Shown here: piece by piece, positions 1 through 64,000 of the stretch | Position numbering within the stretch: position 1 is the stretch's first letter | Layout of the letters: every line of letters starts with the position of its first letter | Origin: a virus | Taxonomy: Duplodnaviria > Caudoviricetes | Virus record (IMG/VR): IMGVR_UViG_3300005805_009498 | Location: 1 to 64,000 of that record | DNA: 64,000 nucleotides | Strand: one strand, 5' to 3' | The notes under the pieces: generated by a model | Seen by the model: the letters and a program-made list of their open reading frames with translations, nothing else | What the model was told of the DNA's origin: nothing | Databases searched by the model: none | Made by a program: the position numbers and the translations under genes

Positions 1-16
1 TATTAATAGTTAAGAC

Positions 17-1147
17 ATGCCTTTTTCTTACTTAGCATCAGTAGCTGCAACAAAGGGTCCCCCACCCCCGTCATATACACTTTGGGCATGGGGCTACAAT
101 GAAACCGGACAATTAGGACTCGGAGACACCACTATTAGAAGTTCTCCTGTGCAGGTTGGGTCTCTTACAAATTGGGAAAAAATATTCCCTGGCGGACAAT
201 ATACAATGGCGATAAAAAACGACGGAACGCTTTGGACGTGGGGAGTAAATGGAACATTCCAATTAGGGCTCGGAGACCAAAATAACAGAAGCTCGCCAGT
301 ACAGGTTGGGTCTCTTACAGATTGGGAATACATAGCAGCGTCTCGTTCAAGCACTATGGCAATAAAAACCGACGGAACGCTTTGGGCGTGGGGTGCGAAC
401 GGCAATGGAACATTAGGACTCGGAGACACCGAAAATAAAAGCTTGCCAGTACAGGTTGGGTCTCTTACAGATTGGGCAAGAGTGGCAACTGCACCTATAT
501 TAATTGGATCCGGTCATACCGCAGCCATAAAAACCGATGGAACGCTTTGGACATGGGGATCAAATGCTAGAGGCCAATTAGGACTTGGAGACGCCAGTAA
601 TAGAAGCTCCCCCGTACAAGTGGGAGCCAATAACAATTGGGCAAAGGTAGCGGCCAGCTTATCATGTACAATGGCGATAAAAACCGACGGAACGCTTTGG
701 GCATGGGGGTGGAATGCCGATGGCAGATTAGGCCTTGATAACACTACAAGTAATAGTTCTCCTGTTCAAGTTGGATCTCTCAATAATTGGGCACACGTTA
801 TGCCTGGCTCAGGTTCGTTTAGTTTAGCAATAAAAACCGACGGAACGCTTTGGTCGTGGGGGTTAAATAGTAACGGTCAATTAGGACTAGGAGACACCAC
901 TGCTAGAAGTTCTCCCGTGCAGGTCGGTTCTCTTACAGATTGGGCATATGCAGGTGTTACGGCAACAGGTTCGTTTGCACTAAAAACAGATGGAACCATT
1001 TGGGCATGGGGTGCAAATAGCGACGGTCAATTAGGACTAGGAGACACTACGAATAGAAGTTCACCTGTGCAAATAGGATCTATTAACACGTGGTTAGATA
1101 TATCAACCTCGCCATTTGGGCAGTTTTCGTTTGGCATAAAGCCATAA
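17..1147 (+). CDS. RCC1/BLIP-II repeat seven-bladed beta-propeller protein, probable tail-fibre/receptor-binding component
   Basis: Seven ~50-aa repeats of W-x-WG-x-N-x-x-GQLGLGD-x3[13 protein letters not shown]; neighbours a tail-fibre assembly gene. Confidence 0.9.
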
Positions 1148-1175
1148 TATAATTTTATTTAATGGTGAGATAATC

Positions 1176-2192
1176 ATGAAACATAACGTAGATTTAGATA
1201 AAAACCATCCTTTGGACATCTCTCGTCAGGCATCTATCAATGGAGATTTTGAAATAAGTGAAAAAATCCTAAGAGAACAACCTCAAAATGACCTTCGTGT
1301 ACTTTTCAATTTGGGATGGCATGAAATGAGACATGGAAATCTCAAAAAGGCAATGGAGCATTTCAACTATGGAAGATACATCAATGTATTTGGAAATTCC
1401 GCTATACCTGGAAAAATTTGGAAGGACGAACCGCTTAAAGAAAAAACTTTGCTTTTTAGATGCGAAGGCGGATATGGGGATCAGATCTGCAATTTTAGAT
1501 TTGCAAAAAAATTTTTAGAAAAGGGAGCTAAAGTATTAGTATCGTGTGAAAAGAATTTGATGGAATTATTTTCACGACATGGATATATTTGTATTGATAA
1601 TAAAGCGGCACATTTTTCCCATTATGATTATTGGGTCCCCTCGATGTCAGCCGCATTTATTTTGGATTTGGAATACGAAGACATCGATGGATCTCAATTT
1701 TTATCATCTCAAGAATCACATAAATTATTTGCAAAAAAAGGTTCCTTAAAGGTTGGTATTCGTTGGTCCGGTAGTCCCGACTTTGAAGATGAACAAAATA
1801 GACGTTTTCCTCCCGAATTGATGATAGGGTTACATGATATCCCAGGTACAACATTTTATTCTCTTCAGCGAGACGAAAATTTGGTTGAAGGTCTTCCATT
1901 TACAGACATGAAAGAACAGATGAAAACATGGGAGGATACGGCAGGCATAATTAACGATTTGGACTTAGTGATAACATCTTGCACTTCAATAGCACATCTT
2001 TCTGCTGCAATGGGAAAAGAAACTTGGGTAGTTGTACCGATACTTCCATATTATATCTGGTCAGTTCCGGGGAACAAATCAAGGTGGTATGAGTCTGTAA
2101 CTCTTTTTAGACAGAAGAAATTTGGAAGTTGGGAAGAGCCATTCGCAGAAATTAGAAATAGTTTAGAGCAAAAAATCAAACAGAGAAAATGA
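1176..2192 (+). CDS. TPR-containing GT-B glycosyltransferase (GT9/heptosyltransferase-like)
   Basis: Short N-terminal TPR-like helices; motifs EGGYGDQI, VGIRWSGSP, LDLVITSCTSIAHLSAAMGKETW typical of TPR-GT9-like proteins. Confidence 0.8.
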   Translation: MKHNVDLDKNHPLDISRQASINGDFEISEKILREQPQNDLRVLFNLGWHEMRHGNLKKAMEHFNYGRYINVFGNSAIPGKIWKDEPLKEKTLLFRCEGGYGDQICNFRFAKKFLEKGAKVLVSCEKNLMELFSRHGYICIDNKAAHFSHYDYWVPSMSAAFILDLEYEDIDGSQFLSSQESHKLFAKKGSLKVGIRWSGSPDFEDEQNRRFPPELMIGLHDIPGTTFYSLQRDENLVEGLPFTDMKEQMKTWEDTAGIINDLDLVITSCTSIAHLSAAMGKETWVVVPILPYYIWSVPGNKSRWYESVTLFRQKKFGSWEEPFAEIRNSLEQKIKQRK

Positions 2193-2344
2193 GATACTAT
2201 TACGTAGAAAACGGGATGATAAATAATGGTTCAATGAACCTTCCAAAAAATTGGGAAAATATTAGTAATTTTAGTAATTTATCACATGAACAATTGATAT
2301 CACTTGGTTTGGTTTCGTTGGCGATCAAAATTATTAAGGATTAG
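2189..2344 (+). pseudogene. Truncated paralogue (51 aa) of the tail-fibre assembly protein at 2613-3068
   Basis: ATG overlaps the GT stop (ATGA); MRYYYVENGMINNGSMNLPKNWENISNFSNLSHEQLISLG matches MKYCYIKNGIIERGPINLPKSWENISNFDILPQEQLISLG, then an extra T (cttggtTtggtt vs cttggttggtt) shifts the frame and similarity ends. Confidence 0.75.
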
Positions 2345-2347
2345 GAC

Positions 2348-2551
2348 ATGCCGTTTTCTTATTTCGCTGGGGTTACTGCAAAAAAAGGAGATCCGCCACC
2401 TGCATATAAACTCTGGGCATGGGGACAAAATAACTTTTACCAGCTAGGGCTTGGGGACACGACAGACAGAAGTTCGCCAGTTCAGCTAGGTTCCCTTACT
2501 CATTGGACGAAAATGAATGCATTGACCCAATCGATGGGAATAACATCATAA
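2348..2551 (+). CDS. Single-repeat (67 aa) paralogue of the RCC1 propeller protein; mini-gene or remnant
   Basis: Same N-terminal header (MPFSYF..T.KKGDPPPAYKLWAWG) and exactly one RCC1 repeat, ending SMGITS* like the FSFGIKP* end of the long copy. Confidence 0.65.
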   Translation: MPFSYFAGVTAKKGDPPPAYKLWAWGQNNFYQLGLGDTTDRSSPVQLGSLTHWTKMNALTQSMGITS

Positions 2552-2612
2552 ATAGTAAGGAAAGATCAACTTCATATTAAAAAAATTTAATAAATAAAAA
2601 ATTGAACGAAAA

Positions 2613-3068
2613 ATGAAATATTGCTACATAAAAAATGGAATTATAGAAAGGGGGCCTATAAACCTTCCAAAGAGCTGGGAAAACATCAGCAACTTTGATA
2701 TCTTGCCACAGGAACAATTAATATCACTTGGTTGGTTACCTTATAGGTTTGTTGCAACTGTTGTACCTGAGAATTCGGTGATAATAGACCCAACCATCGT
2801 CATAGGATCGGATGAGGTGATAGAATACCAAAACTATAGGGCGAAGACGCAGCAAGAAATTGATAACGATAATCAGGGTCTCTGGATGTCAATAAGATCA
2901 AGAAGGAACGAACTGCTTAAAGATTGTGATTGGACCCAGATCGCCGACTCTCCGCTTAATCAAACGTTAAAACAGGAGTGGGCGACATATCGCCAGGAAT
3001 TGCGTGATTTACCTAATACTTATTCAAACCCAAAGGATGTGGTTTGGCCAACCGAGCCAGGATCCTAA
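2613..3068 (+). CDS. Phage tail-fibre assembly/chaperone protein (Phage_tail_APC-like C-terminus)
   Basis: C-terminal RNELLKDCDWTQIADSPL...W.TYRQELRDLP...VVWP motif. Confidence 0.8.
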   Translation: MKYCYIKNGIIERGPINLPKSWENISNFDILPQEQLISLGWLPYRFVATVVPENSVIIDPTIVIGSDEVIEYQNYRAKTQQEIDNDNQGLWMSIRSRRNELLKDCDWTQIADSPLNQTLKQEWATYRQELRDLPNTYSNPKDVVWPTEPGS

Positions 3069-3075
3069 TTTGGTT

Positions 3076-3678
3076 TCATTTTTTATTTATCATGTCCCTT
3101 AACTTTGCGGCGGTCTCGTAGTCCTCTTTATCTATGGCCTCTTGCAGTCTGTTTTCTAGATCGCTTAGGCTTTCTAAGGATTCGTCCTTTTGTTTTTTCT
3201 TTGTTTGCGACTTTCCCCTTTTTGCGGGTTTTATCGGTTGTTCCTCCTTTGGGGACTTTGGGGTTCCGTGTTCGAATGAAAGCTGCTCTACTATGTCGTT
3301 CTGTATGAATATCGGAGATCCCAGCCTTATGGCTATCGATATCGCGTCGCTTGGGCGGCAATCGATTGTTTGACCGTCGCTGAACATCATGGTCGCAAAG
3401 AATGTTTCTTCCATGCTTCCGTCTATGGAAACATGTTCAACATCCAAGGACCTGTCCATGAGAAGATTGCAAAACAGATCGTGGGTTAAAGGTCTTTCCA
3501 ACTCCGGACCGTCCAGGAATATGGCTATAGATTGGGCCTCAGGGCTTCCTATTATCAGGGAAACCATCCTTCCAAGGTCCTCGTTGTCCTTCATTATAAG
3601 GCTATAACTCCCGTTCACTCGATCGTGAGGTATGATCCCGTAAACGAAAAACTCTGTAACGTTAAATGGTCTGCTCAT
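3076..3678 (-). CDS. Bifunctional nuclease (BFN/DUF151) with C-terminal UVR (UvrB/C) motif
   Basis: IIGSPEAQSIA, RPLTHDLF, IDCRPSDAISIAIRLGSPIFI; C-terminal LENRLQEAIDKEDYETAAKLRD. Confidence 0.9.
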   Translation of the reverse strand: MSRPFNVTEFFVYGIIPHDRVNGSYSLIMKDNEDLGRMVSLIIGSPEAQSIAIFLDGPELERPLTHDLFCNLLMDRSLDVEHVSIDGSMEETFFATMMFSDGQTIDCRPSDAISIAIRLGSPIFIQNDIVEQLSFEHGTPKSPKEEQPIKPAKRGKSQTKKKQKDESLESLSDLENRLQEAIDKEDYETAAKLRDMINKK

Positions 3679-5192
3679 ATGTCCACCTTGTAGATCTTAT
3701 AAGGGAAACCCTCCTGTTCGTATATCTCCAGTCTGGAGTCCCCGTGTTTTAACAGATAATTCTTGTCGCCCTTCCAGGAGAGGTCATCGACCACGTCTAT
3801 TATCATCACCTTTTCCTTTTGTGAGTGAAGTCGCATTCCGCGTCCTATCGATTGTTTTATTATCTTTTCGGACTTGTAACTCTCGACAAAGAATATGTTA
3901 TGCAGATTGTTTATGCTGATTCCGGTCGAGAATGTCCCGAACGAGGCTATGAGTATCTTGTTGTTTCCTTCTTCCATGCTCTTCTTGTATTCGTCCCGAA
4001 GAGATGATGCGGTAGACCCATCGACATAGTATACGTCCTTGTCATCACAGGTCTCTCTCAGCTGATCGTATATCCTTTTTCCGTAGTTGTCCTTTATGTT
4101 TTGAAAAAGCACGAGGGAGTTCTTTGTCGTCTTGGAAAGCATCTCACAGACGAACTTGAACCGTTCCTTTGACTTTATGACGAGGTCCCTTTCAAGGGAA
4201 AGCTGTTTGCTTCCCTCGACTTCTCGCTTCCTCTGTCTCAGAAAATGCAGCTTCTGTTTTATCTCGTCGTTTCCGTGCTTAAGCCTTATTATCTTGATGT
4301 TCACCGGTGTCGCTACCTTCTTATCAAAGAGGTCCTGTGGGCTTATGGTGTTTATAAGTGGTCCTATGAACGCCTGTATGGTTAAAGCGTCTGCGGTGTC
4401 GTCCTGCATCAAAGTGCCAGAGAGACCGAACTTAAACGCTGCGTTCTTACACTTGCTTATCACCTTCTTTACCGAGTTTGCGTTAGTGTGATGCGCCTCG
4501 TCAATGCATATCCCCTTTATTCCATCGAACCACGGTTCTTCTAGTTTTACAAGAGATTGGAAAGTTCCTATTATGAGATCGGCGTTCTGTTGGCCCTTTT
4601 CCTTGGATTCACCGGACACCATCTGGGTTTTGAACTTTATAAGAGTTCTGTCGTTTGAGTACTCTTCGAAATCTTCCACCGTTTGTACGATGAGGTTTGT
4701 GTTTGGGACGACAACCAACATGCGATCTACCATACCACGGGTTTTAAGGTATGAGAAAACCAGGAATATTATCATGGTCTTTCCTGCGGATGTTGCTATC
4801 TCGCTTATAGATCTCTGGTGTTTTATTATCCTCTTGGCGGCATCTATCTGGTAATCCCTGGGCTGTTTTTTCATCTTTGTGCAGAACTCTGTCGACCATG
4901 AATCAAAGTCTTCCTCGTCGAAATCCCAGTACATTCTGTCAGTGTCTTGGATCTCAAGCGACATGTTGTACTTGCCACAAACGGATTGTAGCTTCTGTAC
5001 CAAACCTATGGGAATACGGTTGAACTTGTCGATGAATTTGATGTTTCCGTCCCACAGTTTCTTTTTCACCAACGGGTTGAAATACCACCCACGTATCTTT
5101 TTCGTGAGCGATATTGTGATCTGTTCCATCTCGTGAGGAGTGTACTCGTAGATCTGTATCCAGTTTCCATCGTTGGTTACACGTGCCTTCAT
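3675..5192 (-). CDS. uvsW: UvsW-like SF2 DNA helicase
   Basis: PRDYQ, IATSAGKT (Walker A variant), IDEAHH, GLSGT, STGISINNLHN, QSIGRGMR. Confidence 0.92.
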   Translation of the reverse strand: MKARVTNDGNWIQIYEYTPHEMEQITISLTKKIRGWYFNPLVKKKLWDGNIKFIDKFNRIPIGLVQKLQSVCGKYNMSLEIQDTDRMYWDFDEEDFDSWSTEFCTKMKKQPRDYQIDAAKRIIKHQRSISEIATSAGKTMIIFLVFSYLKTRGMVDRMLVVVPNTNLIVQTVEDFEEYSNDRTLIKFKTQMVSGESKEKGQQNADLIIGTFQSLVKLEEPWFDGIKGICIDEAHHTNANSVKKVISKCKNAAFKFGLSGTLMQDDTADALTIQAFIGPLINTISPQDLFDKKVATPVNIKIIRLKHGNDEIKQKLHFLRQRKREVEGSKQLSLERDLVIKSKERFKFVCEMLSKTTKNSLVLFQNIKDNYGKRIYDQLRETCDDKDVYYVDGSTASSLRDEYKKSMEEGNNKILIASFGTFSTGISINNLHNIFFVESYKSEKIIKQSIGRGMRLHSQKEKVMIIDVVDDLSWKGDKNYLLKHGDSRLEIYEQEGFPYKIYKVDI

Positions 5193-5196
5193 TTGA

Positions 5197-5664
5197 TCAA
5201 ACTGATGTTCTAAAGTTCTCCATCTCTATGCGATGTTTCAGGCCAAATATCATGTTGTCTATCGTTTTTACCGTTTCGTGAAAATAGCTGGCCTGCGACC
5301 TTACTATCTCTATGTGGTGTTTCTGATCGGCGGAAGCCCCGTCTACTATAACACCCATGTCGGTTTTTCCGTATCTAACATCGCGATCGTTCACCTCTTC
5401 AACAAGCTTCCTTTTAAGCTTTGCGTACTTCTTCTCTAGTTTAAGGACCGCAAGGTTTAGGTTGTAATAGTATTCTATGGCTTCCTGTCTATATGTATAC
5501 AGATCGACCTGGAGTTCGGGAAGACCGGACATGCTCTTCATCCTTTGTGCCATGTCAACGACCTTTTCCTTCCAATTTGACCTTTCCTCTATGAAACGCT
5601 CCTTGATCCTATCAAGTTCCTGGTCCATTTCCTTAGAATAGTTTTCCTGGGTTTCCTTTGACAT
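5197..5664 (-). CDS. uvsY: UvsY-like recombination mediator
   Basis: All-helical 155 aa adjacent to uvsW; C-terminal TVKTIDNMIFGLKHRIEMENF resembles the UvsY C-terminus. Confidence 0.7.
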   Translation of the reverse strand: MSKETQENYSKEMDQELDRIKERFIEERSNWKEKVVDMAQRMKSMSGLPELQVDLYTYRQEAIEYYYNLNLAVLKLEKKYAKLKRKLVEEVNDRDVRYGKTDMGVIVDGASADQKHHIEIVRSQASYFHETVKTIDNMIFGLKHRIEMENFRTSV

Positions 5665-5845
5665 CGTTCTTCTTTTCCTTTATTTTGTAAGAGGAAGATC
5701 TTCTCTTTTTTACGTTAACTTCTAATGTGATTCCTGGCGGGTCTTCAACACCAACAGAAAAAGAAACAGAACCCTTTAAAGCCTGTTTTGAATCCTTTGG
5801 GTCCTGTTCGAAATCCCTGTGTTCCTGATCATATGTAAACCACAT
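5633..5845 (-). CDS. Small hypothetical protein (~70 aa), start revised to ATG at 5845
   Basis: Fills the gap between primase and uvsY with overlaps at both ends; basic C-terminus. Confidence 0.5.
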   Translation of the reverse strand: MWFTYDQEHRDFEQDPKDSKQALKGSVSFSVGVEDPPGITLEVNVKKRRSSSYKIKEKKNDVKGNPGKLF

Positions 5846-6902
5846 CGTACTTGTTGTTGCTAAAATATTTGTAAACGTCACCTAACCTCTTTCCGTTTAT
5901 TCTACAATAAACCATAACATCTGTCCAATCTATCTTGGCCCTGTTTATCTTTATATCATTTTCTGATAGGAAGTTTTTCCATAGAAACACACTTTTCCCT
6001 TGTTTAAGAAGATCTATAGATTTTTCTTGACCTGCCCTGTCATAATCCAACAGGTACCTAAATGATTCGCTTTCGAAAGGAGTAGAGGTATGGAGTGAAG
6101 AAAGTGCGATGCTATTCGGAAAAAGAAAGCTATCCAAGGGACCCTCAAACACAGTTATTGGTCTGGAAAAATCAACGTTAAAAACGTTGAACGTATAACT
6201 CAAACGATCAAGTACGTCAACGTTTGGCACAGAAGATTCCAAGGACATGGCCTCGCACGCCTTTGACCACTTGTACGTCATGTATTTGGACCCGTTATCG
6301 GCGTACTTTCCAAAATTCCTAACTTGCCATCCTATGACTTTTTCCTTTCCACAAAGGTTAAGTATAAACAGCTTATTCTTTTTTTGATCCCATAGAAAAC
6401 GGTTAAGGTCTCTCTGCATTCTTTTTTCCAGATAAACCTGCATCTTGGTTCCTTCGACCTCTACCAGTCCTAATTCTTCTTTTATTTTATCTCTATCAAA
6501 AAGGTGTTTGGCGAGTTCGTCATCAAACAGGGCGTTCAAAACCCTTTCTGTGTCTACCGATTTGTAGGACGAAACGTTGACCATCGAATCAATAGCCAGT
6601 TGGTTTATCTTATCCCATCCCGAAGAGATTCCGTTAAAGTCCCTGAGAAACCCGTTAAGCGTCCTGTGAGTTCCACAGTTATAACAATGGAAGCTAAGGC
6701 TGTTTATGAATATGTTGCCACGCTTCTTCTGTGCGTTTGCATGAGAGTCCCCACAGTAGGGACAAGCAAAGTTTATTCGGTCTCTCATCACCTTCATCTT
6801 GGATTTTTGTGATTGTTGACCGAACCTCTCCAACAGTATCGCCCTAAGCGGTTGCACTATTAGATCTACCCTTTCCTCTGCACCTATTTCTATCTTTTCC
6901 AT
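5829..6902 (-). CDS. gp61: DNA primase (T4 gp61-like)
   Basis: Zn finger CPYCGDSH...FHCYNC and TOPRIM motif VFEGPLDSFLFPNSIAL, LLDYD. Confidence 0.9.
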   Translation of the reverse strand: MEKIEIGAEERVDLIVQPLRAILLERFGQQSQKSKMKVMRDRINFACPYCGDSHANAQKKRGNIFINSLSFHCYNCGTHRTLNGFLRDFNGISSGWDKINQLAIDSMVNVSSYKSVDTERVLNALFDDELAKHLFDRDKIKEELGLVEVEGTKMQVYLEKRMQRDLNRFLWDQKKNKLFILNLCGKEKVIGWQVRNFGKYADNGSKYMTYKWSKACEAMSLESSVPNVDVLDRLSYTFNVFNVDFSRPITVFEGPLDSFLFPNSIALSSLHTSTPFESESFRYLLDYDRAGQEKSIDLLKQGKSVFLWKNFLSENDIKINRAKIDWTDVMVYCRINGKRLGDVYKYFSNNKYDVVYI

Positions 6903-6912
6903 GTTTTAATCC

Positions 6913-6947
6913 AAAAAAAGAATAGGGATCCCCTGACGGGGATCCCT
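6913..6947 (-). terminator. Intrinsic terminator after gp32
   Basis: Perfect 10-bp stem AGGGATCCCC/GGGGATCCCT (6924-6947), 4-nt loop, followed on the minus strand by ATTCTTTTTTT. Confidence 0.85.
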
Positions 6948-6964
6948 GTGTATGGTTTAAAGGT

Positions 6965-7939
6965 TTAGAGTTCTCCGTACATGTCCAAATCGATATCATC
7001 GATATTGATCTCTGTCACCGACTTGGCCTTTTCCTTCGAAGAGGATTTTGCCTTTGTCGGAACTACCTCATCATCGAGAATGTCATCGACACTTGCTACG
7101 CTAACTGCCTTCTTTGAAGGTTTAGGCGAAATTGCAGCTTCGTCGGTTGAGCTTATTGCGTGACCTGAGCTGTTCGTTACGGATCTGATTACGGCATTAA
7201 CAAGGTCGGTTGTATCATCGTCCCATTCCTTAAAACCGAAATCCTCAAGATTTGGTGAGTTTTTCTCTATCCACTCTGCGGCTTTCTTTTTGATATCCGC
7301 GTCCTTTACCGCTTCGCGAAGGTCAATGTTTCCGTCTACCGTGTGTAGCACCGGATAAGCTTCTCCATCGAACTTGGAATTGTCGTAATTGTCCCATTCG
7401 CCTTGCTTGGTGATATGAAGAACAAACCTACGTCCCTTAAGAAGGTTGAACGGATCCTTTGGCTCACCGATCTCTGGATTCAGTTCTGCCTCTATTTTGT
7501 CCTTTAGCTTCTTCCCAAACTTAAAGACCTTGATCTTTCCTTCAAGCTCAGGGTTTTGCGTATCCTTTACTATCTGAACCAAACAGTAACAGTTCAAACG
7601 GCGAGAGAACATCTTTGACATTTCACGCTCGTAAGGATTTTCTGAATCCTTCAGCTTCTTCCACATCCTAAACAATGGGCTATCCTGACCGATGGAAGAA
7701 GGACAATCAACATAACGCCCCTTTCCTGTCGTTGGATCTTCCATCCAACCGGTCCACTTTTCAATTACTGATTTTTTAGGATTTTTGTACCAAGGGATGA
7801 ATCTGATGACGGATTTATAAACGTTATCCTTTCCGTCTGCCGCCTTAGGTTTGTAGACTACGTCCTCTTGACGTGCCGGTTTGTTAAATGCATCTAGGGT
7901 ATTATCACCATCTAGAAGAGAATCGAAATCGAAAGACAT
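6965..7939 (-). CDS. gp32: Single-stranded DNA-binding protein (T4 gp32-like)
   Basis: KSVIRFIPW, YVDCPSSIG, VQIVKD..PELEGKIKVFKFGKK, DPFNLLKG, NYDNSKF, acidic C-terminal tail; AGGAG SD upstream. Confidence 0.92.
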   Translation of the reverse strand: MSFDFDSLLDGDNTLDAFNKPARQEDVVYKPKAADGKDNVYKSVIRFIPWYKNPKKSVIEKWTGWMEDPTTGKGRYVDCPSSIGQDSPLFRMWKKLKDSENPYEREMSKMFSRRLNCYCLVQIVKDTQNPELEGKIKVFKFGKKLKDKIEAELNPEIGEPKDPFNLLKGRRFVLHITKQGEWDNYDNSKFDGEAYPVLHTVDGNIDLREAVKDADIKKKAAEWIEKNSPNLEDFGFKEWDDDTTDLVNAVIRSVTNSSGHAISSTDEAAISPKPSKKAVSVASVDDILDDEVVPTKAKSSSKEKAKSVTEINIDDIDLDMYGEL

Positions 7940-7978
7940 ATTAAGCTCCTTTCAAGAAATTTTAGAAATGTTAGTTTT

Positions 7979-7998
7979 TGTAAGTAGTACTAGTTACA
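7979..7998. promoter_or_regulatory. Near-perfect 20-bp palindrome (candidate operator) upstream of gp32
   Basis: TGTAAGTAGTACTAGTTACA, one mismatched pair, 2 nt from the GATATATAG motif. Confidence 0.45.
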
Positions 7999-8000
7999 AT

Positions 8001-8009
8001 CTATATATC
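8001..8009 (-). promoter_or_regulatory. Candidate late-promoter motif GATATATAG upstream of gp32
   Basis: Same 9-mer is intergenic upstream of four genes (8001, 39875, 52696, 62848). Confidence 0.55.
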
Positions 8010-8026
8010 AAACGCTAGAATTAATG

Positions 8027-11000
8027 TTACACAACCCATGAATTTTCTATTGTTCCGGGAGGGAATCCCGACAACCAGTCGGAAACCTGATAAGGAAGCT
8101 TCTTATCGTATGTGTAATTTATTCCGGATATTGTCTTTTCAAGAACCACAGGTATATCCTTTGTATAAACTTCGTTTAGATATACTATTATGTTTTGTGC
8201 CATTCCGATGAAATCGGCAGAATCAGTTTTGGTCATATAGGAGATAGAGGTTCCTGATCTGTCAGTTCTAACGACCCTTACGTACTGTGTAGACGTTGTT
8301 GTTCCTGTGGGTTTAGCTCCTTCCAAAAGAACTAGATTCTTTATGACTGCCACATCCTGGATAGAATCAGTGTCTACAATCGTACCAAACAGAGAAAGAA
8401 GAAGATCATCGTAAAACTTTGCAAGCGCTATCTTCCAATCGTTAATTTGTACAGGTGGATTTGTCGTAAAGTTAAAAGATCCTACGCCCTGGTTTCTTGA
8501 CAATATTTCAAACACTGCGTTCCATCCAGTGAATGTATCGTTTGCTCCGGCCCCAAAGTTTATAGAGGATATAGTAGAATTAACGAAGTCATGTAGTTTA
8601 AACCCTATCTCGGAATTTATGTCCTGCAAAGGTGACAATAAAGTATTTACGTATTTTGTTCCTTTTATGCTGTAGATGTAAGTTCTTGTGTTTCCTTCCG
8701 AGTTTGTCTTGTTTGTTACGGTTGATACCTCTTTTTCTATTACAGACTTTGTGAGTTTGTCTATGTACTTGCTGTATCCTGCAAGGAACGTATTCTTGTT
8801 CTGCGAAAGATCTGTCTTTCCGCGTTCGTAAAATTCATCTAGCGCAATTTCTGCCTTAAATGCAGAAAGACCATCGATGGTTCTGGTGTATTTTGTAGTT
8901 ATAGGTGAAAGCTTTTGTTCACCTTCATATGTTGCCTGTATATTTGCCTCGGGACCGCTTCTTTTTGCAAGCTTTGCGAATCCTTCATTACCAAACTCTA
9001 TGACAGCAAACTTTATTTTAGTAGTTGCTCCTGTGCTTGAACCGTTGTTGTTGTTATTTCCCCCTTTGGTGTTCTCTTTTTCTACAAACCATTTTGAATC
9101 GTATGCCTTTTGCCCTGCTTGGAAAGTTCTAGGCTGTATTTTCTTCAATTCAGTATACTTTCCTCCGTTTGTTCTTGGATCGTTTACGAACTCCTTGTTA
9201 AACAGAGCGTTCTTTTGTTCTGTTGTCAATCCTGCATAGGAGAACGAACGTATTTCGTATCTTCCTACAAAGGTATCGGTGTTAATGTAATAGACGTTAT
9301 AGTTTACTGTTGTGGTGGTTTGGGTATTTGTGTTTGTATTTGTTCCTGTTCCGAGGTTTCCACTTCCTCCTGGGCCAAATTGATCCTGCCACATTGTTCC
9401 ACCGTCTATTATGGAATCCACATTGAAGTTGTTATTTTTTCCTCCTCCTTGTGGGCCTTGGTTTCCTGTTCCTTGGTTTCCTGTTCCTTGGTTTCCTGTT
9501 CCTTGGTTTCCTGTTCCCTGATTTAATCTTGAAAGTCTCTCTATTTCTTCTCTTAAACTCTTTATAATGTCACTAAGTTCTTTTACCGATGATGACTGAT
9601 TGTTTTTTGCTTCTTCCGCTAGTCTTTTTAGCTCTTCTTCCCTTTGTTTCAAAAGAGCATTTCTACGATCTAACTCGGTTTTTTGATCTTCCAACGATTC
9701 TACCTGATCTTCCAGGGTTTGTTGTTGTCCAAGCAGAGCAGTTTCAAGAGCCTTTAACGTTGATTCCTTGGAATTTAGTTGAGCCTCAAAAACGTTAAGA
9801 CTGTTGCTTCTGGCATCAAGCGCAGACTCCCTATCCTTTACGGCATTAAGTCTCGCTATGAATGAGTTGTTTCGTAGTTCTTCGATTTTGTCAAGAACTA
9901 CCTGATAATTCTCTATTGCCTCAACGTTTCCTTTGTAGACCACCGTTTCTTCCCCTGTCAATCCATCCGGTATCACCTCTATTATCTCTAGATATTTCTT
10001 TTCTAGGGTGTATGGTTTAAGGTTGTTGTACACGGTTATAAGATCGTCCTTGGACTTCTGTGCCCAATCAGAAAATGGTATTGTAACCTCTTTTCCTCTA
10101 AGATCGCTTGCTATTTCTAGGCTTACCCTTGCTCTTACTATGTTCTTGTTTCTTACCGTTATGTAAAACTTACCAGGAAGATCCGATATCATTCTGGTAG
10201 CATCATTCGCAGGAACCCTAAATATGAGTTTTCCTGACTTTGTATCATTTATTTGATTTGTTATGGCCGTTTCGTTGTTAGGGAAAGGCTGATACAGAGA
10301 ATACCTGTACTTGTTTCCTGATCCGGTTTCAAAGATTATGTTTATCTCTTGTGCGCTAGAAAGATCAAGGGATTCTATGGAGTCCGGGGTAACCCTAAAC
10401 ACGTTAAACTTAAAATAATTATCGAACGGACTAACCAATACCACAGCTTCTGTTTGCCCGAACACTATGTCCCATTCGAACAGGTCTTCAGGTATAAACT
10501 GCCCAGACTTATCTATGAATAGTTTTCCCGTAGATACAGAGACATTATTGTTTTCATAAAACGAAGGAGAAACTATCCTTTGAACTCTTATGTCCTGTTT
10601 TGGAACAGGAAGATTAAAAACGGGTCCTTCGGAAATTTTGTTGTACACCCTAAAAGGTATGACGTCTTCTCTAACATTTAACTTTAATCCGTTTCTTCCG
10701 AATTTTTTTGGTTCAAAAGAAGTCACTGACGCGGTACGAATTATCTGGCTTCCGTCTGTTTCGTTTGTAAGCCTCATCGTATAATCGATAGAAAAAGAAA
10801 ACGCGGTATCGGAATTCTTCAGAATGGGTTTAAAAAGAGAAGGCTGATCGAAATCATCGGTCTGTAAAATTACGTTACTGCTGCTGTACAGTTGAGAAAA
10901 TCCAACCTGTTCCGAAACGGTGAGTTCGTGTATTACAACGTACTTTCCTCTGGTTTCATTTAGTATGGCTATGTAGTCCGATATGAAATTTTCGTCCCAC

Positions 11001-11800
11001 GTAGGATAGTATTCAAAATAATCTCCGTTCTGTTTTATTACTGCAGCTAAATTTGAGAACTGATCCTGAGGTTCTATAGAAACATAAGAAGGTACCCCGG
11101 TTGTTAGATAATCGTAACCGTTTAGAGAGTTTACCTGTTCAATTTCGTAGAAATCAAACTTTATTAAGCCTTCTGTCAGGAATCCGTCGTTATCCGAAGT
11201 AAAGTAGTAAGCTATAGCGTCCTGTTTATCAGTTGCTGCGTTGTATTCAGTTATCATGTCTGATAACGAAGGTATCAAAAACTCGACGTACTTATCGTAG
11301 TTAGCTCCGTTTATCACCATCGGTCTGGTGTTAAAAACTATGTAATCGTCACCGTTAACATATGTCTGTAGAGCAACTCTTGTGTTCTTTATCCTGTTTG
11401 TCTCTGGGTAGGAAACGTCCAAAACAAATCCACTAGAGGAAGTAAATGTATACCCAGATAAAATATGAACCCTTACCCTATCATAAGTAACGTTCCACTG
11501 TTGGGTAGGCGCATCTTCCGAAAGACTAGATACCTCAAACCTTTGATCTGTGCTTAGATATGGTATAGGGACGTCCTGTTCGGTTCTAACCCATTGGTTT
11601 GCCCCGAGTTGCACAGACGATCTATCTAAAACGTTTCCTGTAGAAAGTTCGGAGTTGTTGTCGTTTAATACCTGAGTGTAACCCTGTATCGTGTTATCTA
11701 TTATCGTAAACCCCGATGAACTGGTGTTTATCGTTGTATGTTCGTACGTTATCTCTAATAGAGCGTAATCGTTTATCTTTACTAGTCTTGACTTAGGCAT
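8027..11800 (-). CDS. Large putative virion structural protein (1257 aa) with central coiled coil and G/N/T-rich linker
   Basis: Long ORF in the structural block; heptad coiled coil around aa 640-760; (NQGTG)4 repeat. Confidence 0.6.
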   Translation of the reverse strand: MPKSRLVKINDYALLEITYEHTTINTSSSGFTIIDNTIQGYTQVLNDNNSELSTGNVLDRSSVQLGANQWVRTEQDVPIPYLSTDQRFEVSSLSEDAPTQQWNVTYDRVRVHILSGYTFTSSSGFVLDVSYPETNRIKNTRVALQTYVNGDDYIVFNTRPMVINGANYDKYVEFLIPSLSDMITEYNAATDKQDAIAYYFTSDNDGFLTEGLIKFDFYEIEQVNSLNGYDYLTTGVPSYVSIEPQDQFSNLAAVIKQNGDYFEYYPTWDENFISDYIAILNETRGKYVVIHELTVSEQVGFSQLYSSSNVILQTDDFDQPSLFKPILKNSDTAFSFSIDYTMRLTNETDGSQIIRTASVTSFEPKKFGRNGLKLNVREDVIPFRVYNKISEGPVFNLPVPKQDIRVQRIVSPSFYENNNVSVSTGKLFIDKSGQFIPEDLFEWDIVFGQTEAVVLVSPFDNYFKFNVFRVTPDSIESLDLSSAQEINIIFETGSGNKYRYSLYQPFPNNETAITNQINDTKSGKLIFRVPANDATRMISDLPGKFYITVRNKNIVRARVSLEIASDLRGKEVTIPFSDWAQKSKDDLITVYNNLKPYTLEKKYLEIIEVIPDGLTGEETVVYKGNVEAIENYQVVLDKIEELRNNSFIARLNAVKDRESALDARSNSLNVFEAQLNSKESTLKALETALLGQQQTLEDQVESLEDQKTELDRRNALLKQREEELKRLAEEAKNNQSSSVKELSDIIKSLREEIERLSRLNQGTGNQGTGNQGTGNQGTGNQGPQGGGKNNNFNVDSIIDGGTMWQDQFGPGGSGNLGTGTNTNTNTQTTTTVNYNVYYINTDTFVGRYEIRSFSYAGLTTEQKNALFNKEFVNDPRTNGGKYTELKKIQPRTFQAGQKAYDSKWFVEKENTKGGNNNNNGSSTGATTKIKFAVIEFGNEGFAKLAKRSGPEANIQATYEGEQKLSPITTKYTRTIDGLSAFKAEIALDEFYERGKTDLSQNKNTFLAGYSKYIDKLTKSVIEKEVSTVTNKTNSEGNTRTYIYSIKGTKYVNTLLSPLQDINSEIGFKLHDFVNSTISSINFGAGANDTFTGWNAVFEILSRNQGVGSFNFTTNPPVQINDWKIALAKFYDDLLLSLFGTIVDTDSIQDVAVIKNLVLLEGAKPTGTTTSTQYVRVVRTDRSGTSISYMTKTDSADFIGMAQNIIVYLNEVYTKDIPVVLEKTISGINYTYDKKLPYQVSDWLSGFPPGTIENSWVV
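9456..9515. repeat. Perfect coding tandem repeat, 4 x 15 bp (CCTTGGTTTCCTGTT), encoding (NQGTG)4
   Basis: Four identical nucleotide units read directly. Confidence 0.95.
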
Positions 11801-12546
11801 CAGAAGTTAAATAAATTTATGCCGACATAAACGCCGACGCTTGGAAAAAATCCCGAACCCCCTGGAGTTATACCGTATCCTATTCCTCCACCCAACATAA
11901 GTGAGAATGGTCCTGAATTTCCCTTTACGAAAGATTTATCTGGGTCAATTACTGCACCCTCAAGATCGAAGTTTATTCCGGGAAAATCGGTTCTGGCAAA
12001 TATTGAATAGCTTCCCTTCTCTTCTTTTATTCCTGTGTATATCTTTACGTTCATCGAAAGATCGGAAAGTGTCGTTGATTTTGATCTCAACGAAATTTTG
12101 TTGTTAGCGATGGAAACCTCTGCGGGTAGAGATCCCTTGAACGATATGGTATTTGAGCTATCGTAATTCCTATCGTATTTAAAGGAAACTGAGAAAGTGG
12201 AATCGTTTATTTTTTCCACGTCGTTATTTACAACAATGGTATCAAAAACAAACTTTGTTACTATCTTTGTTATGACCCTTACGTTTCCCTTTTGATTTTT
12301 CAGTTCCTGTGAAAGGTCGTCGTTTAGTTTCTTTAGGATTTCAATATCGCCCATCAGAATCTTTCTCTCGTACTGTTCTTTTCCAAGCAGGTTCTTTACC
12401 TTTCTTGTTGTATCGATTAGCGCCTCATTGTTTTGATTGGCAACCTTTAGTTGCAACGCATTGGAACTGCACTGTTTTGCTGTAAACAAAAGAGCCAGAA
12501 CCAATATGGCGATTGAAGCTATGTATGTTATTCTTTCTGTGTTCAT
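11800..12546 (-). CDS. Membrane-anchored coiled-coil protein with C-terminal amphipathic beta-hairpin; spanin-like candidate
   Basis: N-terminal TM helix (IASIAILVLALLF), coiled coil, terminal SLMLGGGIGYG...SVGVYVGINLFNF. Confidence 0.45.
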   Translation of the reverse strand: MNTERITYIASIAILVLALLFTAKQCSSNALQLKVANQNNEALIDTTRKVKNLLGKEQYERKILMGDIEILKKLNDDLSQELKNQKGNVRVITKIVTKFVFDTIVVNNDVEKINDSTFSVSFKYDRNYDSSNTISFKGSLPAEVSIANNKISLRSKSTTLSDLSMNVKIYTGIKEEKGSYSIFARTDFPGINFDLEGAVIDPDKSFVKGNSGPFSLMLGGGIGYGITPGGSGFFPSVGVYVGINLFNF

Positions 12547-12782
12547 TTTTCTGTAAGTACTGAGTTTATATCAAAAAGTATGTTACGTTCTCCGTATTTT
12601 TTTGTATAGTCGTCTATGAACCTTTTTTCTTTTTGCTTTATTTTTTCAAGCTGCAGTAGAGTTTCTTCGTTTTTCTTTTCTAACTTTTGTATCGAAGATA
12701 GGGTTCTTTCCAGCTTATCATTAATGACATTGTATTGCTTTATTATCGATAACGCCTCTTCCCTTTCCTTGTTTGTCATCAC
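12543..12782 (-). CDS. Small coiled-coil hypothetical protein
   Basis: 79-aa ORF overlapping both neighbours by 4 nt (ATGA). Confidence 0.7.
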   Translation of the reverse strand: MMTNKEREEALSIIKQYNVINDKLERTLSSIQKLEKKNEETLLQLEKIKQKEKRFIDDYTKKYGERNILFDINSVLTEK

Positions 12783-15313
12783 TTTACTCCTATAAGTTCA
12801 AAGTTAACCTGAGAATATACTATATTTATTCCTGCGTTCACTACTTGTAAGTTTACCATTGGATTTCCTGCCACTCCCATGGAGTTAAAGACAATATCGT
12901 CATACTGCGGGGAAGGATCTACACCTATTTGTTTTTCCATAATAAATGCAACCTCTGCAATCTCGTTGAATCTAAGAGGAACTATCTCCGATGATTCTAC
13001 CTTTATAATGTGATTACACAGTACGCTGTTAGTAGATACAGAAGCCGCACTGATATATTGTTTATTTCCCAAACTATCTATGACAAAATAATCGTTATCT
13101 ATTCCAGTGTTTGGTGCAACATTTCCAACTGCGTTTACTGAAAGCGTTCCCTCATTGAATTGTGCTGGCGCAAATTCCCTTGTGTGAGTCGAAAGATACG
13201 AATATATCACAGGGGAAGAATAAGTGACATCTGTGGTATTGTAGTAGGATGAATAAAAGGGTTGTGAAGAGGTAGGTACAGTTTTTGGTAACGGTTGCGC
13301 CCAAGGAATGGTTGAATCGTACACCATTATTGCAGTGTGCACCGGAATTGGCGATCCAAGACCAACAGTCGTCGGAGAAACATTTGGTCCAGCAAGCTTA
13401 ACGTTCACGTATCCGTAAGCAACAACAGTAACACGATAAAACGCAATCTTACCGTCGCTGCTTGTATTTGCTTTTACCTTATTTAAAACCGACGCGCGCA
13501 GTCTAGGAGTTATAGGATGTACGTATTGTCTTCCTGTTACGGTATCTGCTACGCTTATGCTATAATCTACACTTATTCCAGGTACTGTTATGTCGCTTAC
13601 TGCGGGAGCAGGAGACTTAAAGTCAGGGAAATCGTATTCAAGCTTTGCGGTTTGGGTAATAGGATCTACCCCGATTTTATTTTGAACCAAAGGGACGTAC
13701 ATCACTTCCTTTTGATACTTATACGAGTCCGTGGCCCTTGACTGAGGCCACCCCCATGATGAGATTCTAGAATCTATTAAATTACTTCCCTTAGCCGGAT
13801 TAATATCGGGTCTCCATGCCGAAGCCAGAATGTTTTTAAAGGGTTCATAATTACCTTCGTTCTGCGCAACCGTTAAGTAGTCTGCCCCCCATTTCATCTG
13901 ATTGTTTGCCCCAAGTCTGTTTGGAAACGCAAGTTGGTTTGATGGGTGTAACCAGTTCGATGAATACGTTATCCTGGATCCTAGGAAATTCATCAGCGTC
14001 GGGTACGATGCAAATACTGATGGATTAATGTCTAGATTTAATGTGTTTCCGCTTCCGCTTGCTATAAATTTATCGGTAAGATTTATATCAAGCGCGGTGT
14101 TTGGATTTGAGCTAAACTGTAAATTTGCTCCCCCGCCATTAACGTTAATATCTGTAAATGCGTATTGTAACCCTGTTCCTCCAGGAGGAGATGCGTTTAT
14201 TACCAATGTATTTCCGGTACTTCCGGAAAAACTCACACCGGTTCCTGCTTGAAATATTACCGATGTCTGCGTGAAAGCGGTAGTTGGGCTAGACAACAAC
14301 AACGTTGATGTGTCGACTAAAGTCGACATGCTAATTTGCGGGTCGATAACCACCGGATTTTGTTGTAATGGAATCCAGTTTGAATCATAGAAATATTCAA
14401 AATGATCTACGTTCCACCTAAACGATCCGTTTCCGTAATCGGAGGACGATTCGTTATTTGAAACAAATCTTACGACCCCTCCGATTATACCGGAGGTCTT
14501 TGTGTCAGAACTCGAAAACGAGCTTGTTCCTAATAGAAAGTATGGGCCATTAAACCCTGAATTGTCTGCAGGTTTGTTTATTACTGTACGGTCTGCCGAG
14601 AGATTAAATAATTGTTTATGTGTTGCATAATCGTCCCTCAGACCAAATATGGATAGGGTTTCCTGTTCGTTTCCGTCCCAATCAGAGCTGATTACATATC
14701 CAGATTCTTCTGTCCATGTTGGATCAGGAAGATCCTCTCTTGCCGGTTGGTTTGCGAGTCGTATGTTGTTTCCTTCGCTAAAGACCTTAAGCTTATAGTT
14801 TCCTCCAACGTTTCCGTCCAATCCTGAGGCAGCTTCTGCGACATCTGTAGTGAGAAGCAGATTGTTTTGTGCTAAAAGGTTTAGTATGGTGTTACTGGTC
14901 CTCTTAAAAAACGGATCATCGGTTGTATCACCACCACCAGCTCCGGTCGTCGATCTAGTTAGTGTTCCAACCTTACTCCAAACACCAGCATTTCCAACAT
15001 ATTGATATATGTCAGAAGTAGACAAATCTATGTATAGATCCGAATTTGCAGGTGTAGGTAGTATATTACTTGCAGGACCCCCCGTTCCGGTATACCACCT
15101 GCTGCCTCTATCCCCCTTCACACCTCTTGCTCCTGGAAGACCTGGAGGCCCTGGAGGACCCGATATTCCAGGAAGACCGGTTAAACCCCTCTTTCCTGCT
15201 GGGCCTCCTCCTGCAAATCCTAGCTGTTCAAAGTTGTAGTTAATCTTATCAAATGCCTGTGCCAGACCATCGGAGGACTGTACAAGAAGCAGATTTATTG
15301 GGGTAGTTGACAT
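12779..15313 (-). CDS. Collagen-repeat tail fibre/baseplate protein
   Basis: N-terminal AFDKINYNF helix, Gly-X-Y run GPAGKRGLTGLPGISGPPGPPGLPGARGVKGDRG, followed by WYTGTGGP...DLYIDLST. Confidence 0.75.
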   Translation of the reverse strand: MSTTPINLLLVQSSDGLAQAFDKINYNFEQLGFAGGGPAGKRGLTGLPGISGPPGPPGLPGARGVKGDRGSRWYTGTGGPASNILPTPANSDLYIDLSTSDIYQYVGNAGVWSKVGTLTRSTTGAGGGDTTDDPFFKRTSNTILNLLAQNNLLLTTDVAEAASGLDGNVGGNYKLKVFSEGNNIRLANQPAREDLPDPTWTEESGYVISSDWDGNEQETLSIFGLRDDYATHKQLFNLSADRTVINKPADNSGFNGPYFLLGTSSFSSSDTKTSGIIGGVVRFVSNNESSSDYGNGSFRWNVDHFEYFYDSNWIPLQQNPVVIDPQISMSTLVDTSTLLLSSPTTAFTQTSVIFQAGTGVSFSGSTGNTLVINASPPGGTGLQYAFTDINVNGGGANLQFSSNPNTALDINLTDKFIASGSGNTLNLDINPSVFASYPTLMNFLGSRITYSSNWLHPSNQLAFPNRLGANNQMKWGADYLTVAQNEGNYEPFKNILASAWRPDINPAKGSNLIDSRISSWGWPQSRATDSYKYQKEVMYVPLVQNKIGVDPITQTAKLEYDFPDFKSPAPAVSDITVPGISVDYSISVADTVTGRQYVHPITPRLRASVLNKVKANTSSDGKIAFYRVTVVAYGYVNVKLAGPNVSPTTVGLGSPIPVHTAIMVYDSTIPWAQPLPKTVPTSSQPFYSSYYNTTDVTYSSPVIYSYLSTHTREFAPAQFNEGTLSVNAVGNVAPNTGIDNDYFVIDSLGNKQYISAASVSTNSVLCNHIIKVESSEIVPLRFNEIAEVAFIMEKQIGVDPSPQYDDIVFNSMGVAGNPMVNLQVVNAGINIVYSQVNFELIGVK

Positions 15314-15316
15314 ATG

Positions 15317-18300
15317 TTATCTTCGTTTTATATTGAATGCTAGTAATATCTGTTTTGTTCCATCTACCGGGATATCGAAATCGAACGACCTGGACTCCTG
15401 TATTCCTATGCTATCAACCATTTTGAATCCCTCGGATTCAGGAGAGGCTTCGATAGAAACAACCTCTGTCCGTGAAAAAGGTCTTTCGTAGACTTCGATG
15501 CTTTCCACGCTATAACGATACAACAGATTTCTGTTTATATATTCCTTAGATATTTCATATGGGCTCAAAGTCGTATTTAATTCTTCCCATATAGAAGAAA
15601 AGAAAGAAAATACACCAGAGTTAAACAGGTGATCGGATATAACACGATCGAAATCGATGTGTATCTTTAGTCCTGTTCCTATCGAGGAATAGAAAACGGC
15701 GCTTTCACTTGAGTTTGAAGGAACAGAAAAATCTAAACATGAATATGTGTTGGTTCTAAAAAATGTAGGAACCGACATGCTCTTTGAAGCAAGAAAGAAT
15801 TTGTGATCGACCGGGTCTTTTATTCCCTCTATTGGGACATCTACGAATTCATCTTCTGCCATTACGTAAAAATCGGAGCCCCACACATCGGTTATAGGGG
15901 AAAAATTTCTCCTACCTATCGCATAAGGGAGTTTCAATAACTTTCCGTTCATGTTTATGGTTCCAAAATTCACTCCTTTTTCAGAGACACGCTTGTACCA
16001 AATGCTCAAAGGATTTACTTGTAAAACATATGTGTTGTATCCCTTAAATGAATTTAATACCTGTTTTGTGATAGAAACGTCTTCGGAAGCCGCAAAGGAA
16101 ACAATGTTTTTATAGGATGGTTCAAACTCTCCATCCAACCTAAATATGTTGGTGTTGCTTTCCCTTTCTCTTATATTCACGTTTCCAAACTCGTCTAGGT
16201 TGGCTTCTTTTATTTTTGTTGGCCTTATCACTGATGGGTTTAAATAGGAAATCTTTATTTTGCTTTTTGCCTCATCGGTGTTTAAGTTCACCAAGATGTC
16301 ATCAAAATCCATAAGATTCATCCTAGAAATTATCGAGTTCGCTGTTATGGAGTTAAGGGTATCCAAATATATCGGCCAATCTCCTATTGCGTATACCTTG
16401 GCTTTCTGGATGAATGTTGTTTTTCCTCCTATCGATATTACGTTGTTCTCAGAATAGTTTACGTATGTCACCGCTAAAGTTCTATCGACGTCGGATATCA
16501 CTCCAAAAAAGTTATCCGAGTATATTCCATCTATAAATAGTCTTTCTTTTTGTAATTCTGGATCAAAAACCCCTCTGACCCTTGATCTTGGTATTACTAT
16601 ATCGATTTTCAGTTCCTGACCAGATCCAGAGAACACCGTTCCTGATACGATGTAATCGACGTTTGGAAAATACTTAACACCGAATATTTCTATGTCCTTC
16701 TGTCTATTATCGTATTTTATGATCTTGACGTTTTTGTATTGATATTGATTGTATTCGTTCTGGTCATCTCCTTCAGAAGGTGTATTTATTAAGACCGTCT
16801 CATCTTCATTGTAAGCCCTGTTTACCTTTGAAAACTCCAGAATATCGGATCCATACACCATCATTGGGCCGTATATCTTTCCGCTTTCTGTGTTTTCATA
16901 GTTGAACCTTAGATCGTACAACTGTTGAAGCGATATGGACCCATCGATAGAATAGGAATCAACGTTAATTTGAACAAATAGTGTTAAAGTTTTCCAAACT
17001 TCGTTGTATATGAGGCTTATCTTTGAAGGTTTATCTAACTCGGGTTCTACCTGTAATATTGCGGCAAACTTTGAACCGGATATGTTTATTTTAGAATCGA
17101 AAACCAGAGGGATGCCCTTAAACGTGGTTGTATATCCTGTGTTTCCTTGCTCTATGGTGGTCCACAAAAATCTTTTTTCTCTCTGAGCACCGCCAGAAAA
17201 CACTTCTTCGCCATATCCAACGGTGAGATAGTCTGTAAAATAGTCGTATGTAGTGGACTTAAGGTCATCGATACTTATCCTTTTTCCGATGTACTCGTAG
17301 GTTTTTTCTACCTCTTGCAAAGGATAAAATTTTGGCCACCCGGATATGAGATACCAATCCAACGAAAACGCTGTTTTTGAGATCCCAGATTCCGTTGCGT
17401 TAACAAACATATCGTATGGTAATAGATTAGGATCAACGTTTATAAGATATGGAGCCATATCGACATTAACCGTATTTCTTCTCTTCCATCTTCCCGATGT
17501 ATTTTCTAGCTTATTATTTACAGACTGTGTTGAGGTTGCAAAATTTGTTATTGAAGTTTCTTCCGTAATCCCGTTAAAACCCAATTCTATCGGATCTGAT
17601 TCAGGCTGAGCAGATTGATCATCCGATTCTATGACAACACTGTAGGTTCCTTGCTCAAGATTCGTTGTGTATCTGTAGTCTAGATGGTCGTCATCAATCG
17701 GAAGAATTGTTGTATAAACATAGGTGCCAGAATTGGAAGTCTTGTCAATGTTTTGTTGTCCAAGTTTATTAAATGCAAAAGAAACAAGTCGTTTTATTTC
17801 AGAAAATACCCTCAACCTTTTTTCATCTGCCGGTAATTGGTACATGAAAGAAATCAACGCGTTCATAACGGCCTGTAGGTCAAACCCTCCTCCAGCAGAT
17901 CCAACTGGAGGTTTTCCATAGACTATGTCAACCGACCACATTTCAGAAGCGTTATAGTCATAATTTAAAAAGTAGTCGCTTATATAGAAGTCTGTGGTGG
18001 TTGTAACAGTCGGATAGGATATTTGATAATCGACCCATTGCTTATCCTTGTTTAGATATTGGATCTTGAACTGATTAGGCGATTTTAAAATGTTCCATAC
18101 AAAAGGAAACTGGGAATTTTCCACGACATTTGTACCCCTTTGTTTCCTCTTGTTCTGATCAAGAAAATCTGGTTCCTTTTGTGGGTCCCAATTTCTCCAC
18201 TCGGTGTAAATGTTTTCGGCAATGTTTACCGATAGCTTTAGATTTTTCTGTTGGGATGTCCCATTGGCTGAAAATGGAGAGGAAAGTATTGTCGCTTCAG

Positions 18301-21300
18301 GTGCCAAAGATTGTCTTATTGAAAGTCCTGGAGAAATTTCTGTGTTATTTGAATTTTTGTTGGGTTGAACCCTAACTGGTATCTCGTCAAAAAAATCCAA
18401 ATCAATTACATTATAAAAAGAAAGTAATGATAGAGAAACCTTGTTGAAGTCTATCACCTGTAAACGATCGTTTAATAGGCTGGGTTCTCCGTTTCCGGAG
18501 AATTTTATGAGTACCCTTTCTTCCGATTCATCAACGAGAGAACGAATGTCAGGAACGCTGTATTGCGAATTGTTCCATCTTTCAACAGTAAGTGGGCTTC
18601 CGCTCTTCGATAGTATCTTTGAATCTTCAGACAATAGCGTTGAAAAGCTTGGTTCCGTCGAAAAAACCTTTAGGTTCGACATGGAATCCAAGTTATAGAT
18701 GTAATAGTTCGAAGATAGAACATCTTCCGACCTTTTTACTGTTAGAGGTTTTAGATTTGCCCCGTTTATTTCTGTTATGACTATTGATCTGTAAGGTGCA
18801 TACATTCCAACAGAAATGTTCGATTGACCCGATTCCGAATAAAGATAAAGGATCCCGTTAGAAACCAGAGATTTTAAAGGACAATCAACAAATCTTTGAA
18901 TAGCGATACTAACAGAAGTAGCCAGGGAATCAGACGCAGAATAATCAAAATACGTTACTTGGTTTTCCGAAACTTTGACCCTTAAAGCCTGATAATCGGT
19001 TTTTAACTTTCCTCCGTAAAAGGTCAAACGATAATTTCCCGTTTCTAAGGATTCTGCAGAAACAAATCTGAGCGGAATGTTTGATTGAAAGCTTTCGCTG
19101 TTTATTAATTCGTAAGAATCCAAATTTACGGGAAAATATTCGTTTGTGAATATCTCCAATTCTGTGTACAGATCAGTTGAAATAAGCGTGTTTGTAACTA
19201 TAGGTATTTCTATGATGGTTCCCGGTGTTTTTGTAACGTTGGGACTTGGGTTGTTTGACCTTATCACAGACCATCTTCTAGAGAATTCTCCGGTTTTCTC
19301 TTCTATTGTTATCCTGTCTCCGTATGATAGACTTTGTTCTCCTACATAATCATAGAATTTAAACGATATACCGGTGTATGGATCCTTTTGTGTTTTAACA
19401 GGAACATTTACGTTGGATTTTGTTCCTATTATAGAACCCAGATCGAAGGTCTTGGAATCCAAGTCCATTAAACCAACTATAGAATTCTTATAATTTAGGA
19501 AAGAGAATGATTTTATAGAAGATGCCTGATCCTTGGATTTTATAACAAATTTTCTATTCTTAGAATTTACTATCTTTGGACCAGGAATTGCTCCGTCTGT
19601 ATCAAACTCCGAAACGTTAATGAAAACCTCATCGGAATGATTGAACACCCCATCTGATTCCAACACATCGAAGAACACCTTTATGTAGGTATCTTCAACT
19701 ATAACCTTATTCGCAATAAGTATAGAATATGCCGAAGAATTCTTATCGAAAAGAACCAAACAATCATTAAACTTGGAATCTTGATCAACTATCGCAGATA
19801 TCCAATCCTGTATTTCGTTCCCTAATGAATCCTGTTTAGAAAGAACCAAACAACGAGATAACGAAGCCTCGGATGAATCGAACTTTATTAATCCCTGATT
19901 TAATTCAGAACCACCAGGGTACAGGTCGAATATCCTTATCCAGTAGTTTATGGAAGTAGAATAGGTTTCGTTCTCAACGAATTCAAGATTCATCAATTTC
20001 TTTTGAGCGTTATACGAGGATTTTTCTACGTTTAGGTACTTGACAAAATCACCATTATCAAGCTCGAGCCTAATCTGTGTTCCGGTTTGTAAAATATCAG
20101 AAATGTTCGTCTCGCTAAAAAAAGAAACCTTCAATGTTCTAGAAGCCTGACTTGTTTCTACTATTTCGATTTCATAACGAGAAGGTATGAGATTATCGTT
20201 AAAGTCTATGAGAGAGGGATTAGAAACAGAGAAATTTCTATCGGGTGTATCGTTAAGATCCACCACAAGTTTAACCCCGTCTGAATTTATTATGGTTGAA
20301 GAATTAAAATCGGAATTGCTCGAAGATCTTGTTTGTTTTTGTGTGAAAAGCGTTGTTGTCGAATCTACGTTAGGTATGAATCTAGAAAGCTCGATATCAT
20401 CGCAGTACATTCCAAAGTATTGATTTATTTCGTAGATCCCTGATTCAACATCATCGAACAGAAATTCTATGTTTAATAACTGAGGGTTAACAATCAATCC
20501 CCTGGAAAAACCGCTCGATAAGATCTCGTTGAATTCAAAATCTGATAAGCCATCTTGTATGTCAACACCTATAAATTCGGTGTGAGAAACCCAATACCCT
20601 GTTTCTACCGAAACCCCGTTCCATTTTAATTGGTAACCCTGATTTATCGAAACTTCAAGCGGAGGTTTGGAAAAGTTTTCGTTAGATATTAGATTGTTTA
20701 GATAAGGACCCAGCTCAGTAGACTGTATGTCTATCATTTTAACAAGGCTTGCTCCTTCAAGAAGATCTTTGCTATTATTGGTTGCGCTTCTTCTAAATAT
20801 GGCGAAATACGAAGGAATAGTATCCTTTAACCACAACGGAGCAAACATTCTAAAGGATTCTTGGGTTTCCCTGTTTATTGAAACCCCTGAATTAAAATCT
20901 GTTAGGTATTGCTCAGATAAATTTGTTGTAGATACTTCGTAGTCCTGATTTGGTAATTGATATATCGATGGTTTTGACAGTGTTGAACAAAATCTTGAAA
21001 TATCTTTTTCAAATCCAAGATTTGTGCACCGTCTTCTGTAACCTTGTTGTGAGTTTGAACTCGCAGAATATAGCTTATCCATGTAAAGTTCTCCCTCTGA
21101 ATTAACCTGAAGGGTTATCACAGAAGAAACCGGTATGAATGACCTAGATAGCTGTGATGTTTGTGCGTTTTTTATTCCCAACGGCGGTTGGTCTATCGTT
21201 TTTATAGGAGAATCAACAGGTTCAACTATGAATTCGTATTCTAAATTTTGTGTTATTCCCTGTTGAGATTCAAGCGAAATTGTTGCTGTTTGTCTCGAGT

Positions 21301-21820
21301 TCACAGAAACAGATGTTGAAACCTTTAAAAAATTCCTTATTTCAAACTCTGTAGAAAAAAAACAACGGTTTGTTATTTGTACTGGGTTGTTTTGGGTCGG
21401 AAGAGTACCGTTCAAAAATTTATTTAGAGAATCCTTCTCTATCAAAAATAGAGGAAATTCTCCGTTGTATCCTATGAAATCGACATATATCGAAAGATAC
21501 GATCCATCAGAAGAAAAAATGTAAAATCTCTTTCCCTTTTCATAAGCCTTAAAGGAAATATTTGACACACACAATTCTAGGTAATATTCCTCCGATTGTC
21601 CTTTCTTTGCATAAAGGGTGTTCTGTTTTATGAGAACAGAAGGTACACTGGGTACGGTAATATAAATGTTTCTTTCTGGACCGGGTCCTATCGTATTTTC
21701 AATCGAAAGGATTCCATAACTATCGTTAACGTTAACTTTGTAACTTAACTCGTTCCTACAAGAATTGTTGGAAACGGGTATGTAAAATGAATCTTGAAAT
21801 TTGTCTGTGTATATTTTCAT
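15317..21820 (-). CDS. Very large (2167 aa) putative baseplate/tail structural protein
   Basis: Uninterrupted ORF, beta-rich composition, tightly packed in the structural operon; no specific family recognised. Confidence 0.55.
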   Translation of the reverse strand: MKIYTDKFQDSFYIPVSNNSCRNELSYKVNVNDSYGILSIENTIGPGPERNIYITVPSVPSVLIKQNTLYAKKGQSEEYYLELCVSNISFKAYEKGKRFYIFSSDGSYLSIYVDFIGYNGEFPLFLIEKDSLNKFLNGTLPTQNNPVQITNRCFFSTEFEIRNFLKVSTSVSVNSRQTATISLESQQGITQNLEYEFIVEPVDSPIKTIDQPPLGIKNAQTSQLSRSFIPVSSVITLQVNSEGELYMDKLYSASSNSQQGYRRRCTNLGFEKDISRFCSTLSKPSIYQLPNQDYEVSTTNLSEQYLTDFNSGVSINRETQESFRMFAPLWLKDTIPSYFAIFRRSATNNSKDLLEGASLVKMIDIQSTELGPYLNNLISNENFSKPPLEVSINQGYQLKWNGVSVETGYWVSHTEFIGVDIQDGLSDFEFNEILSSGFSRGLIVNPQLLNIEFLFDDVESGIYEINQYFGMYCDDIELSRFIPNVDSTTTLFTQKQTRSSSNSDFNSSTIINSDGVKLVVDLNDTPDRNFSVSNPSLIDFNDNLIPSRYEIEIVETSQASRTLKVSFFSETNISDILQTGTQIRLELDNGDFVKYLNVEKSSYNAQKKLMNLEFVENETYSTSINYWIRIFDLYPGGSELNQGLIKFDSSEASLSRCLVLSKQDSLGNEIQDWISAIVDQDSKFNDCLVLFDKNSSAYSILIANKVIVEDTYIKVFFDVLESDGVFNHSDEVFINVSEFDTDGAIPGPKIVNSKNRKFVIKSKDQASSIKSFSFLNYKNSIVGLMDLDSKTFDLGSIIGTKSNVNVPVKTQKDPYTGISFKFYDYVGEQSLSYGDRITIEEKTGEFSRRWSVIRSNNPSPNVTKTPGTIIEIPIVTNTLISTDLYTELEIFTNEYFPVNLDSYELINSESFQSNIPLRFVSAESLETGNYRLTFYGGKLKTDYQALRVKVSENQVTYFDYSASDSLATSVSIAIQRFVDCPLKSLVSNGILYLYSESGQSNISVGMYAPYRSIVITEINGANLKPLTVKRSEDVLSSNYYIYNLDSMSNLKVFSTEPSFSTLLSEDSKILSKSGSPLTVERWNNSQYSVPDIRSLVDESEERVLIKFSGNGEPSLLNDRLQVIDFNKVSLSLLSFYNVIDLDFFDEIPVRVQPNKNSNNTEISPGLSIRQSLAPEATILSSPFSANGTSQQKNLKLSVNIAENIYTEWRNWDPQKEPDFLDQNKRKQRGTNVVENSQFPFVWNILKSPNQFKIQYLNKDKQWVDYQISYPTVTTTTDFYISDYFLNYDYNASEMWSVDIVYGKPPVGSAGGGFDLQAVMNALISFMYQLPADEKRLRVFSEIKRLVSFAFNKLGQQNIDKTSNSGTYVYTTILPIDDDHLDYRYTTNLEQGTYSVVIESDDQSAQPESDPIELGFNGITEETSITNFATSTQSVNNKLENTSGRWKRRNTVNVDMAPYLINVDPNLLPYDMFVNATESGISKTAFSLDWYLISGWPKFYPLQEVEKTYEYIGKRISIDDLKSTTYDYFTDYLTVGYGEEVFSGGAQREKRFLWTTIEQGNTGYTTTFKGIPLVFDSKINISGSKFAAILQVEPELDKPSKISLIYNEVWKTLTLFVQINVDSYSIDGSISLQQLYDLRFNYENTESGKIYGPMMVYGSDILEFSKVNRAYNEDETVLINTPSEGDDQNEYNQYQYKNVKIIKYDNRQKDIEIFGVKYFPNVDYIVSGTVFSGSGQELKIDIVIPRSRVRGVFDPELQKERLFIDGIYSDNFFGVISDVDRTLAVTYVNYSENNVISIGGKTTFIQKAKVYAIGDWPIYLDTLNSITANSIISRMNLMDFDDILVNLNTDEAKSKIKISYLNPSVIRPTKIKEANLDEFGNVNIRERESNTNIFRLDGEFEPSYKNIVSFAASEDVSITKQVLNSFKGYNTYVLQVNPLSIWYKRVSEKGVNFGTINMNGKLLKLPYAIGRRNFSPITDVWGSDFYVMAEDEFVDVPIEGIKDPVDHKFFLASKSMSVPTFFRTNTYSCLDFSVPSNSSESAVFYSSIGTGLKIHIDFDRVISDHLFNSGVFSFFSSIWEELNTTLSPYEISKEYINRNLLYRYSVESIEVYERPFSRTEVVSIEASPESEGFKMVDSIGIQESRSFDFDIPVDGTKQILLAFNIKRR

Positions 21821-21821
21821 T

Positions 21822-24800
21822 TTACGATTGTGTTGATGTTACTGTTGTTGTAGTATATTCTGTCACCGTTTGTGCGGTGTACGATGCGTTAACGATGAAA
21901 TCAAAAGAGAACGTAGGTTCTCCTTTTATCGATATGTCCATTCCTAATCCCCTGACATAGGTTAAGTTTGCTATGACTCCGTTTAGTGCTCCTCCGACGT
22001 TTCCTAAATAATCGACCATCCTGTATTGAAAAACCACAGGTATTGTAATTTGATTCTCGGATCCAAAATCCAATTCTACAGAAGAATCCAAACCTGTTCC
22101 CTTAACCTTTATAGCCTCCATGCTAGGAGCCTCCACGAACAAATAGGATCCAACCGTATTTGAACCTATGAGATATCTATCATTCTGGTAGAACGATTGT
22201 TTCATAGGATAAGGCCAATTAGATCCAACAATGGTGGAAAAATCTGAGTAAGAAGCCTGTGGAGAAGGAAGGTTATTTATTGGAGAAGAGGTGAATGTAG
22301 AAGCATGATAAAACTGAGGGTACCTAAAGGGAGCGTTTGACGCCAGAGAAGGGTTTGTATTGTTTAGATTTTGAGAATTGAAGTATTGATCAATAGTCAA
22401 TGAAGATGCCGTTTGCAAATTAGGTTGGTTTGCACCATCTACAACTCTAATGAACTTCACAGCAGGGTGATCTATGCTTACGCAAAAGTTGCTTAACGCT
22501 CCCCCGCCTAGTGGCTTTAGATATTGTATTCCGTTTATGGTAACTGTATTTGTTGTATCAAATGTTCCGTTCCAAACCTTTGTGTTTGCTGTCCCTGATG
22601 AGGTCGGTTTTAACAATTGTGCGTTTGTAAAATACCTTGTTCCACCGTTGGCTGCTACATTTCTAACGTAGATGAATTGCCCTGCCTGTTGACGAGACTG
22701 GAAAGGAACAGGTTGCATTGCAACGTTTTCTACATCATAGAAATTTGCTTTTCCCCTTTGAGGTGCGATCGCCAATCCAATAGGAGCTATATCGTACTGT
22801 TTTTGTGCATAGTCCGATGGAACTTGTATTCCCTTGAATGTAGATAAAATAGAAACCGGGGTTCTTGGAAGAAGATCTGTTAGAAGACCCGGGAATTGTG
22901 ATATGAGCTGAAGAGGAGTGGCCGAAGTGTTATCAATAATAACATCGTATCTCTTTGTTATTATTGCACCTGCTCTTTCGGTAGAAGGAACCGCCTTTAG
23001 ATCCTCTGTGTAAAAACCCGAGTTTACCTTTATAGTAGCGCCGTTTGAAACGGTTGTTATGTTTCCAAAAGGATCTTTGATCCTAACCCTTAGTGTGCCT
23101 CTCGCGCTCTCTATCTTGGTCTGTAACGCAGTTATTTTTTCTTCTAGTTCACGAATCTTTTGGTTTATAGTTACCAACGAGGACCCTGTTAAGCTGTAAT
23201 ATATCGAGTCTCCGGAGTGGGCTATGTATGAACTGCCTACCTGTTGCACCTGTTGTAGGTGTTGGTTTATTCCAAGGTTTGTTATTGTATCTTGCAATCC
23301 CTGTTGGGCAAGCCTTGTTTGTATTGAGTTAACCAGGTTTGCTAAATCTGGACTGACCAACGAATCTGGAAAATCAACTATTATGCTTGAAGAAAAATCG
23401 CTCTCTAACGGATTAGATGGCCATCCTGCTTCTGATATACTTGCTACCTGTATCTCTAACCTCTCACCCTGGGTTATTGCAAGGTTTAACTGTTGTGTGT
23501 TTACCTGATTAGGGTCCTGTATATCGCTTCCTGTCCAAACTACCCTTCCATCGGGAAGAACCGTTTTTGTTCTTGGCTTAGTTACGAACTCTTCATATCT
23601 AGAAAAATAAGCAGAGGTGTCAGCGCCGGACGTGGTTGTGAAAGGTATCTGTCTTGCAGATGCAACAGAATCGTTAACAGGAAGATACCTGTACTTTACC
23701 CTGAACGCAACTATTTCTTCTTTTCTACCGCTTGTCGATGTTGTGGCGGTAGGTATTTCCCAAAAACCGAACACTGAATACTTTGCATTCGTTGTAGACA
23801 GGTTGGGGTTTTGGTTTATGAAATTCTGTGCGCGCGTTAACAGACCCGCATTTTGTTCGTTCAACGAATCTATTTGCGACTGTAAGCTCTTCTTTGATGA
23901 TTGATAGGATTGAACCTGGGAAGTAGAAAGATTTGCGTTCGAAGTAAGTATCGAATTTATCTTGTTTATTTCCGAACCAAGGCTCGATATAGTCCTATCG
24001 TTTATCTGTATCTGGTTGTAAATCTGATTTATCTCTTGTTCAGATTTTACTCCCTCCAACTGATCGTTTAATCTTTGAACGGTAAAATTTTGAGGAAGTA
24101 TCTGAGGAGGAGAAGGCTTGGTACCAGTTAGTATGCTTACCCTCTTTTCCCTCGCCTGCGCCAATAATTCTTCGCTGAGATCCACAACACGTGTGTTATA
24201 AAAATCGGTTATTGTTTGATTTCCTGCTGCAGTTTGATAAAAAAGTTCGTTGCTGTAAAAAGCTACGCCAGGAGACCATTCCGAAGACATGATGTTATCG
24301 AATATCGGTTTCATGAAGATTATCTGATACTCGTCCACCGTTATAGGAACAGAAATTATCTGTGAGTTGTAGAGCTCGCTCTGTATGCTAAGTTCATCTA
24401 CTCCTATGGCGATTACGTCCTCGCCCTGTAGCCTCTTTAGTGTTACAACGTTTGTCGTAGAATCCACCTCTTGGACAGCGAACGTAGATGCTCCTTTCAC
24501 CAATACATCTCCGGGTTTCAACGTCTGATTTGATCTTATCCTTGATATGCTATCGGTGTAAGATAAAGAAGAAAAGGTGTATCTTCTTGTGTTTGATTGA
24601 CCTGATACCTGTTCAAGTACTTGAGTTACCGTAAAGTTTCCAAAGTAGCGAGGGGTAGATAAAGGTAGATCTATAGTTTCATCGTCGATACTAAAGTTTA
24701 TTATTCCGTCTGTCAGAAATATAACGGTTTCATCGAACGCGAGATCCGGTCGATTTCTAAAGTTATTATTGAATATAGTTTGTTTATCAACAGAGTCTAT

Positions 24801-25274
24801 GTTAAGTATCAGTCTTCTAACCATCACCTTTTTTACAGACGAATCGATCTTTCCTGTTAGATCAAATCTAACAACCATCTGCGGTGATACCAAATTGTTA
24901 AAGAAGTAATTGTCCCTAGGAACAAAGTTTGTTGGCACAGTCAAAGAATTTATACGACGAGGGGCCGGATTTAAATTTACAGCTATTACCTTCTGATAAC
25001 TTCCGTCCTGCTGTCTAACCAAAACATCTGTTTGACCTATTCCCGCAAGCTGATTTATGTTGTTATTTAGTCTCTTTAGTTCGTTGTTTATGTAACCCAA
25101 GGAAGGTATAGTAAGGCTAGAAACCTGACTATTTTCTAAAGTCAACTGCACATCTATAGATTCGCTTGATGTACTCGCAGTAAGAGCAAGAGTGTTCAAT
25201 ATCTCTATTGCATTCTTGTTTATTCTTGTTAGTTCTGCTATGAAACTATTTGAGCTATTGAATACTGCGGACAT
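21822..25274 (-). CDS. Putative structural protein (1150 aa) with internal coiled coils
   Basis: Long ORF in the structural operon; Q/S/N-rich coiled-coil segments. Confidence 0.55.
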   Translation of the reverse strand: MSAVFNSSNSFIAELTRINKNAIEILNTLALTASTSSESIDVQLTLENSQVSSLTIPSLGYINNELKRLNNNINQLAGIGQTDVLVRQQDGSYQKVIAVNLNPAPRRINSLTVPTNFVPRDNYFFNNLVSPQMVVRFDLTGKIDSSVKKVMVRRLILNIDSVDKQTIFNNNFRNRPDLAFDETVIFLTDGIINFSIDDETIDLPLSTPRYFGNFTVTQVLEQVSGQSNTRRYTFSSLSYTDSISRIRSNQTLKPGDVLVKGASTFAVQEVDSTTNVVTLKRLQGEDVIAIGVDELSIQSELYNSQIISVPITVDEYQIIFMKPIFDNIMSSEWSPGVAFYSNELFYQTAAGNQTITDFYNTRVVDLSEELLAQAREKRVSILTGTKPSPPQILPQNFTVQRLNDQLEGVKSEQEINQIYNQIQINDRTISSLGSEINKINSILTSNANLSTSQVQSYQSSKKSLQSQIDSLNEQNAGLLTRAQNFINQNPNLSTTNAKYSVFGFWEIPTATTSTSGRKEEIVAFRVKYRYLPVNDSVASARQIPFTTTSGADTSAYFSRYEEFVTKPRTKTVLPDGRVVWTGSDIQDPNQVNTQQLNLAITQGERLEIQVASISEAGWPSNPLESDFSSSIIVDFPDSLVSPDLANLVNSIQTRLAQQGLQDTITNLGINQHLQQVQQVGSSYIAHSGDSIYYSLTGSSLVTINQKIRELEEKITALQTKIESARGTLRVRIKDPFGNITTVSNGATIKVNSGFYTEDLKAVPSTERAGAIITKRYDVIIDNTSATPLQLISQFPGLLTDLLPRTPVSILSTFKGIQVPSDYAQKQYDIAPIGLAIAPQRGKANFYDVENVAMQPVPFQSRQQAGQFIYVRNVAANGGTRYFTNAQLLKPTSSGTANTKVWNGTFDTTNTVTINGIQYLKPLGGGALSNFCVSIDHPAVKFIRVVDGANQPNLQTASSLTIDQYFNSQNLNNTNPSLASNAPFRYPQFYHASTFTSSPINNLPSPQASYSDFSTIVGSNWPYPMKQSFYQNDRYLIGSNTVGSYLFVEAPSMEAIKVKGTGLDSSVELDFGSENQITIPVVFQYRMVDYLGNVGGALNGVIANLTYVRGLGMDISIKGEPTFSFDFIVNASYTAQTVTEYTTTTVTSTQS

Positions 25275-25275
25275 A

Positions 25276-27417
25276 TTATCTAATTTTTTCGGTATTGAAA
25301 GTAAATGTGTTCTTATCCAAACAAACTATTTCGATGTATGGTGTGTTTCCTGAGAGCGCAAAGCTGTTAGCATCAAAAGATCCTACAACTACGCTATACG
25401 GTGAGCTAGCGCCAGATTTGTTTGACGCATCTGTCAATATGGTGAACTTTCTATCAAACAGGGTTGATGTCTTCAAGAGATTCACCGGTGTAGAAAAACA
25501 AACCCTTATCACCTGACCGGTTTCGAAATCGTTTTGCGAATCATCTATCAATAAAACCATATCTAGGTTTGGTTCGAACACTGCATTATTTGCTGTTTTA
25601 AAAAGCAAGTAGTTTGTTCCAGTCGTTAGACTTGCGTTGTAATTGTAAGATGTCGGCGTCTGACTATATTGCTCTAAATCGATGAAAGGCTTAGACGCAT
25701 CAAAATTATAACCCTCTCTGGTGTTGTTTATAAACACCTTTCCTCCCTGTTTTAGTATGGAAATTCCAGGACCAGATTTTAAAACGTCTGTGTTATATTG
25801 AACCTCTACACTTGATTTATTGTTGTAGATGTTTAATATTTCCTGGTAGTTTCTATTTATCAGTTCAACAAGCGCCTTTGAATTTGTAAAATATGCCTGT
25901 GATGTCAAATACTGATCCTCAAGTGTTGTCACCCTTGAATCAAGGGAGTCTATCGAACTTTGGGTTATCATCAGATCTTTTGTTTCATCGATCTGTTTTT
26001 GTAAATTAGAGACGTCTGCTATTTGCGTTAAAAGGAGATCGCTTGCGTTACGAAGTTCTGTCAATGCATCGCTAAAAAGCTGCATAGAGAACGTATTGTA
26101 ATCGTTTATGCTTGCCTGAACTGAGGTATCCTCGACGTTTGTGTCAAGTCTAAGATTTATCCTAAACCCGTAAGAATTTCCATTCATGTTGGTATTCTTA
26201 TTTGGTTTGTATTTTGTAAATCTTGGAATGAACGCGCCAGAGGTTGACGATTGAACATCATCAAGGAATAAAACCCCGTACAGATTTGTTGCCCTTTCGT
26301 TTGGATCTGATTGGGAAACAATATCATAGTAAACTAGAACCGCATTAAAATCAAACGTCACGCTTCCTGTGGTAACGTTAAATTGCTGCCATGCGTTTAT
26401 CGCATTGTTCTGTACTGCCTGTTGGTAGTTAGAAAGACCAAAATCTATTCCTATTCCATCTAGTCTGCTACGTCTAAAATAAACGTCCTCTCCTGCCATT
26501 GATCCCAGACCGGTGATTCTAAGATCGTCGTTTCTTGGATCGTTTAATCTTATTGGTTCCAACAAGTAGCTGTTGTTATTAGGGAAAGACCACCACCATT
26601 CGTCGTTTACATAAAGTCCGTTGGAATCCTTTTTTGCCAATTGATATGTTGGTTCTTCATATGCTCCCTCGGAATCATAATAAGCCCTAAAATCCAATCC
26701 TGCCGGTTGTGTGTCTTCCGCTGTTCTCCCTGATATGTAAACGGAATCTATAGGGTTGGTTGCATTATATTGAAAAACCGCATTTGCCCCGTAGTTTAAA
26801 TCCTTTGTATCGCTCTTTAGAAGAACATAAGGAGAACTTCCTGTTTCTGTGGGTATGTGAATGTAAATCTCAGCCTGGGTGTTTCCTTGAAACTTCGATG
26901 TATTCGTTATATCGATGTCACCAACGTATTTTATCACCCGTGAATAAAAAGAGGTTTCGTCCTCTTCTACAAACCTTTGACCCACGTTTGTGCTGTTCGT
27001 TGAGGTTTCCGAAGAATTTGCTTCCCTAAACCTAACAGCTCCTATCTCTTTAAGCCATTTAAAGAATACTCTCTCGGAAACTGTTGGAAGTTTTGTAGAG
27101 TCGTAATTGGGATCGCTTGTTATTAGGGTTTCTAAATTAAGCGCATAGTTCTGAAAGGATTCCGCAAAGGCTATGTTAGGGTCGTTAGAGGTATCGTAGA
27201 CCTTAGAAAAAGCCCCTGGGATTGATCTCAGTTGTATGTAATTTTCATCGTTATTTGGTAAAGCGATGTTTGGTATGTTGAGTAATGCGAACTTTGAGAA
27301 CGATATGTTATAGTTCGGATTTGTGAACGTAAAACTAAGGTCCTCGACGCACGAAGGAAAGGTATAGAACGTTCCTCCTTGTACTCTTATGGGTCTTATA
27401 AAGGGTGCTACTGCCAT
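25276..27417 (-). CDS. Putative structural protein (713 aa)
   Basis: Long ORF preceded by an AATATATAA motif; central coiled coil. Confidence 0.55.
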   Translation of the reverse strand: MAVAPFIRPIRVQGGTFYTFPSCVEDLSFTFTNPNYNISFSKFALLNIPNIALPNNDENYIQLRSIPGAFSKVYDTSNDPNIAFAESFQNYALNLETLITSDPNYDSTKLPTVSERVFFKWLKEIGAVRFREANSSETSTNSTNVGQRFVEEDETSFYSRVIKYVGDIDITNTSKFQGNTQAEIYIHIPTETGSSPYVLLKSDTKDLNYGANAVFQYNATNPIDSVYISGRTAEDTQPAGLDFRAYYDSEGAYEEPTYQLAKKDSNGLYVNDEWWWSFPNNNSYLLEPIRLNDPRNDDLRITGLGSMAGEDVYFRRSRLDGIGIDFGLSNYQQAVQNNAINAWQQFNVTTGSVTFDFNAVLVYYDIVSQSDPNERATNLYGVLFLDDVQSSTSGAFIPRFTKYKPNKNTNMNGNSYGFRINLRLDTNVEDTSVQASINDYNTFSMQLFSDALTELRNASDLLLTQIADVSNLQKQIDETKDLMITQSSIDSLDSRVTTLEDQYLTSQAYFTNSKALVELINRNYQEILNIYNNKSSVEVQYNTDVLKSGPGISILKQGGKVFINNTREGYNFDASKPFIDLEQYSQTPTSYNYNASLTTGTNYLLFKTANNAVFEPNLDMVLLIDDSQNDFETGQVIRVCFSTPVNLLKTSTLFDRKFTILTDASNKSGASSPYSVVVGSFDANSFALSGNTPYIEIVCLDKNTFTFNTEKIR

Positions 27418-27424
27418 GTATGTC

Positions 27425-27433
27425 TTATATATT
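27425..27433 (-). promoter_or_regulatory. Candidate late-promoter variant AATATATAA
   Basis: In an 18-bp intergenic gap, 7 nt upstream of the ATG at 27417. Confidence 0.45.
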
Positions 27434-27435
27434 TC

Positions 27436-29685
27436 TTAGAAAAATGTGTTAAAAGTTCCTTGATCGGAGAATCCACTGTATCCTCCGGTAGAATCGTTGA
27501 ATCCCATTATCTCCTCGAGAAATATTGTGTTGGGAAGAACGTTTTCTATTATAGTGCTGCTGCTTGTCGTCTCAACATATTTCCACGTTGAAGAATTATG
27601 AGGTTTGTACCTAAACACATATCTATTAAATCTTTTATTTTCCTGTATTTGTAATCTGACGGAAAATACGCAGTTTAAAAGATTGTGTTCAAGAATCTCT
27701 TCCTGTGTAAGGTTAGAGATATAGTAGTTTAAAGATATCGGTATATTTATTTGATCCACCTCGGAAATAACGTACCATTTTGATCCTGAGGCACTTGCAC
27801 CGGTGGGTTTAAAGGAAACCATAGCGTCTAATACACCGTTATCAAAGGATAGAACGATTGCTTTGAAGTAGTCTATTCCGTAATTTCCTGATTTAACATC
27901 TATTAACGATTTAGATACGTATATCGTGTCTCCTTTTTTGTATTCGAACTGGTAAGGAATTTCCAGGTTTATTGTCACCTTTGATCCCGCCTTTATCTTT
28001 TTGAGATTTAAAGGCGTAGTAGGAGGTATAGATGAGGTCCATGAAGAACCGCCGTTAGATGTCGTCTTTATGTAGGTGTCATTTCCAGAAGACCAGAACA
28101 AGGAAGTGTTTAACATCTGTACGGAATAGAGGCTTCCGTAACCTGAAATCGTTGAAGGGTTCCAATTTATCCCTCCGTCGGTTGTTTTTGTGACAGAGCC
28201 GTTATTTCCAACACAAATCCCAACGTTTCCTATGAACCATACAGAGCGAAGATCATTGCTTGTTCCTGAATTTCTTGTAGTCCAAGAGTCTCCATCGGTG
28301 TTTGTTCTTATTATGGTTCCGTTCTTTCCACATGCATATCCTCTAGTTGAGCTCGTAAAAAACACGCCAAGAAGATCCTGCGACGTACCCGATACAGATG
28401 TTTTGTCCGTCCATGTCGATCCACCGTCCTCTGTCTCTATGACAGTACCGGAGTTTCCAACTGCCCATCCTGTCAAAGAATCTATAAAATGAACCGAGTT
28501 AAGGTTGGTTACTACACCAGAAGTCTGACTAGACCATAATGATCCGTCCGAGGTTCCGTACAGTACTTCCCCGTTTGATCCTACTGCCCAAATGTTATCT
28601 TCGTCCAACAGGGTTATAGAATGTAGGTTTTCGTTTGTTCCCGAATCTATTTCTTCCCAAGTTTCACCGCTGTCGGTTGTTTTAAATATTGATCCTGAAT
28701 TTCCAACAACAAAACCAGTATACATTGATTGTGAGTTAATGGTGTCCATAAATGCAATCGATCTTGGCGTGTTCTTCATTTCCTTCGGGGTCACTAGCTT
28801 CCATGTAGATCCGGAGTTAGTTGTTTTTAAAACCACCGGATGTCCTTCGTTGTTTGTTCCTACAGTAAATCCCAACGAAGAGTTAATGAAAAATATAGAG
28901 TAAAATAGATCACCCGGTGTCATGTCGCTTATTTGGCTACGATATGTCGGTGTTCCGTCTATGATCACCTCAAACCCTGATTCTGGGTTGTCCCTTCTTT
29001 GAAGCCTCAAACTGTTTCCTTTTATCAGTTGAGGATAAGAAAGCACGCTTTCTGGTGATTCTATCCATAAACTTCCGTTTGAGCTGTAAGACAACAAAGG
29101 CTTGTTTATTATCTTCGATAGATCCTTTGCATTAAAATTTACCTTACGGATTATATCGTTATCGATATCAAAAACAGATCTATTTGCGTATTCGGTTAAA
29201 GGACTCGAAGAAATGAAGTATACCTGTTCCCCGAGCTGTATGGAATCAACATACTTGGAAAACACATTAGAATATGTCGAATCGGCGACAAGAACCTTTG
29301 TTATGTTTCCGTATGTCGGATCTGTAACGTCTTGAGTGTCAACTATTACCAAATCGAACACGCTTAGGTCCAACTCGTTCACAAAAAATATCCACCTTCC
29401 GCCGTTTAACAAGTTTCCTTCTTGGTTTCCGTTATTAACAAAACCATCGATCCATATTTCATATAGATATCCGCTTGTAGAATAGTTTCCTCCCTGTTGA
29501 TTCAGCGTGTAGGAAGAAAAGACAGAATCTATCGTTAGGGTTTTTGAAACCCTAAGTATTTCCCCCGTTGAAGATTTCCATCTTACAACATTTGCGTTTG
29601 ACACCGGAGAAGGACCTGATGGATTTCCATCCTCAAGCCCTGGACTGTATCCAAACGGATCTTTGCATGTTAGTTGATTGGACAT
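27436..29685 (-). CDS. YCF48/BNR (Asp-box) repeat beta-propeller protein, probably virion-associated
   Basis: Repeats such as LNSVHFIDSLTGWAVGNSGTVIETEDGGSTW and IFKTTDSGETW; FnIII-like C-terminus. Confidence 0.8.
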   Translation of the reverse strand: MSNQLTCKDPFGYSPGLEDGNPSGPSPVSNANVVRWKSSTGEILRVSKTLTIDSVFSSYTLNQQGGNYSTSGYLYEIWIDGFVNNGNQEGNLLNGGRWIFFVNELDLSVFDLVIVDTQDVTDPTYGNITKVLVADSTYSNVFSKYVDSIQLGEQVYFISSSPLTEYANRSVFDIDNDIIRKVNFNAKDLSKIINKPLLSYSSNGSLWIESPESVLSYPQLIKGNSLRLQRRDNPESGFEVIIDGTPTYRSQISDMTPGDLFYSIFFINSSLGFTVGTNNEGHPVVLKTTNSGSTWKLVTPKEMKNTPRSIAFMDTINSQSMYTGFVVGNSGSIFKTTDSGETWEEIDSGTNENLHSITLLDEDNIWAVGSNGEVLYGTSDGSLWSSQTSGVVTNLNSVHFIDSLTGWAVGNSGTVIETEDGGSTWTDKTSVSGTSQDLLGVFFTSSTRGYACGKNGTIIRTNTDGDSWTTRNSGTSNDLRSVWFIGNVGICVGNNGSVTKTTDGGINWNPSTISGYGSLYSVQMLNTSLFWSSGNDTYIKTTSNGGSSWTSSIPPTTPLNLKKIKAGSKVTINLEIPYQFEYKKGDTIYVSKSLIDVKSGNYGIDYFKAIVLSFDNGVLDAMVSFKPTGASASGSKWYVISEVDQINIPISLNYYISNLTQEEILEHNLLNCVFSVRLQIQENKRFNRYVFRYKPHNSSTWKYVETTSSSTIIENVLPNTIFLEEIMGFNDSTGGYSGFSDQGTFNTFF

Positions 29686-32600
29686 CCTTGGAACTGTAAT
29701 GTTTCAAATGAATCGAACACCGTGATGAAACCTTTCTTGTTTATCGTTTTTGTGTTTCCGTTTAGGTCGATCACCTCGGCCTCAACGTCAAAATCCCCGA
29801 CCGAATCAAACGTCCAAACAAAGTAAGGATTCTTTGTTTTTAATAGAAGAACCCCCGTCTCTGAATCTGTAAGCTTCCATATTACGTCAACCACCCCAGA
29901 TATCTGACAATTTGCAAGGTTGAAGAACACGGTAGAAAGGGTTAACGCATCAACATGATCGTATCCTATGTAGGTTTCATTCCAGTTGAAGCTTCCATTT
30001 AGATACGGACCGTATTGAGATTTCATCAAGGCCGGAAGATTTCCGTTACACGTATCGAAATATTTTACAGGAGGAAATGTAAATCCGCCCTCTTCCCATG
30101 CCCTGTAATTTGACTCCTCTCGTGGATCATAGTTTCCTATGTTATCGGTGTCTCTGTATTTTCTAAAATCGTAAACCGGATATGTGTGAGAACGTGTTGG
30201 GAAATTTCTATAAATTCCTGTTACACCACCATCGAACTCTATGTAACCCAAAGCATTCACACCTGGGACCTTTGCGGTTGCCAGTATCACATAAGTCGGT
30301 GGAACATAAATCTCTCTAGGAGGGGTTGCAGTTCCATCGAAAACCAATGTTTGCGGTATTTGTCCCCATGGGGTAAAAAACACACGGTAATCAGTGAAAT
30401 CGGTTATTGATGAGTATTCTATGCTGTCTTCTACATTTATGACTATTTCGCCTATCGAGTTGAATTCCGCTCCTAGAGATGATATCGTGAGTTCTATGGT
30501 TTCGCTGTTATCGGATTTCACGACCTTTATCGTGTTTCCCGGAGAGAAATAGGGAAGACCTGATATGTCTTTATCAAAATCAAAGTTTACTGTAGGAGAA
30601 ACCGAAGAATCCGAAGAGTTATCGTTTAGAAAATACCCATCGTTTACCTCATAGCTTATTGATGTATAGTACGGCCACACGTTGCTCGCAGGATCGGGTA
30701 AAACCCTAATTATTCCCATGGTTTCGTTGTAAACGGCTATTGTGTAGTTGAACATTGAAATCTCTTGGATTTGGGATTCCTTAAGAGATTGAAGCGCATC
30801 TCCCATCGTCATATACTGATCGTTTGGAAATTCAAATAGTTCTCCGTCGTTTATACGTATTGAACCCCCAGGAGAAACAGTGTTTATGATGAAACCACAT
30901 GTATAACTTGGATGATAGTCAAATGATCCCCATGTTCTAGAAAAAGCATTTTTCCATTGAACAGGTAAAGACGACCATTTATTCACAGATAGTATTCCCG
31001 CCCATTTTTCGGCGTAGTCTACGTCAAACTCGGAAAAATCTATTGAATAGCTAGTATCAACGTTTGGCAAAAGATTTGCTGGGTCCTCCACTACAACGTT
31101 TGTATAAGAACCATCAAAAAATACGTTGGACACATGGAACGATATCCCTGCGTTTACATTTCCCCAATATGCAAGTACTTCGTTTGTTGCAGGATCCGGT
31201 AACTTTTCTAACGTCTTATCAGGATCATTAAAAAATATCGAGGTCCTTCCGTTATATGCGTTTGTTGTTCCAGGCGTTAGTCTTGTAGAAAAGTTAAAAT
31301 ACCTAAGTGTACAACCGTCAACCGAAGGAATTATAGACCCACCGGTCTGAGAGGTAGATATGTTGAAATTAGAATACCTTCTGTCCGTGGTTTTAAATTC
31401 AACCTCAGTTTTATCGGTCGTTACGTTATAATAACTGTAGGTGGCTATGGCATCGGAAAATTCTACATCTCCGTTTAACATTATTTCTATGCTTAACCCA
31501 GTTCTGATCCATTTAGTTAGATTTCCATCTAACTCTGTTTTGTATTTAGGATAATAACCCGCCTCGCTTATTTCCGGGGTCATTGAATTAAACGTTAAAG
31601 AGTCTAAAGTAACCCTAGATATTATAGATATCAGTTTTCCTTTTATTACGGAATCTTGGTATTCTCCACCTACGTATAGAGTTTTTTTCGCAGAATCATA
31701 AGACATCACATTTGTTGATGTTCTTGATTCCGGACCCTTAAATATAACTATCTGATCCTTTGTCAACGCAGTCCTTGCGCTGGTATCAGGTTTATAATAG
31801 TTTCCAAACAACAAAACAGTTTTGTTTTCGTAATCTATGTCCGCTATCTGTGCATTTTCTACCTCGTCCAAGAAGTCCTGGTCAAAATACCTAGAGGAGT
31901 TTATGTCTGCCCATCTTATTACCGATTGCTCCCAAGTGGTGTTTTTAAACCTTCTTGGAGATGATCTTCTAGATGTTCTACGCTTTCTTGTTGGTCTAAG
32001 AACCCCTTGGTTTCTAGTTGCCCATGACCAGTTTCCTTCTTGCCATGTTCCGTATATTTCGTTCCATTCATCAACGGTATTAGAAGCACGATAAAACCCA
32101 ACGAGGTTTGACGATTTCATGTTTGCAATAAAGGCTGATCTTATCAATCTTGATTGAACGCCGCTACTAGTAAGATAGTACGCAAGTTCTACATCGTACG
32201 TTCCCTCGTAAGGAACGATGACCTCGTGTACAGTCAGCTCGCTTAGCTTTCCTCGTTTAACATATGTGAAGGGCCTTGCGTTTCCTGTGGAATTTATCCT
32301 CCATTCCATCTCATAGACGTCTCCGTCAGAAAGACCTCCCCATGTGAACTGGCTTCCAGGAAGAACGTCTTCAGATTCCTGAAGTTTGTTCCAGGACATA
32401 CCAAGATCCTTCCAATAAAGCTTAAACGTTTCTGCTGTACAAGTTACCTTTGCTCCGATTTTTTGAATTCCGCTTTCTAAAAACGTTGGAGCATTTTTGT
32501 TTACGTAAAAACTAGAAAGCTCATAGTTCGAAAGATCGGAAACGCTGTATGCAGAAAGCTCTTCTATCGAAAGACCCTCTCCTATTGGGTTTGTTTTTTT

Positions 32601-34709
32601 ATACGGATTGTCTTGATCTTCTATGTAAGCTATCGTTGGTTCAACCTTAAACTTTATGTCAAGATAATCCGGTGATGCAACAACGTATTGGTTTTGCGTT
32701 AACCATGATTCTGTTGCGTATGTGTCAAAATAGACGCCTTCTCCCGTTATGTCAACTATTCTTGCGTTTAAGGGAAGAAAATATTTCTTCAAAACGTTTT
32801 TTAGGGAAAAAAGCTTTATCAGTATTTCTTCGTTTGTGAACTGAAACGCATCTTGCGTTATCGGTTCACCGTTATCGTCAAAGGTTCCGGTCAACTTGTT
32901 TATGTCATAAACAAGACTAAACTTGCTAGTTTTTTTCCATACCTGACTTGGAACCAAGGAATCGCTGTTTATCCCCTTTAAATTAAGAGGTACCTCGGTC
33001 TGTTTATACTTCCCATAAAGAGAAGAAGTAATGTCTATGTTTTTCCAATATTCCTTTAGCCTAAGATCTCCATACCCGAAAAACTTTAGCGCATTTATGA
33101 ACCCTTTATAGGAACCAGTGTAAGGAAATATCTCTTCTCCTGCAGCAAGTAGTTCTTTTCTCTTTTCGTTTATTATTTGATAGTCTGGAAGGGCCTCGTT
33201 TACGTCTGCGTTTCTAAACACCGGTCCAACCTCAGGAACTATATCATTTCCAAAGTTTTCCAGTATGAGTTTAAATCTTTCATCCTCTCCCTCAACTTCA
33301 CCATAAACTGCAATTTCTGCAACCTTCTGCGATTCTTCTATAAGGTTCCATTCAACTACCACACACGAAGAAGCAGCAGGAACGTAACCGTTCTTATTAT
33401 TACCGAAGAAAACATTTAATTCTGACGAGTTGCTTTTTTGTATGCTTACCACCGATTCTTTTGGATCATAATCCTCTATCTTATCGATGATCTTCATCGA
33501 GGTGAGCTGCTGATCTGTCACCAATATTCTATACGAAGAGAAATCTGTTATAGAGGAAAAGAAAGAATTGTCCTCGATATCGACTATCATGATATCTGTC
33601 GATGTATTGTAATTGCTACCTATTACTGTGCAGAAAAATATCGAGGAAGGGCTGTTGTTTTTTATTATTGCTACGGTAGAACCAGGCTGTAAACGTGACT
33701 CGGATTCAAAACTTCTTGGAGAAGAAAACTCCGCAGACATCGAACCCGGAGTTATGCTAGAGCTTGATAGAAGCTGAAACCCTGACTGTGGTTGCGCAAC
33801 ATAGATGTTAAAATAATAATCGCTTGGATTAAAGGAAGAGTTTACATCTATCGGATAAATCTGGTTATTTAAACCGGTTCCGGTGAAAACCTGTCTTTGT
33901 GTTTCCGATACAGAGGTGAGGTTTGTATAGTATATCTCGAGGGTCCTTGCATACCTCGATTCCTCTTCCGAAAACAGACCCAGGTTCAATTGCATGACCC
34001 TGGAATCTATTTGGGTTCCGTCTTCTATTATTCTAAACAGGCTTGCATCAGGATCCACCGCGATTGGTTCACCCCCGGAAAAGGTAACGCCCTCTATGGC
34101 ATCGCTTGATCCATTATCCAGGTTTACGTCCTGATACTCGAGTCTTTTTATTAGAGGATAATCCCCAGCAGTGTCTACATCAAAAATGAAAAGGTTGTCT
34201 TTGGCTATTCCCTCTCTCCACTTTACGCTAAAATACGAGTTTTCTGCGCCTCTCGGGAATGTGTAAACATATGCTTCTATTTTCCACGAGGAAATAGTGC
34301 CTGATCCAAATTTTGAAATCGCCCTAACATAAAGAGAACCATCACCTGGATTATATCCCTGTACAGAAGCTACGAAATAATTAGACTCATCTGATTGATC
34401 TATTACCTTGACTTGTTGCCCAGGGTAATAAATGCGATCGAGCAAGTCGATATCGCTTGGATCCGCGTTAACATTTAACGTGACTATTCCACTCAGCCCT
34501 ATCGGTAAGGTACCAAGGTTTATTGATTGAGAAAAAGAATATTCATACTTTACCTGTTCGGCAATGAAGATGTGTTGTACTTCATATAGAGATGTGGAAA
34601 CCCTAGGAAAATAGAGCATTCCATACCACACACCGTATGTCCTACTTAGGTTAAGTTCATTACCTTCTTTATCGAAAAATTTAAGGTGACGACCTACCTC
34701 TATAAGCAT
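29670..34709 (-). CDS. Large baseplate wedge-associated protein (1679 aa) with PKD-like domains
   Basis: YTGSYKGFINALKFFGY motif of wedge/tail-I-like proteins; PKD-like segments (GTYDVELAYY; WTFDSVGDFDVEAEVID). Confidence 0.55.
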   Translation of the reverse strand: MLIEVGRHLKFFDKEGNELNLSRTYGVWYGMLYFPRVSTSLYEVQHIFIAEQVKYEYSFSQSINLGTLPIGLSGIVTLNVNADPSDIDLLDRIYYPGQQVKVIDQSDESNYFVASVQGYNPGDGSLYVRAISKFGSGTISSWKIEAYVYTFPRGAENSYFSVKWREGIAKDNLFIFDVDTAGDYPLIKRLEYQDVNLDNGSSDAIEGVTFSGGEPIAVDPDASLFRIIEDGTQIDSRVMQLNLGLFSEEESRYARTLEIYYTNLTSVSETQRQVFTGTGLNNQIYPIDVNSSFNPSDYYFNIYVAQPQSGFQLLSSSSITPGSMSAEFSSPRSFESESRLQPGSTVAIIKNNSPSSIFFCTVIGSNYNTSTDIMIVDIEDNSFFSSITDFSSYRILVTDQQLTSMKIIDKIEDYDPKESVVSIQKSNSSELNVFFGNNKNGYVPAASSCVVVEWNLIEESQKVAEIAVYGEVEGEDERFKLILENFGNDIVPEVGPVFRNADVNEALPDYQIINEKRKELLAAGEEIFPYTGSYKGFINALKFFGYGDLRLKEYWKNIDITSSLYGKYKQTEVPLNLKGINSDSLVPSQVWKKTSKFSLVYDINKLTGTFDDNGEPITQDAFQFTNEEILIKLFSLKNVLKKYFLPLNARIVDITGEGVYFDTYATESWLTQNQYVVASPDYLDIKFKVEPTIAYIEDQDNPYKKTNPIGEGLSIEELSAYSVSDLSNYELSSFYVNKNAPTFLESGIQKIGAKVTCTAETFKLYWKDLGMSWNKLQESEDVLPGSQFTWGGLSDGDVYEMEWRINSTGNARPFTYVKRGKLSELTVHEVIVPYEGTYDVELAYYLTSSGVQSRLIRSAFIANMKSSNLVGFYRASNTVDEWNEIYGTWQEGNWSWATRNQGVLRPTRKRRTSRRSSPRRFKNTTWEQSVIRWADINSSRYFDQDFLDEVENAQIADIDYENKTVLLFGNYYKPDTSARTALTKDQIVIFKGPESRTSTNVMSYDSAKKTLYVGGEYQDSVIKGKLISIISRVTLDSLTFNSMTPEISEAGYYPKYKTELDGNLTKWIRTGLSIEIMLNGDVEFSDAIATYSYYNVTTDKTEVEFKTTDRRYSNFNISTSQTGGSIIPSVDGCTLRYFNFSTRLTPGTTNAYNGRTSIFFNDPDKTLEKLPDPATNEVLAYWGNVNAGISFHVSNVFFDGSYTNVVVEDPANLLPNVDTSYSIDFSEFDVDYAEKWAGILSVNKWSSLPVQWKNAFSRTWGSFDYHPSYTCGFIINTVSPGGSIRINDGELFEFPNDQYMTMGDALQSLKESQIQEISMFNYTIAVYNETMGIIRVLPDPASNVWPYYTSISYEVNDGYFLNDNSSDSSVSPTVNFDFDKDISGLPYFSPGNTIKVVKSDNSETIELTISSLGAEFNSIGEIVINVEDSIEYSSITDFTDYRVFFTPWGQIPQTLVFDGTATPPREIYVPPTYVILATAKVPGVNALGYIEFDGGVTGIYRNFPTRSHTYPVYDFRKYRDTDNIGNYDPREESNYRAWEEGGFTFPPVKYFDTCNGNLPALMKSQYGPYLNGSFNWNETYIGYDHVDALTLSTVFFNLANCQISGVVDVIWKLTDSETGVLLLKTKNPYFVWTFDSVGDFDVEAEVIDLNGNTKTINKKGFITVFDSFETLQFQGCPIN

Positions 34710-34788
34710 ATTAATTTGATTTAACGGTTGTAGTCGTTAGAAAATTTTCCAGGAAATTCGCATCCTCTGTGTACAAGAAATTGTTTCA

Positions 34789-35610
34789 TTACATTTCCTG
34801 TATTATTGCACCATAAAGGTTCAATATAATCCACTGTGAACCGGTCCATGCAAGCTCTACGCAGCTGTTAAAAACGTTTGTGCTTGATGAACCATCGTTC
34901 TTACAGATAAGAATTCCTTGGTTTCCTACAGAAGAAGAATCAACCCCTAATATTGTACCTCCGGTTGGGGCCATTAAGTAATGTTCCGCAGTATTTGTAA
35001 CATCACTATCAAGGGTTGTAACTATGGTTATCCTTTGACCTATGTCCCCTGTGTTGGGAAGCCTAACGTCCTTTATGTTATAACCATCAGCAGTGTTTGT
35101 TGGGTCGTATTCGTTTGTCCACTGTAAAAGAAAAACGCTAGATCCCGCAGTCACTAAATTTCCAGTTGTTCCAGAGACGGTTGCGTATGAATCTTGATCG
35201 TACGCAGGAACGAATGCGTTGGAGAAACCGGTCTGGATGTATGATCCGGAAACAGAAATTCCACCGGTGCTGGTTATTTTATTCGCAGAATTAGTTAGGT
35301 TTATGTTTCCACCCGAAACAGTTATCCCGTTTGTGACAACCAAGGAATTGGTTGTCAATGTCTGCCCAACACCAAGATTTCCGTCAACATCTGCGGAATT
35401 TTCAACACTTAGTCCTATAGTAGTAAAAGGATCGGTTGAAAGTTTCTGTACCGTAACAGAGTTAGCAGTAAAATCACCGGTTGTTGTATCAAGGTAATTA
35501 TCTGTTATGGTATCCACTGCTGTTTTTAGCGCAGAAAAATTATTGTTAAGGGTTATTCTGGACGCTGCAATTTCGTCCGTTTCTAGTATTTCTGTTATTG
35601 TTACTGACAT
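34789..35610 (-). CDS. Putative short fibre/structural protein
   Basis: N-terminal SRITLNNNFSAL helix similar to that of the collagen protein; beta-helix-like T/G/V-rich middle. Confidence 0.5.
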   Translation of the reverse strand: MSVTITEILETDEIAASRITLNNNFSALKTAVDTITDNYLDTTTGDFTANSVTVQKLSTDPFTTIGLSVENSADVDGNLGVGQTLTTNSLVVTNGITVSGGNINLTNSANKITSTGGISVSGSYIQTGFSNAFVPAYDQDSYATVSGTTGNLVTAGSSVFLLQWTNEYDPTNTADGYNIKDVRLPNTGDIGQRITIVTTLDSDVTNTAEHYLMAPTGGTILGVDSSSVGNQGILICKNDGSSSTNVFNSCVELAWTGSQWIILNLYGAIIQEM

Positions 35611-35626
35611 CTTTACCTTAATTTTT

Positions 35627-35635
35627 GTATATATT
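35627..35635 (-). promoter_or_regulatory. Candidate late-promoter variant AATATATAC
   Basis: Intergenic, 16 nt upstream of the ATG at 35610. Confidence 0.4.
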
Positions 35636-35638
35636 TGT

Positions 35639-37360
35639 TCAAGTCAATTTTAATTTCTTTATCTTTTCTATCGCCATTTTGTTATAGATTGATTCGCTTA
35701 TAACTTCCTTTATCTCAATGTTAAGAGAACACGGTACTTCAAAATCTAGTGTGTCGTTGAAGTAGTTTCCGTACCTATCATACCAGCCTCCTCTTACCAA
35801 TGGGAGTTCTCCTTTTCCTATTATGACATCTCCTTGACTATCTATGCCTATATCGGCAGGCTCAGGTACACCGGGGGTGGTAGCCAATTTTTGCAACCAT
35901 TCGGCTTTTGCCCTTTCGTTTTCCTCGCATAGGAATTTAACGTTCACGGAATCTATTCCCTTTATTCCCTCTAAAATTGCAACTATATCACTCTGCGGTA
36001 TTCTGTCCCTTCTAACAAACGAAAGCAAATAACGATTCAGCTTTGAAACAATTTCAGATTTCAAGAGGTCTATTGATACGTTATCAAAAACGACCAGACT
36101 TATGTTCATAACATATCTCTTTAAAACCGGTCTAAGAATTCTCATTTCCGAGGTGACTAACATAGACCCTGATTCTTGTACGTAATCTCTTATCTTGTTT
36201 ATTTCATCATCAAACAGGGTGAATTTATCCAGATCTACGGTGAAGTAGTTTTCGTTTGTCTTTAATCTTTTCTGTATTTCTGGCACAAGATACACATAAA
36301 CCACGTTGTCGTCTTCTAGGTAATCGTCACCAAACGTGTCGAACGCATCGACTATAGAAAAGTAGTTTAATTTTTGTAGGAAATAGACGTAGTTTTCCGG
36401 TCTTGCCAAGACAAACGACCTTGAGGCCTTTGGTGCTATTATTTTTGTTAGTTCTATTGGTTCAGAAAACGAACCTAACACCACCCTCGATGCTAACGCT
36501 ATGTTTATTCCGTTGTTAACGTCTATTGTGTTACCAACCGCATCGAAGACAGAGTCTATGAATTTAAACTTTGCCTTTTCGGTAAAATCTATGATGTTTC
36601 CAAACGCACCATCGGTTACAAGATATTGAATGGTTATAGTTGAACCTACCGGTGGCCTCTTTCCGTACTGTTCGTTTCCAAATATTACGTCTATTCCGTT
36701 ATTTAGAGATGTCTTTACCAAACACCCTGGAGTATCTAAAGGAATATCGTATAAGCTATCATAGATTGCGTATTCTTCTCCGTTTACGTAAACATTAACA
36801 TAGAAATTATCGATGTTGTTATTGTTCTTTACCACAGCATTGAACGTTTGTAAGGATTGCCCGGTTCCGGTAAAAGACTGGGTCTCTACTTTTCCCTGGA
36901 CCATCTTTACCCTAACGGAGTTTCTTTGACCTATGTTCATTCTTATTTCTTCCCTTGGGGCAAGAATCGAGTAGTAAAGACCGTTATTCAAACACTGTAT
37001 GGTTGTAAAATTCGGTATAACGACCTGGTTGTTTGCTGCCTGTATTGTTTCCCCCGTAAAGGTGAGATCTATGTCTCCTGTTGCAGCTATTGCCCTGGTT
37101 GGGTTGTGTCCGGCCAATCTTGCGAGACCGTAAATCGAACTTTTTCTGGTAGCGGTGTATATGTTTAACTCAGTTATGCTGTCTTCTATGTAGAAAAAGA
37201 CCTTTTGCGTGAACGCAGATATTGCAATTAATAATTGACCGTATGCAGAAGAAGGACCAAAAACCGATCCTGACTGTGAATACGCGTTCGAAAAATAGGT
37301 CTTGGCATCAGAATAAACCTGAGAAAAGAGTACCCTTATTTTATTTAGAAGTTCGTTCAC
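35639..37360 (-). CDS. gp6: Baseplate wedge protein (T4 gp6/baseplate J-like)
   Basis: TATRKSSIYGLARLAGHNP, TGTGQSLQTF, IFGNEQYGKRPP, YLVTDGAFGN, SFVLARPENY. Confidence 0.75.
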   Translation of the reverse strand: MNELLNKIRVLFSQVYSDAKTYFSNAYSQSGSVFGPSSAYGQLLIAISAFTQKVFFYIEDSITELNIYTATRKSSIYGLARLAGHNPTRAIAATGDIDLTFTGETIQAANNQVVIPNFTTIQCLNNGLYYSILAPREEIRMNIGQRNSVRVKMVQGKVETQSFTGTGQSLQTFNAVVKNNNNIDNFYVNVYVNGEEYAIYDSLYDIPLDTPGCLVKTSLNNGIDVIFGNEQYGKRPPVGSTITIQYLVTDGAFGNIIDFTEKAKFKFIDSVFDAVGNTIDVNNGINIALASRVVLGSFSEPIELTKIIAPKASRSFVLARPENYVYFLQKLNYFSIVDAFDTFGDDYLEDDNVVYVYLVPEIQKRLKTNENYFTVDLDKFTLFDDEINKIRDYVQESGSMLVTSEMRILRPVLKRYVMNISLVVFDNVSIDLLKSEIVSKLNRYLLSFVRRDRIPQSDIVAILEGIKGIDSVNVKFLCEENERAKAEWLQKLATTPGVPEPADIGIDSQGDVIIGKGELPLVRGGWYDRYGNYFNDTLDFEVPCSLNIEIKEVISESIYNKMAIEKIKKLKLT

Positions 37361-37374
37361 CCTTTACTAATTTT

Positions 37375-38721
37375 TTAGATACCAACAACCGTGGTTTTAT
37401 CGTCAATCGAAGCAAGATCTGATAACCCACCGCTTCTTATGATGCAGTTTGTTATCTCACCCTTGACATTGTGTGGAAGATTGTCTATGTAGCAGTTAGA
37501 AAACTTATTATCGATCATCTTTATGTAAGAGGATTTTAATTTAGAGTCTTCTATTTTATTATCCATGACAATTTCACAGAAAAATAATTGAGAAGATTTT
37601 ATTTCGCAGCCTATCAAGGTACATTGATCCAATATCGAATTTTTCAATTTGCAGTCTATTAGGTCGTAAAACGATAGTCCCCAAGGTTTCTTAAAGACAC
37701 CGTCCTTTACCTGATATCTGTGTAGATCAATATCTAGATTAACATAGCCTGATTTTAATCCATTCTTATATATCAGATCAAATAGCACCTTTCTGTATTC
37801 ATCCCAATAAGTTGACAGAAGTTGATCACCATTTTTCAGGTCAACGTAAATGTCTATGTCTTTGTAAAATATTGAGAATACCTTGTGGTTTAACATTCCG
37901 TTTATGAACTTCTTGTGTTCAACCAATCGGGTTCTCAATCTTGATACGTTTTCTTCGGTATATTTTGGATTTAAAAGACAATCGTATATTGTAAAGACCG
38001 CGTAATCCATGCACTCCAATATAGCCTTTATGTTGTCTTCGTAATTTTTTCCTCCGAGATATCTCATTTCCAGGTAACCCTTTGCGAGTTTCGCAAAGTT
38101 AAATCCAAAATATTTTTCTTCAGGAACAGAAAAGCTTGAACGGTTTATGGTTTTTATGTTATCATCAAAACTAAAAAGATTGTTAGGAAACACATAATCG
38201 ATCGATCGTGCAAAAACGTTTCCGCTTCTGTTTGGAAATTTAGAGAAAATGTAATCCTCATCAAACGAAAGAATGAGTTTCAAAACATCAAGCGCTGATA
38301 TATCGATGTTTTTATTTGGTGTTTTAAACTTATCAAAACTAATGTTTATGTGAATTCCCGATCTATCGTTTGTCTTTCCGTTTTCTTTGATCCAGTTTAA
38401 AACCTTTGCCATGACAATTTTTGCTTCAAAGAATGGAGTTGGACCCGTGACAAGCTCTATCATGGATGCTCCTCCGGAGAAGTCGTGTTCTAGCTTATAA
38501 TTATTATAATCCACAGGAACATCGGTATGGGATCCAGGAACTTTTTCCCCCTTTGGATTGGTTTTATAACCAGGAGCAACATTTTTTCCAAGAAGAGCCG
38601 AGAGTTCGGCTGCAACCATCGAGAAATTCTTTTTTCTAGAAAAGAACTCGAACTCGAACCCTATAAGGGCCGAGTTCAAGATCTCATTCTTTGATAGAAA
38701 CTCTTTAGTTTGTTGATTCAT
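37375..38721 (-). CDS. Putative COOH-NH2 amidoligase (Amidoligase_2) with C-terminal beta-helix-like repeats
   Basis: IGFEFEF, EHDFSG..MIELVTGP, TNDRSGIHINIS, EMRYLGG; C-terminal S-x-I/C-x-I repeats. Confidence 0.75.
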   Translation of the reverse strand: MNQQTKEFLSKNEILNSALIGFEFEFFSRKKNFSMVAAELSALLGKNVAPGYKTNPKGEKVPGSHTDVPVDYNNYKLEHDFSGGASMIELVTGPTPFFEAKIVMAKVLNWIKENGKTNDRSGIHINISFDKFKTPNKNIDISALDVLKLILSFDEDYIFSKFPNRSGNVFARSIDYVFPNNLFSFDDNIKTINRSSFSVPEEKYFGFNFAKLAKGYLEMRYLGGKNYEDNIKAILECMDYAVFTIYDCLLNPKYTEENVSRLRTRLVEHKKFINGMLNHKVFSIFYKDIDIYVDLKNGDQLLSTYWDEYRKVLFDLIYKNGLKSGYVNLDIDLHRYQVKDGVFKKPWGLSFYDLIDCKLKNSILDQCTLIGCEIKSSQLFFCEIVMDNKIEDSKLKSSYIKMIDNKFSNCYIDNLPHNVKGEITNCIIRSGGLSDLASIDDKTTVVGI

Positions 38722-39841
38722 TTTCGTTTATTATGGTTGCAGAAATCCTGTTGCATTTTGGCTCTATTTGATTTATTCTTATCTTTATTTCTCCGCCTAT
38801 CTTTAATCTATTATTCTGACCAAATTGACCCTTCATTGATATCGTGCTACTTATTCCGCTAAACTCTAATGTTACGTAAGGTCCCTTTATGGAAACAACC
38901 TTTGCGCTCATGGCTATATCGCTATTTTCCCTTTCTATGATGTTTGCCATCTCTTGCAGCCTAAGTATCATTTGTTCTGTTGGGTTTTGCGTGAGAATGA
39001 AATTCTTTGGAGGAATTATGTCCCTTACCCATATGTTTATTTTGTTGCCTGGTCTAACTTGTCCGTTCTTAAACAGGTTCATCGTAGATTCATCCATGTC
39101 GTTCATAGACAATAAACCTGTCATTATTTCGTTAAATTCTATGAATATTCCCGTTTGTATCGTACCCGTAACAGTTCCTTCGTACATAACAGACATATCA
39201 AAATTCTCAATGAGCTCTGGCATGATGTGTTCGATGTATCTCTTGTTGGAAACGATGAACGTATTGCTTTCGTTTATGTAAGAGTCCAACATCACCTTTA
39301 CGGTTTTTCCTAGGAAAGATTCGAAGTTGATTATCTTGTTTGCACTCGCAAGTGAACCAGGAAGAAACGCTTCAAGACCCTGAATGTTAACAAAATATCC
39401 TCCTCGATTCTTCTCTATCACCTTTGCGTTGTATACCTTTGAAGGGTCCCTTAGTTGATCAAAGAATTCGTTTCTTAAAATTTCCTTTCCTGCTTCGTAA
39501 AAGCTTCCACGTAAACCAGAGTCCACGGATGTTATCTTTACATGATAGGTATTATTATACGATATTGACGACGCGAATTCCTCCGTAGTCATGCCTATAG
39601 ACTTTAAGAATTCCTTCTCCTTGTTCATTTTTACAGCAATGGACGGGGAGTGTGGGCCGGAGACAACCAAAAGATTGTCAGAAAGCATAGTTGAAGAATT
39701 CACCTGAAAAATCTGTCCGACCGACACAGTTTTGTTTACCTCTCCGTGAGAATTATTTGAAACCATATCGAAATACATGGCGTCATCTACTGGATGTTGA
39801 AAATTTTGTTGTATCGAAAAGACCCTGGGATTGAATGTCAT
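38705..39841 (-). CDS. Ribosomal protein S1-like multi-S1-domain protein
   Basis: VYNAKVIEKNRGGYFVNIQGLEAFLPGS (bS1 domain 2 signature), YEGTVTGTIQTGIFIEF (domain 3-like), further OB-fold at the C-terminus. Confidence 0.85.
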   Translation of the reverse strand: MTFNPRVFSIQQNFQHPVDDAMYFDMVSNNSHGEVNKTVSVGQIFQVNSSTMLSDNLLVVSGPHSPSIAVKMNKEKEFLKSIGMTTEEFASSISYNNTYHVKITSVDSGLRGSFYEAGKEILRNEFFDQLRDPSKVYNAKVIEKNRGGYFVNIQGLEAFLPGSLASANKIINFESFLGKTVKVMLDSYINESNTFIVSNKRYIEHIMPELIENFDMSVMYEGTVTGTIQTGIFIEFNEIMTGLLSMNDMDESTMNLFKNGQVRPGNKINIWVRDIIPPKNFILTQNPTEQMILRLQEMANIIERENSDIAMSAKVVSIKGPYVTLEFSGISSTISMKGQFGQNNRLKIGGEIKIRINQIEPKCNRISATIINENESTN

Positions 39842-39874
39842 GAAACCCTCTTAAATAAAGTTTGTTAAATATCT

Positions 39875-39883
39875 CTATATATC
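39875..39883 (-). promoter_or_regulatory. Candidate late-promoter motif GATATATAG upstream of the S1-like gene
   Basis: Exact 9-mer, intergenic, 33 nt upstream of the ATG. Confidence 0.55.
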
Positions 39884-39910
39884 TTTGTCATAAAGCTCCT
39901 CAAAAATCCC

Positions 39911-42664
39911 TTACAACGGGATTGTTGTTGGGCCAAATACGCTCTCTGGTAAAAATCCTCCGACGTACTTTCCTGATTTACACCATTTCCAAAGAAACAA
40001 TAGAAACGGTATGTTTAATAAAGAAAGTCTTTCCCATACCGGTAACTCGTCCTTCGCCATCGGAAGAGATGCGCTAAATGAAGGGCTTATTTCGGTTGGA
40101 AACCCAAATTGAAGCATCTTCGGAGAAAGGCTTGCCGCCAATGAAACCAGAGATCCTAAAGCCAGAGAGAATGAGGTCAACAAAGCACTTAAATTTATTA
40201 AACCCAAATCTATGGTTGGAACTCTTATTTTATCAATAAGATCTCTAAGAGTTTTTAAAGTTTTTTCGTATTCCTCCTTGTATCTTTCGAACTCTTGCAA
40301 TTTTTGTTTGTAGATCTGTTTTCCGTTTTCTATTATGCCTTTAACGAGATCCTCCGCCCTTTTTTTCAAAGAGGCTGCGATCTCATCTGCGTTGATCCTT
40401 ATTTTTTCTGCCTGCTCTATTGCGTCTTTTACGAGTTTTGTTGCATGATCTATCTGCGCCTGAATGTTTCTTGATATGTTTAGAGCAGCTTCTTCGTATT
40501 GTTTAAGATCGGTGTATCGTTGTTTTGCTTCATCTATTAAACGTTTTCCCTCGTCCTTTGCCTGTTTTATAGCCGCCTGTGCGGTTTCTTTTGCCGAGTT
40601 AACTATCTGTTGTCCTTGGTTCTTTGCGTTTTCTATTATCTTGTTTATATCAACGCTTGCGTTTGCTAGATATGAATCTGCCTGTCTTTGAACGTCCTTC
40701 AACTGGTTTTTTACTTCCTGAACAAGCGCATTTATGTCTGCGGTAACCCCATTTCTAAAATTTTCAAGCAAAGCCGCCAAAGCAGCAAACGTTAAATCAA
40801 ACGAGGGTAAAGTTACCGGAGGTAAAGGTTCATGAGTGCTTATGTCGGTTGGTCCTCCTAAGGCAAAAGCAAAATACATCGAGCTCGACTGAAAAGGCCC
40901 CAAAGGTATAGGTAAAAAATGCTGTAGGAAAAGATACGGGCAGGGAAGAACCCCGCATTGCCCTATTAACAAGACGGCTATCATCTTGTCAGTTGGCGCT
41001 ATAAAAACAGGTATCCATATTATCGGAAACGGTATCTTAAATAGACCTGCGGGAGAAGGAATAAGAAGACCAACCGGCCAATGTACCGGAACAAGATTTA
41101 CTATCGTTGCAAGCTTACAAAACTTTACCCACCAAGCGTAATCGAATATGGTTGGATTTTTGCTTACATTTTTGAAATTCAGATCTTTTCCAGATTCGAC
41201 CTTCGCAGGAACTTCCTTCGATTGACAGTTTAGCTTTGCTAATTCTTCCGTTACAGTCTTGTTTATCCCGTCTATCTCTTCCTGGGTTTTCTTTTCCTCT
41301 TCCTTTAGGCCTTTATACTGTTTTGACAGTTCAATAGATTTTTCGTTGTATTGTTTTGAAATCTCCATGAAATCGTTTTCTATGGCCTCTTTCTCTAAAA
41401 ATCTATTAACGCCGAACGCAAATGACAACCTTGAAACTTCATCAACGGTCTTTTTAAATTCGTTCTCTATGTTTTTTTCCATCTCGGAGCCTTGCTTCTT
41501 CACATCATCTGTTGCGCCGTCCTTTTCCATATTCATACCGTTGACGTAATTCATGAATTCGTCAGGTATGTCCTTTATCTTGCCCTTTATTGGAAGATTT
41601 TCTTTGTTTATCTTTATCAAAGGAGAAGATCCGAATATCCCTCCAAGGAATCCTGCGTCTATTTCTATGTCGAATTGGTTACTAAACGAAAGTATTATTT
41701 CTTCCATCTTTTTTTGAACAACCGAATCTTCCGACGCAAATTCATAGTCCTTATCTAAGGTTTGTAGCTTCTTTCTGATTTCTTCTACGTTGTTTTTTGG
41801 ATCCTTTAGCTGTTCGTTAAGTCTATTGACTTCACCGTATCCTTCCAGGAAAGATTGGTAGTACGCATCAACTATAGAGTGATAATAATAGTCTAGCTGT
41901 ATCTCCTGTATCTTGTTTTTTATTTCTGTGTATTTTTTTACTTTTTCCTGAACGGACTTTACTATTTCGTTCATTTTTGATACGCAGTCGGGTGCATTTT
42001 TTGGGAATATATCGGCGCTTTGTGTCGCCTTCATTTCGTCCAATAATCTATTGAAATCCTCCGGTGATATTTCAGGAAGAGAAGTGTTCTGTATATCTGT
42101 GCTTTCTCCGGGAGGTGGTATTTCAGGAATAACCTCTGCTATTTTTACGGGTGTCTCTTGTTGAACCGGAACCTCACACGCAGCGCCAATGACCTCATTT
42201 TCGGAAAACTCCAGAGTCTCTTCTATCTCTGGTGGTGCGCATAGATCAAACTGATCTATTTGTTCTTCCGATAACCTAGGTGTTTGATCCTCCTGTGTTG
42301 GATCTATTTGACCCGGTTGCGTGTTTTGTTCAGGCTCAACGTCCGGATCAATTGGTGGTGGTTCTAAAGCCTTCGCTAATTCGTCTTCAGTAAAATCCCT
42401 TTGCATGTTCTGTTCCACCTGATCGATGTCTATCAGAGCGGCCTTCAATCGATTTTCATCGATGGGTTCCAAACCGTTTTGTTTCAGGATTTCGTTTAAC
42501 TGTTTGATGTTGGATAAATCTGGTTCTTCAAAGTCTATGAACTCGGTTCCGTTTATCTTTTTCTTTTTTATCCGTGAAATTATGTCCTGTATGATGGGTA
42601 TCAGCTGTATAGGAAGCGTCGTTATGGACATAATCCAATTAACTATTTGTTGAAAGTCTATCAA
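39911..42664 (-). CDS. Hypothetical 917-aa protein with coiled coils and a Pro-rich hydrophobic core
   Basis: TTG start with AAGGAGG SD; long helical segments flank WWVKF...LIPSPAGLFKIPFPIIWIP. Confidence 0.65.
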   Translation of the reverse strand: MIDFQQIVNWIMSITTLPIQLIPIIQDIISRIKKKKINGTEFIDFEEPDLSNIKQLNEILKQNGLEPIDENRLKAALIDIDQVEQNMQRDFTEDELAKALEPPPIDPDVEPEQNTQPGQIDPTQEDQTPRLSEEQIDQFDLCAPPEIEETLEFSENEVIGAACEVPVQQETPVKIAEVIPEIPPPGESTDIQNTSLPEISPEDFNRLLDEMKATQSADIFPKNAPDCVSKMNEIVKSVQEKVKKYTEIKNKIQEIQLDYYYHSIVDAYYQSFLEGYGEVNRLNEQLKDPKNNVEEIRKKLQTLDKDYEFASEDSVVQKKMEEIILSFSNQFDIEIDAGFLGGIFGSSPLIKINKENLPIKGKIKDIPDEFMNYVNGMNMEKDGATDDVKKQGSEMEKNIENEFKKTVDEVSRLSFAFGVNRFLEKEAIENDFMEISKQYNEKSIELSKQYKGLKEEEKKTQEEIDGINKTVTEELAKLNCQSKEVPAKVESGKDLNFKNVSKNPTIFDYAWWVKFCKLATIVNLVPVHWPVGLLIPSPAGLFKIPFPIIWIPVFIAPTDKMIAVLLIGQCGVLPCPYLFLQHFLPIPLGPFQSSSMYFAFALGGPTDISTHEPLPPVTLPSFDLTFAALAALLENFRNGVTADINALVQEVKNQLKDVQRQADSYLANASVDINKIIENAKNQGQQIVNSAKETAQAAIKQAKDEGKRLIDEAKQRYTDLKQYEEAALNISRNIQAQIDHATKLVKDAIEQAEKIRINADEIAASLKKRAEDLVKGIIENGKQIYKQKLQEFERYKEEYEKTLKTLRDLIDKIRVPTIDLGLINLSALLTSFSLALGSLVSLAASLSPKMLQFGFPTEISPSFSASLPMAKDELPVWERLSLLNIPFLLFLWKWCKSGKYVGGFLPESVFGPTTIPL

Positions 42665-42674
42665 TCTTTCCTCC

Positions 42675-43406
42675 TTACGCTGTTGTTTTTACGGTCTTAG
42701 AAAGCGCAGATCTTGCCTGTTGCATTGTCGCTGTAGCTACACCCGGAGACGGAGGCCACTTTAGATCAACCGTTGCCGCAAGAGTATCAAGGGCCGCAAG
42801 TAAAACTTCGCCTAGCACAACGGAGAACTCAGGAGAAGTACCCAGATCGGTTTTTCCTCCGTTTACGTGTATCTTTGGAGAATTAACCTCAACCTTGCTA
42901 CGGGCATTTATTGTTATCTTTCCGGCCTTAAGTTCAATGTTCGACTGGCTTTCCTTGTGATCTATAAGGATAGACTGATCCGGATTTATGGATATGCTGC
43001 TGTCTTTATAGTAGATTTGCATGCCGTTTGCTGGTGTGAACCAAACTTTAAGATCCTGGCCCTCGTCGTACAACAACACATGAGAATCTAAATAGCTCTG
43101 TGCCAGTTCTCGTCTAAGCTTATCGTTTAGGTGAATTATCGACGTCCAAACAGGAGCGTGTATATCTCCGTTCATGAACGATACGTGCACCAACGCTCCG
43201 ATCTTTGGGATGGATATGTTTCCTCCTCCTCCCGTTTCACCGCCGGCAAAAACAGTGGAACCAGAATAGAAGCACCATGGAAGGTCTTCGTCCTTCTCAT
43301 CTTCGAAAATACCAATTACCCTTATCTTGCATCTGCCAAGACGTTCAGGATCCTTGTTATCTACTACTACTCCTATGTAGTCGTTTTTATCAAGATCTAA
43401 AGCCAT
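42675..43406 (-). CDS. gp5: Baseplate central spike protein (gp5/VgrG OB-fold)
   Basis: YIGVVVDNKDPERLGRCKIRVIG, DLPWC, IPKIGALVHVSFMNGD..PVW, then beta-helix repeats; no lysozyme domain. Confidence 0.85.
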   Translation of the reverse strand: MALDLDKNDYIGVVVDNKDPERLGRCKIRVIGIFEDEKDEDLPWCFYSGSTVFAGGETGGGGNISIPKIGALVHVSFMNGDIHAPVWTSIIHLNDKLRRELAQSYLDSHVLLYDEGQDLKVWFTPANGMQIYYKDSSISINPDQSILIDHKESQSNIELKAGKITINARSKVEVNSPKIHVNGGKTDLGTSPEFSVVLGEVLLAALDTLAATVDLKWPPSPGVATATMQQARSALSKTVKTTA

Positions 43407-45096
43407 CTTCTACTGTTGGTTTTTCAAACTTTATTTTCTCTGTTATATCATCTAAAACGCTAGGTTTTACAAACTGTATGTCGTTATCTACGTTTGTGAC
43501 GACCGAAGGAAATCCGAAAGATATGGAACCCAAAGAGGTCTCTACTGTAGGTTTTTCCATGTTTACCGATTGGTTTATCACCGTATTCACTGTTGGCCGG
43601 GTCAAAGAAACCGTCTCTTCGGAATCCGTTTCAACGCTCGGTCTTGTTTGATCAACCCCTTCGGATATCTCAGTGTTCACCGTTGGAGAAACAAACTGAA
43701 CATTGTTTTCTACGTTGTTGTTCACCGTGGGTTTTGTTAGATTGATGGAGTCACCCAGCTCGGTTTCTACCGGTGGTCTGTTAAGGGTTATTTCAGATAG
43801 TTTATCCTCGACCTTTGGTTTTATGAAATCGATCCTTTCTGTTGCCATATTTTCCTCTATTTTTATTCCTTCTCCGTTTTCCGCGTCGGCGGACATGTTA
43901 ACGCTACCTGTTATCTCTCCGCTTTGATCGTTGGAATCCATGATTACGTTACCGGTTAGTTCGGTTTCTACGCTTGGTCTTCCAAGATTAACGAACGATG
44001 GCTCTCCGGTTATTTTTGCCGAAGAGTTTATAGCGTCTATGATGTTCTTTGCAGATTCGGAAAATGTCTGTTGTTTTGAAATTCCGTCTAGTAATTGTTT
44101 TGTTATTTGATCCCTTTGGGCATAAGGAAGCGAAGCTATCCTGTCTCCACGGGTGAGGGTCAATCTGTTGATGAAATTTTGATCAATGTTCCTCTGGAGG
44201 TCCAACAACACCTGTTTATAGTTTGTTTCGTACGATCTAACAAACGGAGAAAGAAGGGATCGGTAGTTTATTACATCGTTTCGCTGGTTCAAATCCGCTC
44301 CGCTGCCGCCCTGTTTTATTACTAGGTCTCTTTTTATTTCCCCTAACATGTAATTAAGCAGGGAATAGGAGTTTGTTTCTTGAACCCTATTCACTATGAT
44401 GTTAAATTTAGGATTTATCTGCGTAGGAGCCTCAGAACTATCTAATTGAGTCGGCATGGAATCAGAGAAATCAAATTCGCAGTCCATACATCGGAAAGCG
44501 ACCGTTGAAACATGATTCAACCAATTTGTACCACTCTGTTGGGAGAAGGTTCTTAGATTCCTTGCCTCGCCTATCATGACGGTCATGTTGAACCTCTTTT
44601 TATCTATGGTCAGAAGCTCTCTAAAAAATCTTCTGTCTCTTGTTGCCTTTCTGTATAGATCGGCCAACGCGGTCATCCTTAGATCTACCGTTTCATAACA
44701 ATCTAATGTTAGTGTTATAGGTTTGGACTCGGTTGTCCCTTCTTTGGTTTGATAGCCCCATTTCCAAAGTTCGTTAATCCCGGATATGCTTTTAAAAAAC
44801 CAAGGAAAATCGTTTGATATTTTGTACAACATCCAAACAAATTCGTTAAGGACGTCGCCTCTTTCCTGTTCCCCCATCCTTCTAAGGTAGCTTATAGCGC
44901 TTTCGTCACGGGATTCGTTTAACAACAACCCTTGCATGACTTCATCGTTGGAAACCGGAGGTTCAAAATCAAAGAGTACCCTAAACGTAACAAACCCTGG
45001 GTCGTTATACTTAAGCTTCTGTTCGTTTTGAGAACCAGAAGACTCCGTAATGAACTTTCTTTCTAACCTTCCAACGCTTAATAGGCTACTGCTCAT
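43390..45096 (-). CDS. Tail-tube-like structural protein with C-terminal ~15-aa repeats
   Basis: N-terminal beta-rich domain (ITLTLDCYETVDLR..., FRCMDCEFDF); about 11 repeats of I/V-x-F/L-x-K/R-P-T/S-V-E/N. Confidence 0.45.
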   Translation of the reverse strand: MSSSLLSVGRLERKFITESSGSQNEQKLKYNDPGFVTFRVLFDFEPPVSNDEVMQGLLLNESRDESAISYLRRMGEQERGDVLNEFVWMLYKISNDFPWFFKSISGINELWKWGYQTKEGTTESKPITLTLDCYETVDLRMTALADLYRKATRDRRFFRELLTIDKKRFNMTVMIGEARNLRTFSQQSGTNWLNHVSTVAFRCMDCEFDFSDSMPTQLDSSEAPTQINPKFNIIVNRVQETNSYSLLNYMLGEIKRDLVIKQGGSGADLNQRNDVINYRSLLSPFVRSYETNYKQVLLDLQRNIDQNFINRLTLTRGDRIASLPYAQRDQITKQLLDGISKQQTFSESAKNIIDAINSSAKITGEPSFVNLGRPSVETELTGNVIMDSNDQSGEITGSVNMSADAENGEGIKIEENMATERIDFIKPKVEDKLSEITLNRPPVETELGDSINLTKPTVNNNVENNVQFVSPTVNTEISEGVDQTRPSVETDSEETVSLTRPTVNTVINQSVNMEKPTVETSLGSISFGFPSVVTNVDNDIQFVKPSVLDDITEKIKFEKPTVEDGFRS

Positions 45097-46379
45097 CTAT
45101 CCTGAAATTTTGTCACTAACGCCGCATTAGGAGTGTCTTCCGGATTTCGAATTGATAAATTTGAGCTTTGCGTGGATTCTTCCCAAACAAAATCATCAAA
45201 TCCCAACTCCAGGAATCTCTCGTGTATCATCTTATCGTAGTATGATGATATGTATCTCACTGCCCTCTGTATCTCTGGCCTTCTAGGTTCTTGGGTGTTG
45301 TTTCCTCCGCTGTTCATGTACTGGAGATAACACAGACGAGGTACATGTATGAAGCGAGTCTTTAGAAAGCTTCTGACCACAAGCTCGTAATCATCTGCGA
45401 TGTGTAGCTTAGGATTGTGCCCGCCTATGCTGAAATAAAACTCAGATTCCCATGCCCTTATGTGGTTTGGGGCTGCAACAATATGACGTATCGTCTTTGG
45501 ATTTATAGGAGCGGTTTCGCAAGTGTAAATGGCTCCGTTGTAATGAGCATCATAGTGTTTTCCGTATCCAAACCCCCAACCCGGTCCATAATTTACGCAA
45601 CCACCAGTTTCAAAAACTTCCGAGGCATCCGTGTACAGAAACTTTGCATCTGGATATTCTTTGAACCCAGAAACCACATGATCAAGCGCCCAAAAGGTTA
45701 AAACGTCATCGTGATCCAGCTCAACAAGATATTTTCCTGTGCAAAGTCCTGCGGCGTTTCTCTTTACTTCTCCTATCATTCCGCTGGGTTTGTTGCCTTT
45801 AAAGACCTTTATTCTATGATCTTGCTGAGCAAGTTCACAAAGCATGTCATAGGTTTTATCCCCGTCGTTTGAGTCGTCATATAGAACCCATTCCCAGTTT
45901 TTATGTCTCTGCGCAATAAGCGAAGAAAAAACCCGGTATATTCTGTTTCCGGTTCTATAGGTTGGAGTAAAACAGCTAACCAACGGATCCGCATCGTTCT
46001 TTTCGGTGTTTAAACACGAATCTATGAAACATGTGTACGCCGCATCTCCTATTTCAGGGTTGTTCGAGTATTCATTAACATGAATCCATTTTCTTCTGAT
46101 ACTATAAGGAGCGTTTAGGAGCTGAGGATATTCCGAGGAGCTCTCTCCCGTAGTTAGAAAAACCGAGGGATTTATCTTGTTTATTATGGTATTTAGATCC
46201 TCTTGGTCTGTGAAGAAATGACATTCGAAATCGTGTGATTCCCAATTTATGTAATCGCTCGATTTAATTTTTATGTCCTGTATTGAAACAGGATCCTTGG
46301 AAAATATTGCAACAACTGGTGTAATAGGCACGGTAATATCCTTTAAATTGTTTATTGTCTTACTGAAGATGTGGTCCAT
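45093..46379 (-). CDS. GT2-family glycosyltransferase with N-terminal extra domain
   Basis: VSCFTPTYR, WEWVLYDDS, YLVELDHDD, ADDYELVVR. Confidence 0.9.
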   Translation of the reverse strand: MDHIFSKTINNLKDITVPITPVVAIFSKDPVSIQDIKIKSSDYINWESHDFECHFFTDQEDLNTIINKINPSVFLTTGESSSEYPQLLNAPYSIRRKWIHVNEYSNNPEIGDAAYTCFIDSCLNTEKNDADPLVSCFTPTYRTGNRIYRVFSSLIAQRHKNWEWVLYDDSNDGDKTYDMLCELAQQDHRIKVFKGNKPSGMIGEVKRNAAGLCTGKYLVELDHDDVLTFWALDHVVSGFKEYPDAKFLYTDASEVFETGGCVNYGPGWGFGYGKHYDAHYNGAIYTCETAPINPKTIRHIVAAPNHIRAWESEFYFSIGGHNPKLHIADDYELVVRSFLKTRFIHVPRLCYLQYMNSGGNNTQEPRRPEIQRAVRYISSYYDKMIHERFLELGFDDFVWEESTQSSNLSIRNPEDTPNAALVTKFQDR

Positions 46380-47767
46380 TCCCTCTTCGATAAATATATC
46401 ACCTGAGAAAATCCCAACTGCTCTGTTTGATCGTAAATTAGTTTGTGACCCTTTACATAATAAAAATCGCTAAGAAAAGAGTTTGCGGTTGACACAGTTC
46501 TGGTTCCTGTCTCGTATTTCGGATCGGTAACAGTAAACCTATCTGTCGCATCCCCGTAATTCATTATTATGACCGGAACGCGTTGTCCTCTGTGAACAAA
46601 TAGGTTTGGGTTTGCCAGACTTGCTTCTAACATGATCTTTTCTATCTCCATCAGGTTAAATGAGTTCAACATTTTTGCTACCATGTAGTTTCGATGAACG
46701 TTTCCTATGGGTAAAGAATATTGGGTTCCCAACCAGACAAGGGAAGCTATTGTTCCAGTAAAAGCATTCCAAAACAATGGAGTCACAGTCTGAGGTGCAT
46801 CAGGGGTAGATAAAGGACCTACAGCGTCTCCTACAACGGTTCTTGAAGAAAAATCATAAAGAGCGTAATCCTTATAAACACCTTGATTATATGTGATTAA
46901 AGAGGCGTTGTTTATGATATCGAACTTTCTTATGAAGTTGTTAAACGACATCGTCGTGACATCGTTTGTTAAAGCGAAAACCTCCATGTTTGATTCGAAC
47001 GTTTTATTCTCCTTTGGAATCCTCACGTTAATGTCGCTTATCACACCGGGTTGTCCATCAGGGGCATATGTAAACTGTTTGTTTACGTTTATCAAATTGA
47101 GATTGTAATAGAAATCTATGAATGCGGTAAAGAAGCTGTTTTCGTCCTCCCACGCATGATCAGTTATAGAATTAATGAACCGTTCATAATTCCCAATCAA
47201 TCTCCATCTCATCTTATCGTTGGTTGAATCAACGTTTGACGCGAATCCTATTTCTAACTCCTCTGCGATTTTTTTTAACACCTCATAACTTGTTCCTTCG
47301 AGAGAAAAAATCTTCTCTGTATAAAAGTTAGGAATGTACAACCTTGCGGTAATCCTTAAAACGGAAACCCCGATGTCTCCAGGATAATCTCCTCCGAAAT
47401 AGTCAACTGTAACTATTTGATAGTCGTTTCTTATTGGTTTTATGTTATCGTTAGGAGAACGAAGAAATATGGAAATTATGTCTCCTGCTCTGGGAAATAT
47501 CTGTTTAAAAAAATTACTTTTTCCTCCGGAAAGATTTATTGTCATGAACAGCTTTGGCATAAACCCCATGCAATCCAATTCTACACGTCCCAACATGGGT
47601 TGGGGAATTTCTTCGGAGTTCAATAAAACATAAGGATATGCCTGACCTACCATTGCGGTAGTATATCCCTGGGGACCGCCCGTACCTAATTTTTGTTCGG
47701 GCGCATTCATGGTAAGGATCTTAAGCTTTGCCTTTACCTTTTCCTTTATGTTTATTTGTTCTAACAA
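46352..47767 (-). CDS. Baseplate hub protein (gp27/gpD-like)
   Basis: TSYEVLKKIAEELEIGF, position between gp53-like and gp5 genes. Confidence 0.5.
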   Translation of the reverse strand: MLEQINIKEKVKAKLKILTMNAPEQKLGTGGPQGYTTAMVGQAYPYVLLNSEEIPQPMLGRVELDCMGFMPKLFMTINLSGGKSNFFKQIFPRAGDIISIFLRSPNDNIKPIRNDYQIVTVDYFGGDYPGDIGVSVLRITARLYIPNFYTEKIFSLEGTSYEVLKKIAEELEIGFASNVDSTNDKMRWRLIGNYERFINSITDHAWEDENSFFTAFIDFYYNLNLINVNKQFTYAPDGQPGVISDINVRIPKENKTFESNMEVFALTNDVTTMSFNNFIRKFDIINNASLITYNQGVYKDYALYDFSSRTVVGDAVGPLSTPDAPQTVTPLFWNAFTGTIASLVWLGTQYSLPIGNVHRNYMVAKMLNSFNLMEIEKIMLEASLANPNLFVHRGQRVPVIIMNYGDATDRFTVTDPKYETGTRTVSTANSFLSDFYYVKGHKLIYDQTEQLGFSQVIYLSKREWTTSSVRQ

Positions 47768-47770
47768 GTT

Positions 47771-48379
47771 TTACGTTATCCTATTTTTTATTAACCTAGC
47801 CAGAAGCTCTCCTTTGCTAACAGGATTGCTTTCGTTAGTTATACACTTTCCAATGTTTGGCGCAAATATCACCTGACCGCCCTTTATCAAAAATTGTTTA
47901 TCTCCAAAATCTGCTACACTGGGTGGAAGACCGCTTCCATCTTCCTTTAACTCTTCTACTCCCTTTTCGAAATTTTGGTTAAACTGTTGTATTGCAGACT
48001 CGAGAGTTTGCGTTTGATTTGGATCCGTGTAATTCAACCTAAAATCTAAGGGAACCTCTGTTTGTATTGGATCTCTCTCAACTTCAGATTCCCTTGAAAA
48101 TGAAACGTTATTTGGAATAACTAAGGTATCATCCAAATCCAAAGAAAAAGGATTCGATATTCCATTTACTTTACATATTTGGTCCTGGTAGGAATCCTCT
48201 CCATAAACTCTTACAGACACCAAATCTGGTCTAGCCTGTTCTCCATCGATAACCTTTGCAATGGTTTGAAATTTTATAGACAAACTTTTTAAGGTTTTAG
48301 CAGCGAGATCAACTATAGTCTCCGCACCATCGGTTCTTGTCTTTTCGGGCTTTAGAGAAAGTATAAATGAATCAAACAT
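47771..48379 (-). CDS. gp53: LysM-type baseplate wedge protein (gp53-like)
   Basis: RPDLVSVRVYGEDSYQDQICKVNGISNPF. Confidence 0.7.
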   Translation of the reverse strand: MFDSFILSLKPEKTRTDGAETIVDLAAKTLKSLSIKFQTIAKVIDGEQARPDLVSVRVYGEDSYQDQICKVNGISNPFSLDLDDTLVIPNNVSFSRESEVERDPIQTEVPLDFRLNYTDPNQTQTLESAIQQFNQNFEKGVEELKEDGSGLPPSVADFGDKQFLIKGGQVIFAPNIGKCITNESNPVSKGELLARLIKNRIT

Positions 48380-48983
48380 CGGTCTGCAATTTTTTCAATA
48401 TCCAGTAGGAATCCACCAGATCGTCTATAGGTTTAACAACGTTTTCTTTTTTGATCAAATTTTCCAGCTGAGATTTCATCTTTATGTATATTGGATTTTT
48501 TTCTAACTGTTGGTCTTCAGATGAAAGAAATGCATTGAGCATATCGGGTTTCTTAAATCTTGCACCACCAGCGAAGGATTTTATTGTCACGGGAGAATAA
48601 AAAAACATTCTTTCTGGCTCCAATATCTCCTTTATGATCATGTTTCTAAGAAGGAATTGGTAAGAAGCCAACTCTAAAAGACTATTTCCTTTACTATTAA
48701 AGGAATGACCTTCCAGCGCAATTGCCGTTATATGATTTTTTTTCAATACCTCTGTTATCGAAGAACACAGAATCTGCGCATCTATTATCTTCATTCTTTC
48801 GGAGGAACAATAATTTGAACCTTGAACCCTTTTTGGTAAAACATGGGAGACAAACCCTTTTTCTCCGAGATCAAAATGTTTCATTCCTTCCCTAGAAAAA
48901 TGATGCCACGTGTAATTACCGTCTAATAGAATACAAACACAGGTGGAATTTATGCTAAAATCTATGGATGCGATGCCTTCCAT
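48372..48983 (-). CDS. ruvC: RuvC-like Holliday junction resolvase
   Basis: SIDFSINSTCV, IALEGHSF, SPVTIKSFAGG, DDLVDSYWI. Confidence 0.8.
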   Translation of the reverse strand: MEGIASIDFSINSTCVCILLDGNYTWHHFSREGMKHFDLGEKGFVSHVLPKRVQGSNYCSSERMKIIDAQILCSSITEVLKKNHITAIALEGHSFNSKGNSLLELASYQFLLRNMIIKEILEPERMFFYSPVTIKSFAGGARFKKPDMLNAFLSSEDQQLEKNPIYIKMKSQLENLIKKENVVKPIDDLVDSYWILKKLQTDV

Positions 48984-49002
48984 TTTCTATTAATTTTATA
49001 GA

Positions 49003-51597
49003 TCATTGTCGTTGAATCGAGGTTCCGCTTACTACAGCTGCAGGATTCGTATTTTTTGGAGCTGTACGTGATATTTGAGGAGTAGGAAGAGTAAGATCCG
49101 GGTTTGATGGAACCTTAAAGAAGTTTGACATAGGAGCCGCGATACTATCTGAAAACGCATCGGTAAAATCAAAAATAGCAGAGGTTGCAACCTGTTTTGA
49201 TATTTCTTCTTGAACCTGTTCAAGGGTCTTGGACGTTCCAGTGATTCCTGGTTTTGGTATGTAAAGAGGCCCAAATCCGTCGTTGAAAACAGATTCAACG
49301 TCCTGATTTGCCCTAGGCATTCCAGGTTTTAATGTGACGGTTGCAGACATTTCAGTTGGAAAATCATCCGGTCCTAATTCGTTGTTAAATGTTATCTCGA
49401 CCCCCTCACAAATAAGATTTCCTAAGGTTGCTATAGGTTTGAATGGGTTTCCTACTGTGAGATGCCACTCTCCCACAGGAGCGCCTGTCTTTAGTGCTTG
49501 AAATTCAGGAATTGCAGGATTTCCTCCGCTTGTAAGGTTAAACAAACCAGACAGAAGATCTATTGCCGTTAACTCTTTTAGTTGCTCTGGTAAAAGACCA
49601 CCGATACCGGCCATTGCTGCAGTTGCGGTTGCTGTAGTATCTTGACTGCCCCCTGCCGCATCTACGCTGCTGCTGTCCTTTGCTTTATTAGGATTTTGTA
49701 TGTTGCTATTTCTTAGTTGGGTAAAAAATTTAACTATATCTGCGCCTTTAAACTGATTCCCAAATGATTTTTGTAGGATCTCATAAAATTTTGTTGTGGC
49801 AGAATCAAAATCCCCGTTCCATATCAATCCAACCAGCTTTATTGTGTCCTCTTCGCTTAAAAGAGGAAATATTCCCTTATTCAGATAGAACCTGGCTTCT
49901 CCTCCCCAAAAATTACCGCGGTAATGGGTTGTTGCTAAAATGTTTGACATGATGTCCAACATAGCGGCCTTCGCATTTATGTGACCTATTGCCTTTAAAG
50001 AATATTCAAACTTTAATTGTATGGTTTCGGCAACTCCACCAAAAAGTCCAGGAACCCTTTTTTGTGCGCTGGTTATAACATTGTAAGGCTCTCTATAGAG
50101 ATCCGAAAGATAACCGCCTCGTTCATATGGGTTGAATGTGTCCAAATAGCTTCCTATTCCAGAAAAACGAGACTTATCTATGATGTTTGCATACGCAAGT
50201 ATACCTGACGCAAAAAATTCTGGATTTAATCCGGCTTTACTTGCTGCCTGTTTTATAGAACCAGTAAGATCTCCTATGTCATTAAAAAATGTTCCTTTTC
50301 CGCCTCCTGTAAGGGCCTTTGACAGTCCTCCTGTTGCCAGTCCTGCGGCTAAAGATGCTACTCCGGCCCCAAGTTTTGCAACACGACTAGCTTCAAATAA
50401 ACTTGTTATTCCAGTAGCTGCGCCTTGAAAGAGTTTTACATCCTGTATATTTGATTCGTTTTGACCCTGCCACTTTGAACTAACACTAATCTTGAGTATT
50501 GTGCCCAGATCGTTCCCACTTTCTCCTCCAAAATAGGTCACCATTTGCGAGACTGGATTATTTCCCCATCCCTGTACACGATATGCCCCTTTTACTCCCT
50601 TTCCGCTTGATCCAAAATAAGCAGAACGGGTTAAATTGTCCTGTATAGGAAACATGTATCTTCTTAGGGTTATTAGCCTTGTTAAAGGAATTCTATTGTA
50701 ATGTTTAAGCCAAAGAAAATCTGCCGCCCTGTATGGGGTTGGGTTAGTTTTTGAAAATGCGCCAAATTTATTTAACAAGGCGGATAACGTAACCTCTTTT
50801 TTTCCTATAGTTGAAACCCCAAGTCTAGATTCTTTATCCAATAGCAATCTTGATTGAGCCTTTGAATCTTCACCAGCGCTAGTTCCATTTGCTATGGAAT
50901 TTAATCTAAAAACGTAGTGTGGGTTTACAATCGGTTCAACCCCTTGGTATCCTACTCTTTCTCCTTGTCCGTCGCCCGAAACTTTTTCAAGGCTCAATCC
51001 CTTTGAATATCTTTCATGAGCATCTATTGGTCCAAAGAATGCATAAGAAAGACGGGAATCAACAACGCCTAGGTTGGTTGTTGCAGCTGCGCTTGGGTTT
51101 AATAGTGTGTTCACCGCACCGCGAAAAACGTCCTTAACATCCTGCACGACACTACGTGCTATGGATTCTCCTGCCTGTTCAGCCTGGTTAGATACGCTGC
51201 TTGAAAGATTACGAGCAAACGTTGAAATCTCTTGCCCCGGGTTTCTTATAAGGTTTCCAACGTTAATCCTAGAAAGCTCATCGCCTACGAAAGTTCCTCC
51301 AAAGTTCGATGCTATGTCTGCGATTGGAACCAGGTCCTGACCGGATTGAAAGAAATTTCCCGTGACGCCGAAAGCCTGAGGAGAAGATAGCACAGAAAAC
51401 CTATCGAAATTAGGACCAAGGTTTTGTACGGTGTTGGAATTTAATCCCGATATGTTCTTTACTGTAGAGCTTACAGATTTCGCGGGATCGGATCCGAACG
51501 TTATGCCAGAAGATATGTTTCCTGTGACCAGTCCCTCTTCAAGGTTTTGAGGGTCAAAAGGAAGGGCAATGTTCTGTGCGTTGGAAAAAATGCTCAT
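49003..51597 (-). CDS. Putative tail tube initiator/baseplate protein (864 aa)
   Basis: C-terminal WHLTVGNPF..LGNLICEGVEITF...FPTEMSATVTLKP tube-like beta motifs; context. Confidence 0.4.
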   Translation of the reverse strand: MSIFSNAQNIALPFDPQNLEEGLVTGNISSGITFGSDPAKSVSSTVKNISGLNSNTVQNLGPNFDRFSVLSSPQAFGVTGNFFQSGQDLVPIADIASNFGGTFVGDELSRINVGNLIRNPGQEISTFARNLSSSVSNQAEQAGESIARSVVQDVKDVFRGAVNTLLNPSAAATTNLGVVDSRLSYAFFGPIDAHERYSKGLSLEKVSGDGQGERVGYQGVEPIVNPHYVFRLNSIANGTSAGEDSKAQSRLLLDKESRLGVSTIGKKEVTLSALLNKFGAFSKTNPTPYRAADFLWLKHYNRIPLTRLITLRRYMFPIQDNLTRSAYFGSSGKGVKGAYRVQGWGNNPVSQMVTYFGGESGNDLGTILKISVSSKWQGQNESNIQDVKLFQGAATGITSLFEASRVAKLGAGVASLAAGLATGGLSKALTGGGKGTFFNDIGDLTGSIKQAASKAGLNPEFFASGILAYANIIDKSRFSGIGSYLDTFNPYERGGYLSDLYREPYNVITSAQKRVPGLFGGVAETIQLKFEYSLKAIGHINAKAAMLDIMSNILATTHYRGNFWGGEARFYLNKGIFPLLSEEDTIKLVGLIWNGDFDSATTKFYEILQKSFGNQFKGADIVKFFTQLRNSNIQNPNKAKDSSSVDAAGGSQDTTATATAAMAGIGGLLPEQLKELTAIDLLSGLFNLTSGGNPAIPEFQALKTGAPVGEWHLTVGNPFKPIATLGNLICEGVEITFNNELGPDDFPTEMSATVTLKPGMPRANQDVESVFNDGFGPLYIPKPGITGTSKTLEQVQEEISKQVATSAIFDFTDAFSDSIAAPMSNFFKVPSNPDLTLPTPQISRTAPKNTNPAAVVSGTSIQRQ

Positions 51598-51956
51598 ATC
51601 AGTAATTGAAAGTTTAGTTCTTCATTGATGTAAACATCAAGCACGGCCGTTTTTGATATTTCTCCCTCTGAAATGTAAAGATCGAACTCAACGTTGATTC
51701 CAGGAAAATAGGGTTTTATGTATTGAAAATACTGTGAATCTATTTCCTGCAACATGTCGTCCCTATCAAAGTCGTATTCAAAAAGCATATCTTCAAGGTT
51801 CAACCCATAGAATGGAAATGCCACCACTTCTCCTGGAGAAGTGGCAAAAAGCATTTTCAACTGTTCGATAAGGTCTTGAAGCTTATCGTTTTCTTCCATT
51901 TTGTTCGCAACGAACTTTGGGTCGTCTTCGTTACGAAGATATATGTCTCTTAACAT
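51594..51956 (-). CDS. gp25: Baseplate wedge gp25-like protein
   Basis: LIEQLKMLFATSPGEVVAFPFYGLNLEDMLFE. Confidence 0.8.
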   Translation of the reverse strand: MLRDIYLRNEDDPKFVANKMEENDKLQDLIEQLKMLFATSPGEVVAFPFYGLNLEDMLFEYDFDRDDMLQEIDSQYFQYIKPYFPGINVEFDLYISEGEISKTAVLDVYINEELNFQLLI

Positions 51957-51960
51957 AAGT

Positions 51961-52692
51961 TTAGTGTATCTGTAAGAAGTAGTCAGGAACGTTTTCCGTG
52001 TCTATCTTCTCTATTACCTTGTCAACCATTGCTGTTCCTTGAGTTTCAAGAGTGTTCGCATTTATCTGTGCACCACCAGGAAGCGTCATGCTTATGAATG
52101 AATAAACGCGTGCCATGGATATAAGCGCCTTTCCTTTCACATAGTCTATGAAAAGAGGATCATCGTACAGGCTTTGCTCTGGTATCTTTGTCATTACCCT
52201 GCAGGAAACATCGTACATCGGATTTCTTCCAAGAAGAGTCAGGTGACGGGTGTTTTGATTAAAGCTAAACTGTATCCTCTCAAGAAAATAAGCTCTTGTT
52301 AAGTCGTAATAGGCGTATTGGGCCGTACGGTATACTAGATCATCGCTACCGAACGGGGCAAGATAAAGCTCTGCTGCTATCAGTCGATTTTCGGTTATGT
52401 CCCGGTCGATCATTCCAAAAAAGTTGGCTGACTTCATCTCTTTAACGTCCAAAACGCTGACCACGCACTCAGGGAGAACTATCTGTCTGCGATTGGATTT
52501 CCATACGCTATCAAACGTAGACTTAGGAAGTATGTAATAAACAGTTTCTACCGCATATTGATAGTTTTGATAGAACCATCGAGCTGCGTCATTTATTATC
52601 CTGTCTATTTCTTTTATTCCTATCGAGGTAGAAATAGCGCCAGAAGCTGTTATTTCGTCCTGAACAAGTTCTATTAATTGATCTTTTACCAT
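51961..52692 (-). CDS. gp13: Neck/head-completion protein (gp13-like)
   Basis: EIDRIINDAARWF, FNQNTRHLTLLG, DYVKGKALISMARVY...TLPGGAQINA. Confidence 0.75.
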   Translation of the reverse strand: MVKDQLIELVQDEITASGAISTSIGIKEIDRIINDAARWFYQNYQYAVETVYYILPKSTFDSVWKSNRRQIVLPECVVSVLDVKEMKSANFFGMIDRDITENRLIAAELYLAPFGSDDLVYRTAQYAYYDLTRAYFLERIQFSFNQNTRHLTLLGRNPMYDVSCRVMTKIPEQSLYDDPLFIDYVKGKALISMARVYSFISMTLPGGAQINANTLETQGTAMVDKVIEKIDTENVPDYFLQIH

Positions 52693-52695
52693 GGT

Positions 52696-52704
52696 CTATA
52701 TATC
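52696..52704 (-). promoter_or_regulatory. Candidate late-promoter motif GATATATAG, 3 nt before the neck-gene ATG
   Basis: Exact 9-mer directly after a terminator. Confidence 0.55.
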
Positions 52705-52738
52705 AAAAAATAAAGGGCGCTTTTGCGCCCTTTATTTT
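52705..52738 (-). terminator. Intrinsic (bidirectional-looking) terminator ending the modification operon
   Basis: AAAATAAAGGGCGC-TTTT-GCGCCCTTTATTTT inverted repeat with A/T tracts on both sides. Confidence 0.85.
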
Positions 52739-53091
52739 ATCTTTATCACTTGATCGACGTGTTTGTGTAGCCTCTTCAAAGAATCGTTGTCCAACAAAAA
52801 GGATTTCTTTATCTCTATTTCAAGAGACAACAGCTCCTTTTTTATGTTTTTCACCAGTTCAACCGATATTGAGGGGTTGATATACTGAATGCTACTTTTC
52901 TTTTTCTTTTTGGCAAACTCAAATTCTTCCTTTAATATTAGATTCATAAGGTAAACAGAAGTGTTTTCCATCTGTCCGTCTGAATTCTTTTTCAATCTTA
53001 GAAGTATTTTGTTTACATCTATGACATACGGTTTGGATCCCGTAGCGTACTTCGGTGCGTTGGATTTCTCCTTAGAAAAAATCAGGTTCAT
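52732..53091 (-). CDS. Hypothetical basic protein
   Basis: Overlapping operon member; K-rich. Confidence 0.65.
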   Translation of the reverse strand: MNLIFSKEKSNAPKYATGSKPYVIDVNKILLRLKKNSDGQMENTSVYLMNLILKEEFEFAKKKKKSSIQYINPSISVELVKNIKKELLSLEIEIKKSFLLDNDSLKRLHKHVDQVIKIK

Positions 53092-53525
53092 TTACTTAAT
53101 TTTTTACTTTCAATCTTTTCTTGAACTTCCATGTTTCTTTCCATTATCTCTGATACCTTTTCCTCAGAATATCCTTTTTCCAAAAGATGCGCAGCGATAG
53201 ATTCGTTTCTTAGATCCATGGATTTTCTAATGTTTTTTATGACTTCCTCGGTGTTTGATGCATGAAGTTGTTTTCCGTTCTGTATGTTATTCTTTATGTT
53301 TTCAAACCAATCCTTATATCCTAATCGATTCTTTAACTTTATGTATCCGCTTTGTTTTAACAAGGATCTTCTAAACTTTCTATTAAACGTCATGTTTGAG
53401 AATAACGAAGTATCAAAATCATCCTGAATAGCTGGATCTGGCTGTTCAACGCTTAGATCGATCTCTTGGACCGGGTTTTCTTGTTCTATGTTGTTTTCTT
53501 CCAAAACCTGTGTTTCCTCGTTCAT
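53088..53525 (-). CDS. Hypothetical protein
   Basis: ATGA overlaps with both neighbours. Confidence 0.7.
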   Translation of the reverse strand: MNEETQVLEENNIEQENPVQEIDLSVEQPDPAIQDDFDTSLFSNMTFNRKFRRSLLKQSGYIKLKNRLGYKDWFENIKNNIQNGKQLHASNTEEVIKNIRKSMDLRNESIAAHLLEKGYSEEKVSEIMERNMEVQEKIESKKLSK

Positions 53526-54094
53526 TTCTTTTCTCCGTAAATTTTTGTTATTGAATTTTTTATGGCGTTATTTATTTCTTCCTTGGATACCGATTCTACT
53601 ATTATATCTATCACCTCATTGACTGTAGACTCATCAAAGGTTTCGTTTATCATCTTAAAAAATGACTTTGTCGGTAAGTTTATTTCCAATTCTATGGGAA
53701 CGATCTCTGTACTTTTTTTGGATCTTAATAGTAGATCGGACGAGAACGTTCCTCTACTCTTTTTGCTCTGCGTTTCCGTTGGTTTTTCTTTGACTCTTTC
53801 CAGGCCTAACATTGCCATGTGTTGGTCAGGAATGGCTGATTCGCTTTTAACCCTTTTTTGTTTTAAAACCTCGGGACTCTCAATTGGGTACATCATGTCC
53901 AAATCTATTCTGCCTAAAGCGTTTTCCTTTGTTGGAATAACGATGAAGTCCTTTCCCAATTTTGACATCGGAATCCTTTGACCGTTGGAAAGAACAGCAA
54001 AATCCTCAAAAGTTTGACTGTCCTGTGTTAGTTCAACCGGTTCAACATTTCCTCTGTTTGATCCTATTATCCATTGTAAGTATTGATTATTCAT
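53522..54094 (-). CDS. Hypothetical protein
   Basis: Overlapping operon member. Confidence 0.7.
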   Translation of the reverse strand: MNNQYLQWIIGSNRGNVEPVELTQDSQTFEDFAVLSNGQRIPMSKLGKDFIVIPTKENALGRIDLDMMYPIESPEVLKQKRVKSESAIPDQHMAMLGLERVKEKPTETQSKKSRGTFSSDLLLRSKKSTEIVPIELEINLPTKSFFKMINETFDESTVNEVIDIIVESVSKEEINNAIKNSITKIYGEKK

Positions 54095-54398
54095 CGAAGA
54101 GCGTTATTATATTTTCTTGATAAAACTTTTTTCTATCTTCCTGCATTGTATCTATGGTGTTGGTTATCATTTCCTTAAGAAATTCTAGATTTTCTTTAAA
54201 GAATATGTTTACCCCTCTTTTAGAGACATCGTCGGAATTTGATGTGAAGTTTTTTGGAATCTCGTTTATTCTCCAAAACAATAGTGGACGACAATCCACA
54301 AATTTTATGTTTACCTCTTTCCATCCGTTTGGCTTTACGGTTATCGTTTCACAAAGATCCCATTCTATGTCGTTTTCAATCTTGTAGTCTATCTTCAT
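54087..54398 (-). CDS. Hypothetical protein
   Basis: Overlapping operon member. Confidence 0.65.
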   Translation of the reverse strand: MKIDYKIENDIEWDLCETITVKPNGWKEVNIKFVDCRPLLFWRINEIPKNFTSNSDDVSKRGVNIFFKENLEFLKEMITNTIDTMQEDRKKFYQENIITLFDE

Positions 54399-55093
54399 GC
54401 GTTAATTCCCCCTATTACCCTTGGCCAATAAACATCTGGGGATATTCCCATCAACTGTATCACCAATTCCAATTCCTTATCGGCGTTAAGACCATTAGGA
54501 AGATTCCAATGATGGCTTTCTACCGGTTTCACGTGAGAGGCTTTAACATCGTCTATTATAGCAAGTCTTTCGTAATTAAGTTCCCTTGCCCATAGATAAT
54601 CTTGCGCCCACCCTGAATATGTTATGGTGAATGTTCCAAGAACACGTCTTAGCGCCGATGTCTTAAACAACGGACACATTATCTCAACATAGTTTGTGTA
54701 TCTAATGAACTTGGTTTGATCGTTCAATACTAATGGAAAACTATAGTAACTGTCATGGGTTAACGATGGCTGACATATATTTAGATTATAATCCTGCGCA
54801 ATCGTAAACAATCTAGCTATCTCGGTTGGATCAAGATGAACATCGTAATCAGGCATCCATATCCAATCATACTGATCGAGTATGTCGTACTTTTCGATGA
54901 ACCTCTTGTATATGTGATGTTTGTACCCTTTGTCTTTCACATAATACTTTGCTGTTCCATACACCTGAGGATCGTCGTTCCATTCGTCAGGGTTGAAATT
55001 TATAAGAGCAAGATCAAATCCGCATAGTTTAAAGTCTTTGTCGTTATAAAATCCCCCCTCGGCGCTTGTAGCTATGACGAGGTTTCTTTTCAT
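54395..55093 (-). CDS. DUF707-family GT-A glycosyltransferase-like protein
   Basis: YDWIWMPDYDV, NICQPSLT, YTNYVEIMCPLF, SGWAQDYLW. Confidence 0.8.
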   Translation of the reverse strand: MKRNLVIATSAEGGFYNDKDFKLCGFDLALINFNPDEWNDDPQVYGTAKYYVKDKGYKHHIYKRFIEKYDILDQYDWIWMPDYDVHLDPTEIARLFTIAQDYNLNICQPSLTHDSYYSFPLVLNDQTKFIRYTNYVEIMCPLFKTSALRRVLGTFTITYSGWAQDYLWARELNYERLAIIDDVKASHVKPVESHHWNLPNGLNADKELELVIQLMGISPDVYWPRVIGGINA

Positions 55094-55329
55094 TGCTGTG
55101 TTTGTTCTTCTTGCTGCTGTGTAGCGTTTACCGATTCTACAGAGCGATCAGGTCTAAAAAACACTATTGCATCATAAATGATCTTGGCTTCTTGAATTGA
55201 ATATGCGCCAAGTCTTGTTGCGTGTTCTGCCGCGTTTACGAGAACGTTTATCGCCTTAGCTGGATCGTCTATCACATACGCAGGTGTTTGTGGACGTTCT
55301 GGTTGCGGTGTTTGTTCGGTTGTTTCCAT
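55090..55329 (-). CDS. Small hypothetical protein
   Basis: GAGG SD; overlaps the gp42 stop and the DUF707 start. Confidence 0.7.
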   Translation of the reverse strand: METTEQTPQPERPQTPAYVIDDPAKAINVLVNAAEHATRLGAYSIQEAKIIYDAIVFFRPDRSVESVNATQQQEEQTQQ

Positions 55330-56177
55330 TATTCCTCTACGAAAAATTTGTTAAATATGTCGATGTAATCTTGTGTTTTAAGAACCGAAAAATCTTCTAT
55401 AGATTCCATGTGTTCGTTAAAACGCTTTGCTTGTATTGATATTCCAGTATTTGGATCAAAGATCGGCTTAGTTATCTTTAGCTCTATATCATTATTTGAA
55501 TTTGGATTTTCCTTTCTCAATTCTTGTACCAGAGAGAAATGTCTCTCGTAATAATGAGTATTATCAGAGCAATGATAGTAGGTTCCAACTTCGAGTTCGT
55601 TGTATTTTTCCTTTAGAAGAAGGTACATCGATTGATAAACAACAGAAAAGAACGGCGCATCGTATTGAAGACCATAGAATATGTCGTTTGATCTCATCTG
55701 TACCTTCATGTTTAGCTTATTATCTCTTATCCAAAAGTTCATATACATTGTACAAACGAAATCCTTAACACCTTGACGTTGATACGCCGGTGTATTAAAA
55801 ACCATTATGGCTTGACGCGTAGATTTGTCGTTAATAAGGGCATCATAGGCCCACTTGAACTGGCTTTTGTTTTGTCTTGAATTTATGATGTATCCGTAAT
55901 TGGAATTAACACGGTTAAACTCATCTACCAGACTTTTCCAAAAGCTAGAAAATTCGTTGATTCTATTTATGTTTGTATCTTCACACAGATACCACCATAA
56001 TTCTCCTATGAAATACTTCCAATTAAAAGCCTTGCTATCGAAGTTCATGAGAGGGTATAACGGATCGAACTCAAGGGTGGTAAGATACTCTTCTACGACC
56101 TTTAATCCTCTTGGTGAATCTTCGGTTTCCATCCTTGAAAGGAGAGACAGAACTTCGCTGTTTAGGGTTTTTTTCAT
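55329..56177 (-). CDS. gp42: dCMP hydroxymethylase-type thymidylate-synthase-family enzyme (T4 gp42-like)
   Basis: GELWWY, VNSNYG, KDFVCT, IRDNK, MRSNDIFYGLQYD (Asp at the dUMP/dCMP specificity site), HYYERHFSLV. Confidence 0.85.
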   Translation of the reverse strand: MKKTLNSEVLSLLSRMETEDSPRGLKVVEEYLTTLEFDPLYPLMNFDSKAFNWKYFIGELWWYLCEDTNINRINEFSSFWKSLVDEFNRVNSNYGYIINSRQNKSQFKWAYDALINDKSTRQAIMVFNTPAYQRQGVKDFVCTMYMNFWIRDNKLNMKVQMRSNDIFYGLQYDAPFFSVVYQSMYLLLKEKYNELEVGTYYHCSDNTHYYERHFSLVQELRKENPNSNNDIELKITKPIFDPNTGISIQAKRFNEHMESIEDFSVLKTQDYIDIFNKFFVEE

Positions 56178-56215
56178 GATTGATTTATACGTCCTTTAAA
56201 CTTGCTTGGTTATAC

Positions 56216-57268
56216 CTAAAATAAAGCGATGATTTTTGTTTTTCTCGTTGGTTTTCCTGTTTCAAAATCATACATGTATGAGTGTCTGGATAGATGTACG
56301 GATCCAGGTTTTTCCATACACTGTTCCGCGTATTTTTCAGGGTCCATCACATACCATTCATCTGGCCACCTAATGACCATATAATCATGGTCGTAAGAGA
56401 AATCGCTAATAAGTCTATTGAATTCCTTTACCGCATCTGATCTTTGTTGTCTTGTTCCGAAAAAAGGAGATCCTTTATACCATCCGGTTTTTGGGATCTT
56501 CCTTTCTTCGTGTTCTATGGGAAGAAGAGAAACCAACCAGACATTTTCTATTCCTCTATTGTCTTTAAGATCCTTTGCAAACTCTGCATATCTTTTAGCA
56601 AGATCAAGCAACGACGCCATTGGATCTTCCTGTCTAAAAATATGATGCCTAACGTCTATGTTACCCATGTAAAGGATCACGTTTTTGGTTCCTTCAGGGA
56701 AATTAAATTGATCCTTTTTGTTTAAAAACCCGTGTAAAGTTTGGCCATCGTTCCTGCTAATGTTTGCCCCTGGTTCATAGATAGAGACAGCATGACTGTC
56801 CCCATAGATGAAGGTTTTACTGTTAAGAACAACATCAATTCGAGGAATGGACTCTGATATGGACTTATATCGTGAGGCGTCAAGTTCAACCCACTCTTCG
56901 CATGCGCCCTTTGCTCTTGAATTTATGAATTCACCGATATCAGGCATATCGTGATTCAATATGAATATTTTTCCTTTAAATGATTCTAGCCTTTTTACCC
57001 TGTCTGCTACTTCCTTTGTTGCTCCTCCAAATAAGTTGAAAGTTCCTTGAAACTCCATAGGAAGAAGTATCAACCAAACATCGTAATTATGAATGTTATC
57101 GTCCTTAGTAAGGACATCGCATTCTATTTCAAGGCTGTTTAATTGACAGCGTATTAGATATGGCCAGGAGGATTTGTGGGATTCTTTTTTTCTGCTATAT
57201 GACGTAACAACGTCGTCTATGGCAATCCTTTTTCCCCTTAGATCATCAAGAGCATCATATATGTTCAT
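56216..57268 (-). CDS. Hybrid protein: T4 beta-glucosyltransferase-like N-terminal domain + SGNH hydrolase/acyltransferase domain
   Basis: N-term KRIAI...NYDVWLIL...FNLFGG...FKGKIFILNHD; C-term FIYGDSH, DGQT, YMGNID, GSVHLS. Confidence 0.65.
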   Translation of the reverse strand: MNIYDALDDLRGKRIAIDDVVTSYSRKKESHKSSWPYLIRCQLNSLEIECDVLTKDDNIHNYDVWLILLPMEFQGTFNLFGGATKEVADRVKRLESFKGKIFILNHDMPDIGEFINSRAKGACEEWVELDASRYKSISESIPRIDVVLNSKTFIYGDSHAVSIYEPGANISRNDGQTLHGFLNKKDQFNFPEGTKNVILYMGNIDVRHHIFRQEDPMASLLDLAKRYAEFAKDLKDNRGIENVWLVSLLPIEHEERKIPKTGWYKGSPFFGTRQQRSDAVKEFNRLISDFSYDHDYMVIRWPDEWYVMDPEKYAEQCMEKPGSVHLSRHSYMYDFETGKPTRKTKIIALF

Positions 57269-57270
57269 CT

Positions 57271-57537
57271 TTATTTCTTCTCGTTATGATAGTTCTCTAA
57301 ACCTTGGATGTATGCGACAGCATCTAAAAGATTATCCCTCTTATGCTGATAGCTCTCTCTGGAAAATTTAAGGGCTATGAGGGCCTTAAACATGTGATCC
57401 GCGCTAAGGTTCATCCCTGTCATACCGTTAAATATCATTGCGGCCCTTTCCATACCTTCGCTAAATGGGCCATATTGACGATCGGCTTCTTCCGATCGAT
57501 TGTTAACTATTTCTTCTGCTTGTGTTAATATGCTCAT
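57271..57537 (-). CDS. DUF6378-like all-alpha protein (possible nucleotide pyrophosphohydrolase); start revised to 57537
   Basis: ILTQAEEIVN..R...YGPF...AAMIF...LIALKFSRE...KRDNLLDAVAY. Confidence 0.75.
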   Translation of the reverse strand: MSILTQAEEIVNNRSEEADRQYGPFSEGMERAAMIFNGMTGMNLSADHMFKALIALKFSRESYQHKRDNLLDAVAYIQGLENYHNEKK

Positions 57538-57567
57538 AGATTTATTATACATTGTTAGATAGAATTG

Positions 57568-57999
57568 TTATTTATCATAGCCGTTTTCGTTTATCCATCG
57601 CAAATACTTTTTTAGTTCCTTGTCCTCTACCGTTATGGAATATACGCCCTGTTGAAATATCTTCCATGAATCCGAGGCGTACTTTCCCACTCCAGGAAGG
57701 GATTCAACGGAATTTCCATCCCAATTTAACCATTTTTCAGAGAATTTTTTCCACATCTTTGCCCTTCTATTGTAAAATCCTAGAGGCCTTATTATGGATA
57801 TGATTTCCTCATCCGTTGCAGAACAAAGAGATTTTGCATCAGGAAAACGAGAGAAGAACTGGTTTCTTACCTTATCCACTTGTTTGTACCCGGTCTGATT
57901 AAGCATCATACAAACCAGGAGCATCTTCCATGGGTCGTCTTGATAGATTTCTTGACGATATTTAAAGGGACTGGTAGGGGGCTTTGTCGTTTTTTTCAT
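57568..57999 (-). CDS. Stand-alone MBD4-like HhH-GPD DNA glycosylase (143 aa); start revised to 57999
   Basis: QEIYQDDPWKMLLVCMMLNQT, IIRPLGFYNRRAK, HhH LPGVGKYASDSWKIF, VEDKELKKYLRW. Confidence 0.85.
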   Translation of the reverse strand: MKKTTKPPTSPFKYRQEIYQDDPWKMLLVCMMLNQTGYKQVDKVRNQFFSRFPDAKSLCSATDEEIISIIRPLGFYNRRAKMWKKFSEKWLNWDGNSVESLPGVGKYASDSWKIFQQGVYSITVEDKELKKYLRWINENGYDK

Positions 58000-58005
58000 G
58001 ATTCT

Positions 58006-58014
58006 AATATATAG
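58006..58014 (+). promoter_or_regulatory. Candidate late-promoter motif AATATATAG between divergent genes
   Basis: Lies in the 29-bp gap between the divergent starts at 57999 (-) and 58029 (+); TATATA core is self-complementary. Confidence 0.45.
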
Positions 58015-58028
58015 AAAAACTATATCTT

Positions 58029-58346
58029 GTGAAAACTTTTTTACAGATAAAAAGCATAAACGAATCGAAAGAAGGATACCAGGCATTAAAAGATCTAAAT
58101 AGATTACATAAGTTAGAGCTTGAGATACAGGATATCCAAAGAACGGTTGTGGAACTATTGGATAAGGCAAAGAAATATAAGATTGGAAGCAAGGAAAGAG
58201 AAAAGTTGGAAGAAAGAATGTTTAAGTTTATCGAAGAGAAGAAAAGCATTCAGGAAGAGATAGATTACGAAATTAGAATTTTTAAGCGCTCCATTGCTTT
58301 AATTGACACGGATGGACACTTAGACGTAGAAGATTTTTTTAATTAA
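58029..58346 (+). CDS. Small coiled-coil protein, possible internal head protein
   Basis: GTG start; N-terminus MKTFLQIKSINES resembles a capsid-targeting/cleavage sequence. Confidence 0.6.
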   Translation: MKTFLQIKSINESKEGYQALKDLNRLHKLELEIQDIQRTVVELLDKAKKYKIGSKEREKLEERMFKFIEEKKSIQEEIDYEIRIFKRSIALIDTDGHLDVEDFFN

Positions 58347-58358
58347 AAAACCTTAAGT

Positions 58359-58952
58359 ATGCCAGCAAGATCACAACAACAACAAAAAATAATGGGTTTA
58401 GCCCTTGCGTTCAAAAGAGGAGAAGTTCCATCTTCTGAAGTTAGCGATAAGGTTAAATCATTGGCAAAAACCATGAGCATGAAAGAATTAGAGGCTTATG
58501 CATCTACAAAGCATAAAGGCCTTCCAAAAAAAGTAAAGGAGTCAACAATGAACACACCCGGTTCTAAATTATCAACATTCGTTCAATTTATGCGCGAAAA
58601 AGAAGAAGACGTAGAAGACGTTGAAAAAATGGACAACGATGCAGAGATGGTCGATGATACAGACGTTGATGTGGAAATCGATACGGATGATGAAATGACC
58701 GGCGATGAGAAGATGATAAGTGTAAGATCTAGCTCTCCGATGAAACCGGTAAGAAACAAACATTCTTACGAATGGAGCGAGCCAGAATCAAAGATGATAC
58801 AGTATCAGTTAAAAAACATCATTGAAAATGCAGAGGAACTTATTCAGCTTGTCGAAGGCTGCGATGAAATTGAGGATTGGGTTCAATCAAAGGTTACCCT
58901 CGCAGATGATTACATCTCTACCCTAAGGGATTACATGAAACACAGGGACTAA
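58359..58952 (+). CDS. DUF3008-like N-terminal domain fused to acidic linker and a putative head-protein domain
   Basis: MPARSQQQQK...KRGE...MSMKELEAYASTKHKGLP; C-term EDWVQSKVTLADDYI. Confidence 0.65.
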   Translation: MPARSQQQQKIMGLALAFKRGEVPSSEVSDKVKSLAKTMSMKELEAYASTKHKGLPKKVKESTMNTPGSKLSTFVQFMREKEEDVEDVEKMDNDAEMVDDTDVDVEIDTDDEMTGDEKMISVRSSSPMKPVRNKHSYEWSEPESKMIQYQLKNIIENAEELIQLVEGCDEIEDWVQSKVTLADDYISTLRDYMKHRD

Positions 58953-58973
58953 ATAAAAACTCTATAGAAAAAG

Positions 58974-59000
58974 AAAAAGGGAGCATTAGCTCCCTTTTTT
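58974..59000 (+). terminator. Intrinsic terminator (bidirectional-looking) after the plus-strand pair
   Basis: AAAAAGGGAGC-ATTA-GCTCCCTTTTTT. Confidence 0.85.
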
Positions 59001-59025
59001 ATTGTTCGATAGTTGGCCTTGGACA

Positions 59026-59061
59026 AAAATAAAAAACCCTCTTGGTTTCCCAAGAGGGTTT
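59026..59061 (-). terminator. Intrinsic terminator of the major capsid gene
   Basis: 12-bp stem AAACCCTCTTGG-GAAA-CCAAGAGGGTTT followed by a T-tract on the minus strand. Confidence 0.9.
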
Positions 59062-59085
59062 ATTTAGAAATCTAGGTTTTCTAGA

Positions 59086-60921
59086 TTAGACTATACCTGC
59101 TGCAGGTGTTTCAACCCAGAATGTGTAGTATTGAGCTTCTGGATAGAATCCAGCGTCAACAAGAGCGTAACGGCTCTTAACAGCAATCTTAGGTGACATT
59201 GTTCCTTCAGCGATAGTGCTGATCGACTCCGCCATGAGGTAAGGCATGAACTTGATGCCTGGCTCGATGTCAGCGCCCTTACGACCAACGAGGATACGTG
59301 TATCGTTCCATGTCATGTTAGGATCAACGTAAACTGTCATTCCGAACAGCGTTCCTGCTGGATACAGCTGGCCGCTTGACTGGTTTAGGGTGTTATCGAA
59401 CGGAGCAAGAGAGAATCCCTTAACGATGTTGAGGGCCGAAAGCACCTGAGCATTTGTGACAACGAAGTTCGCTGGGCCACGACGACCACGTGTGTGGATC
59501 AGGTTCGAAGCCGCATGGATCTTGCTGACGATGCGCTGTTGTGCTGTCGAGAGGTTCTCGAAGTTTCCGTAATCTGCGTAAGCTGGGATGTTGTTTGTCC
59601 ATGAAAGCGCAGTGTTTGACTTACCAATGTACGATGACGTTGTTGCTGATACTGTCTGTGTTGGATCAAGCGAAAGGTTAAGTGTGAAACCTTGCGTTTG
59701 CTTAACATCGTAGTTGTTCTGCCATCCGAGTGCGAACGCGCGAGAAAGGATGTGCTTGTTGATCGACTGTGAAACTTCGTTAACAAGTACGCCTTCTGCC
59801 ATAGCGAGGATATCGATACCAAACTGGCGGTTCATGTCCTGGATTTGCTCAGTTGTTACGCTGATCGTTACCTGGAATGTTCCAGCTTGTACGTTCTTTG
59901 TGAACGTTTGGATACCCATTGCACGTGGATATGTTTCTTCTCCAGTTCCACGGCTCATAGGATCGTATGGCTTTGTTCCGTCTGTGAACGGTCCGTTCCA
60001 TGTGTTTGTATCATCTGCACCAGCTCCAGAGAAACCATAGATGTGATTCTCAAGGGCAGAAACATAACCTGGACGGAAAGGAGCGCCTGTTGTTCCATTT
60101 CCTGAAGCGTACGCTGTATCGTTTGGTTGACCCGAAGTTTCACCTACGATAGAAGAATACGTAGTGCCAGAACCAACGCCAAACGCATCAGCGATAGTTA
60201 CTGTGTTTGGATTTGTGCTAGCCTGATAATCAAGCGCAGAATCAAGCACACCAGTTGAAACAACCTTGAAAATTAGATCGCCCGTTACGAACGACTTACC
60301 AACATAAACAAGCTTTGCTGCGTCGCATTCTGCAAGTGTTACCTCATAGTCTGTTGTCTTTGAAGTATCAAGCGATGCCTCAAGAGGAACAGCATAGTAT
60401 GTAGATCCAACAGTTAGCTGTCCAGTATCTCCATCGTATACCTCAGTTGCAGGCATGCTAATCATGAGCGGCTGTGTCTTGTTTGCATCTTGACCTGATG
60501 TTGCGTAATCAAGCTTACCACCTGCATAGATGTAATCTAGATAAGGAAGGATTCCCGTCGGTCCTGGCATAGGTATAACAGAGACGATGTCGAAACCGAC
60601 TGTCTTTGCAGCAACCTGGATTGCCAAAGGAAGAAGCGATGGGAACTTATCACCTGATCCCTGATACGATGTGTTGTAAAAGTTAGCAGGCGTTACCATT
60701 GCTGTACCGAGGTTAACCGGTCCTTGACCAGGAACGTTAACAAGTTGAGCAAGACCAGTTCCCTGGAATGACTCGTTCATTGTGAAGCTTTCGTTCATCT
60801 GGTGGTAGTGGCAATACTTAGAGAGCCAGTTCTTCTTGTAACCTTCCTTGACTCCAACGGACTCAAGCATAGGCGACCACTCGTTGATGATCTGTGCTTC
60901 GTTCAAAAGCTGTAGATTCAT
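59086..60921 (-). CDS. gp23: Major capsid protein (T4 gp23-like)
   Basis: EWSPMLE, LLPLAIQVAAKTVGFDIVSVIPMPGPTG, RGRRGPANFVVT, GIKFMPY, PKIAVKSRYALV. Confidence 0.97.
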   Translation of the reverse strand: MNLQLLNEAQIINEWSPMLESVGVKEGYKKNWLSKYCHYHQMNESFTMNESFQGTGLAQLVNVPGQGPVNLGTAMVTPANFYNTSYQGSGDKFPSLLPLAIQVAAKTVGFDIVSVIPMPGPTGILPYLDYIYAGGKLDYATSGQDANKTQPLMISMPATEVYDGDTGQLTVGSTYYAVPLEASLDTSKTTDYEVTLAECDAAKLVYVGKSFVTGDLIFKVVSTGVLDSALDYQASTNPNTVTIADAFGVGSGTTYSSIVGETSGQPNDTAYASGNGTTGAPFRPGYVSALENHIYGFSGAGADDTNTWNGPFTDGTKPYDPMSRGTGEETYPRAMGIQTFTKNVQAGTFQVTISVTTEQIQDMNRQFGIDILAMAEGVLVNEVSQSINKHILSRAFALGWQNNYDVKQTQGFTLNLSLDPTQTVSATTSSYIGKSNTALSWTNNIPAYADYGNFENLSTAQQRIVSKIHAASNLIHTRGRRGPANFVVTNAQVLSALNIVKGFSLAPFDNTLNQSSGQLYPAGTLFGMTVYVDPNMTWNDTRILVGRKGADIEPGIKFMPYLMAESISTIAEGTMSPKIAVKSRYALVDAGFYPEAQYYTFWVETPAAGIV

Positions 60922-60941
60922 TTTTTCTTTATTTTTTAAAA

Positions 60942-62813
60942 TTATAATTTACCAATTAGACTCTTCTTAACCTGTTCGATATAAGAAGAATTGTTACCCT
61001 TCACGGACTCAATTGTGCTGTAAGGATTTACAGATTCGTTGAGGGTTTCCGTGACGTTTCCATTGAAGTTGACAACGTCAGGCCTTGTGGCCCAGAAGTT
61101 CCTTATCTGATAAGGCGTATCAAGCTTTATGTATTGAGCCTGGGACGCGATACGACGACGGCTTTCCTCTGAGAGGGATTCCCAAATAGGAGCGTACTCC
61201 GTTGGCATTTCCTTTATCCACTTTGGAAGACTTGCCTTCTTCCTCGATGCAGAAAGCGAAGATTCCCAAATGTTCACAACGTCCTTCTCCGTAAAGAATA
61301 TCGAGTTACTCATTGCCTCATTGACTATCTCTTTTTCAGTCAGCGGCAAGTCTATGAACTTCTTCCTTCTTTCTGGTGAAAGCAGTCTTAAGAACGGGAA
61401 CTTTGCTGATTCATTCAACGTCTGAACCTTCTCTTTTTTGGCTTCAGCTATCAAATGATTTACCTTTTCGGAAAGATTATCACCGGCCAACATTGATGCC
61501 TGTTTTTCTTTCCTCTTCTTAACCATTTTCTTTTCTTTTTCATTTATAGATTCAACAACGTAATCCGAATATTGTATGGCCTTGTCTGTCTGTTCAGCAA
61601 CATATTCGGTGTATCCTATAGAATGGTTTACCGCTTCTGCAAGATAATCGTTGTGCTTGATAGAAAGATCCAGATTTTCTCCTAGGTATTCGGAATAACC
61701 TATAGAATCGTTTAGATTCTCTGCCAGATAGTTTCCGTATTCTATTGAATCTTCGACCTTTTCTGCCAGATAATTACTGTAATTTATGTTTTGGTTTACC
61801 TTCTCTGAAATGTAGTTAGAATAAGAGATGTTCTTATCTAGATTTTCAGCGAGATAGTTTTGATAGCTGTCAGAAAGATTCAATCTCTCGGCTATGTAGT
61901 TTGAATAATCTATTGTGTCCGTCACCTTTCTCTTGAGCTTATTGACAGAGCTAATATTCGTGTCAACATTCTCTGAAAGATAGTTACAATAGTTTATTGT
62001 TCCATTGAGCTTCTCCGCAAGATAGTTTGTGTACTCTATCAACTTCGCCATGTTGTCGTCGTTAGAAGAAGCTCTGTTAACTCTCTTTATAAGACCCGAG
62101 AGTTTCTTCTCGAGTAATTCGATCTCTCTCTTAACAAGCTTTGAATACTCGTTGAGCTCAGAGACCTTTACCGTATCATCCTTTGGATTTGAGCCCATAA
62201 CTTTGTTATTTTTTTGTTGTTTTGTTTTTTCAATATCGCTAAATAATGAGCCCGGATCATACATCTCCGAAACATCATATATGTGTATGTTTGATTTTGC
62301 AGAAAAACCTAGAGATTCGTTCACCAGTGAAAGCTGAGCGTTTTCAAATCCTGGGTCTGCGACTAGATCGTAAGTAAATATTTTCTTAAGTTTGACCTTT
62401 TTATCTGAGCCAACCGTTCCTGCCGCCCTTGATGAAATCGAAAGAGGAACTCCCGCTTCAACCAATCGTTTTGCGGTGATTCCTGCATCTGTGTTTAAGA
62501 GTCTTACCTTGCCCTTAAGACACCTTGTTGACTTATCGTATTCAAGATTTTCTATTATGTGAGATACCTTTTGCAGAGAAACATCAAACTTCTCTGGATG
62601 GTCCAATTCTCCCATAAGTCTCTTTGACTTTATCTTATCGCGAAGATAATCGAGGTGTGGAAGGTATTCGTTTTCCTCGTATATCCTATCGTTGTTATTT
62701 ACAACTCCAAACTGGGCAAATATTCCCTCTAGAACTATATCTCCGTTGCCTTCGTTCTTGGATTCGAGGATTGAACTGGAATTTTCCAGTATTAAAAGAA
62801 CCTTTTGATCCAT
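60942..62813 (-). CDS. gp21: Prohead protease (gp21-like) fused to a 14-aa-repeat scaffold domain
   Basis: VLEGIF...NNNDRIY, LMGELDHP, GVPLSISSRAAG, TYDLVADPGF; then about ten Y-x-x-YLAE-x-L repeats. Confidence 0.92.
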   Translation of the reverse strand: MDQKVLLILENSSSILESKNEGNGDIVLEGIFAQFGVVNNNDRIYEENEYLPHLDYLRDKIKSKRLMGELDHPEKFDVSLQKVSHIIENLEYDKSTRCLKGKVRLLNTDAGITAKRLVEAGVPLSISSRAAGTVGSDKKVKLKKIFTYDLVADPGFENAQLSLVNESLGFSAKSNIHIYDVSEMYDPGSLFSDIEKTKQQKNNKVMGSNPKDDTVKVSELNEYSKLVKREIELLEKKLSGLIKRVNRASSNDDNMAKLIEYTNYLAEKLNGTINYCNYLSENVDTNISSVNKLKRKVTDTIDYSNYIAERLNLSDSYQNYLAENLDKNISYSNYISEKVNQNINYSNYLAEKVEDSIEYGNYLAENLNDSIGYSEYLGENLDLSIKHNDYLAEAVNHSIGYTEYVAEQTDKAIQYSDYVVESINEKEKKMVKKRKEKQASMLAGDNLSEKVNHLIAEAKKEKVQTLNESAKFPFLRLLSPERRKKFIDLPLTEKEIVNEAMSNSIFFTEKDVVNIWESSLSASRKKASLPKWIKEMPTEYAPIWESLSEESRRRIASQAQYIKLDTPYQIRNFWATRPDVVNFNGNVTETLNESVNPYSTIESVKGNNSSYIEQVKKSLIGKL

Positions 62814-62847
62814 GTTTTTTTATTTTATTAAGTGTATTACCTCTTTG

Positions 62848-62856
62848 CTATATATC
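62848..62856 (-). promoter_or_regulatory. Candidate late-promoter motif GATATATAG upstream of the protease/capsid genes
   Basis: Exact 9-mer, intergenic, 34 nt upstream of the ATG. Confidence 0.55.
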
Positions 62857-62872
62857 AATAGTTTTAGAAAAA

Positions 62873-63727
62873 TTAAGTTAAGAACAAATTTCTCTCGGTT
62901 TCTCTTCTTCTTGTCAAGCCCTTTAACACCTTGCCTTTTGATTTATTCCATTTTGAAAAATCTGCAGCCGCCCCCTGATAATCCTTATCGTTAAGTTTTG
63001 TAAGAAGCGAGCTTTTCTTTAGGTTTCCTCCGCCCACGTTATATGTAAATGAAACCAACGCGTCATATTGGTTTTGGCTCAGAGGGACTTTTACGTATTT
63101 CTTTACGTAGTTTTCGTATCCTACAACCTTCTTTCTTAAAAGGGCATCGGCCTGTTGTTCGGTCATGGAGGTATACTCCCCGGGTTTCATCGTGACGCCG
63201 TATCCGATGGTTAATTTTCCGCCCGCACAGATGTATGGAGTGGATCTAAATCCCTCGAATTTTTTTATGAGGTTTATTCCGTTTTCGGATATTGAAATCC
63301 CTAAAACGTTTGACGGTATCGATTTTTTCTGCGTTTCGGCGTTGGATAAATTTTTAGAATCTTTAGGGTTCTCTTCGGATTTGGTTTCTTGCTTTTTACT
63401 TAAGGATATCTGGTTGTTTATTTTAGCAGATAATGAATTAGCAATTTCCTTTGTTATTGGATCCGATTCTATTGTTGTACGTATATCTATAGAATCTATC
63501 GAAGAATTTATACTTTCTCCCGAATTTAAAAGCGATACTAATTTATCCCTGTCAAATGTTATTTCGGTTGCGTACGAATCGGAATTTTTAGGTTCGTTCC
63601 CTGAGACTATTTCCCTTATATTGTTTATATCGTCTTCCGAAAATCCGTTAGAGGCAACAGAAAACGATCGTACGAATGGTACGTAGTATTTTATTTCCGA
63701 TTTGCTTTCTAGTATGAAGGATCTCAT
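62873..63727 (-). CDS. GH24 lysozyme with ~135-aa N-terminal extension
   Basis: ISENGINLIKKFEG, E-x8-C-x5-T catalytic triad, LSQNQYDALVSFTYNVG, GLTRRRETE. Confidence 0.92.
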   Translation of the reverse strand: MRSFILESKSEIKYYVPFVRSFSVASNGFSEDDINNIREIVSGNEPKNSDSYATEITFDRDKLVSLLNSGESINSSIDSIDIRTTIESDPITKEIANSLSAKINNQISLSKKQETKSEENPKDSKNLSNAETQKKSIPSNVLGISISENGINLIKKFEGFRSTPYICAGGKLTIGYGVTMKPGEYTSMTEQQADALLRKKVVGYENYVKKYVKVPLSQNQYDALVSFTYNVGGGNLKKSSLLTKLNDKDYQGAAADFSKWNKSKGKVLKGLTRRRETERNLFLT

Positions 63728-63731
63728 GATC

Positions 63732-63740
63732 CTATATACT
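63732..63740 (-). promoter_or_regulatory. Candidate late-promoter variant AGTATATAG, 4 nt before the lysozyme ATG
   Basis: In an 18-bp intergenic gap. Confidence 0.45.
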
Positions 63741-63745
63741 ATTTT

Positions 63746-64000
63746 TTATATGTGAACTGCTAAAAGTTCAGGAACTTCAATCCATTCGAACATTTTTCCA
63801 AGCCTATCGTAGGTGTAACCGTCATTATAATAACCTTGTTCTCCCGAGAATGTGTCCCAACCGCATGCGATCATAGCTTCCCTTCTAACAACCACCTGTT
63901 GCGTATCGATGTTTTGAAACACCGGTGGTATACCATTTATGACCTGTGGAGCAGAACCTAAGTGCTGAGGAAGGGGCCCTAGATGTAGAATCTTACATAT
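63746..64000 (-). CDS. C-terminal fragment of a probable GT2 glycosyltransferase (runs off the window)
   Basis: Manual translation: ...PPVFQNIDTQQVVVRREAMIACGWDTF...YYNDGYTYDRLGKMFEWIEVPELLAVHI*; not in the ORF track. Confidence 0.55.
   Translation of the reverse strand: MCKILHLGPLPQHLGSAPQVINGIPPVFQNIDTQQVVVRREAMIACGWDTFSGEQGYYNDGYTYDRLGKMFEWIEVPELLAVHI

Follow-up and report, generated by a model that had tools for sequence, protein, structure and literature searches.

The ten-gene cassette described here is, as the best overall explanation, probably an autonomous module for modified cytosine in phage DNA, and its first four genes (g1 to g4), taken by themselves, can with somewhat greater confidence be read as a DNA-modification module centred on 5-hydroxymethylcytosine (hmC). 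The product of g3 is a candidate hmC decorator and appears to be an undescribed two-part enzyme, in which modelling predicts a DNA-binding half like T4 glucosyltransferase and an esterase/acyltransferase half. The hybrid family also occurs among Aeromonas phages in culture. The author of the earlier note on this DNA did not recognise the gene combination from described pathways, and our literature search likewise found no published description of either the hybrid or the combination.

Organisation and setting of the cassette

The window, that is the whole 64-kb stretch of DNA analysed here, belongs to a Lak-like giant phage from lake water and is coded almost entirely on its minus strand. The cassette consists of ten open reading frames, all on the minus strand (52732-57999), with intergenic distances from g1 to g10 of +15, +2, +38, -1, -4, -4, -8, -4 and -4 nt. 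It ends at an intrinsic terminator (52707..52738, minus strand) with a stem of 14 pairs (6 G-C), a loop of 4 and a T-run, which on the minus strand reads AAAGGGCGC-AAAA-GCGCCCTTT and then ATTTTTT; the hairpin begins at, and overlaps, the stop codon of g10, and the gp13-like neck gene starts about 15 nt further on. The ORF coordinates together with the GC-rich hairpin and T-run bear out the earlier description of ten co-oriented genes with gaps of at most 38 nt and a terminal terminator, and Pfam or structure matches verify all the domain calls made at that time (MBD4-like glycosylase, DUF6378, BGT-N/SGNH hybrid, gp42-like enzyme and DUF707). Because nearly the whole window is minus-strand coded, tight packing and shared orientation are unremarkable here, and the above-chance feature of the cassette is its gene content, not its packing.

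The major capsid gene and the gp13-like neck gene flank the cassette, placing it in the structural region. This position would suit a collection of mixed late accessory genes, of which only g4, with g1 and g2, is nucleotide- or DNA-related, while g3 and g6 act on carbohydrates through O-acetylation, de-O-acetylation or glycosylation of virion proteins or host glycans. The g6 gene (54395..55093, minus strand) encodes a 232-aa DUF707 protein, a probable glycosyltransferase (PF05212, 26.9 bits at a cut-off of 24.1, the match spanning just part of the profile), with viral DUF707 and 'glycosyltransferase' clusters as its neighbours in the atlas. More distant DUF707 relatives sit in glycan clusters, not DNA clusters, which favours the carbohydrate assignment: one homologue (L100) is found among GT2, GT_PLOD and sulfotransferase genes, another (L101) among Glf, GT25 and pyruvyl-transferase genes. 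A 260-kb relative, with GT2 and dTDP-sugar-isomerase genes close to its capsid genes, points in the same direction.

The other genes downstream of g4, all on the minus strand, have no Pfam, PHROG or NCBIfam match: g5 (79 aa, acidic; 55090..55329), g7 (103 aa; 54087..54398), g8 (190 aa; 53522..54094), g9 (145 aa; 53088..53525) and g10 (119 aa, basic, pI 9.7; 52732..53091). Conservation of g5 to g10 is confined to one clade (for g5: L003, L011/L095, L096 and L097), which also keeps the flanking structural genes, and their link to the cassette is synteny within this clade only. Inside the clade g9 is present in L095-L099 and absent from L003/L054 and from the 260-kb relative.

The predicted synthase and the two small upstream genes

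The g4 gene (55329..56177, minus strand) encodes a 282-aa thymidylate-synthase (TS) homologue (PF00303, E 3e-22), whose best solved relative is the T4 dCMP hydroxymethylase gp42 (1b49, E 3e-20). Judged by the residue rules that separate 5hm-dCMP synthases from ThyA and from 5-hydroxy-dCMP synthases (PMC13326640), g4 agrees with a 5hm-dCMP synthase at every position: in its motifs KDFVC...MRSNDIFYGLQYD Asp occupies the L143 and N177 positions, and both Cys146 and D169 are retained. This full signature corroborates the gp42-like enzyme class that had been assigned to g4, and its sequence indicates that the cassette very probably makes hydroxymethylcytosine for phage DNA. The XP12-type dCMP methylase is a TS homologue with Asp at the N177 position and a different product. 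Were g4 also to make 5-methyl-dCMP or some other C5 derivative in place of the hydroxymethyl nucleotide, the DNA bases would be of the 5mC type, with no hydroxyl for g3; Asp at this position occurs in 5-hydroxy-dCMP synthases as well (PMC13326640). We consider such a product highly improbable, since the Asp at the L143 position, shared with T4 gp42, correlates with hydroxymethyl over methyl products, and the D169 position is Asn in all tested 5-hydroxy-dCMP synthases (PMC13326640), whereas g4 keeps the Asp.

At the upstream end, g1 (57568..57999, minus strand) encodes a stand-alone HhH-GPD DNA glycosylase of the MBD4 type (PF00730, E 6e-11). MBD4 is a mammalian mismatch glycosylase for G:T, G:U and G:hmU; g1 covers its whole catalytic domain (1ngn/4ew4, E 1e-23, 135 residues, residues 5-139), keeps the catalytic Asp (motif GKYASDSW) and, like it, lacks Fe-S cysteines, but is a phage protein of just 143 aa without a methyl-CpG-binding domain and in the alignment has Gln for the Arg of the MBD4 'LNRT'. 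By this resemblance, g1 may repair hmU:G. The adjacent g2 (57271..57552, minus strand) encodes a 93-aa DUF6378 protein (PF19905, E 3e-9, over the Pfam cut-off) with 42 invariant columns in 20 homologues. Other proteins combine this domain with a TS homologue, dUTPase, PRA-PH/MazG or HAD, and solely these fusions suggest a tie to dNTP enzymes. The further proposal of the earlier note, that the operon cleans the dNTP pool, found no support: neither the contig nor its 88%-complete syntenic relative has a member of the dCTPase, MazG or dUTPase families. Neither of them carries an hmU-DNA-kinase-like gene either, so complete replacement of C is not assured.

The g3 hybrid and the proposed pathway

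The g3 gene (56216-57268, minus strand) encodes a 350-aa protein of two lobes (whole-protein AF2 model, pLDDT 89.4). The N-lobe (residues 1-148; 56825..57268, minus strand; pLDDT 90.9) is Rossmann-like and resembles the N-terminal (acceptor/DNA) domain of T4 beta-glucosyltransferase (BGT). In a fold search of 48,161 chains T4 BGT came first (1c3j, rmsd 3.1 A over 106 residues, BGT residues 1-164; Z 6.8, runner-up 5.8), and an independent Foldseek search also placed BGT at the top (1qkj, E 6e-3, probability 0.99). Profile alignment to BGT with hhalign scored 34.0 (E 1.6e-4), compared with a mean of 13.9 (sd 3.3, max 27.3) for 60 shuffles, and its register, in which NLFGG is aligned to BGT NFFGG, agrees with the structure searches. 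Rossmann-like lobes are common, and with a Z of 6.8, 15% identity and an hhalign probability of 50% the resemblance to BGT is modest. The site opposite the catalytic Asp100 of BGT, aligned by hand one residue past the end of the hhalign match (g3 106/BGT 99), varies across the family between D, E, Q, N, S and P.

Fold search and catalytic blocks assign the C-lobe (residues 149-350; 56216..56824, minus strand) to the SGNH hydrolase/acyltransferase fold; its tail is disordered and ends in ...KIIALF. Residues 146-349 match the SGNH esterases 2hsj, 3mil, 7pzg, PatB 7tjb and 8zbc at Z 13.1-10, and Foldseek gives E 3e-5. The blocks GDSH, GNID and SVH are invariant in 31 homologues (G156 D157 S158 H159, G202 N203 D205 and S323 V324 H325), as are R172, D174 and E319, while the usual DxxH block lacks its Asp. 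The model, the fold searches and the shuffle-controlled hhalign comparison together uphold the earlier reading of g3 as a fusion of BGT-like and SGNH lobes. With the SGNH O-acetyl esterases and transferases (sialate O-acetylesterase, acetylxylan esterases, PatB/Ape1, TesA) g3 shares the C-lobe fold (Z 10-13) and the Ser, Gly, Asn and His blocks; it differs in its identity of merely 9-19%, the absent DxxH Asp, the fusion to a DNA-glucosyltransferase-like lobe and a neighbourhood of DNA and nucleotide metabolism. That the nearest C-lobe structures are carbohydrate acetyl-esterases would fit an action on glycans, but the best structure and profile match of the N-lobe is T4 DNA glucosyltransferase and not a carbohydrate-binding module, the partner domain DUF6378 is fused to dNTP enzymes, and g3 adjoins DNA glycosylases and has no signal peptide-like or tail-fibre context.

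The hmC pathway of T4 comprises gp42 dCMP hydroxymethylase, gp56 dCTPase, gp1 kinase and alpha- and beta-glucosyltransferase. The cassette resembles it in a gp42-type synthase with identical diagnostic residues, in the BGT N-domain-like acceptor lobe of g3 and in the proximity of synthase and DNA-decorating genes (gene 42, then b-gt, in T4). In g3, however, the UDP-glucose-binding lobe of BGT is swapped for the SGNH lobe, so that it cannot transfer glucose from a nucleotide sugar by the BGT mechanism. The cassette phage further differs in the MBD4-type glycosylase and DUF6378 that it adds, in where its genes lie, among the structural genes of a Lak-like giant phage, and in that no gp56-type dCTPase was found in the contig or the 88%-complete relative.

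In the pathway that we favour, whose substrate, donor and product we infer from folds, catalytic motifs and gene linkage, g4 would convert dCMP to 5-hydroxymethyl-dCMP with methylene-tetrahydrofolate, kinases coded elsewhere would raise it to the triphosphate, and the polymerase would incorporate it. On DNA, the BGT-like lobe of g3 would hold the duplex so that the 5-hydroxymethyl group, or a sugar attached there, reaches the SGNH lobe, where Ser158/His325 and the Asn203 oxyanion hole would move an acyl group (most likely acetyl, from a thioester donor such as acyl-CoA) to the hydroxyl via an acyl-enzyme, yielding an ester-type base, for example 5-acyloxymethylcytosine. The hmC would thus be decorated by acylation or glycosylation, and a sugar, if any, would likeliest come from g6. 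As obligate partner, g2 would tie g3 to the dNTP-synthesising or replication machinery. Where the modified cytosine has deaminated, g1 would excise the resulting 5-hydroxymethyluracil (or U/T) paired with G. The most likely chemistry for g3 is transfer of an acyl group to hmC or to a sugar on it, yet O-acylation as the actual reaction is put forward tentatively: most SGNH enzymes are hydrolases, so that g3 might take off a group rather than add one. Environmental phage DNA offers one precedent for decorating hmC with an O-linked group other than a sugar, the 5-carbamoyloxymethylcytosine reported in the MetaGPA study (PMC8670742). Neither SGNH, GDSL, DUF707 and DUF6378 nor a glycosylase is named in that study.

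Distribution and gene neighbours of the hybrid

The hybrid was found in at least 583 viral contigs, and neighbourhoods were counted at 86 loci. Its constant core is DUF6378 plus hybrid, the g2-type gene lying directly upstream in 73 of the 86 loci. A homologue of g1 (53% identity) directly precedes the hybrid in two unrelated contexts (L004 and L060), and in L005 a dNMP-kinase/UDG fusion lies two genes upstream of g3. Cytosine-type synthase genes are present in every sufficiently complete hybrid-bearing genome: TS homologues that have both diagnostic Asp residues adjoin g3 or lie near it in L003, L005, L006, L011 and L058 and are located elsewhere in a 234-kb and a 149-kb contig (G001 and G002), while five g3-bearing fragments (30-43% complete) yielded no TS homologue. 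Co-conservation of the neighbourhood, as expected by the earlier note, therefore holds for DUF6378 with the hybrid and, in distant lineages, for cytosine-type TS homologues and glycosylases, but for g5 to g10 only within their clade. In most lineages g3 belongs to a replication/nucleotide module, by DNA polymerase B, ribonucleotide reductase and a DNA-kinase-like gene and away from structural genes, which also argues against a carbohydrate role for g3 and g6; we regard that role as rather improbable.

Thymidine hypermodification clusters (M6, ViI, PaMx11, PhiW-14, SP10) encode a dUMP hydroxymethylase, a 5-hmdU DNA kinase, amino-acid:DNA transferases and PLP enzymes. As in these clusters, a hydroxymethyl-pyrimidine would be formed before replication and decorated later on DNA, and in other phages g3 stands beside PF18723 kinase-like and PLP-enzyme genes; in contrast, the g3-linked synthases are cytosine-type, with Asp and not Asn at the N177 position, and genes of the kinase-like and PLP types are missing from the window. 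PMC8989533 makes no mention of an SGNH/BGT-like hybrid. Across the g3 loci a myo-inositol-1-phosphate-synthase-like gene is present in 45, a 5-hmdU-DNA-kinase-like gene (PF18723, E 7e-16) in 32 and a PLP enzyme gene in 18. A conserved protein of about 400 aa follows g3 in 27 loci, 18 of them also with a PLP enzyme and none seen with the kinase-like gene; these two genes never occur together at g3 loci, and the DUF707 version in the window is a third, kinase-less layout.

Such neighbours would be compatible with g3 serving an intermediate step, either esterifying the 5-hydroxymethyl as a leaving group or hydrolysing an ester intermediate, with a sugar (from DUF707) or a group added by g5 to g10 as the final adduct and no acyl in virion DNA. 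SGNH enzymes are largely esterases, and the logic would parallel the succession of kinase, transferase and PLP enzyme in thymidine hypermodification, as given in the abstracts of PMC8989533 and PMC11472151. We nevertheless consider this unlikely, as the ~400-aa protein, a PLP enzyme and a kinase-like gene are all absent from the window and from the 88%-complete relative, leaving no recognisable enzyme to displace an ester, Pfam does not identify the ~400-aa protein as an amino-acid:DNA transferase, and the coexistence of g3 with the kinase-like gene in 32 loci argues against g3 as a mere kinase substitute or as simply the hydroxymethyl-activating step.

Among cultured phages, g3 is carried by 44RR2.8t, 31, 25 and IME13. 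In Aeromonas phage 44RR2.8t and in IME13 the complete genome encodes a cytosine-type TS homologue as well as the hybrid. Both have gp42 and lack a glucosyltransferase, and for 44RR genes 42 and 56 without a glucosyltransferase have been described (PMC2993671). In IME13 a UDP-galactopyranose mutase gene lies beside the g3 homologue, and the g3 of 44RR carries, as a fusion, a C-terminal half that weakly resembles PF18723.

Setting and layout of the cassette

The window is the initial 64-kb part of a viral contig of 72,446 bp, which CheckV estimates to be 24% complete. The major capsid protein encoded in it (59086-60921, minus strand) shares 38-42% identity with its counterparts in the Lak megaphages and in the uncultured 462-kb phage LR756500.1, and lake-water metagenomes from a single 2016 study are the only source in which near-identical DNA was found. 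Within ±8 kb, LR756500.1 has only the thymidylate synthase (TS) homologue in common with the window, and a blastn comparison of the cassette with 50,697 phage records returned no match. Nearly all genes of the window are encoded on the minus strand, including the ten genes g1 to g10 (52732-57999). Their open reading frames lie exactly where the earlier note had described a co-oriented row with small gaps and overlaps ending at a terminator: the spacings are, in order, +15, +2, +38, -1, -4, -4, -8, -4 and -4 nt, and the row closes with a hairpin, AAAGGGCGC-AAAA-GCGCCCTTT, behind which comes a T-run. This stem-loop starts at the stop codon of g10, and about 15 nt farther on a gp13-like neck gene begins; at the opposite end, 29 nt separate the start of g1 from a divergent, conserved 105-aa gene. 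The G+C content of the cassette is 37-39%, compared to 41-42% in both flanks. As tight packing is ordinary in this genome, it is the gene content that constitutes the finding.

Two plus-strand genes separate the cassette from the capsid gene and are kept in a 260-kb, 88%-complete syntenic relative (contig G006). They encode the 105-aa coiled-coil-like protein (58029-58346) and an acidic-tailed DUF3008 protein of 197 aa (58359-58952); in 33 loci, homologues of the latter are encoded upstream of g3 at a distance of 1.4-5 kb. A prohead-protease (S77-like) gene (60942-62813, minus strand) runs into long repeats of about 14 residues (..NYLAEKL..SNY..), as if a protease and a scaffold had been fused. 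Upstream of the g1 start (57990-58040; TATATATTAGAATC-ATG) there is no Shine-Dalgarno-like sequence, which would fit a host not dependent on Shine-Dalgarno pairing; the Bacteroidota, hosts of the Lak phages, are an example of hosts that do not rely on such pairing.

Synthase, glycosylase and the nucleotide pool

The gene g4 encodes a 282-aa member of the TS family (Pfam PF00303, E 3e-22), whose best solved relative is the T4 dCMP hydroxymethylase gp42 (1b49, E 3e-20), with true thymidylate synthases following at E 1e-13 or weaker. According to residue rules set out in a 2026 paper in E. coli ThyA numbering, N177D indicates dCMP as the substrate, an acidic residue at L143 (water access) is associated with a hydroxymethyl rather than a methyl product, and D169N distinguishes the recently discovered 5-hydroxy-dCMP synthases of the RB69 gp48/DLP3 gp80 type (PMC13326640). 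In g4 (motifs KDFVC...MRSND...GLQYD) the catalytic Cys is present (KDFVC aligns to T4 C148, E. coli C146), the L143 position is Asp (KDFVC versus SDFMC in T4 and ALPPC in ThyA), D169 is retained (MRSND), and the N177 position is likewise Asp (GLQYD versus GFRND, D179, in T4 and LPFN in ThyA). Since it agrees exactly with T4 gp42 at L143D, Cys, D169 and N177D, we file g4 by signature as a predicted 5hm-dCMP synthase; nearest structure and full diagnostic residue set thus both argue for the gp42-like dCMP hydroxymethylase proposed earlier. Assignment as a 5-hydroxy-dCMP synthase was ruled out, as Asp is kept at the D169 position in place of Asn.

The first gene of the cassette, g1, belongs to PF00730 and matches the catalytic domain of MBD4 (1ngn) end to end (E 1e-23). 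It keeps the catalytic Asp (GKYASDSW) and contains two Cys only, with no Fe-S cysteines. The complete domain match and the Asp suggest that the earlier assignment as an MBD4-like glycosylase was apt. MBD4 excises T, U and hydroxymethyluracil (hmU) opposite G, and the natural reading of g1 is therefore a putative repair of deaminated hydroxymethylcytosine (hmC). A g1 homologue (53% identity) directly precedes g3 in two further loci, L004 and L060, in which g3 is merely 38-39% identical to that of the window and the surroundings differ. In another locus, a 298-aa protein (L005:8819-9715) joins a dNMP/thymidylate-kinase-like P-loop domain to a UDG-superfamily glycosylase domain, and its gene lies upstream of a g3 homologue at a distance of two genes.

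The product of g2 is a DUF6378 protein, as had been noted, with 42 invariant columns across 20 homologues; the versions encoded in the window and in the 260-kb relative are 77% identical, as against 46% for g3. In a profile search of 1.8 billion representatives, DUF6378 was found fused to a TS homologue, a dUTPase, PRA-PH/MazG-type pyrophosphatases and a HAD hydrolase, and from these fusions we predict it to be an accessory domain of dNTP metabolism. Its profile gave only chance RRM matches in the PDB. A dCTPase function was ruled out for DUF6378 itself, because in its fusions it accompanies MazG-type and dUTPase domains instead of standing in their place, and has no detectable similarity to them. 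T4 controls its dNTP pool with gp56; in contrast, none of the dCTPase, MazG or dUTPase families (PF08761, PF01503, PF00692) has a match in the 72-kb, 24%-complete contig. In the 88%-complete relative, a search covering PF08761 and PF01503 found neither. The earlier proposal that the operon cleans the dNTP pool is not supported by these searches. Full cytosine replacement cannot be assumed, since searches of the contig and of its relative turned up neither a dCTPase/MazG-type gene nor one resembling the hmU DNA kinase.

The hybrid protein g3

An alignment of 31 homologues was used to obtain an AlphaFold model of the 350-aa protein g3, with a pLDDT of 89.4; the N-lobe (residues 1-148), modelled by itself, reached 90.9. 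In a structure search, residues 146-349 resemble 2hsj (Z 13.1, rmsd 3.1 Å, 170 residues), and further SGNH matches at Z 13.1-10 include sialate and xylan acetyl-esterases, PatB, Ape1, TesA and the acyltransferase 8zbc. The blocks invariant in 31 g3 sequences (G156-D-S158-H, G202-N203-x-D205 and S-V-H325) follow the SGNH pattern, with the GDS(x) Ser of block I, the GxND Asn of block III and the His of block V on a flavodoxin-like fold. The Asp of the DxxH motif is not present in g3, where the sequence reads MEKPGSVH with Gly at the His-3 position. The invariant E319 may substitute for it, and SGNH enzymes with a Ser-His dyad exist.

For the N-lobe, T4 beta-glucosyltransferase (BGT; 1c3j) ranks first of 48,161 chains (Z 6.8, rmsd 3.1 Å, 106 residues, BGT residues 1-164), ahead of a runner-up at Z 5.8 and of T4 alpha-glucosyltransferase at Z 5.2. 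Foldseek likewise places BGT first (1qkj, E 6e-3, probability 0.99). Alignment of a profile of 32 N-lobes with T4 BGT (NC_000866) by hhalign gave a score of 34.0 (E 1.6e-4, probability 50%), about 6 sd above the scores of 60 shuffled BGT sequences (13.9 ± 3.3, maximum 27.3), and pairs NLFGG and DYDVWLI of g3 with NFFGG and DYDRLIV of BGT, respectively. Each of these lines is modest, but the three methods concur on protein, domain and register, and we consider it quite likely that the N-lobe is homologous to the BGT acceptor lobe. The likeness is invisible at the plain sequence level, as a PDB sequence search with g3 produced only a chance pectate-lyase match (E 0.43); two Atlas neighbour searches, with g6 among the queries, led to no structures and to nothing beyond the families of the query proteins themselves. 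Fold searches for both lobes, and the profile comparison for the N-lobe, are thus consistent with the BGT-N/SGNH hybrid that the earlier note had put forward. While g3 appears to share the acceptor-lobe fold of BGT, membership in the BGT family was ruled out, since the C-terminal UDP-glucose-binding Rossmann domain of BGT is replaced by the SGNH fold. Hand extension of the profile alignment by one residue past its end (g3 106/BGT 99) sets D107 of g3 opposite BGT D100, the catalytic base according to the BGT literature; across the g3 family, this position is occupied by D, E, Q, N, S or P.

Genomic contexts and possible reaction of g3

The g3 family comprises more than 212 clusters at 90% identity, with relatives on at least 583 IMG/VR contigs. 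In 73 of 86 loci the gene immediately upstream of g3 encodes DUF6378, and this pair is the constant core; for the cassette as a whole, conservation was seen only where the neck and capsid genes are kept as well. The complete order g1-g10 recurs in five loci (L097, on a 134-kb contig, L095, L096, L098 and L099), and L003 has the same order without g9. Since each of these loci also retains the neck and capsid genes on either side, their synteny is no proof of a common function. No match was found in PHROGs, NCBIfam or Pfam for g5 and g7-g10.

When genes up to 7 kb from g3 were clustered for 81 loci, three layouts emerged. The first consists of DUF6378, g3, a gene resembling myo-inositol-1-phosphate synthase (45 loci), a 132-aa gene, a gene for an FkbM methyltransferase (34 loci), one resembling the 5-hmdU DNA kinase (32 loci; PF18723, E 7e-16), a gene of 155 aa that faintly matches the gp56 family, and the genes of DNA polymerase B and ribonucleotide reductase. 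In the second, DUF6378 and g3 are followed by a gene of about 400 aa without Pfam recognition (27 loci), by one for a PLP enzyme that matches PHROG 'threonine dehydratase' at E 3e-34 (18 loci), and by the polymerase; this ~400-aa gene and the kinase-like gene were never seen together in the surveyed g3 loci. The third layout, that of the window's clade, is situated in the structural region and contains the glycosylase, DUF6378, g3, the synthase, a 79-aa gene, DUF707 and four unknowns. The PF18723 kinase-like gene is present in contigs G001 and G002 and in 32 other g3 loci. It is a mark of the kinase-dependent hydroxymethyl-pyrimidine hypermodification clusters; none was found in the searched members of the window's clade (G000, the 88%-complete G006 and G007). 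Examples of the first layout are L034:11099-14649, L041, L069 and about 40 other loci; the same genomes have a cytosine-type TS homologue, and the genes of this layout hint that cytosine may be modified there in a way that depends on a kinase and is related to inositol.

In L006, g3 adjoins a TS homologue in which both diagnostic positions are Asp, and in L005 and L058 such a homologue lies within 3.5 kb of g3. Cytosine-type homologues are also present in the cassette relatives L003, L011 and L097, and elsewhere on G001 (234 kb) and G002 (149 kb), the largest contigs of another g3 subgroup. In five g3-bearing fragments no TS homologue was found, which is uninformative, as each is only 30-43% complete. 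All three complete cultured genomes examined (44RR2.8t, IME13 and PTm5) contain a second, divergent TS homologue, which bears the gp42 signature in 44RR2.8t and IME13 and the D169N signature (EYPC...RSNN...LD) in Tenacibaculum phage PTm5 (L116:1444-2121, L102:6004-6993). The TS match of PTm5 contains one TAA; the g3-like gene of this phage (23% identity) lies between ribonucleotide-reductase genes.

A 2010 review states that phages of Aeromonas (44RR, 31 and 25) possess genes 42 and 56 and no glucosyltransferase, and leaves open whether their hmC is otherwise modified (PMC2993671). Exactly these cultured phages carry g3, which places the family in easily grown phages that have gp42 and lack a glucosyltransferase. 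In 44RR2.8t, g3 forms the N-half of the 795-aa ORF233c (L002:5013-7400), whose 455-aa C-half matches PF18723 weakly (E 9e-4); a sodium:solute symporter adjoins. A genuine UDP-galactopyranose mutase (E 6e-54) is found two genes from g3 in IME13 (L103:1285-5062), and neither 44RR nor IME13, both of which have gp42, contains a known glucosyltransferase. Among longer fused forms, one 713-aa g3 protein has no recognisable added domain. All g3 contexts concern DNA, nucleotides or sugar nucleotides, and none is a tail-fibre or lysis context. We regard it as rather likely that g3 acts on DNA, and g1-g4 probably constitute an hmC-centred DNA-modification and repair module.

The protein g6 exceeds the cut-off of PF05212 (26.9 versus 24.1 bits) over profile positions 91-155 of 299, about a quarter of the profile, which upholds, for a partial match, its earlier assignment to DUF707. 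We take this family to be putative GT-A-like glycosyltransferases. The g6 family is narrow (42 clusters), and its Atlas neighbours are 77-86% DUF707. Distant relatives occur in glycan clusters, in a viral region with GT2, GT_PLOD, sulfotransferase and methyltransferase genes, and in a Rhizobium plasmid region with Glf, GT25 and pyruvyl-transferase genes. On the grounds of the DUF707 match and these relatives, g6 is a plausible glycosyltransferase, the acceptor of which could be DNA, protein or a glycan. A carbohydrate-only role of g3 and g6 would agree with DUF707 and with the C-lobe of g3; as it is at odds with the N-lobe and with the genomic contexts, we judge it improbable.

For the reaction of g3 our tentative preference is O-acyl transfer, with the hydroxymethyl group or a sugar attached to it as the acceptor, because the Ser/His/Asn machinery is intact, the closest folds act on acetyl esters or acyl-thioesters, and nothing in the window appears able to displace an ester. 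This last point bears on the main rival explanation, in which the ester is merely an intermediate or g3 is a hydrolase, and which we consider unlikely. By O-acyl transfer, g3 would flip hmC out of duplex DNA and esterify it, yielding the first ester-type (acyloxymethyl) DNA base, and with DUF6378 would form the constant core of DUF707/sugar, inositol-synthase plus DNA-kinase, and PLP-enzyme pathways in hundreds of aquatic phages. That the two define a new class of DNA-modifying enzyme, serving as the core of at least three pathways and as the hmC protector of 44RR, 31 and 25, is a doubtful proposition as a whole; if true, g3 would be the long-sought hmC-protecting activity of these glucosyltransferase-less phages. 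To our knowledge, all described hmC decorations are sugars, with the exception of one carbamoyl case.

The pathway type, in which a hydroxymethyl-pyrimidine is decorated on DNA, is already known, unlike the g3 enzyme, its DUF6378 partner and the kinase-less DUF707 layout. In the literature we found no description of SGNH/GDSL, BGT-like/SGNH, DUF6378, DUF707 or hmC-specific kinase proteins in DNA hypermodification, in keeping with the earlier note, which did not recognise the gene combination among described pathways. That the reaction class itself is truly new on DNA seems to us possible at somewhat long odds. Phage DNA hypermodifications set which restriction, CRISPR and glycosylase defences work, and their enzymes serve as tools, as in the use of T4 BGT for hmC mapping. 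If the reading is true, a BGT-type hmC-DNA-binding lobe combined with acyl transfer would bring a type of reaction new to DNA, and possibly an hmC-labelling reagent. The window offers the simplest g3 context seen, without kinase, transferase or PLP enzyme, and is therefore a good source of genes for reconstitution.

The C-terminus of g3 (56216-56240) reads ...TRKTKIIALF and follows a disordered linker, residues 344-350 having a pLDDT below 50. LF is the C-terminal pair in all 14 close homologues (46-73% identity). In the 260-kb relative, the family-B DNA polymerase is split into an N-part of 461 aa and a C-part of 401 aa about 108 kb apart (L107 and L108; at ~142 kb and ~250 kb), and the C-fragment (L108:697-1902, minus strand) ends in ...TTKRLF. 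The LF tail common to g3 and the polymerase may be a sliding-clamp-docking tail.

Follow-up and report, generated by a model that had tools for sequence, protein, structure and literature searches.

A phage protein family joining a T4 beta-glucosyltransferase-like acceptor domain to an SGNH-fold domain: a candidate enzyme of hydroxymethylcytosine modification

Introduction

The hypermodification of phage DNA, which defeats both restriction enzymes and CRISPR nucleases, has also given tools such as T4 beta-glucosyltransferase (BGT) for the mapping of 5-hydroxymethylcytosine (5hmC). To our knowledge, the only established additions to cytosine are sugars on 5hmC or 5hoC, while amino-acid and polyamine routes are known for thymine only and need a dedicated DNA kinase. 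The window analyzed here, i.e., the whole stretch of 64,000 nucleotides taken from a tailed-phage record of IMG/VR, carries a gene that raises the question of whether hydroxymethylated cytosine can also be elaborated in another way. Its product, P0001, was read in an initial annotation as a chimera of the base-flipping half of BGT and an SGNH domain, acting on 5hmC. Here, the domains of P0001, the conservation of its family and its genomic partners were analyzed with regard to this question.

Results

P0001 Is Encoded next to a dCMP Hydroxymethylase Gene

The P0001 gene belongs to an operon on the minus strand with the following genes.

57568..57999, minus strand: MBD4-like HhH-GPD DNA glycosylase, head of the operon (phmmer to 1ngn, E 1.6e-23; PF00730, E 1.3e-10)
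57271..57552, minus strand: DUF6378 protein of 93 aa (PF19905, E 2.6e-9), its stop codon 2 nt before the P0001 start
56216..57268, minus strand: P0001, BGT-N/SGNH hybrid coding sequence, 350 aa, stop codon included (open reading frame list and translation)
55329..56177, minus strand: dCMP hydroxymethylase of the T4 gp42 type, directly downstream of P0001
54395..55093, minus strand: DUF707 protein (PF05212, E 3.5e-6), syntenic in relatives of the window-type locus

The reading frame of the glycosylase is open to 58170, with the ATG at 57999 as its likely start, and the match to the MBD4 glycosylase domain 1ngn covers query residues 59-196. DUF707 and GT2 genes are present in or near the operon; we take DUF707 to be a glycosyltransferase-like family.

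The position of P0001 directly upstream of a dCMP hydroxymethylase gene, as claimed in the initial annotation, was confirmed by the homology of the product of 55329-56177 to the T4 enzyme (phmmer to 1b49, E 2.6e-20). In its RSND...YD motif, D169 of ThyA is kept and N177 is changed to D. The change D169N is the criterion for a 5-hydroxy-dCMP synthase (PMC13326640); since D169 is retained, the assignment of this thymidylate-synthase homologue as a 5-hydroxy-dCMP synthase was rejected. Thus, it is strongly supported that the window phage makes 5hm-dCMP via the enzyme of the gene next to P0001.

P0001 belongs to a family of 393 clusters at 50% identity, found in more than 595 viral contigs and unannotated in all of them. 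Its PHROG match (PHROG 13881, E 1.6e-63) is annotated as of unknown function, and literature searches on SGNH/GDSL proteins in phage DNA modification, inositol hypermodification and DUF6378 returned no description of the family. The family genes are located in nucleotide-metabolism and replication operons, next to genes for dCMP hydroxymethylase, NTP pyrophosphatase and DNA polymerase. A DUF6378 gene occurs in the fetched flank of 69 of the 79 related loci, directly upstream wherever gene order was read, and the DUF6378 alignment has 38 invariant columns. Homologues of the gp42 type (RSxD kept, N177 to D) were found in four of the five family-carrying genomes searched, the complete genome of phage 44RR2.8t included; in the fifth, which is 64% complete, a canonical thymidylate synthase alone was found. 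Since these four genomes encode a dCMP hydroxymethylase of the gp42 type, the link of the family to hmC is supported, and we infer that P0001 acts on 5hmC in DNA, after replication.

The N-Terminal Domain Is Homologous to the Acceptor Domain of T4 BGT

The following features were assigned to the N-terminal half.

56828..57268, minus strand: N-terminal domain (1-147), homologue of the acceptor domain at the N terminus of T4 BGT (hhalign, Foldseek, VIA-align)
57023..57037, minus strand: NLFGG motif, N78-G82, aligned with N70-F-F-G-G74 of BGT (hhalign)
57176..57181, minus strand: near-invariant dyad S30-H31 (S in 81/84 and H in 83/84 members), without a BGT counterpart

The strings on which the initial annotation had based its alignment by eye are present in the translation: KRIAI (13-17), SSWPYL (33-38), NYDVWLIL (61-68), TFNLFGG (76-82) and FKGKIFILNHD (97-107). 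A BLASTP comparison of P0001 with T4 BGT was not significant, and PDB sequence searches with either P0001 or the family profile matched neither BGT nor any SGNH protein. The link to BGT became visible in profile-profile comparison only. When the family alignment (A1) was compared by hhalign with the single T4 BGT sequence, a probability of 73% was obtained, and comparison with an alignment of 35 BGT family sequences (A3) raised it to 97.0% (E 8.7e-11), with P0001 12-120 matched to BGT 1-118. The alignment by eye was thereby reproduced, and from the BLASTP and hhalign results together the likeness is remote yet above chance. In addition, PF09198 matched 4 of 84 family members (E down to 0.0024) and was the second commonest Pfam match in the family.

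The predicted structure was in agreement with this. The AlphaFold2 model of P0001 has a mean pLDDT of 95.2, and T4 BGT, the fold anticipated for the N-terminal domain, was the best match of this domain in Foldseek (1qkj, E 4.5e-3, TMq 0.52) as well as in VIA-align (1c3j, Z 6.4, rmsd 3.5 over 106 residues; model 13-147 with BGT 1-138).

The proposed equivalence of N78 and F80 to the base-flipping residues N70 and F72 of BGT held, as hhalign paired N78, F80, G81 and G82 with N70, F72, G73 and G74. These positions are near-invariant in both families: the NLFGG motif is conserved with N in 79, L in 52, F in 67, G in 76 and G in 80 of 84 members, and N70, G73 and G74 are invariant across the 35 BGT sequences. 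The second proposed equivalence, that of D107 to the catalytic Asp100, did not hold. Position 107 is not conserved (P in 30, E in 16 and D in 11 of 84 members), and hhalign placed T99-D100 of BGT in a gap of four residues; the nearest semi-conserved acid is D110 (57/84).

Compared with T4 BGT (GT63, PF09198; 1qkj, 1c3j, 1j39), P0001 thus has in common a homologous Rossmann-like N-terminal acceptor domain, the N-x-F-G-G loop, an about equal protein size, and the genomic setting, with b-gt adjoining gene 42 in T4 as the P0001 gene adjoins that of the dCMP hydroxymethylase. It differs in that the second GT-B domain, which binds UDP-glucose (invariant G188, R191, R269 and E272), is replaced by an SGNH-fold domain, in that the family has not kept the invariant T99-D100, which includes the catalytic base Asp100, and in the new near-invariant Ser30-His31. 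Owing to these differences, P0001 cannot be a nucleotide-sugar glycosyltransferase. Judged by sequence profiles, the homology of residues 12-120 to the BGT domain that binds DNA and presents flipped 5hmC is strongly supported.

The C-Terminal Half Has an SGNH Fold with Conserved Catalytic-Type Residues

The features assigned to the C-terminal half are as follows.

56219..56827, minus strand: SGNH-fold domain, residues 148-350 (VIA-align, Foldseek, weak Pfam match)
56792..56803, minus strand: GDSH (156-159), block I of the SGNH domain, S158 being the putative nucleophile (conservation, position after the first strand)
56654..56665, minus strand: GNID, G202-D205, variant of SGNH block III, following strand 196-200
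56294..56302, minus strand: SVH, S323-H325, block V histidine (H325 in 83/84)

The hhalign match to BGT stops at BGT residue 118, and residues 148-350 adopt an SGNH fold in the model, so that the C-terminal half is, as annotated, an SGNH domain rather than the UDP-glucose domain of BGT. In VIA-align, residues 148-350 matched 7e16 (rmsd 3.2, 174 residues) and 2hsj with Z 13.3 and 3p94 with Z 12.9, and 50 SGNH entries scored a Z of at least 9.9. Foldseek returned 3p94 (E 1.3e-5, probability 1.00). The sequence match is weaker: Pfam Lipase_GDSL on P0001 gave an E of 0.0015 and 19.1 bits, below the family cut-off of 23.6 bits, and three GDSL/SGNH Pfam models matched 6, 3 and 3 of the 84 members (E up to 0.1). 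In an hhalign comparison with E. coli TesA, block I alone was aligned, with a probability of 1%. The chimera reading of the initial annotation therefore stands with respect to domain architecture, on the grounds of sequence profiles, Pfam tallies across the family and predicted structure, and falls only with respect to D107.

The motifs quoted for this half were also found in the translation (GDSH 156-159, DGQT 174-177, GNID 202-205 and SVH 323-325). In block I, which follows strand 152-156 of the model, all members have G156, S158 and H159, and all but one have D157 (83/84). Block II has G175 in 67/84 members and an invariant T177. In the block III string GNID, G occurs in 81, N203 in 76, I in 81 and D205 in all 84 members, in a register one residue off GxND, the block whose Asn contributes, with the Gly of block II, to the oxyanion hole of SGNH enzymes. 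In block V, residue 322 is Gly, so that there is no Asp at position -3 from H325; E319 is invariant and might serve as the acid. Altogether, G156, S158, H159, T177, D205, H209, R256, R276 and E319 are invariant in the family. Four to five arginines of the SGNH domain are conserved; R207, R212, R256 and R276 vary little or not at all. Ordinary SGNH enzymes lack the insertion at residues 249-276 that is conserved here.

With the SGNH/GDSL superfamily (E. coli TesA, PAF-AH alpha, sialate O-acetylesterase, PatB/OatA), P0001 shares the fold (Z 13), a GDS-type serine after the first strand, and candidate counterparts of the block II Gly/Thr, the block III Asn/Asp and the C-terminal His at their usual places. 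It differs by a sequence similarity under the Pfam cut-off, by GNID in place of GxND, by the lack of an Asp three residues ahead of the His, by the conserved arginine-rich insertion and by its fusion to a DNA-acceptor domain. We know of no SGNH enzyme that acts on a DNA base. Given the SGNH fold and the invariant Ser and His, acyl transfer to the hmC hydroxyl, or acyl removal from it, may reasonably be proposed as the reaction.

Most Family Genes Are Adjacent or Fused to Genes for HMUDK_hel-Like or Related Helical Proteins

Where the downstream flank spans 5 kb or more, the family gene is adjacent or fused to c7 or c0b, i.e., to a gene for an HMUDK_hel-like or related helical protein, in 41 of 43 loci. 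For c7, this assignment is based on a match to PF18723 (HMUDK_hel; 47.8 bits); for c0b, it comes from a language-model neighbour list alone. Comparison by hhalign showed no mutual homology among c7, c0b and c16, and only c7 was linked to the HMUDK_hel protein gp55 of phage M6 (probability 40%), c0b and c16 having no detectable likeness to M6 gp51 or gp55. Neither c7 nor c0b matched any PDB sequence. An apparent second family paralogue in 32 loci was rejected, as it turned out to be the unrelated c0b of about 405 aa, co-clustered via fusion proteins.

Fusions occur in both orders. ORF233c of the Aeromonas phages 44RR2.8t and 31 consists of the family domain and a c7-like domain (43% identity, E 2e-108), P0045 combines FkbM, c7-like and family domains, and seven proteins join the family domain to c0b. 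ORF233c and PHROG 13881/17781 belong to the family proper (residues 13-333, 35% identity; BFVD TM-score 0.85); whereas P0001 stands alone, ORF233c is a fusion of 795 aa with a C-terminal HMUDK_hel-like domain, and it adjoins a gene for a sodium:solute symporter. In the 72-kb record of the window itself (CheckV completeness 24%, of a genome of about 300 kb), no partner gene of the HMUDK_hel type was found; in the relative G001, the c0b type is encoded elsewhere in the genome.

Family and partner proteins have a further feature in common.

56219..56233, minus strand: C-terminal tail IIALF, candidate sliding-clamp docking peptide (...LF tails in family and partners)

Residues 347-350 of this tail have a pLDDT below 50 in the model. 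Ends of the type ...LF are found in many family members and HMUDK_hel-like partners, and the tails of the family and of c7 co-vary. The split DNA polymerase of G001 ends in ...KRLF, resembling these tails.

These data bear on the possibility that P0001 is not a DNA enzyme, or no enzyme at all, but a generic phage esterase for host envelope or lipid, or a non-catalytic SGNH-like module comparable to the OSK domain of Oskar. Phage SGNH domains are often part of tail or lysis proteins, and the OSK domain is among the fold matches (Z 11). However, the homology to the BGT acceptor domain, the location in nucleotide-metabolism/replication operons, the fusions to HMUDK_hel-like DNA-modification proteins, the invariant catalytic-type residues and the polymerase-like tail make this hardly credible.

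The Catalytic-Type Residues Are Constant while the Neighbours Vary

The genes surrounding the family differ among loci and encode PLP enzymes, inositol-phosphate synthase, methyltransferases or glycosyltransferase-like proteins. Among the loci with sufficient flank, roughly one in two has a gene for myo-inositol-1-phosphate synthase adjoining the family gene. Most family loci lack a nearby glycosyltransferase gene. The key residues of P0001 are the same in window-type, PLP-type and inositol-type loci.

This constancy argues against a locus-specific donor, and thus against a kinase analogue or direct group-transfer enzyme in which phosphorylated donors (nucleotides, pyrophosphate donors, or phosphates of sugars or inositol) would be held by the arginines and the group, or a phosphate, would pass to the 5hmC hydroxyl without an acyl-enzyme. 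Such a reaction would suit the conserved R207, R212, R256 and R276 with the insertion 249-276, the frequent adjacency of myo-inositol-1-phosphate synthase and the symporter gene next to the 44RR fusion gene. We nevertheless consider it rather unlikely, as the arginines could equally bind the DNA backbone or the phosphates of CoA, and as we know of no SGNH-fold enzyme for phosphoryl or glycosyl transfer.

By analogy to SGNH enzymes that O-acetylate or de-acetylate polysaccharides, P0001 might instead act as an O-acyltransferase or esterase tailoring a sugar already present on hmC, which in the window would come from the DUF707 or GT2 proteins. PatB, OatA, Ape1 and sialate esterases are indeed among the SGNH fold matches, and DUF707 and GT2 genes are at hand in or near the operon. 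This is quite improbable, though, given the scarcity of glycosyltransferase genes near family loci, the retention by the N-terminal domain of the base-handling motif of BGT, and a constant partner that is an HMUDK_hel-like protein and not a glycosyltransferase.

No 5-hmdU DNA P-Loop Kinase Was Detected in Five Family-Carrying Genomes

Phage M6 encodes its P-loop kinase, gp54 (PF18748), next to the stand-alone HMUDK_hel protein gp55. Searches for the 5-hmdU DNA P-loop kinase with PF18748 gave no match in five family-carrying genomes, one of them 100% complete and one the complete 44RR2.8t, while the positive control in M6 scored 1.1e-19. Likewise, no ADDT (PF18724) was matched in the 72-kb record of the window or in five related genomes (positive control, M6 gp51: 1.4e-46). 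A Walker A motif is missing from all partner and fusion proteins, and the partner was therefore rejected as a kinase.

The systems for thymidine hypermodification (M6, ViI, PaMx11, PhiW-14, SH-Ab 15599) comprise a dUMP hydroxymethylase, the 5-hmdU DNA kinase, ADDT (aGPT-Pplase2), HMUDK_hel and a PLP enzyme. The family loci resemble them in their logic, a thymidylate-synthase homologue supplying a 5-hydroxymethyl pyrimidine for further elaboration in the DNA. PLP enzymes of the PALP type are likewise part of the cluster, and in relatives an HMUDK_hel-type protein adjoins the presumed activating enzyme, though none was found in the 72-kb record of the window. The base, however, is cytosine in place of uracil, P-loop kinase and ADDT are undetected in the checked genomes, the BGT-N/SGNH protein occupies the position of the kinase, and one locus type includes genes for inositol-phosphate synthase and an FkbM methyltransferase.

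This comparison is also relevant to P0001 as a hydrolase, in which the SGNH domain would strip an ester-linked group from modified cytosine, deacylating an intermediate or editing over-modified bases, with the BGT-like domain used for DNA binding and flipping only. The characterized SGNH proteins among the fold matches are mostly esterases, and the Ser/His motifs are intact. Yet no ester-making enzyme is evident in the conserved core of family protein, DUF6378 and helical partner, one would not expect a trimming enzyme to show the greatest constancy in clusters with varying enzymes, and the fusion to an HMUDK_hel-like protein corresponds to the place of the kinase in M6. On balance, hydrolysis appears unlikely.

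Discussion

Most likely, the P0001 family decorates or primes hydroxymethylcytosine in phage DNA and replaces the kinase of the known pathways. Constant catalytic residues amid varying neighbours, the HMUDK_hel-like partner and the lack of a detectable P-loop kinase together suggest that P0001 carries out a constant activating step of the kind performed by the kinase. As a whole, the reading of P0001 as a clamp-tethered enzyme that flips 5hmC, performs ester-type (acyl) chemistry on its hydroxyl and fills the activating role of the kinase is given a probability of about 0.5.

In the mechanism envisaged, the N-terminal domain would dock on DNA and flip 5hmC; meanwhile, the ...ALF tail may hold the enzyme on the sliding clamp. 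Ser158 would be acylated by an ester or thioester that is common in the cytoplasm, with acetyl-CoA as the simplest guess, and would pass the acyl group on to the 5-CH2OH group of 5hmC. The acyloxymethyl group could then act as a leaving group, for which the partner would swap in the final substituent; in the lineage of the window, the partner pair (a c0b-type helical protein and a PLP enzyme) would be encoded elsewhere in the genome, as predicted from G001. Due to the pairing with an HMUDK_hel-like protein and, in relatives, the clusters with genes for PLP enzymes or inositol-phosphate synthase, the acyl group is less likely to be the finished modification than to serve for activation or as a single stage in a longer hypermodification.

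Several points count against this explanation. The fold match of the N-terminal domain to BGT barely exceeds those to generic Rossmann-like folds (VIA-align Z 6.4 versus 5.8). By its sequence, the SGNH signature is atypical (GNID, block V without Asp, Pfam score under the cut-off), and a phosphorylated donor or leaving group would fit the conserved arginines of this domain, too. Further points are the loss of the catalytic Asp of BGT, the lack of an hhalign link among c7, c0b and c16, and the 72-kb record of the window being devoid of a partner gene. Moreover, M6 gp55 (HMUDK_hel) was dispensable in vitro (PMC8989533).

Extended to the complete pathway, the proposal becomes tentative and, taken in all its parts, somewhat doubtful: a kinase-independent hypermodification of cytosine, in which a clamp-tethered, BGT-guided SGNH serine enzyme would O-acylate 5hmC and the electrophilic acyloxymethylcytosine would be converted by the HMUDK_hel-type partner to amino-acid-derived, inositol-derived or other adducts. 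If true, ester chemistry on a DNA base and an SGNH enzyme working on DNA would each be seen for the first time, and new natural cytosine modifications would be present in cultured Aeromonas phages as well as in the more than 595 viral contigs. With this family, a second route for the activation of hydroxymethyl bases is indicated, along with cytosine adducts as yet unknown. An enzyme that adds an acyl handle to 5hmC in DNA would, in addition, serve as a reagent for 5hmC labelling. Since the cultured T4-like Aeromonas phages 44RR2.8t, 31, 25 and Aes508 carry the family, it is directly testable.

The P0001 gene and its operon

The ORF list and translation returned a single ORF for the 350-aa protein P0001, and every peptide string quoted in the initial annotation was found in it at the residue number given. 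The window is AT-rich (39.6% GC), and P0001 is the third gene of a tight minus-strand operon:

57568-58170 (likely start 57999), minus strand, gene 1: MBD4-like HhH-GPD DNA glycosylase (phmmer match to the mammalian MBD4 glycosylase domain, 1ngn, E 1.6e-23)
57271-57552, minus strand, gene 2: DUF6378 protein of 93 aa, with its stop codon 2 nt ahead of the P0001 start
56216-57268, minus strand, gene 3: P0001
Downstream of P0001, gene 4: thymidylate-synthase homologue
After the thymidylate-synthase homologue, gene 5: 79-aa ORF
After the 79-aa ORF, gene 6: DUF707 protein
Outside this operon, 58359-58952, plus (opposite) strand: DUF3008 protein (PF11450, E 4e-14)

The source IMG/VR viral record comprises 72,446 bases with a CheckV completeness of 24% and is therefore a fragment of a phage of roughly 300 kb. 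As listed, from a TTG start, the glycosylase ORF seems too long by about 57 codons. The protein retains the GKY-x-x-DS motif and, in a phage with hmC-DNA, could excise 5hmU or U opposite G resulting from deamination. Relatives of the DUF3008 protein were present in 41 of 80 related loci, i.e., it is a conserved neighbour.

Fold of the two domains

BLASTP of P0001 against T4 beta-glucosyltransferase (BGT) gave nothing significant, and neither phmmer with P0001 nor hmmsearch with the family profile found a significant match among PDB sequences. Profile-profile comparison of the 84-sequence family alignment with T4 BGT alone reached a probability of 73%. When compared by hhalign with an alignment of 35 BGT sequences, the probability was 97.0% (E 8.7e-11), with residues 12-120 matching BGT 1-118. 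Thus, the alignment to T4 BGT that had been made by eye was essentially reproduced. A model of residues 1-147 (pLDDT 96.6) had T4 BGT as its top Foldseek match (1qkj, E 4.5e-3, TMq 0.52), as the initial annotation had anticipated. In an independent search, T4 BGT was again best (1c3j, Z 6.4, rmsd 3.5 over 106 residues, model 13-147 versus BGT 1-138), with a small margin over generic Rossmann-like folds (next match Z 5.8). A Pfam scan of all 84 members found the BGT family PF09198 in four, second in frequency only to Lipase_GDSL.

The segment N78-L-F-G-G82 of P0001 corresponds to N70-F-F-G-G74 of BGT and is near-invariant in both families. The proposed equivalence of D107 to the BGT catalytic base Asp100 did not hold: this residue is Asp in 11 of the 84 members, and T99-D100 of BGT had no aligned counterpart in hhalign. 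At position 110, Asp is present in 57 of the 84. A near-invariant S30-H31 pair and W35 are novel to the P0001 family. With the exception of D107, the earlier observation was confirmed as a whole.

The full-length model was very confident (pLDDT 95.2, pTM 0.92). As predicted for the C-terminal half, residues 148-350 gave matches to dozens of SGNH entries, the highest Z being 13.3 (Foldseek E 1.3e-5). GDSH lies after the first strand of this domain, and G156, S158 and H159 are invariant in the 84 members, as are T177, D205, H209, R256, R276 and E319; H325 is kept in 83. The signature is atypical: block III reads GNID, not GxND, the block V His is not preceded by Asp at three residues before it, the Pfam GDSL score of P0001 is under the family cut-off, and an arginine-rich insertion (residues 249-276) is conserved. 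For an intact SGNH centre, acyl transfer would be the most economical chemistry. Alternatively, P0001 may be a hydrolase, or a transferase with a phosphorylated donor.

The modified base

The gene downstream of P0001 is nearest to T4 dCMP hydroxymethylase (1b49, E 2.6e-20), in agreement with the earlier placement of P0001 directly upstream of this enzyme; in T4, likewise, b-gt adjoins gene 42. The recently described 5-hydroxy-dCMP synthases carry D169N (PMC13326640). The downstream gene keeps ThyA D169, which rules out this identity, and together with Asp at ThyA position 177 marks its predicted product as a dCMP hydroxymethylase. Of five family-carrying genomes searched, four have the gp42-type signature, among them that of Aeromonas phage 44RR2.8t, which is complete; the signature also adjoins the family gene on two additional short contigs. 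In the fifth genome (64% complete), the search recovered a canonical thymidylate synthase only. The earlier interpretation is supported in part: its chimeric architecture and its connection to hmC are solid.

Past capsid-like genes, three more genes follow (window 62873-63727, minus strand, and beyond, G000 63746-64908, i.e., L002:9747-10909): one encodes a protein with a lysozyme domain, one a GT2 glycosyltransferase and one a member of the guanylate-kinase family. The last could act on 5hm-dCMP as its dNMP kinase. Sugars may be added to the modified base by the GT2 and DUF707 proteins; P0001 itself may be a sugar-tailoring enzyme.

Family and gene neighbourhoods

The family comprises 393 representatives at 50% identity (162 at E <=1e-30) and more than 595 IMG/VR loci. 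It occurs in 43 phage records; most are from cultured Aeromonas phages that are T4-like, and a few from Stenotrophomonas and Tenacibaculum phages. All members are annotated as hypothetical, and the literature searched yielded no description of the family.

Neighbouring ORFs were clustered in the best 80 of the >595 loci. Of 79 loci, 69 had DUF6378 within the fetched flank, and where the gene order was read it was directly upstream of the family gene. Its conservation is far above that of its neighbour, with 38 invariant columns including the paired acidic motifs EE...E and DNLLD. No PDB sequence matched it; possible roles are those of a subunit or of a small all-alpha NTP pyrophosphatase with a dCTPase-like function. 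The loci are of three types:

Inositol type: DUF6378, family protein, myo-inositol-1-phosphate synthase, 136-aa protein, FkbM methyltransferase, c7, NTP pyrophosphatase, DNA polymerase
PLP type: DUF6378, family protein, c0b, c16, PALP enzyme
Window type: glycosylase, DUF6378, family protein, hydroxymethylase, DUF707

For 43 loci the downstream flank spanned 5 kb or more, and 41 of these had a partner, c7 or c0b; the two partner-less loci are both of the window type. In 24 loci the partner is c7, an HMUDK_hel protein (PF18723, 47.8 bits), and in 17 it is c0b (~405 aa). In the language-model clusters nearest to c0b, a minority of members carry HMUDK_hel or ADDT, and this relation is a lead only. 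The inositol-type cassette, seen at L010:9404-14876 and in another 23 loci with sufficient flank (e.g., L016, L024, L027 and L030), is a candidate for inositol-based cytosine hypermodification.

Family domains are also fused to partners: with a c7-like domain in 44RR ORF233c (43% identity, E 2e-108), with FkbM and a c7-like domain in P0045, and with c0b in seven proteins. In 44RR2.8t (L001:4420-8400), a sodium:solute symporter (PF00474, E 6e-53) is encoded immediately upstream of the 795-aa ORF233c. A phage-encoded importer in this position, beside a gene for DNA modification, might serve to take up the substituent.

In the relative genome G001 (88% complete), c0b (hmmsearch E 3.5e-205) is far from the family locus and directly followed by a PALP enzyme; the partner pair of the window phage therefore probably lies in a region of its genome that was not sequenced. 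This separate unit of c0b and a threonine-dehydratase-like PLP enzyme (L088:4836-6846) lies ~75 kb from the BGT-N/SGNH locus and adjoins genes with an NAGPA-like match and a weak pyrimidine-dimer glycosylase-like match (under Pfam cut-off).

Comparison with phage M6

The thymidine hypermodification pathway of phage M6 is experimentally established (PMC8989533). By Pfam, gp51 is ADDT, gp52 a PALP enzyme, gp54 the P-loop kinase (PF18748) and gp55 a stand-alone HMUDK_hel protein adjoining the kinase. The PLP decarboxylase gp52 belongs to the same Pfam family as the G001 PALP enzyme. Neither PF18748 nor ADDT was found in five family-carrying genomes (one 100% complete, one the finished 44RR2.8t), with M6 as positive control for the kinase search (1.1e-19), and the partner proteins contain no Walker A motif. 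Since the BGT-N/SGNH protein lies beside, or is fused with, the HMUDK_hel module in phages without the kinase, it sits in the kinase's place. Gene context suggests a role as an activating step or intermediate, not the final mark. The catalytic-type residues of the family are identical across all locus types while the surrounding enzymes vary. A final transfer specific to one donor would account for this pattern less well than an activating step that stays constant and draws on a universal donor.

C-terminal tails

P0001 ends in ...KIIALF (LF tail, window 56219-56233), and residues 347-350 are disordered in the model. The ...LF ending is common to many family members and most c7 proteins. In two loci (L058, L062), the tails of family protein and partner have changed in concert, to ...SFFE and ...SFLE. 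The DNA polymerase of G001 is split, and its C-terminal fragment ends in ...KRLF; the family protein there has ...VALF. Both are among only 5 of 653 ORFs with a terminal LF. In comparison, the termini of T4 gp43 and gp55 are clamp peptides of the SLDFLF/Y type. The tails lend modest, independent support to an enzyme that would work on DNA at the replisome; alternatively, P0001 may be a protein without action on DNA. Two further small ORFs of G001 (L088-L100), of 152 and 157 aa, are also ...LF-tailed.

What the first reader, a model, noticed from the sequence alone, without database searches (positions are those of the whole stretch)
57568..57999. Stand-alone MBD4-like glycosylase heading the modified-cytosine operon
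Seen: motifs track the eukaryotic MBD4 catalytic domain as I recall it (QE..D-PWK-L, LN-T, PLG-Y-RAK, G-GKY-DS-IF, ED-L-KY-W), with no Fe-S cluster and no MBD. Known: MBD4 excises T, U and 5hmU mispaired with G. Inference: a phage with hmC DNA would suffer hmC to hmU:G deamination that host Ung cannot repair, and this enzyme would supply matched repair, paralleling eukaryotic methylome maintenance.
Basis: partly seen in the sequence, partly recalled or inferred. Interest (0 to 1): 0.7.

Follow-up and report, generated by a model that had tools for sequence, protein, structure and literature searches.

The report
Phage stand-alone MBD4-type mismatch glycosylase
A large uncultured phage carries a stand-alone copy of the catalytic domain of the eukaryotic repair enzyme MBD4 as the first gene of an operon that very probably replaces cytosine with a 5-substituted cytosine. 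It most likely removes the thymine-like bases left when those modified cytosines deaminate.

Summary
ORF 57568-57999 (-) encodes a 143-aa protein that matches the MBD4 glycosylase domain over its full length (PDB phmmer E 1e-23; AF2 model pLDDT 95; TM 0.89, rmsd 1.4 A). Next best is MutY at 1e-6.

- **Active site:** the catalytic Asp (D126 = mouse D534), Tyr (Y107 = Y514) and Gln (Q16 = Q423) are conserved. There is no MBD, no Fe-S cysteine cluster and no Nth-type lysine.
- **Operon:** it is the first of about ten tightly packed minus-strand genes. These include a thymidylate-synthase homologue closest to T4 dCMP hydroxymethylase, with Asp at the cytosine-specificity position.
- **Distribution:** about 160 viral contigs carry the family, against 2 hits in 185,579 prokaryote genomes (pattern-limited scans).
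- **Linkage:** 13 of 24 viral lineages have a cytosine-modification marker within 10 kb (Asp-type TS, T4 alpha-glucosyltransferase, carbamoyltransferase, or the window's 350-aa family). The same glycosylase / pool enzyme / Asp-type TS order occurs in Xp12, the classic all-5mC phage.

The repair reading (excision of T/5hmU/U opposite G) is well supported by inference but has not been assayed. I found no paper describing this viral family. This scan has noted the same kind of gene before on other DNA (135 notes in at least 92 genomes). It is a new variant of a known kind.

The parts
57568..57999 (-). Stand-alone MBD4-type HhH-GPD DNA glycosylase, 143 aa (P0001). Q16, Y107 and D126 correspond to mouse MBD4 Q423, Y514 and D534.
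58006..58033 (-). Sigma-70-like hexamer pair (TTCACA-16-TATATT) ending 6 nt before the ATG. Weak evidence only: the region holds no more such sites than shuffles do, and there is no Shine-Dalgarno sequence.
57271..57552 (-). DUF6378 protein, 93 aa. It lies immediately downstream of the glycosylase here and in 20 other loci, and is very highly conserved. Function unknown.
56216..57268 (-). 350-aa protein of phrog_13881, with a weak sub-threshold GDSL/SGNH match. The same family lies about 1 kb downstream of the glycosylase in 12 other loci (13 of 86 regions, window included).
55329..56177 (-). Cytosine-type thymidylate-synthase homologue (dCMP hydroxymethylase-like), 282 aa, with catalytic C142 and specificity residue D173.
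55090..55329 (-). 79-aa ORF with no family match, overlapping its neighbours.
54395..55093 (-). DUF707-like protein, 232 aa; a possible glycosyltransferase-type enzyme.
52732..54398 (-). Four further overlapping ORFs (103, 190, 145 and 119 aa) with no family match, which complete the co-directional cluster.
52707..52738 (.). Palindromic 14-bp-stem hairpin with T/A runs on both sides, at the end of the cluster; a terminator candidate.

Best explanation
P0001 is a monofunctional, mismatch-specific pyrimidine DNA glycosylase of the MBD4 type. It flips out a thymine-like base (T, 5-hydroxymethyluracil or a derivative, or U) paired with G and cleaves the glycosidic bond using D126, with Y107 and Q16 reading the O2/N3-H edge. 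The phage makes its DNA with a C5-substituted cytosine via the Asp-type TS homologue two genes downstream, probably hmC that is then further decorated. Every deamination therefore yields a T-like base opposite G that Ung-type enzymes cannot remove. Excision followed by gap filling from a pool of modified dCTP would restore the modified cytosine. Shown: family membership, fold, conserved catalytic residues, operon position and recurrent genomic linkage. Inferred: substrates, the nature of the phage base, and who completes base excision repair.
For: Family and fold are established. The three residues whose mutation abolishes or nearly abolishes MBD4 activity or that read the T/U edge (PMC3458566) are conserved here and in 63-67 of 69 stand-alone homologues. 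Tyr replaces the Nth/OGG1 lysine nucleophile, and there is no Fe-S cluster. The operon holds a gp42-like TS with D173 at the D179 position. Asp-type TS genes occur in the same records in the window group (1.5 kb away), G039 (adjacent), G075 and G080 (4.4 kb), G012 (a complete genome, 66 kb away), Xp12 and Donnerlittchen (one gene between) and S-TIM54 (30 kb away). Xp12 DNA is all 5mC (PMC7653180). Other lineages carry a T4 AGT homologue, a carbamoyltransferase or a dCTPase-like NTP-PPase within 10 kb. In all, 13 of 24 lineage groups have a marker, whereas gp42-like genes occur in only 810 of 50,697 phage records. The only Nth-type hit in the phage collection has no TS gene.
Against: There is no biochemical data for any viral member. 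Hundreds of T-even hmC phages lack the gene (19 of 50,697 records hit), so it is not required for hmC genomes. About 11 of 24 lineages show no marker within 10 kb, and most contigs are 2-35% complete. Some homologues sit in plain repair or metabolic contexts. Three lineages carry an Asn-type (true ThyA) TS. The Arg442 finger is Gln, Lys536 is Glu and Gly445 is Tyr in P0001, so specificity may differ from mammalian MBD4. No AP endonuclease, Nei, dCTPase or dCMP deaminase was found in the 72 kb held, which is 24% of the genome.
Confidence: 0.7

Rival explanations
1. The biochemical activity is the same, but the lesions come from a different source. The enzyme would correct T or hmU misincorporated opposite G during replication with an altered dNTP pool, rather than spontaneous deamination in the virion or cell.
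For: The gene lies among nucleotide-pool and replication genes (TS, NTP-PPase, PolB, RNR, dNMP-kinase-like) in several lineages.
Against: A T-removing enzyme would fix only half of G:T replication errors and would make the other half permanent. The linkage is specifically to cytosine-type enzymes, not to polymerases in general.
Confidence: 0.12
2. It is a general HhH-GPD base-excision enzyme for oxidised or alkylated bases (Nth- or AlkA-like), present simply as one of several phage repair genes.
For: Pfam places it only in the HhH-GPD superfamily. Some homologues lie next to Fpg/Nei or UvdE.
Against: NCBIfam nth scores 39.6 bits against a cut-off of 211.7, and mutY 36.5 against 286.5. There is no lysine nucleophile and no Fe-S cluster. 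The MBD4-specific Q/Y/D triad is conserved. PDB E-values favour MBD4 by 17 orders of magnitude.
Confidence: 0.06
3. It is a counter-defence enzyme that mends U:G or T:G lesions made by host or competitor DNA cytosine deaminases.
For: None directly. The activity would suit this role, and the family is almost confined to viruses.
Against: It does not explain the specific linkage to C5-modification genes. No deaminase or inhibitor context was seen.
Confidence: 0.05
4. It has a non-repair role. It might be a base-flipping partner in the hypermodification pathway, or it might excise a modified or unmodified base from host or rival DNA.
For: It sits first in a modification operon with a very tightly conserved unknown partner, DUF6378. 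The C5-pocket positions differ from MBD4.
Against: The intact catalytic triad and the T/U-type hydrogen-bond reader Gln argue for excision of uracil-type bases. Cytosine-type bases have the opposite N3/N4 pattern (PMC3458566).
Confidence: 0.07

Closest known systems
Glycosylase domain of mammalian MBD4/MED1 (PDB 1NGN, 4EVV, 4EW0, 4E9E-H, 3IHO, 6VJW)
   Same: Same fold (TM 0.89, rmsd 1.4 A, 36-37% identity). It has the same catalytic Asp, the Tyr in place of the lysine nucleophile, the Gln that reads O2/N3-H, Leu440/Asn441, and no Fe-S cluster.
   Different: It has no MBD or linker and is viral and stand-alone at 143 aa. The Arg finger is Gln (Q35), Gly445 is Tyr (Y38), Lys536 is Glu (E128) and the Leu482 wedge is Phe (F75). 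Its genomic partner is a cytosine-replacement pathway rather than a CpG methylome.
Plant MBD4L (MBD4-like without an MBD)
   Same: An MBD-less form of the same catalytic domain. Plant proteins are among the best full-library hits (PMC9266487).
   Different: Plant proteins keep a long N-terminal extension. On the tree, N-extended and stand-alone forms separate (7 label changes against 50 in shuffles; a single split is not rejected, p-AU 0.45).
Xanthomonas phage Xp12 QNN97216 and its homologues in Stenotrophomonas phage AXL1 (gp65, 'ENDO3c') and Janthinobacterium phage Donnerlittchen
   Same: Same viral family (35% identity, E 1e-18). Same gene order: glycosylase, then a pool enzyme, then an Asp-type TS. 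The phage DNA is known to be all 5mC.
   Different: A siphovirus of 64 kb. The partner is a PRA-PH/MazG NTP-PPase plus dCMP deaminase and DHFR, not DUF6378 or the 350-aa protein. The gene is annotated only as hypothetical or endonuclease III.
MIG (M. thermoautotrophicum G:T glycosylase, 1KEA), and Vsr as a functional analogue
   Same: Prokaryotic repair of T:G arising from 5mC deamination. MIG is also an HhH enzyme (E 1.8e-5; TM 0.67).
   Different: MIG carries a [4Fe-4S] cluster and is nearer to MutY/Nth. Vsr is an unrelated endonuclease (own knowledge).

Membership tests
MBD4 glycosylase-domain family | Full-length sequence and fold match to the MBD4 catalytic domain, better than to any other HhH-GPD family | tested here: met
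   phmmer E 1e-23 against 9e-7 for MutY; Foldseek TM 0.89 against 0.67
MBD4 glycosylase-domain family | Catalytic Asp (mouse D534, human D560) | tested here: met
   D126 aligns to D534, the column that is mutated in 4evv. It is Asp in 64 of 69 stand-alone and 82 of 82 N-extended homologues.
MBD4 glycosylase-domain family | Tyr514 in place of the HhH lysine nucleophile, and Gln423 reading thymine O2/N3 | tested here: met
   Y107 and Q16
MBD4 glycosylase-domain family | Arg442 finger, Lys536 stacking residue and Gly445 next to C5 | tested here: not met
   These positions are Q35, E128 and Y38. They also vary among eukaryote-type homologues (K/R/Q; M/K/E; G/A/R), so they are not strictly defining.
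MBD4 glycosylase-domain family | No [4Fe-4S] cluster | tested here: met
   Only two Cys residues and no C-terminal Cys loop
MBD4 glycosylase-domain family | Excision of T, U or 5hmU opposite G | not testable with these tools
   This needs an enzyme assay.
MBD4 protein proper (MBD plus glycosylase) | N-terminal methyl-CpG-binding domain | tested here: not met
   The 143-aa protein is the catalytic domain alone, and its homologues have the same length.
Endonuclease III (Nth) | NCBIfam equivalog score, Lys nucleophile and Fe-S cluster | tested here: not met
   TIGR01083 scores 39.6 bits against a cut-off of 211.7. Tyr occupies the Lys position. There is no Cys cluster.
MutY | NCBIfam equivalog score, Fe-S cluster and NUDIX-like C-terminal domain | tested here: not met
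   TIGR01084 scores 36.5 bits against a cut-off of 286.5. The protein is only 143 aa.
dCMP hydroxymethylase (T4 gp42) type TS homologue (operon partner, 55329-56177) | Catalytic Cys, and Asp in place of TS Asn177 | tested here: met
   C142 and D173 align to gp42 C148 and D179; both columns are invariant among 8 Asp-type sequences.
dCMP hydroxymethylase (T4 gp42) type TS homologue (operon partner, 55329-56177) | The product is 5-hydroxymethyl-dCMP rather than 5-methyl-dCMP | not testable with these tools
   The best PDB relative is gp42, but the Xp12-type methylase also has Asp.

The most novel reading that the evidence does not exclude
Viral MBD4-type glycosylases are a dedicated 'modified-genome maintenance' system that co-evolves with cytosine hypermodification. 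Their C5 pocket (Gly445 replaced by Tyr, His, Arg or Trp; Lys536 by Glu or Val) would be adapted to excise deaminated hypermodified bases such as glycosyl- or carbamoyl-hmU. They may also be the stock from which the eukaryotic MBD4 catalytic domain was acquired.
Probability: 0.2. Interest if true: 0.8.

Novelty: new variant of a known kind. Interest (0 to 1): 0.55.

Why it matters
Phages that replace every cytosine create a chemical liability: each deamination gives a T-like base that ordinary uracil repair cannot see. A phage-encoded MBD4-type enzyme wired to the modification genes would be the viral counterpart of eukaryotic methylome maintenance.

- **An unexplained gene:** it would account for a gene in Xp12-type phages that the AXL1 paper (PMC9206674) could only describe as an ENDO3c-domain protein.
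- **A genomic marker:** it would flag modified-cytosine phages in metagenomes.
- **Enzyme tools:** it would offer small (about 140 aa) natural mismatch glycosylases, possibly tolerant of bulky C5 groups, for sequencing and editing chemistry.
- **Evolution:** it bears on where the eukaryotic MBD4 catalytic domain came from.

Tried and rejected
- **Reverse scan failed:** a scan of viral contigs with an alignment of Asp-type TS proteins had no sufficiently conserved stretch. P(glycosylase | Asp-TS) was therefore only bounded from INPHARED: 810 gp42-like records, and no T-even phage among the 19 glycosylase hits.
- the ENA contigs L114 and L115 are not held, so they could not be searched.
- **DUF6378 is not shown to be a MazG-type dCTPase:** hhalign gave probability 0.1%, the PDB profile search found nothing, and Foldseek found nothing at E <= 0.001.
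- **No link between the downstream families:** the 350-aa protein shows no similarity to the 390-aa or 333-aa downstream families and has no PDB sequence hit.
- **One search was uninformative:** the phrog_173 search matched nothing, not even in the control genomes.
- **One apparent counter-example dismissed:** the Enterococcus 'phage' hit H16 is ordinary endonuclease III in an UNVERIFIED_ORG record.
- **No pocket pattern:** position 38 (the Gly445 equivalent) shows no simple correlation with modification type.
- **Promoter evidence is weak:** the sigma-70 scan is no better than shuffles.
- **Literature:** searches found no paper on phage MBD4-like enzymes. The library does not hold most subscription journals.

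Full report
**Observation**

The minus-strand ORF 57568-57999 starts with ATG and encodes 143 aa. Pfam places it in HhH-GPD (5.8e-11). A phmmer search of all PDB chains returns 15 distinct MBD4 glycosylase-domain sequences first (E 1.1e-23 to 1.3e-21). They align residues 5-139 to mouse residues 412-547 with a single one-residue gap. MutY follows at 9e-7, MIG at 1.8e-5 and Nth at 2.5e-4.

An AlphaFold2 model built on 71 homologues has mean pLDDT 95.1. Foldseek ranks 16 MBD4 structures first (TM 0.87-0.89, rmsd 1.3-1.7 A, 35-37% identity) ahead of MIG 1kea (TM 0.67).

NCBIfam nth and mutY models score far below their cut-offs: 39.6 against 211.7 bits, and 36.5 against 286.5 bits. The protein has two cysteines and no C-terminal extension, so it has no Fe-S loop, and no MBD precedes it. 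A longer TTG-started reading (200 aa) is not supported, because homologues of 143-150 aa start at the same MKKT.

**Active site**

I used the ungapped alignment (query residue n corresponds to mouse n+407 up to residue 107) and the structural description by Hashimoto et al. 2012 (PMC3458566).

| Mouse MBD4 residue | Role | P0001 residue |
|---|---|---|
| Gln423 | hydrogen bonds to thymine O2 and N3-H | Q16 (conserved) |
| Leu440 / Asn441 | base stacking, minor groove | L33 / N34 (conserved) |
| Leu480 | carbonyl to the orphan G | L73 (conserved) |
| Tyr514 | replaces the OGG1/Nth lysine; Y514F is nearly dead | Y107 (conserved) |
| Asp534 | catalytic; D534N is dead | D126 (conserved) |
| Arg442 | finger | Q35 |
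| Gly445 | next to the C5 methyl | Y38 |
| Leu482 | wedge | F75 |
| Lys536 | stacks on the base and touches the 5hmU hydroxyl; K536A is 5-10x slower | E128 |

Across 151 cluster representatives, Q, Y and D are kept in 63-67 of 69 stand-alone proteins and in 59-82 of 82 N-extended (eukaryote-type) proteins. The four differing positions also vary within the eukaryote-type group. They argue for altered fine specificity, not against membership. The uracil-type hydrogen-bond reader argues against cytosine-type substrates.

**Surroundings**

The gene is followed on the same strand by these genes:

- DUF6378, after a 15-nt gap.
- A 350-aa phrog_13881 protein with a weak SGNH match, after 2 nt.
- A 282-aa thymidylate-synthase homologue, after 38 nt.
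- A 79-aa ORF, then a DUF707 protein, then four small ORFs, all overlapping by 1-8 nt.
- A palindromic hairpin at 52707-52738 that ends the cluster.

Upstream lie divergent plus-strand ORFs from 58029. The sigma-70-like site before the ATG is weak evidence, and no Shine-Dalgarno sequence is present.

The TS homologue's best solved relative is T4 dCMP hydroxymethylase (E 2.6e-20). Its D173 aligns with gp42 D179, the residue that is Asn in the D179N mutant entries, and C142 aligns with the catalytic Cys. The enzyme is therefore cytosine-specific. Whether it hydroxymethylates or methylates cannot be read from sequence.

The record is an IMG/VR contig of 72.4 kb, estimated at 24% of a genome. Just beyond the window it also encodes a family-2 glycosyltransferase and a guanylate-kinase-like protein. 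No Nei, ExoIII-type AP endonuclease, PRA-PH or dCMP deaminase is present in the part held.

**Distribution**

- The word-indexed search found 218 near-length homologues. [quoted passage not shown]
- The exhaustive search found 923 cluster representatives at E <= 1e-10. They are a mix of stand-alone proteins of about 140 aa and long proteins with the domain at the C-terminus.
- The long proteins I looked up are plant MBD4-like proteins or eukaryote transcripts.
- Pattern scans confirmed 160 relatives in IMG/VR, but only 2 in one genome for each of 185,579 prokaryote species. Both scans are limited by the peptide patterns used.
- On a tree of 151 domains, architecture is strongly clustered (7 changes against about 50 in shuffles). 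A single split between stand-alone and N-extended forms is not rejected (p-AU 0.45). The tree is unrooted, so direction of transfer is open.

**Association with cytosine modification: cultured phages**

tblastn of 50,697 records hits 19.

- Thirteen are Bradleyvirinae: Xp12, AXL1, Donnerlittchen and relatives.
- One is cyanophage S-TIM54.
- The weak remainder includes an ordinary endonuclease III in an unverified Enterococcus record that has no TS gene.

Xp12 DNA has 5mC in place of C (PMC7653180). In Xp12 and Donnerlittchen the gene order is glycosylase, PRA-PH-type NTP pyrophosphohydrolase, TS homologue, dCMP deaminase, DHFR. Their TS has Asp at the specificity position. S-TIM54 also has an Asp-type TS, 30 kb away.

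The AXL1 paper notes gp65 only as an ENDO3c-domain protein found only in Xp12-like phages (PMC9206674). gp42-like genes occur in 810 of 50,697 records, about 1.6%. Three of three independent complete genomes with the glycosylase (Bradleyvirinae, S-TIM54 and the complete IMG/VR genome G012) carrying an Asp-type TS is unlikely by chance. This is a rough estimate, not corrected for phylogeny.

**Association with cytosine modification: 80 viral loci with up to 10 kb of flank**

I clustered the neighbouring ORFs and searched for markers by tblastn. The counts below come from one search, which searched 86 regions: the 80 viral loci, five ENA/JGI contigs and the window itself.

| Marker | Regions (of 86) |
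|---|---|
| DUF6378, directly downstream | 21 |
| The window's 350-aa family | 13 |
| Asp-type TS | window group, L040 (adjacent), L076 and L081 (4.4 kb) |
| T4 alpha-glucosyltransferase homologue (PF11440) | 9 |
| dCTPase-like NTP-PPase | 15 |
| Carbamoyltransferase with both Carbam_trans domains | 5 |

Carbamoyltransferase is the enzyme class shown to make 5-carbamoyloxymethylcytosine from 5hmC (PMC8670742). It lies in the largest T4-like lineage and one other.

Grouping the loci at 70% glycosylase identity gives 24 lineages, and 13 of them have at least one recognised marker within 10 kb. Three lineages carry an Asn-type ThyA. One of these also has the AGT homologue, as T4 itself has both td and gene 42 (own knowledge).

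Counter-examples exist. Several lineages and long contigs show no marker nearby and sit among repair or metabolic genes, for example Fpg/Nei 1.5 kb upstream of homologue P0108. T-even phages lack the gene altogether.

**Mechanism proposed**

The enzyme is a monofunctional glycosylase. It excises T, 5hmU (or its decorated forms) and U opposite G in phage DNA. An AP endonuclease, polymerase and ligase, from the host or from the unsequenced part of the phage, would complete repair. Where unmodified dCTP is excluded from the pool, the patch is refilled with the modified cytosine. Family membership, conserved catalytic residues and linkage are shown. Substrates, timing and the identity of the modified base are inferred. 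Confidence is 0.7.

**Rivals**

- Correction of G:T replication errors (0.12).
- General Nth-like repair (0.06).
- Counter-defence against DNA deaminases (0.05).
- A non-repair role in modification or in attack on other DNA (0.07).

**Novelty**

The enzyme kind is known. What is new is a large, almost exclusively viral, stand-alone clade tied to cytosine-replacement pathways, with a distinct C5 pocket and an unknown conserved partner (DUF6378). Literature searches found no description, though subscription journals are mostly not covered.

Earlier notes of this scan report the same kind of gene in at least 92 other genomes with the same reading. Those are unchecked AI notes. The Xp12 link, the Asp-type TS link and the Nei neighbour were each re-derived here from tool results.

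Noticed in passing
window 57271-57552 (-); also L002-L010, L018-L026, L040, L076, L081, L115: DUF6378 sits immediately downstream of the glycosylase in 21 of the 86 regions searched. It is much better conserved than the glycosylase (60% mean column identity across lineages whose glycosylases are about 50% identical). It is a five-helix protein with no PDB fold match and is not MazG-like by hhalign. It may be a functional partner.
   Followed up: partly
L118:10779-13512 and L014-L049; L040 whole contig: In the largest T4-like lineage the glycosylase is always followed by two unknown genes (390 aa and 334 aa, no Pfam or PHROG match). A FkbM-methyltransferase/HtrL fusion and a carbamoyltransferase lie 4-9 kb further on. 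The 9-kb contig L040 joins an Asp-type TS, DUF6378, the 350-aa family and both unknown genes in one cluster. This suggests an undescribed hmC hypermodification module.
   Followed up: partly
G000 63746-64908 (L112:47-1209), partly beyond the window end: A family-2 glycosyltransferase (213 aa; its C-terminus is the 5'-open ORF at 63746-64000) and a guanylate-kinase-like protein (174 aa) lie next to the capsid module. They are candidate sugar-transfer and modified-dNMP kinase steps.
   Followed up: no
L113 (OR846587.1 37869-38249): The 'Enterococcus phage Efs 1-1-1' record (UNVERIFIED_ORG) encodes an ordinary endonuclease III (E 1.6e-54 to Bacillus Nth) and has no TS gene. It is not an MBD4-type hit.
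   Followed up: yes
locus of P0108 (ENA contig of 202,787 nt, no DNA held) and G066:34083-34412: An Fpg/Nei-type glycosylase lies 1.5 kb upstream of one MBD4-type homologue and occurs in another carrier record. This agrees with earlier scan notes of an MBD4-Nei pair.
   Followed up: partly
window 57553-57567 and 58000-58040: There is no Shine-Dalgarno sequence before the glycosylase or DUF6378 starts, and only about 29 nt separate the glycosylase ATG from the divergent ORF at 58029. The host may use SD-independent initiation, and the promoter architecture is unclear.
   Followed up: no
window 59086-62813 (-): A 611-aa capsid-like ORF and a 623-aa ORF with a long run of about 14-aa repeats (a protease/scaffold-like fusion) lie upstream, followed by two minus-strand terminator-like hairpins at 58974-59061.
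   Followed up: no
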